NCBI RefSeq assembly: GCF_006345805.1
Contig: NW_021825219.1
Span: 1 to 15,837 of the forward strand
Origin: Octopus sinensis
Lineage: Eukaryota
DNA length: 15,837 bases
Reading direction: 5' to 3'
The notes under the pieces are model-generated. The model was given only the letters and a program-made list of their open reading frames with translations. It did no database searches and had not been told where the DNA came from. Position numbers and translations under genes: made by a program. Below are positions 1-15,837 of the stretch, in pieces (the stretch's first letter is position 1; each line of letters starts with the position of its first letter).

Positions 1-95
1 AGTGGAAACATCGGTAAAACGATGGAGCTGGTTTTTACCGATTCTGACTGCGTATTATGAAGAAAATATATGAAATCATTATATAATATAGACAA

Positions 96-311
96 GGCTG
101 CCAGCTGGCAGAATCGTTAGCACGCCGGGCAAAATGCTTAGCGGTATTTTGTTCATCTTTACGCTCTGAGTTCAAATTCTGCCGAGGTCGACTTTGCCTT
201 TCATCCTTTCGGGGTTGATTAAACAAGCACCATTTTAACACCGGTGTCGATCTAACCGACTTAACCCCTCCCCACAAATTTCAGGCCTTGTGCCTATAGT
301 AGAATGGATCA
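96..311 (+). mobile_element. tRNA-derived SINE, family A (octopus OK/OR-type; exact family not determined), tail variant 1
   Basis: Seen: A-box-like TGGCAGAATCGTTAG (106-120), B-box-like GAGTTCAAATTC (168-179), and core GAGGTCGACTTTGCCTTTCATCCTTTCGGGG (184-214), which recurs near-identically in the 10.1, 12.1 and 14.8-15.5 kb copies. Tail is ACCCCTCCCCACAAATTTCAGGCCTTGTGCCTATAGT. The octopus attribution is from memory of tRNA-derived octopus SINEs (Ohshima and Okada), not from a search. Confidence 0.85.
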
Positions 312-411
312 TATGATATAGATTAAATGTTCCATGATACTTAAATTCTAGCGATAGGTCGTCTTTGCTTATTTCGTCGTCTGAATAGTTCAGGTTTGGT
401 TTTGATGTCTT

Positions 412-618
412 TCATCTTCCACTTGTTTCAGTCATTAGACAGCGGCCATGCTGAAGCACCACCTTGAAGAATTTTAATCAAGCTAATATACCCTGGTACT
501 TATTCTATTGATCTTTCAGGCCGAACCGCTAGGTTACAGGGACGTAAACACACCAACAGGAGTTGTCAAGTGGGGTGGGGGCAACACACACCCACAAAGA
601 CAAACACAGAGACAGATA

Positions 619-664
<46 letters not shown>

Positions 665-941
665 ATACATAAATATAAATCTCTCTCTCTCCCTCTCTCT
701 CTCTCTATATATATATATATTATATATATATAAATATATATATGTGTGTGTGTGTGTGTGTATACATACATACATTCACACGACGAGCTTATGTCAGTTT
801 CCTTCCAAATCCACTGAGAAGGATTTGGTCGGCCTGAGACTATAGTAGGAGACTCTTGCTCGAGGTGCCATGCAGTGGGATTTAACCCGGATTAATGTGG
901 TTGGAAAGCAAGCTTCTTATCACACAGCCAAGTCTGCCCCT
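412..941 (-). mobile_element. Full-length tRNA/CORE-like SINE, family B (OR2-like), with an expanded internal microsatellite
   Basis: The reverse complement of 781-941 gives a tRNA-like head (TGGCTGTGTGATAAG...CCGGGTTAAATCCC) followed by GGCACCTCGAGCAAGAGTCTCCTACTATAG, which resembles a CORE domain. The 3' half (412-617) is homologous to 10652-10800 and 15684-15837 in this window. The family name is recalled, not verified. Confidence 0.8.
618..780. repeat. Compound microsatellite (TG)n(TA)n(CT)n(TA)n(TG)n inside SINE B
   Basis: Directly visible; explains ORFs 529..771 and 570..845. Confidence 0.95.
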
Positions 942-1515
942 ATATATTTTAATTCTAGGAGCGGTAATTATATGAATGATAAAACTAATTTTGCAGCGAG
1001 AAAAATAAAGAAGACAATATTACTTAATGACTAATATTATTTTAATTATTTCGTTAAATGCAGCAGACAAGTCTAGATTTATTTCCCTCTTATTCTGACC
1101 TCGGCAGCGAAAAATAGACCATGCCCTCCATGTCAGAGTAGCGATAAGAAAATCCTAGAATAAATACCTCTCATCTTGTATATTTGTTTATGGTAGTGGA
1201 AAGTTGCCTAGTGTACAACTGAGATACACCATTGACATAAATAAACAACAATTTACTTAGGTAGCTGTCAATTACAAAAGTAGATTTACATTAAGTACCA
1301 CGTCTCTACCGGAAAAGATGACGTATAAAAAATGGCTGCTTTGCTACCGAATGTTGAATTACATCGTTTAGAAGAGTTTAAAGCGTTTACGAAGAAATAG
1401 AAGCTAAATAAAAGGCAAGATCCCTAAAATAATGAAATGTGATAGGAACAAAACTATGATAATAACATATAACACCCCCTTCATTTTAATAGTAATATTA
1501 CAATTGAGAGAGAGA

Positions 1516-1753
1516 CCAAGGGATTCCTGAGAGAACCTATTTGTGGCCATTCGGTCCTGCTAGAAGCAGACAAATTTCTCTCAAATGATACGTAAAAAAA
1601 TCAAAAAAAAAATCAGAGGAATACATTGGTTGATAATAGTCTTGATAAATAAATAAAAGAAAAAACAAAGCAAGACAAAAAACAAAACGCGAGATGGGTA
1701 CGGCTGGAACGCTCTTTCAAGACAGCTTAGGGTGAAACAACAATAACAGCAAC
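1516..1753 (+). mobile_element. Degenerate interspersed repeat (SINE-like) ending in an (AAC)n-like tail
   Basis: GGCCATTCGGTCCTGCTAGAAGCAGACAAA (~1545-1574) resembles GGCCATTCACCCACTAGAAATAACAGCCAAA in the 13244/13602 inverted-repeat arms. It ends in GGCTGGAACGC...AAACAACAATAACAGCAAC. The overall layout matches my recollection of a common octopus repeat; boundaries are approximate. Confidence 0.35.
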
Positions 1754-1832
1754 GTCAGTGATGAATGTTTATATAAAAAAAGATCTCAGGAAAATAACTA
1801 ATGAAAAATAATGAAAAAATTTTTTAACAAAT

Positions 1833-1888
1833 ACACACACATACACACACACACACGCACACACACACATACAAACACACACACACAC
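1833..1888. repeat. Imperfect (CA)n microsatellite
   Basis: Directly visible. Confidence 0.95.
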
Positions 1889-2280
1889 TAACGTAACCAG
1901 CATTAACATAACGAATAGAAATGACAGAATAAATAAATAAATATATAAATAACATTTGTATGAAAAAAAATCGAAAAAGAAAATTCCTTGAAAGAATTTC
2001 TAAACCTCAGGAATTCTTAAAAGTTTTCATCCAACAACGATTCGTTTCAGAAAGCTCAAGTTTATGCAAATATTCTGGCTGATGTGAATATGTGGTGTGA
2101 TGGAGATGACAGAGTGGTTTGATGATAAAGGCATTGTGGTGGGGTGTTACACAGGGATGATGAGTCGACCGCGGTGCGATGATGATGACGGAGACGACCA
2201 CGTGTAGTGCGCTGGTGTGGTGGCAATATATAGAAATGGTGTGATATTAGCGGTACAGGGGCGATATACGTATGCATAGA

Positions 2281-2563
2281 TGTATGTATGTATGTATGTA
2301 TGTATGTATGTATGTATGTATGTATGTATGTATGTATGTTTGTATGTATGAATGCTTGTATGTACGTATGTATGTATATGTGTATGTATGTATATGTGTA
2401 TATATATATATATGTATGCGTGTGTGTACATATATATATATATAAGTATATATGAATATACACACGTACATACAAGCATCATACGTAGAAATATACATAC
2501 ATGCATACTTACATAATACATAAATACACGCAAGCAAGCACACATAATACACTTATATATATA

Positions 2564-2598
<35 letters not shown>

Positions 2599-2706
2599 GT
2601 GTGTTGTGTGTGTGTGTGTGTGTGGTTTGTGTGTGTGCGTGTATATATATATATATATATATATAGTGAGTCTGTGTGTGTATGGATATGTCTATACCCG
2701 TGTGTA
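2281..2706. repeat. Compound (TGTA)n / (TA)n / (TG)n microsatellite field
   Basis: Directly visible; explains the YIHT-type ORFs at 2062-2716. Confidence 0.95.
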
Positions 2707-2815
2707 ACGTACACATATTTTTTTTATTGTAATTCGGGTGATCAGAGACAAATTATGTTGAAATAAATGTGGATTTCTTGCTTTCGAAATTTCTATTTCT
2801 TTCCTAACTTGACAT

Positions 2816-2830
2816 CTACTACTACTACTA

Positions 2831-2892
<62 letters not shown>

Positions 2893-2905
2893 TTAGTACT
2901 ACTAC
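2816..2905. repeat. (CTA)n trinucleotide microsatellite
   Basis: Directly visible; source of the poly-L and poly-V ORFs. Confidence 0.95.
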
Positions 2906-3379
2906 TTGTACAAAATAAAACAAAGCAAAGCGAAAGTATTTCTCACGTGTGTACAAGGCCACATATTTTAGCAGGAAAACCGATTGCGCCTCAACCCCTG
3001 AATTCGCGTCATATTTCAAAAACCGGCGAATGAATAGTTAAGAAAATGTATCTCGATGGGATTTGAGATGGAAACACAATTTTACATTATCAAACACCAG
3101 AAAGTATTGACTTGGAAGCTCTATTGTTTACTTCTTTGTTATTGTTGCTTTTCAAATATGTCTTTGTAGTTTACCACTTTGTACGCCATATTCCCAAGAA
3201 CGATAATGTCTTATATAGGTAACAAACAGAAGGTCATATGTTTTCTAGGGGAAGTGTAAAATAAGTTTGAATGGTACTGCAGTATACGGGGTCTATTCCG
3301 AGTGATATACGGGAAATAAACATCCGAGATGCTTTGTCCCGTGCTAAAACTGCAGGAGTCACATATTTTGGTAGATGTT

Positions 3380-3430
3380 AGTTTCAAGTTTTGGTACAAG
3401 GCCAGCAATTTTGGGGGAGGGGTAAGGGAT
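3380..3430 (-). mobile_element. 3' tail fragment of SINE family A (tail variant 1)
   Basis: Reverse complement CTTACCCCTCCCCCAAAATTGCTGGCCTTGTACCAAAACTTGAAACT aligns with the tail at 260-300 (CTTAACCCCTCCCCACAAATTTCAGGCCTTGTGCC). Confidence 0.6.
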
Positions 3431-3679
3431 CTATTCCATCACAATCACAGATATTAAAATTTTTTTATTTTAATAAACAGTTTGAAATTTCGAATACTTG
3501 TAGAATTTCTCACGTAGAGCAGGGTTTACTCTGAACCTTTTTCTTGGCAAAATTTCGTATTTTTGAAGTTATCTCGCGTTAAAGTTTTCGTATTTGGGTA
3601 ATTTCAACCAACCAACAACGTGTATTCGGTTGAAGAAAGCGTCAGGATATCTCGAATACACTATCAACTCTCGACTATA

Positions 3680-4180
3680 CCAACGCCACTAATACCGCCT
3701 CCACCGCCACCACAACCAACCACAAACACCACCATTACGACGACCACCACATCCACTGCCACCACGACCATCATTACCACAACAATCGCCACCATCATCA
3801 CCACCACCATCATCACCACCACCACCATCACCTCCACTACCACCACCATCACCACCGTGCCACCACCATCATCACCACTACCCCCACCCCCACCATCACC
3901 AACAACAACACTGCCACCACCACCACTACCATCACCATCACCACCACCACCACCACCACCACCCCAACAACAACACAACAACACACTGCCATCATCATCA
4001 TCACCAACACCTTCAACAACCACCATCACCATGAAGACTACTACAACCCCACCTTTACAACAACCACCACTACAATAACCACCGCCAATACCACTACCTC
4101 CACCATCACTACCACCTTTAACACCACCACCAAAATCACCACCGTCACAATACACCACCACCACCACCACCACTACTAAT
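3680..4180. repeat. Degenerate (ACC/ATC/AAC/ACT)n trinucleotide tract, C/A-rich on +
   Basis: Directly visible; source of the poly-T/P and poly-V/G ORFs at 3620-4308. Confidence 0.9.
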
Positions 4181-4379
4181 ACCTCTGCTACAAAGTCTAA
4201 TGACTTGAGGGAATAAATATAGAAAAAAGAAATCGTAAAGAAGAGATAAAAAGGCAGAAAGCAAAAGAGAAAAAAAAATGAAAAAGAAAAGGAAGAGAAA
4301 ACGTACAAAAAAATCCGCCATTATTGTATTATAAAAAGTTTTCCGATTTTCAGATTGTGGAAAAATTTTCTTGGAATTT

Positions 4380-4842
4380 ATTAAAGAAATACTTTCATTC
4401 TGTCATTCAACTTTCCTTTCTGGTTTTAAATCTTCATTCTCTTCTCTTTCATTCATTATTTAGCTTTTATTTCGTTCTTTCTTCCTTTCTTTCTTTCTTT
4501 CGTTCCTTGCTTTATTCCTTGCTTGCTTATTTTTCTCGTTATATGCTTTCTCAGTTCTATTTTATTTTCATTTATTGCGTTCTTTCTTTCCTCTTCTCTC
4601 TTTCTCCCTTTACTTCTCTTGTTTTAGTTTATTTTATTTTATTTTATTTTATTTTATTTTATTTTATTTATTTCATTTTATTTCATTTTATCATTTATTT
4701 CATTCTTTCCATACTTCGCCGTTTTCTTTCTCAAGTAATCTTTCTCCCCCCCATTTCTCTCTCTCTCTCTCTCACTTTCTCTTCCTCCCACAGTCTCCAT
4801 CTCTCTTTCCTTTACACACACACACACACACACACACACGCG

Positions 4843-4882
<40 letters not shown>
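4380..4882. repeat. Pyrimidine-rich low complexity: (TTTC)n, (TTTTA)n, (CT)n, then (CA)n
   Basis: Directly visible; source of the F/L/S-rich ORFs at 4324-4986. Confidence 0.9.
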
Positions 4883-4883
<1 letters not shown>

Positions 4884-5051
4884 TCTCACTCTCTTTCACA
4901 GAAGCACATACGCACTTCACATAGCCTCAAGGCAGGCTGTGCTCGATAGAAGGCAAAACGCTAGATACAAACAAGTTGAGCAATGAAGATGATTTGCAAC
5001 CAGAATCTCTAATCTCTTGGATATGTCCAAATTCCAGGACGAAATTCTACC

Positions 5052-5107
5052 AGTAGCAGCAGCACCGCCGCCGTCGCCGCTACCCACCACCACCACCACC
5101 ACCACCA
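5052..5107. repeat. Short compound trinucleotide run (CAG)(CCG)(CCA)n
   Basis: Directly visible. Confidence 0.85.
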
Positions 5108-5282
5108 ATTACAGCAGTAGTAGTGCTAGTGCTAATACTTGCAGTGATAATAGGAATAATTAGTTGTTGCTGGCGTATTTTGTTTTGTTGTTGTTGTTGT
5201 TGAATGGGCCGCATTTTTATAAATCACCTCTTTGAATCTCTAATCTTCAGAATGTCTCCAAATTTCAAGACAAGATGAGATT

Positions 5283-5283
5283 C

Positions 5284-5316
<33 letters not shown>

Positions 5317-5712
5317 AAGTCCTAGTAGTAATGGCAGCAGCAGCAGTATTAAATGGTAGTGGTAGTAATAGTAGTAGTAGTAGTAGCAGTGGTGGTGGTG
5401 ACACTGGTGGTGGGGTTGGTGGTAGCGATTGTAGTAGTAGTAGTAGTAGCAGCAGCAGCAGTAGTAGTAGTAGTGGTGGTGGTGGTGGTGGGAGGAGGAG
5501 GAGGAGGTGGAGGAGGTTTGAAGTACTAGTGGGCGCAATGGTGGTGATGGTGGCTGCTGTAGCGGTGGCGGGGGGTAGTACAAAGGTGGTGGGTGCGGTG
5601 GTGGCAATAGTAATACTGATGGTGGTGGTGGTAGTAGTATTAGTAGCAGCAGCAGCAACTGTGGTGATGTTGGTGGTGGAGGTGGTGGTGGTGATTGTAG
5701 TAGTAGTAGTGA

Positions 5713-5746
<34 letters not shown>

Positions 5747-5785
5747 TGCAGCAGTAGCAGTTAGCTGTAGTTGTAGTAGTTGCTG
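5283..5785. repeat. Degenerate (TAG/TGG/CAG/GAG)n trinucleotide tract, G/T-rich on +
   Basis: Directly visible; source of ORFs 5224-5794. Confidence 0.9.
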
Positions 5786-6019
5786 ATTGTCCAAAACTTC
5801 TCTGATGAAGCATATATCGTGGGACCGAAAAGAATCAGATTAGAAGAGGAAGTTGTGGGGGCGGGGGGGGGGAACCTTCGATTGCCATCTTTTGTCTTTC
5901 GATCGGAGTTAAGTTTTATATTATGGAAAATAGTTTTAATTTTTTTTTTTGTTTTTTAAAATTCTTTGGGTGGTTTTAGCCTCCAGAAACGGAAATAAAT
6001 AAGCAGATGCCAAGTGTAT

Positions 6020-6180
6020 TTGTTGTTGCTTTTGTCGTCGTTGTTGTTGTCATCGTCGTTTTTATGGCTGTTGTTATTGTTGTTGTCATCGTCGTTTTTA
6101 TGGCTGTTGTTATTGTTGTTGTTGTTGTTGTTGTTGTTCTTGTTGTAGCAGCAGTAGTCGTCGTTGTTGTTCTTGTTATT
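6020..6180. repeat. (GTT)n-like tract containing an exact 36-bp tandem duplication (6041-6076 / 6077-6112)
   Basis: Unit TTGTTGTTGTCATCGTCGTTTTTATGGCTGTTGTTA occurs twice consecutively. Confidence 0.9.
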
Positions 6181-6234
6181 GCTGGGGGTGATCCAGTACA
6201 AGTTCCAAGTTGTCATTCGACTTAAAGTGCTAAA

Positions 6235-6307
6235 ATGGCTTCATCTGGAATTGGTTTGAGATTTGAAACTTTCGCAGAAAATTTGGCCACGAGGAACTAT
6301 GCCACAG
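6235..6307 (+). CDS. Speculative first coding exon MASSGIGLRFETFAENLATRNYAT(G), no recognised family
   Basis: AAAATGG start context at 6232-6238, in-frame upstream stop at 6223-6225, and CAG|GCAAGT matching the GC-AG donor consensus at 6305-6313. Unique, non-repetitive sequence. No homology established. Confidence 0.2.
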
Positions 6308-6759
6308 GCAAGTTTACTACAGCAATTTGCATTCCATTTGGAATATAGTTAAATGTAAAAAAAAAAAAAAAAAAACGATAATAATAAAAATAATTACTAC
6401 TGGAACCGGTGTATGTTATTCCCTGCTTATGTCAAAGACATTCGAAATATTAGTTGGGAGAGAATATTCTCTCTTTTCTTTCACTTTTTTGTTTTCTTTT
6501 GTAATCTTGTGAGAGGTGGGAGAGCAGCAGCTATGGCCCTTGTAACAATGAGCTCACACACTGCTGGGAGAACTTAGAAAGGAATCTTGATGTCCTCAAG
6601 CACGGGGACCCGTTCCGTATGACTGCAACATACAGCGTCCAGCAAAAGCCATCTTTGAACTAATAAGAAGGTGGTATTTAACCGGGCAACGATTTAAACA
6701 TGCAACGCAACGATGGAGTCATCGTTTTCGTTTGTTGTTGTCTGAATGATGGCACGTAA

Positions 6760-7825
6760 AGCAAATTGTGAGAACGTCCGATGAAATTCTTAATGTTTCT
6801 TTCGACTCTTTACGATCTGATTTCGACTTCCTTTTTATCTTTTGGGCTATCGATAAAATAAACACCAGCGGAGTGCTGAGGTCTGTGTAATCAACATACT
6901 CACTCACTCATTCACTCACTCACTCACTCACTCACTCACTCATTCACTCACTCACTCATTCACACTCACTCACTCACTCACTCATTCACTCATTCACTCA
7001 CTCACTCACTCACTCACTCACTCATTCACTCACTCACTCATTCACACTCACTCACTCCCTCACCGCTTTTCTGTAGTAGATAGTTTCACGAAATATTTTT
7101 CGACAGACTAATTATCTATCTATCAATCTATCTATGTGTACGTGTATGTGTGTATATACACGTGTATATATATATATAACACACGTGTATGTGTACGTGT
7201 ATGTGTGTATATACACGTGTATATATATATAAACACACTCACTCACTCACTCACTCATTCACTCACTCACTCAATCACTCACTCACTCACTCATTCACTC
7301 ACTCACTCACTCACTCACTCACTCACTCACTCATTCATTCACTCACTCACTCACTCACTCACTCACTCACTCACTCACTCACACACTCATCACCTTCACT
7401 CCCACTCACTCCTCACATCCCTCCCTCACTCACTCACTCATCATTCCCTCACTCACTCATTCACCACTCACCACTCATTCACTCACTCACTCCTCATTCA
7501 CTCACTCACTCAATCACTCACTCACTCACCTCACTTCACTCACTCACTCACTTCACTCACTCACTCACTCACTCACTCATTCACTCACTCACTCACTCAT
7601 TACACTCACTCACTCACTCACTCATCACTCACTCACTCACTCACTCATCACTCACTCATTCACCTACTCACTCCTCACTCATTCATCACTCACTCACTCA
7701 CTCACTCACCTCACTCACTCATTCACTCACTCACTCACTCATCACACTCACTCCTCATTCACTCACTCACTCACTCACTCACTCACTAAATTTACTGCCT
7801 TGTGCCAATAGTTGAAACAATTATT
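6760..7825 (+). mobile_element. Old SINE family A copy (tail variant 1) split by the (TCAC)n array
   Basis: Left part: TCTTTACGATCTGA (6807-6820) versus TCTTTACGCTCTGA in the 96-311 copy, then CGATAAAATAAACACCAG (6851-6868) and GTAATCAACATAC. The B-box region is deleted. Right part: AAATTTACTGCCTTGTGCCAATAGT (7788-7812) versus AAATTTCAGGCCTTGTGCCTATAGT (276-300). Confidence 0.7.
6899..7788. repeat. ~890-bp (TCAC)n tetranucleotide array with a non-TCAC interruption at ~7060-7235
   Basis: Directly visible; source of the HSLT-repeat ORFs at 7136-7815. Confidence 0.95.
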
Positions 7826-8727
7826 GTTGTGATTGAGCTACAGGTTAGCCTTCAAGTTGTGTATTTCTTATTCATCGAAGCAACTTCAGCCGTGGCCATC
7901 TCGCCTTTATGTGTATCTAGGACTACAATTTACAATACGCTTGTACGTTAATCAAAAAGACCAGTGTAATTTAAGGAATGATTCACATCTCTCTCTAACG
8001 GATCAGCTGGCCGCGAGGAGAGTCTCGTGTTGTTGGTGATGTTAATTAGTCCTAAACTACTTCACACGTGGCTATCACGGCTTTTTAGGCGTATGTAGAA
8101 CTACACTACATAGTGCTTTGTTGTATTTCGGAACCGTCATTATGCCAATTATAAACACACGCACTGTTCTATTTCCCTTCCTTTTTTATATTTGTCTGTT
8201 GGTTAACTGTCTAACCACTTTATTTATTTAATACCATTCAAGAAATGAATTGCTTGATTAATCACTCGGCTAATCAATCAATCATTCAATCAGTAAAATT
8301 GTCAAAGTCCTTCTGTCATCAGATGAAGTCTTATGAATGACATACCGTCTCTACTTCAAGGTTGATTCAGATCTGTCAGCACACGAGTTCACATCAAGAA
8401 TTTTCAAACCAGATACAAAAATGAACTGCATAATGTGTTGTTTCGTTATTTTAGAACAGTAAAGTGTGTGAACTGAGGGAGTTTTGCTTATTATTTTTAG
8501 CAGATGTAGCGACCATTGGCTCATAAAATTGTTTGTTGTGTTGGTGAGAACACATGGACAGGAAGTTATTCACTGCTTGAGAGGTTCATGTCAACCTCGT
8601 CGGAAAACATTATCGCTGGGGAAAGCGACAAAAAAGTTTTCCGTGGTGCGACTGGCGCCGGGTTCCGATGACATCTATGGCGTTTTTCTTGTTTTTTTTT
8701 TATATTTTGTATTTTCGACTCTAACTA

Positions 8728-8744
8728 ACGTCACGGGAAATCCC
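8728..8744. promoter_or_regulatory. Possible NF-kB site GGGAAATCCC (8735-8744) adjacent to a CRE half-site ACGTCA (8728-8733)
   Basis: Exact match to the GGGRNNYYCC consensus, next to a locally GC/CpG-richer stretch (8595-8682). Motif match only; such sites occur by chance. Confidence 0.15.
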
Positions 8745-9306
8745 AAAGATAAGACATAAGTCCTACGAGACTTTCATAAGCTAGGAATATTTTACAAGTT
8801 TTTTAAATAAATATTCATTACACAGGAATTAATCCTTACAGATGATATTATGACTCCATCCCGCACCCTCACCAATACACGTAGGGAATTACGAATCCAC
8901 AGTCAAGGAATGGAATTCAATAAGTAACAAAATAAATAAATAATCAAAAATAAAAATAGACAGCCATGATAACTAAATTATGTTGGAGATAAAGTATAGA
9001 TGAAATAAGATATACATATATGATAATGAAGTTATCTAACTGATAATGAAATTATATTGGAATATTTTCAACAAATATGGGAAAGGAAACAAAAATAAGC
9101 AAAAGAAAAAAATAGCAAGTAAAAAATGTTGGAGTAGGAAGAAACAAAAATAATTTTTCAAGATGATTTTTTTCCAAAAACAACAACAACAAATGTATTT
9201 ACAATGAGGAATTGCACTTGATGTAAAAATTCATTGTTTGCAGTATTTTTGATGATATTTGGGTCAGTTCATACGCATAGGAAATGCTGTCCTTCGGCCC
9301 CAGAAC

Positions 9307-9309
<3 letters not shown>

Positions 9310-9352
<43 letters not shown>
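9310..9352. repeat. (TA)n microsatellite
   Basis: Directly visible. Confidence 0.95.
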
Positions 9353-9385
9353 GAGAGATAAGGTTGTTATAGATTTGAGGTCACT

Positions 9386-9489
9386 GTTTACGGCCATATC
9401 ACGTTGAATATTCTCGTTCTCGTCAAAGATTAGTGAAGTTAAACAACGGTGTACCTATTTAGTACTTAGAATGGACGGCATCTTTGAAT
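9386..9489 (+). pseudogene. 5S rRNA-derived sequence (about nt 1-100 of 5S, degenerate, lacks the 5S 3' end)
   Basis: Collinear blocks matching the metazoan 5S consensus as I recall it: GTTTACGGCCATATCACGTTGAA (9386-9408), GTTCTCGTC (9416-9424), GAAGTTAAACAACG (9435-9448, box A region) and TTAGTACTT (9459-9467). Box C is decayed and there is no oligo-T terminator, so this is not a functional 5S gene. Confidence 0.85.
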
Positions 9490-9570
9490 CAACTTCGATG
9501 GGGGTGCTCCAGAATGGCCAGAATGGCCAAATGCTTCAGACAGAAACAAGGAAGGAAGATAAAATAAATA
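9386..9570 (+). mobile_element. Candidate 5S-headed SINE (SINE3-type) or chimeric retrocopy carrying the family-B 3' tail
   Basis: After the 5S part come GGTGCTCCAGAATGGCC (9503-9519) and GAAACAAG (9543-9550). These match the reverse complement of the SINE B tail at 444-460 (GGTGCTTCAGCATGGCC) and 422-429 (GAAACAAG). An A-rich end follows (AAAATAAATA). There is an internal 9-bp tandem duplication AGAATGGCC. Confidence 0.6.
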
Positions 9571-10004
9571 GCTATATGGCTATATAGATAAGTGGGCATA
9601 TGGATTTATGAATTGTAAAATAGGACACATGGGAGGTATATATTTAAAAAAGAAAAAAAAAAATCAAAAGATAACGATACGGATTATTTTCAATCAACGT
9701 TAATCTCCTGGAGATTACACAGTCATGTGTGTGTGTGTGTGGACTTTTCTCTGTCCTTATGTATGTATGTATATATATATATATATAGGTATATATGTAT
9801 ATACGCACACGCTATACACACACAAACATATAAAATATCTATACATCTATACATGTTGGTACATTTAATTAACTGACAAATATAAAACCAGCTGTCTTCA
9901 CTGCCATTTTGTGTCCAGTGTATTAACATACGGTTCGCACTATCTTCAGTAAATACATTTTTCTGATACAATTCACCGATCTACTCTTTCTCCACCCCCT
10001 CCCC

Positions 10005-10112
<108 letters not shown>

Positions 10113-10130
10113 GTGGCGAGCTGGCTGAAA

Positions 10131-10360
10131 GGCGGCGAGCTGGCAGACACGTTAGTGCGCCGGGCGAAATGCTTAGCGGTATTTCGTCTGTCGTTATATT
10201 CTTAGTTCAAAATCCGCCGAGGTCAACTTTGCCTTTCATCCTTTCGGGGTCGATAAATAAAGTACCAGTTTCGCACTGGGGGCGATATAATCGACTTAAT
10301 CCGTTTGTCTGTCCTTGTTTGTCCCCTCTATGTTTAGCCCCTTGTGGGCAGTAAAGAAAT
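10131..10360 (+). mobile_element. Full-length SINE family A copy (tail variant 2)
   Basis: Runs GGCGGCGAGCTGGCAGACACGTTAG...TAGTTCAAAATCC...core...CCCCTTGTGGGCAGTAAAGAAAT; near-identical to the 14.7-15.5 kb units. Confidence 0.9.
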
Positions 10361-10556
10361 CTATCTATCTATCTATATATATATCTGTCTATGTGTCTGT
10401 CTGTCTGTCTGTCTGTCTATCTGTTTGTCTGTCTGTATATTTATCTATCTATTTATCTATCTGTCTATCTATTTATCTATCTATCTGTCTGTCTGTCTAT
10501 CTATCTATTTAATCTCTGTCTATGAAAATGCATATGCATTATGTTTGTATGTATGC

Positions 10557-10587
<31 letters not shown>

Positions 10588-10645
10588 TGTATATGTGAGT
10601 GTGTATATATTAACACACACATGTTAATATTCATATATATATATA
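10361..10645. repeat. Compound (CTAT)n/(CTGT)n/(TATG)n/(TA)n microsatellite
   Basis: Directly visible. Confidence 0.9.
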
Positions 10646-10651
10646 ACTCTT

Positions 10652-10870
10652 TCATCTTTTACTGTTTCAGTCTCAAGCCTGCGACCATCCTGGAGCATCA
10701 CCTTGAATTTTCAGTCGAATGAATGAACTCCAATAATTCATTTTTAAGCCTAGTAATTCTATTTTGCCGAACTGCTAAGTTAGGGAGACGCAAACAAATA
10801 TAGTGACACACATACACACACACACTCACACACATACCCATACACACACATACACACACACATAAACAAA
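10652..10870 (-). mobile_element. 3' half of a SINE family B copy plus its (CA)n internal region
   Basis: TACTGTTTCAGTC...CCATCCTGGAGCATCACCTTGAA...TTTTGCCGAACTGCTAAGTTAGGGAGACGCAAACA is homologous to 421-552; no 5' head is found beyond the (CA)n. Confidence 0.75.
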
Positions 10871-10941
10871 GATATACACAAATAAAGAAGCCCGTGTTTA
10901 TATATATATATATATATAATATATATATATATATTATATAT

Positions 10942-11586
10942 ATTTATATATAGAGGGCATTATACATACATGCCAGAGGGCATTATACATACATGCCACA
11001 CGCTAAGAGGGACAATTAGTCATTTCTACCAAAAATATTACTAATCCCACCGAATGCAATTTTTCAAAGTAAGACATTTAAAATATATAGACCTGTATCA
11101 CAGTGATTTCATACTTACGTATTCATCAGCAGGCTGGATGTATCATACTAAACGACCCTGCCTCGCTTAAGCCGATCAGCTAACTGATCAACATCAACGA
11201 AGCACATGGGAGTTTTTACATATATTACATCCGGTAAATGGCAGACTTTTACGAATTGCATTTCGGGAAAGGAAAAGTTTTTTCGGAATAAAAATTTAGC
11301 AATTAAGGACAACTACTTAGTAAGGAAAACTTAACAAGAAATTGTCAGGTAGATAGCGTGAAAACCTCATAAGAGAAAAAATTTCGAAAATTTCGAAAAT
11401 GATGAATACGTAAGTATGAAATCACTGTGATACAGGTCTATATTTTTTAAATGTCTTACTTTGAAAAATTGCATTCGGTGGGATTAGTAATATTTTTGGT
11501 AGAAATGACTAATTGTCCCTCTTAGCGTGTGGCATGTATGTATAATGCCCTCTGGCATGTATGTATAATGCCCTCTATATATAAAT
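10942..11586. repeat. 187-bp inverted repeat (arms 10942-11128 and 11400-11586), 271-bp spacer
   Basis: Base-by-base comparison gives 186/187 complementary, with one mismatch at 11084/11444. Each arm contains an exact 23-bp tandem duplication AGAGGGCATTATACATACATGCC (10952-10997). The left arm starts inside the (TA)n at 10898-10951. Confidence 0.95.
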
Positions 11587-11708
11587 TAATATGTTCAATA
11601 AGAAATAATTATTTTCGAAATTTTTTCTCATTATGAGGTTTTAACGCTATCTACCTGACAATTTTTCTTGTTTGAAGTTTTTCCTTACTAATATTGTCCT
11701 AATTGCTA
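11297..11708. repeat. ~95-bp imperfect inverted repeat (arms 11297-11391 and 11611-11708), interleaved with the 187-bp one
   Basis: Manual alignment gives 91/101 columns identical, 9 gap columns and 1 substitution. A 9-bp tandem duplication TTTCGAAAA (11382-11399) lies at the junction to arm A'. Confidence 0.9.
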
Positions 11709-11800
11709 TATTTATATATAGATATATGACTGTCTATCTAATGCCCTGAAACGAATGTAATTTTTAAAGATACACACCTACCATACTAAGTGCATTGCTA

Positions 11801-11875
11801 TACATACATACATACATACATACATACATACATACATACATACATACATACATACATACATACATACATACATAC
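11801..11875. repeat. Perfect (TACA)n microsatellite
   Basis: Directly visible. Confidence 0.97.
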
Positions 11876-12000
11876 GGGCCCTGGGATATGTCACCCATTT
11901 AAAGACGAAGTGGATAGAAGAATCCGTAGCGCATCAAGTAAATAGCGATGTGTAGTAATTTGTTGCTTCGTTATACCTTCTGGAAAAAATAAAAACAAAA

Positions 12001-12050
12001 AAATCCGCCAGGTCGGCTTTGCTTCTCATCGCTTTTGATAAAAGTAAAAT
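12001..12050 (+). mobile_element. Degenerate core remnant of SINE family A
   Basis: AAATCCGCCAGGTCGGCTTTGCTTCTCATC...GATAAAAGTA versus the family core AAATTCCGCCGAGGTCGACTTTGCCTTTCATC...GATAAATTAAGTA. Confidence 0.6.
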
Positions 12051-12099
12051 TAAAAATCGTTTTTTACACTTATGTTGTTACAACTTGATATGGCATAAG

Positions 12100-12324
12100 G
12101 GCGGCGAGCTAGCAGAATCGGGCGAAATGCTTAGAGGCATTTCGGCTGTCGTTACGTTGTGAGTTCAAATTCCACCGAGGTCGACTTTGCCTTTCATCCT
12201 TTTGGGGTCGATTAAATAAGTACCAGTTACTCACTGGAGTCGATGTAATCGACTAAATCCGTTTGTCTCTCCTTGTTTGTCCCCTCTATGTTTACCCCCC
12301 CCCCCTGTGAGCAATAAAGAAATA
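12100..12324 (+). mobile_element. SINE family A copy (tail variant 2) with a ~10-bp deletion after the A box
   Basis: Reads GGCGGCGAGCTAGCAGAATCG^GGCGAAATG; B box GAGTTCAAATTCC; conserved core; ends GCAATAAAGAAATA. Confidence 0.9.
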
Positions 12325-12382
12325 AACTGGTATGGCATAACGGGGCAGAATGCTGCACAAAATACCTTGTCATACGTTACAG

Positions 12383-12662
12383 CTCTCTCTATGTTTCTCT
12401 TCCTTCTTCTTCTTCTTCTCTTCTTCTTCTTCTTCTTCTTCTTCTTCTTCTCTCTCTCTGATCTTCTCTCTCCCTTCTTTCTTTCTCCCTCCTTCTCTCT
12501 TTCTCTCCTTAGATTCATCTCTCTCCCCGCCCTCTCTCTCCTCCCTTTATCTCTCATTCTCTCTTCATTTCTCTCTTTCTCTCTCTCTCTCTCTCTCATT
12601 CTCTTCCTCACTTTCTCTCCTCTCTCTCTCTCTCTCTCTCACTCTCTCTCTCTTTCTCTCTC
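12383..12662. repeat. Polypyrimidine tract (CTT)n/(CT)n, about 280 bp
   Basis: Directly visible; source of the RE/K-rich and LS-rich ORFs at 12231-12741. Confidence 0.95.
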
Positions 12663-12667
12663 TGCAG

Positions 12668-12725
12668 GCTGTACACTTGCTTTTTTAACACAGTTGCTTT
12701 TGAACGCAGTCTCGTGTTTCGCAAG
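12668..12725 (+). CDS. Candidate 58-nt internal exon, two frames open (LYTCFFNTVAFERSLVFRK or CTLAFLTQLLLNAVSCFA)
   Basis: Acceptor CTCTGCAG|G directly after the long polypyrimidine tract, and donor AAG|GTATCT at 12723-12731. No recognised homology. Confidence 0.3.
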
Positions 12726-12784
12726 GTATCTTCCAGTGTAGTCCTGGTACTCTGGTTTCAGGGAAATCACCTGTATAGTCACAC

Positions 12785-12819
<35 letters not shown>

Positions 12820-12874
12820 ACACATACACACACACACACACATACATACACACATATATATACATGTATATATG

Positions 12875-13080
12875 TAATGCTCACACACAATTGTTGTGAT
12901 TTGTGTTAAAAACTGTTCATTCCACCTTCCTGCATCACACACACACATACACATGACCACACAGTTACACACACATACACACACACACATGTAGAAGTAT
13001 AATGCACAAACACAATTGTTGTGATTTGTATTAAAAACTGTTCATTCCACCTTCCTGCATCACACACACACACATACACA
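12875..13080 (+). repeat. ~125-bp-period tandem duplication embedded in (CA)n
   Basis: 12885-12947 and 13010-13072 are identical except G12905/A13030 (core CAATTGTTGTGATTTGT.TTAAAAACTGTTCATTCCACCTTCCTGCAT). Confidence 0.9.
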
Positions 13081-13110
13081 CGGGCACACACACGGGTACT
13101 CACACGCGCA

Positions 13111-13147
<37 letters not shown>

Positions 13148-13156
13148 TCAATATAG

Positions 13157-13191
13157 GGTGGCAAAAAATTTTGTAGAATTTTTTTGCCACC
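13157..13191. other. Short hairpin: 12-bp perfect stem GGTGGCAAAAAA / TTTTTTGCCACC, 11-nt loop
   Basis: Arms 13157-13168 and 13180-13191. Confidence 0.8.
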
Positions 13192-13243
13192 AGCGGCCTA
13201 GTGGGAAAAAATTAAATAGTCATAGACCATTTTTAAGTTCAAC

Positions 13244-13663
13244 ATCACAATCAAGGAACGGCCATAATAGGCCATTCACCCACTAGAAATAACAGCCAAA
13301 GCTTCAACCGGAATCGGCGGCTTATATTTATTTGCTGCCGATAAATTTGGCGCGAGTGCGATGATTTGAAAATTTTAGGTCAGATATTGCCGAGGCAGGG
13401 TCGGAAATGCCTCGTGAAAATATCTGTTCCGACTTGGCTATTTCTTACTGATGATTCTAAGGGCCTATGGAATATTGGCTTGATTTAATTTAATCAGGTT
13501 AGTTTACCATTAAACAGTAGATGAAACGGTGCACCGTATAAGAAATTACAGGGTAAATGTTTTTTAATTTTCTCCTGGTTTACGGAATTGATGTTTATTT
13601 GCGGTTGAAGCTTTGGCTGTTATTTCTAGTGGGTGAATGGCCTATTATGGCCGTTCCTTGATT

Positions 13664-13668
<5 letters not shown>
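13244..13668. repeat. Perfect 67-bp inverted repeat (arms 13244-13310 and 13602-13668), 291-bp spacer
   Basis: ATCACAATCAAGGAACGGCCATAATAGGCCATTCACCCACTAGAAATAACAGCCAAAGCTTCAACCG and its exact reverse complement; the right arm runs directly into (TA)n. Confidence 0.95.
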
Positions 13669-13741
<73 letters not shown>

Positions 13742-13757
13742 ATAATATATATATATA
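13667..13757. repeat. Imperfect (TA)n microsatellite
   Basis: Directly visible. Confidence 0.95.
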
Positions 13758-14003
13758 CCTACAGTTGAGTGTGTGTATGCATTTGTGTCAATATACGTAA
13801 AGTTCGTTGCCCTTTATGACTTTTACAGCGGTCTAGCATGCTTTTCATAAGCATACATACATGCACACACTTCTATATGGACGTACATCTATGTACGATG
13901 CAAGTAATGTTTTTCTCTCTGTCTTTCTCAAAACAACTTTAAAAAAATAGTTAGGCTGTCGAGACAAGCAAGAAGAAGCACCAATGATAAATTCCCACTG
14001 ACA

Positions 14004-14004
<1 letters not shown>

Positions 14005-14060
<56 letters not shown>
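14005..14060. repeat. Perfect (CA)n microsatellite
   Basis: Directly visible. Confidence 0.97.
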
Positions 14061-14061
<1 letters not shown>

Positions 14062-14751
14062 TAGATGAGTTAAGGTTATACGGATAGATATATAACTATC
14101 AATCATTCACCAAACGATCAAGTTGTAGTAATATGTCTGCCAAGCACGTTCCCCAAATTTGTCACTAACTTTGCTTAAAGTATATGGTTTCAGAGCAAGA
14201 GGGAAAAAAGGAAAAAAAAGATTTAGTAGATACGAAAGCAAACTACACGGAAAAGCAACATATATATCTGCATAATTCTTCCAGTGTCAAGAATTCCCAA
14301 CAAATCGACAGTGAAAATATTTTACACGAATATTGAGCAATACTTACTAAAAAAGGAATAAATTTATGTTAAAAAATAATAATTTTTTATTCGTGAATTT
14401 AAGTAGTGGGGTGTGGTCTTGGTTATGTTATAAATATGTCGTCACTTATGACAGAAGCAAAAAGATTTTCAGATTTAGAATTTGAATAAAATGCTATGTT
14501 GATTAATATACAGGGCGTAGTTTTTTGGAATGAGCTTCCATTATAAGGGTGATGACCGATTCTGATTTGAACGTAGACAATTTGTGTTTGCTATGCAACA
14601 GTTTATTCAGTATCAATCTACAAGTGCACAGATGATGACTTTGTTGACTTTGCTTTTCATCGCTTTTGATAAAGGTAAAATTAGAAATGGTTTCGCTCAG
14701 GATAAATGCATGATTTTACACTTATGTCGTTACAAATTGGTATAGCATCAG

Positions 14752-15662
14752 GGCGGCGTGCTGGCAGAAACGTTAGCACGCCGGGCGAAATGCTTAGCGG
14801 TATTTTGTCTGCGTTACGTTGTGAGTTCGAATTCTGCCGAGGTCGACTTTGCCTTTCATCCTTTCGGGGTCGATAAATTAAGTACCAGTTACGCACTGGG
14901 GTCGATGTAATCGACTTAATACCTATGTCTGTCCTTGTTCGTTCCCCCTATGTTTAGCCCCTTGTGGGTAATAAAGAAATAGGTATTTTGTCTGCCGTTA
15001 CGTTGTGAGTTCAAATTCCGCCGAGGTTGACTTTGCCTTTCATCCTTTCGGGGTCGATAAATCAAGTACCAGTTCCGCACTGGGGTCGATGTAATCGACT
15101 TAATACCTATGTCTGTCCTCGTTCGTTCCCCCTATGTTTAGCCCCTTGTGGGTAATAAAAAAATAGGTATTTTGTCTGTCGTTACGTTCTGAGTTCAAAT
15201 TCCGCCGAGGTCGACTTTGCCTTTCATCCTTTCGCGGTCGATTAAATAAGTAATAGTTACGCACTGGAGTCGATATAATCAACTTAATCCGTTTGTCTGT
15301 CCTTGTTTGTCCCCTCTGTGTTTAGCCCCTTGTGGATAGTAAAGAAATAGGTATTTCGTCTGCCGTTACGTTCTGAGTTCAAATTCCGCCGAGGTCGACT
15401 TTGCCTTTCATCCTTTCGCGGTCGATAAATTAAGTACCAGTTACGCACTGGGGTCGATATAATCAACTTAATCCGTTTGTTTGTCCTTGTTTGTCCCCTC
15501 TGCGTGTAGCCCCTTGTGGGTAGTAAAGAAATAGGTAATTTCGTTTGCCATTTATCCTTTTGAGGTCGATTAAATAAGTACCAGTTACGTACTGGAGTCG
15601 ATGTAATCTACCTAATCCCTTTGTCTCTCCTTGTTTAGCCCCCTGTGGGCAATAAAAAAAGT
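14752..15662 (+). mobile_element. Head-to-tail array of SINE family A: one full unit plus four 5'-truncated units
   Basis: Unit 1 is 14752-14981. Truncated units start at the same internal GGTA(T/A)TT motif at 14982, 15166, 15350 and 15534 (period 184). Unit 5 has an internal deletion removing the B box. Confidence 0.95.
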
Positions 15663-15683
15663 AAATATATTTATCTATTATTT

Positions 15684-15837
15684 TTTTTACTTGTTCCAGT
15701 CATCAGATAACGGTGATGCTGGGGCACCGCCTTGAAGAATTTTTAGTCGAAGGAATCGATCCCAGTACTTTTGTTTTTAAAGCCTGGTATTGATTCTATC
15801 GATCTCTTTTATTTCGAATCGCTAACTTAAGAGGATG
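15684..15837 (-). mobile_element. 3' end of a SINE family B copy, running off the window edge
   Basis: TACTTGTTCCAGTCAT...ATGCTGGGGCACCGCCTTGAAGAATTTT...AAGCCTGGTATTGATTCTATCGATCTC is homologous to 420-515 and 10660-10760. Confidence 0.8.

What the first reader, a model, noticed from the sequence alone, without database searches (positions are those of the whole stretch)
9386..9570. 5S rRNA head fused to the 3' tail of a tRNA-SINE: candidate SINE3-type family in an octopus-like genome
Seen: about 100 nt collinear with 5S rRNA joined to the same 3' tail that ends the three family-B SINEs in this window, then an A-rich end. Established: 5S-derived SINEs (SINE3) are much rarer than tRNA-derived ones (described in zebrafish; AmnSINE1 also has a 5S head), use the type 1 Pol III promoter, and SINE 3' tails are typically borrowed from the partner LINE. 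Inference: either a member of a 5S-headed family mobilised by the same LINE as family B, or a one-off template-switch chimera. I do not know of a described cephalopod SINE3 but cannot check. No TSD was visible.
Basis: partly seen in the sequence, partly recalled or inferred. Interest (0 to 1): 0.75.

Follow-up and report, generated by a model that had tools for sequence, protein, structure and literature searches.

The report
Decayed 5S-headed SINE-like retrocopy in octopus
A single, badly eroded retrocopy in octopus DNA joins the front ~100 bases of 5S ribosomal RNA to the tail of a common octopus SINE. This is the layout of the rare 5S-derived SINEs, but I could not test whether it belongs to a repeated family or is a one-off accident.

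Summary
Window 9386-~9490 is collinear with 5S rRNA from its first nucleotide. It scores 28.4 bits against RF00001, below the gathering score of 38, with E=5e-4 locally and 0.024 for the whole window. A shuffle test gave 78 against 17±2.6. Positions 9494-9569 match the last ~70 nt of the "family B" SINE tail (score 56 against 22±3.5 in shuffles). Family B is an OK/OR2-type tRNA-Core SINE that also occurs in Octopus vulgaris and O. sinensis.

The copy is a fossil. The head shows 21 GC→AT changes against 1 AT→GC. The promoter boxes are degraded, no target-site duplication is detectable, and there is a private 9-bp duplication.

The key question, family or one-off template-switch chimera, stayed untested because no tool gave genome-wide octopus DNA. 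There was no second copy in ~48 kb of scanned octopus loci. A published RepeatMasker table held about 100 octopus SINE hits and none with a 5S label. The papers I read list no molluscan 5S SINE.

I favour a low-to-moderate-copy 5S-headed SINE (about 0.5) over a single chimera (about 0.33). This is a modest finding: at best a new member of a known kind.

The parts
9386..9481 (+). 5S rRNA-derived head, covering 5S nt 1 to about 97. It is 72% identical to an invertebrate-type 5S sequence and has decayed to the genomic GC content.
   Evidence: RF00001 hit at 28.4 bits. Alignments and shuffle test.
9437..9451 (+). Remnant of box A of the type 1 Pol III promoter (5S nt 50-64): AGTTAAACAACGGTG, 12 of 15 positions kept.
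   Evidence: Box positions are from established knowledge of the Xenopus 5S internal control region.
9454..9459 (+). Remnant of the intermediate element (5S nt 67-72): CCTATT, 3-4 of 6 positions kept.
9467..9484 (+). Remnant of box C (5S nt 80-97), 9-11 of 18 positions kept with an indel. It is preceded by a perfectly kept TAGTACT (9460-9466).
9482..9493 (+). Junction zone, CTTTGAATCAAC. It fits both 5S (CCTGGGAATACC) and family B (CTTCGACTAAAA), so the exact crossover cannot be placed.
9494..9569 (+). Tail homologous to the last ~70 nt of the family-B (OK/OR2-type tRNA-Core) SINE: TTCGATGGGGGTGCTCCAGAATGGCC...GACAGAAACAAGG...
9511..9528 (+). Private 9-bp tandem duplication, AGAATGGCC x2, inside the tail. 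None of the five family-B copies has it.
9552..9569 (+). Purine/A-rich 3' end (AAGGAAGATAAAATAAAT), matching the AAGTAAAAGA...-type end of family B.
395..575 (-). Family-B SINE 3' half, copy B1. It serves as a comparator for the tail.
10640..10800 (-). Family-B SINE 3' half, copy B2. It serves as a comparator for the tail.
15660..15837 (-). Family-B SINE 3' half, copy B3, cut off by the window end. It serves as a comparator for the tail.

Best explanation
The element is a dead, roughly 185-bp retroposed copy of a composite Pol III-type retroelement.

SHOWN. The first ~97-106 nt of 5S rRNA, starting at +1, are fused to the last ~75-90 nt of the octopus OK/OR2-type tRNA-Core SINE tail.

INFERRED. 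I think it most likely belongs to a low-to-moderate-copy 5S-headed SINE, that is, a SINE3-type element. [quoted passage not shown] Its RNA would have been recognised through the borrowed SINE tail by the same, still unidentified, LINE reverse transcriptase that moves family B, and inserted by target-primed reverse transcription.

After insertion this copy decayed neutrally. That decay accounts for the strong AT-biased substitution, the eroded promoter boxes, the lost TSDs and the 9-bp slippage duplication. It has no present function.
For: Head and tail homologies are both far beyond chance.

The head starts exactly at 5S nt 1 and spans the whole internal control region at nt 50-97. That is what a Pol III-driven master needs.

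Head and tail abut with no intervening sequence. There is no 5S remainder downstream and no family-B body upstream.

The tail belongs to a SINE that has demonstrably spread in this genome. There are three copies in the window and copies in O. vulgaris and O. sinensis, so the retroposition machinery for this tail existed.

Substitutions in the head run 21 GC->AT against 1 AT->GC, and head GC equals window GC at 37.3%. Head divergence (28%) and tail divergence (18%) are compatible with one insertion age.

Inference from sampling: if the 16-kb window was drawn without regard to this feature, meeting a copy is much more likely when thousands exist than when it is one of a handful of sporadic chimeras.

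5S-headed SINEs have arisen independently several times, in fish, mammals, reptiles and insects (PMC10946416; PMC10886601).
Against: Only one copy has been seen. About 48 kb of scanned octopus loci hold family A and B copies but no 5S-like head.

The held part of a published RepeatMasker table for the O. vulgaris transcriptome has 89 tRNA-Core SINE lines. It has no '5S rRNA', SINE3, 5S-Deu, 5S-Core or AmnSINE1 line. By the rule of three, 5S-headed copies are therefore fewer than about 3% of OK/OR2 copies, if RepeatMasker would detect them.

The promoter boxes of this copy are degraded, so nothing shows that a master was ever active. No TSD is visible. No partner LINE was identified.

The sampling argument assumes the window was chosen at random, which I cannot verify.
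Confidence: 0.5

Rival explanations
1. It is a one-off chimeric retrocopy. A LINE reverse transcriptase that had primed on a family-B SINE RNA copied about 80 nt of its tail. It then switched template to a 5S rRNA molecule and copied that to its 5' end. The product inserted once and never founded a family.
For: The structure is what template switching predicts: a 5'-truncated retroelement tail at the 3' side and a small RNA copied to its exact 5' end at the 5' side.

The two parents share short similarity at the junction. 5S has ...GAATACCGGGTGCT and family B has ...AAATTCAAGGCGGTGCT, which could have guided the switch.

Head and tail divergence are compatible with both parts having been pristine at one insertion time.

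No second copy was found in any data I could reach. Template switching to small RNAs, 5S included, is the published model for such chimeras (PMC4824008; PMC4758252).
Against: Described chimeras usually carry the small RNA through to its 3' end. Here the last ~15-25 nt of 5S are missing.

Sporadic chimeras should be very rare per genome, so meeting one in a random 16-kb window is unlikely a priori.

A chimera that keeps nt 1-97 of 5S, the full internal promoter, together with a LINE-recognised tail would itself be a competent SINE founder. The line between this rival and the best explanation is therefore only copy number.
Confidence: 0.33
2. It is two unrelated events that happen to adjoin. Either an old 5S pseudogene fragment had a 5'-truncated family-B SINE land beside or inside it, or a deletion, recombination or assembly join brought the two pieces together.
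For: Family-B copies are dense here, three in 16 kb. The region is full of microsatellites prone to rearrangement. No TSD delimits the whole unit.
Against: Head and tail share the same strand and the correct order, and they abut within a 12-nt zone.

The missing 3' part of 5S is not found downstream of the tail. The local score is 13, and 349 of 1000 shuffles reach it.

No TSD flanks the tail alone. 5S pseudogenes are expected to be rare where LINEs recognise specific tails, which is general knowledge about stringent-type LINEs.
Confidence: 0.07
3. It is a functional or recently functional variant 5S rRNA gene.
For: It shows full-length collinearity with the RF00001 model in the cmscan alignment.
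Against: The score is 28.4, below the gathering score of 38. Several helix pairs are non-canonical and 18 model positions are collapsed to 1.

The 3' strand of helix I is replaced by SINE tail. GC has dropped from the roughly 55-60% of a 5S gene to 37%. It is a single copy, not in a tandem array.
Confidence: 0.01

Closest known systems
SINE3 of zebrafish (Kapitonov & Jurka 2003) and the lepidopteran SINE3 families (HaSE3, PxSE4/5, CsSE2 and others)
   Same: It has a 5S rRNA-derived head starting at +1 that spans box A, the intermediate element and box C. This is followed by a non-5S 3' part used for LINE-dependent retroposition.
   Different: Those are demonstrated multi-copy families with consensus sequences and, for zebrafish, a CR1-like tail. 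Here there is one eroded copy. The 3' part is the tail of an octopus tRNA-Core SINE, there is no separate body, and copy number is unknown. No molluscan SINE3 is mentioned in the papers read.
5S-headed DeuSINEs (AmnSINE1, OS-SINE1, LmeSINE1; RepeatMasker class SINE/5S-Deu-L2)
   Same: They are composite elements in which a 5S promoter was grafted onto an existing tRNA-SINE lineage, presumably by template switching, and took over promoter function (PMC4824008, PMC4758252).
   Different: Those retain part of the tRNA head and a long Deu central domain. This element has no tRNA-like part (ARAGORN found none), no Deu domain and no CORE domain. It has only the terminal ~75 nt of the donor SINE.
Octopus OK / OR2 SINEs (Ohshima & Okada 1994; RepeatMasker class SINE/tRNA-Core)
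   Same: It shares the last ~70 nt (GGTGCTCCAGCATGGCC...GACTGAAACAAG...A-rich end) at 82% identity to a five-copy consensus. It is therefore presumably served by the same LINE partner.
   Different: The head is 5S-derived, not tRNA-derived. The CORE domain and the internal (TA/TG)n stretch of the full element are absent. I could not tell which Repbase name, OK or OR2, corresponds to family B.
Chimeric retrogenes formed by RT template switching to small RNAs (U6-, U3-, 5S-L1 chimeras; Buzdin et al. 2003)
   Same: It is a bipartite retrocopy, with a small Pol III RNA at the 5' side and a 5'-truncated retroelement at the 3' side, in the same orientation and fused directly.
   Different: Those are single-copy, L1-made, usually keep the small RNA's own 3' end and show TSDs. 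Here the 5S 3' end is missing, the acceptor tail belongs to a tail-specific SINE, and no TSD survives.
Cassandra (plants) and Ajax (nemerteans) TRIMs
   Same: They are mobile elements that captured a 5S promoter.
   Different: In those the 5S segment sits inside the LTRs of non-autonomous LTR retrotransposons. Nothing LTR-like flanks this element.

Membership tests
SINE3 / 5S rRNA-derived SINE | 5' head homologous to 5S rRNA, beginning at 5S nucleotide 1 | tested here: met
   RF00001 at 9386-9490 scores 28.4 bits with E=5.4e-4. This is below the gathering score of 38, as expected for a decayed partial copy. The alignment starts at nt 1 and scores 78 against 17±2.6 in shuffles.
SINE3 / 5S rRNA-derived SINE | Internal type 1 Pol III promoter present (box A, intermediate element, box C) | tested here: inconclusive
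   All three regions are covered by the head, but they are eroded in this copy. Box A keeps 12 of 15 positions, the intermediate element 3-4 of 6, and box C 9-11 of 18 with an indel. This says nothing about a master copy.
SINE3 / 5S rRNA-derived SINE | Many dispersed copies sharing the same head-body/tail junction | tested here: inconclusive
   There is no other copy in the window or in the O. vulgaris, O. bimaculoides and O. sinensis rhodopsin loci. The held RepeatMasker table has no 5S-class line among about 100 SINE lines. A genome-wide search was not possible because the searchable collections lack octopus DNA.
SINE3 / 5S rRNA-derived SINE | 3' tail shared with a partner LINE | not testable with these tools
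   The tail is shared with a SINE, family B. No octopus LINE 3' end was available for comparison.
SINE3 / 5S rRNA-derived SINE | Target-site duplications flanking the insertion | tested here: not met
   No direct repeat of 8 nt or more ends at 9385. The only matches are AT-rich low-complexity strings 9-35 nt upstream. At ~20-30% decay, this loss is expected.
5S rRNA gene (Rfam RF00001) | Score at or above the curated gathering threshold, with helix I and the 3' end intact | tested here: not met
   The score is 28.4 against 38. Some pairs are non-canonical and 18 model positions are collapsed. The 3' ~15-25 nt are replaced by SINE tail.
CORE-SINE / tRNA-Core SINE (OK, OR2) | tRNA-derived head and CORE central domain | tested here: not met
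   ARAGORN finds no tRNA. The alignment to the family-B consensus covers only its last ~70 nt. The CORE-like parts seen in full copies are absent.
Template-switch chimeric retrogene (Buzdin type) | Small RNA carried through to its own 3' end, fused to a 5'-truncated retroelement | tested here: not met
   The retroelement part is 5'-truncated, which meets that half of the feature. The 5S part lacks its last ~15-25 nt.
Template-switch chimeric retrogene (Buzdin type) | Unique junction, i.e. single copy in the genome | not testable with these tools
   This needs a whole-genome search of an Octopus assembly.

The most novel reading that the evidence does not exclude
Octopus genomes carry a true SINE3-type family, with a 5S rRNA head grafted directly onto the terminal ~75 nt of the OK/OR2 tRNA-Core SINE tail. 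None is mentioned for molluscs in the papers I read. It would be an independent birth of a 5S-promoter SINE by head replacement on an already successful SINE tail.
Probability: 0.5. Interest if true: 0.45.

Novelty: new member of a known kind. Interest (0 to 1): 0.3.

Why it matters
5S-derived SINEs are a small minority of SINE families. A 2024 review lists them only for reptiles, insects, fish and mammals (PMC10946416).

If this copy belongs to a family, it would extend the class to cephalopods, whose genomes are unusually SINE-rich. It would be a clean example of modular SINE evolution, with a new Pol III promoter swapped onto an existing LINE-recognised tail. It would also define the minimal tail, about 75 nt, that the octopus partner LINE needs, and it could serve as a presence/absence marker among octopods.

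If it is a single chimera, it is an ordinary by-product of reverse-transcriptase template switching. Its only value is as an illustration of how such SINEs are born. Either way, this particular copy is an inert fossil.

Tried and rejected
1. PATTERN SCAN FOR THE JUNCTION. I scanned JGI metagenome contigs for TAGTACTT N{30,60} GGTGCTCCAGCATGG. The single hit is in a GC-rich bacterial contig with no 5S signal, so it is chance.

2. SINE MOTIFS IN OTHER COLLECTIONS. The family-B tail 19-mer in IMG/VR gave one chance hit. A family-A 31-mer in GTDB genomes gave none. These collections hold no octopus DNA.

3. PROTEIN-LEVEL TRICK.
   - The 59-aa open frame across the junction (9408-9584) found nothing in the word-indexed search.
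   - In the full HMMER scan of 1.84 billion representatives it found only a chance match to a repetitive 2102-aa protein.
   - A family-A SINE ORF also found nothing, so the protein collection does not seem to hold non-coding ORFs from octopus.
   - Copies this diverged would share few words anyway, so these negatives are uninformative.

4. FETCHING OCTOPUS DNA THROUGH A REAL GENE. Octopus rhodopsin gave three orthologous 24-kb loci, L003-L005. No neighbouring genes were available to walk from, and there were no TE ORFs. A fourth locus, L006, proved to be from a squid, 94% identical to Loligo rhodopsin and without family A or B SINEs.

5. WINDOW ORFS. The ten longest window ORFs are not in the protein collection.

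6. LITERATURE. No cephalopod 5S SINE appears in the papers found. The tail motif is not printed in any held paper. The Albertin 2015 paper is not held.

7. TRANSCRIPTOME SUPPLEMENT. I text-searched a 400-kb O. vulgaris transcriptome FASTA supplement for 5S and SINE motifs. There were no hits even for the abundant SINEs. The file is wrapped at 60 nt per line and the copies are diverged, so this is not a valid test.

8. REJECTED IDEAS.
   - A functional 5S gene.
   - Family B inserted into a 5S pseudogene, because there is no 5S remainder downstream.
   - A candidate TSD, TATAGAT..., because it lies 13 nt away from the 5' end in low-complexity DNA.

Full report
WHAT IS THERE

Window 9386-9569 (+) reads GTTTACGGCCATATCACGTTGAATATTCTCGTTCTCGTCAAAGATTAGTGAAGTTAAACAACGGTGTACCTATTTAGTACTTAGAATGGACGGCATCTTTGAATCAAC|TTCGATGGGGGTGCTCCAGAATGGCCAGAATGGCCAAATGCTTCAGACAGAAACAAGGAAGGAAGATAAAATAAAT. 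It sits between an (AT)n microsatellite and AT-rich unique DNA. The window holds no tRNA gene and no Rfam family at the gathering threshold.

THE HEAD

With E-value reporting, cmscan places RF00001 (5S rRNA) at 9386-9490, covering model positions 1-120, at 28.4 bits. The gathering score is 38. E=5.4e-4 for the 351-nt search and 0.024 for the whole window, both strands. Every other sub-threshold hit in the window is a microsatellite matching AT/GT-rich miRNA models.

It is collinear from 5S nucleotide 1. It fits the invertebrate type best (CACGTTGAA, GTTCTCGTC, GAAGTTAAGCAACG). The local score is 78, against 17.1±2.6 in 1000 dinucleotide shuffles with a maximum of 28. No other 215-nt segment of the window exceeds 22.

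Over 5S nt 1-97, 70 of 97 positions are kept:
- box A: 12 of 15
- intermediate element: 3-4 of 6
- TAGTACT just before box C: 7 of 7
- box C: 9-11 of 18, with an indel

The substitutions are strongly one-directional, 21 GC→AT against 1 AT→GC. Head GC (37.3%) equals window GC (37.3%). That is the signature of long neutral decay, not of a working gene.

THE TAIL

GGTGCTCCAGCATGGCC occurs four times with at most 3 mismatches, where 0.01 hits are expected. One occurrence is in the element and three are in minus-strand family-B copies. I built a consensus from the three window copies and two O. vulgaris copies. Against it, 9490-9570 aligns to the last ~70 nt with score 56, where shuffles gave 21.8±3.5 with a maximum of 39. 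Identity is 82% over 68 aligned columns, with five gap blocks. The family-B copies themselves are 83-89% identical to the consensus.

One of the gaps is a private 9-bp tandem duplication, AGAATGGCC x2 at 9511-9528.

From 9494 onward (TTCGATGGGGGTGC...) only family B explains the sequence. Up to 9481 only 5S does. The stretch 9482-9493 (CTTTGAATCAAC) fits both. The two parents resemble each other here, with 5S ...GAATACCGGGTGCT and family B ...AAATTCAAGGCGGTGCT.

WHAT FAMILY B IS, AND WHERE THE WINDOW COMES FROM

I fetched the rhodopsin loci of O. vulgaris (L003), O. bimaculoides (L004) and O. sinensis (L005). Both window SINE families occur in them. Family A matches at 84-92% identity.

Full family-B elements in L003 have a CORE-like 5' part (..CACCTTGGGCAAGTGTCTTCTACTATAGCCTCGG..), an internal (TA/TG)n stretch, and then the 3' half seen in the window. 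A published RepeatMasker table for the O. vulgaris transcriptome names the octopus SINEs OK and OR2, class SINE/tRNA-Core (PMC9115989 supplement). Family B is therefore an OK/OR2-type CORE-SINE. The 5S element carries only its terminal ~75 nt, with no tRNA part and no CORE domain.

ARE THE TWO PARTS ONE UNIT?

They share strand and order and they abut directly. The missing 3' end of 5S is not found downstream. The best local score is 13, which 349 of 1000 shuffles reach. No family-B body lies upstream. A family-B insertion into a pre-existing 5S pseudogene is therefore unsupported.

No TSD ends at 9385. This is unsurprising at 20-30% decay in low-complexity flanks.

Head divergence is 27 of 97 and tail divergence is 12 of 68. 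Given the CpG-rich head and the approximate 5S reference, these are compatible with a single insertion age.

FAMILY OR ONE-OFF?

This is the decisive question, and I could not answer it.

- The searchable DNA collections contain no octopus sequence. A junction pattern and SINE motifs returned only chance hits or nothing.
- Translating the open frame across the junction and searching the protein collections found nothing real. A control with an abundant SINE-A ORF also found nothing, so these negatives carry no weight.
- The only octopus DNA obtainable was the three orthologous 24-kb rhodopsin loci. They have no 5S-like head by BLASTN or by Rfam.
- The held 400 kb of the RepeatMasker table has 89 tRNA-Core lines. 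It has no '5S rRNA', SINE3, 5S-Deu, 5S-Core, 5S-RTE or AmnSINE1 line. By the rule of three, 5S-headed copies are below about 3% of OK/OR2 copies, provided RepeatMasker would flag such decayed heads. Other hits of 50-130 nt at 26-31% divergence in that table pass its threshold, so it probably would. That still allows thousands of copies.

WEIGHING THE TWO READINGS

Both readings predict the same anatomy: a head starting at +1, a 5'-truncated tail and a direct fusion.

Two points favour a family, both by inference. First, a retrocopy that keeps 5S nt 1-97, the whole type 1 promoter, plus a tail that the local LINE machinery demonstrably uses is exactly a competent SINE. Second, meeting such a copy in one 16-kb window is far more probable if thousands exist than if it is one of a few sporadic chimeras. 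This second point assumes the window was not chosen for this feature.

Two points favour a one-off. No second copy was seen anywhere, and the microhomology at the junction suits a single template switch.

I put a 5S-headed SINE family at about 0.5, a single chimera at about 0.33, two independent events or a rearrangement at about 0.07, and a working 5S gene at about 0.01. The remainder is unassigned.

COMPARISON WITH WHAT IS KNOWN

The layout matches SINE3 of zebrafish and Lepidoptera. It also recalls the 5S-headed DeuSINEs, which are thought to have arisen by grafting 5S onto a tRNA-SINE through template switching (PMC4824008, PMC4758252). It differs in having no body or central domain and in reusing an octopus CORE-SINE tail.

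SINEBase, two molluscan SINE surveys, Kojima 2024 and a 2024 review do not list a molluscan 5S SINE. [quoted passage not shown] Repbase and Dfam could not be consulted, so 'undescribed' is not established.

VERDICT

The element is an inert fossil. At best it is a new member of a known kind, and its interest is modest (0.3).

Noticed in passing
window 14799-15549 (related dispersed copies at 126-306, 10161-10341, 12119-12299): There is a tandem array with a 184-bp period, 4.1 copies and 92% matches. Its unit is an internal piece of the tRNA-Core 'family A' SINE, so this is a SINE-derived minisatellite.
   Followed up: partly
window 10936-11592: An element of about 630-660 bp has 193-nt terminal inverted repeats that are 98% complementary (arms 10936-11128 and 11400-11592). 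The non-AT part of the arms begins TAGAGGGCATTATACATACATGCC..., and TA-rich DNA lies on both sides. It looks like a young MITE-like non-autonomous DNA transposon.
   Followed up: partly
window 13244-13313 and 13599-13668: A 70-nt inverted repeat, 99% complementary, has its arms 285 nt apart and lies next to long (TA)n tracts.
   Followed up: no
window 2260-2660, 7110-7340, 9295-9360, 9725-9830, 10530-10650, 11795-11876, 12810-13135; also L003 and L004: Microsatellites of (TA)n, (TG)n, (TATG)n and (CTAT)n give dozens of sub-threshold Rfam hits to miRNA families such as mir-297, mir-1277, mir-3149 and mir-466. These are composition artefacts.
   Followed up: yes
L003 19380-19745 (+) and 20155-20520 (-); L005 19564-19755 and 20153-20363: Two full OK/OR2-type SINE copies lie in inverted orientation about 400 bp apart, downstream of the O. 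vulgaris rhodopsin gene. Each has a CORE-like 5' part, an internal (TA/TG)n stretch and the family-B 3' half. O. sinensis has matching copies, one at 98% identity. Neither was detected in the O. bimaculoides locus, which has N gaps.
   Followed up: partly
window 3620-4310 and 5220-5800: Long imperfect trinucleotide tracts (CAC/CAT/ACC-type and the complementary GTA/GTG-type) produce spurious low-complexity ORFs of 150-220 aa on both strands.
   Followed up: no
L006 (ENA ERZ21867824, contig ctg122970l, 450 kb): A record the tool files under ENA metagenome assemblies carries exon 2 of a squid rhodopsin, 94% identical to Loligo forbesi. It has none of the octopus SINE families, so it is host (decapodiform) DNA in that assembly.
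   Followed up: partly
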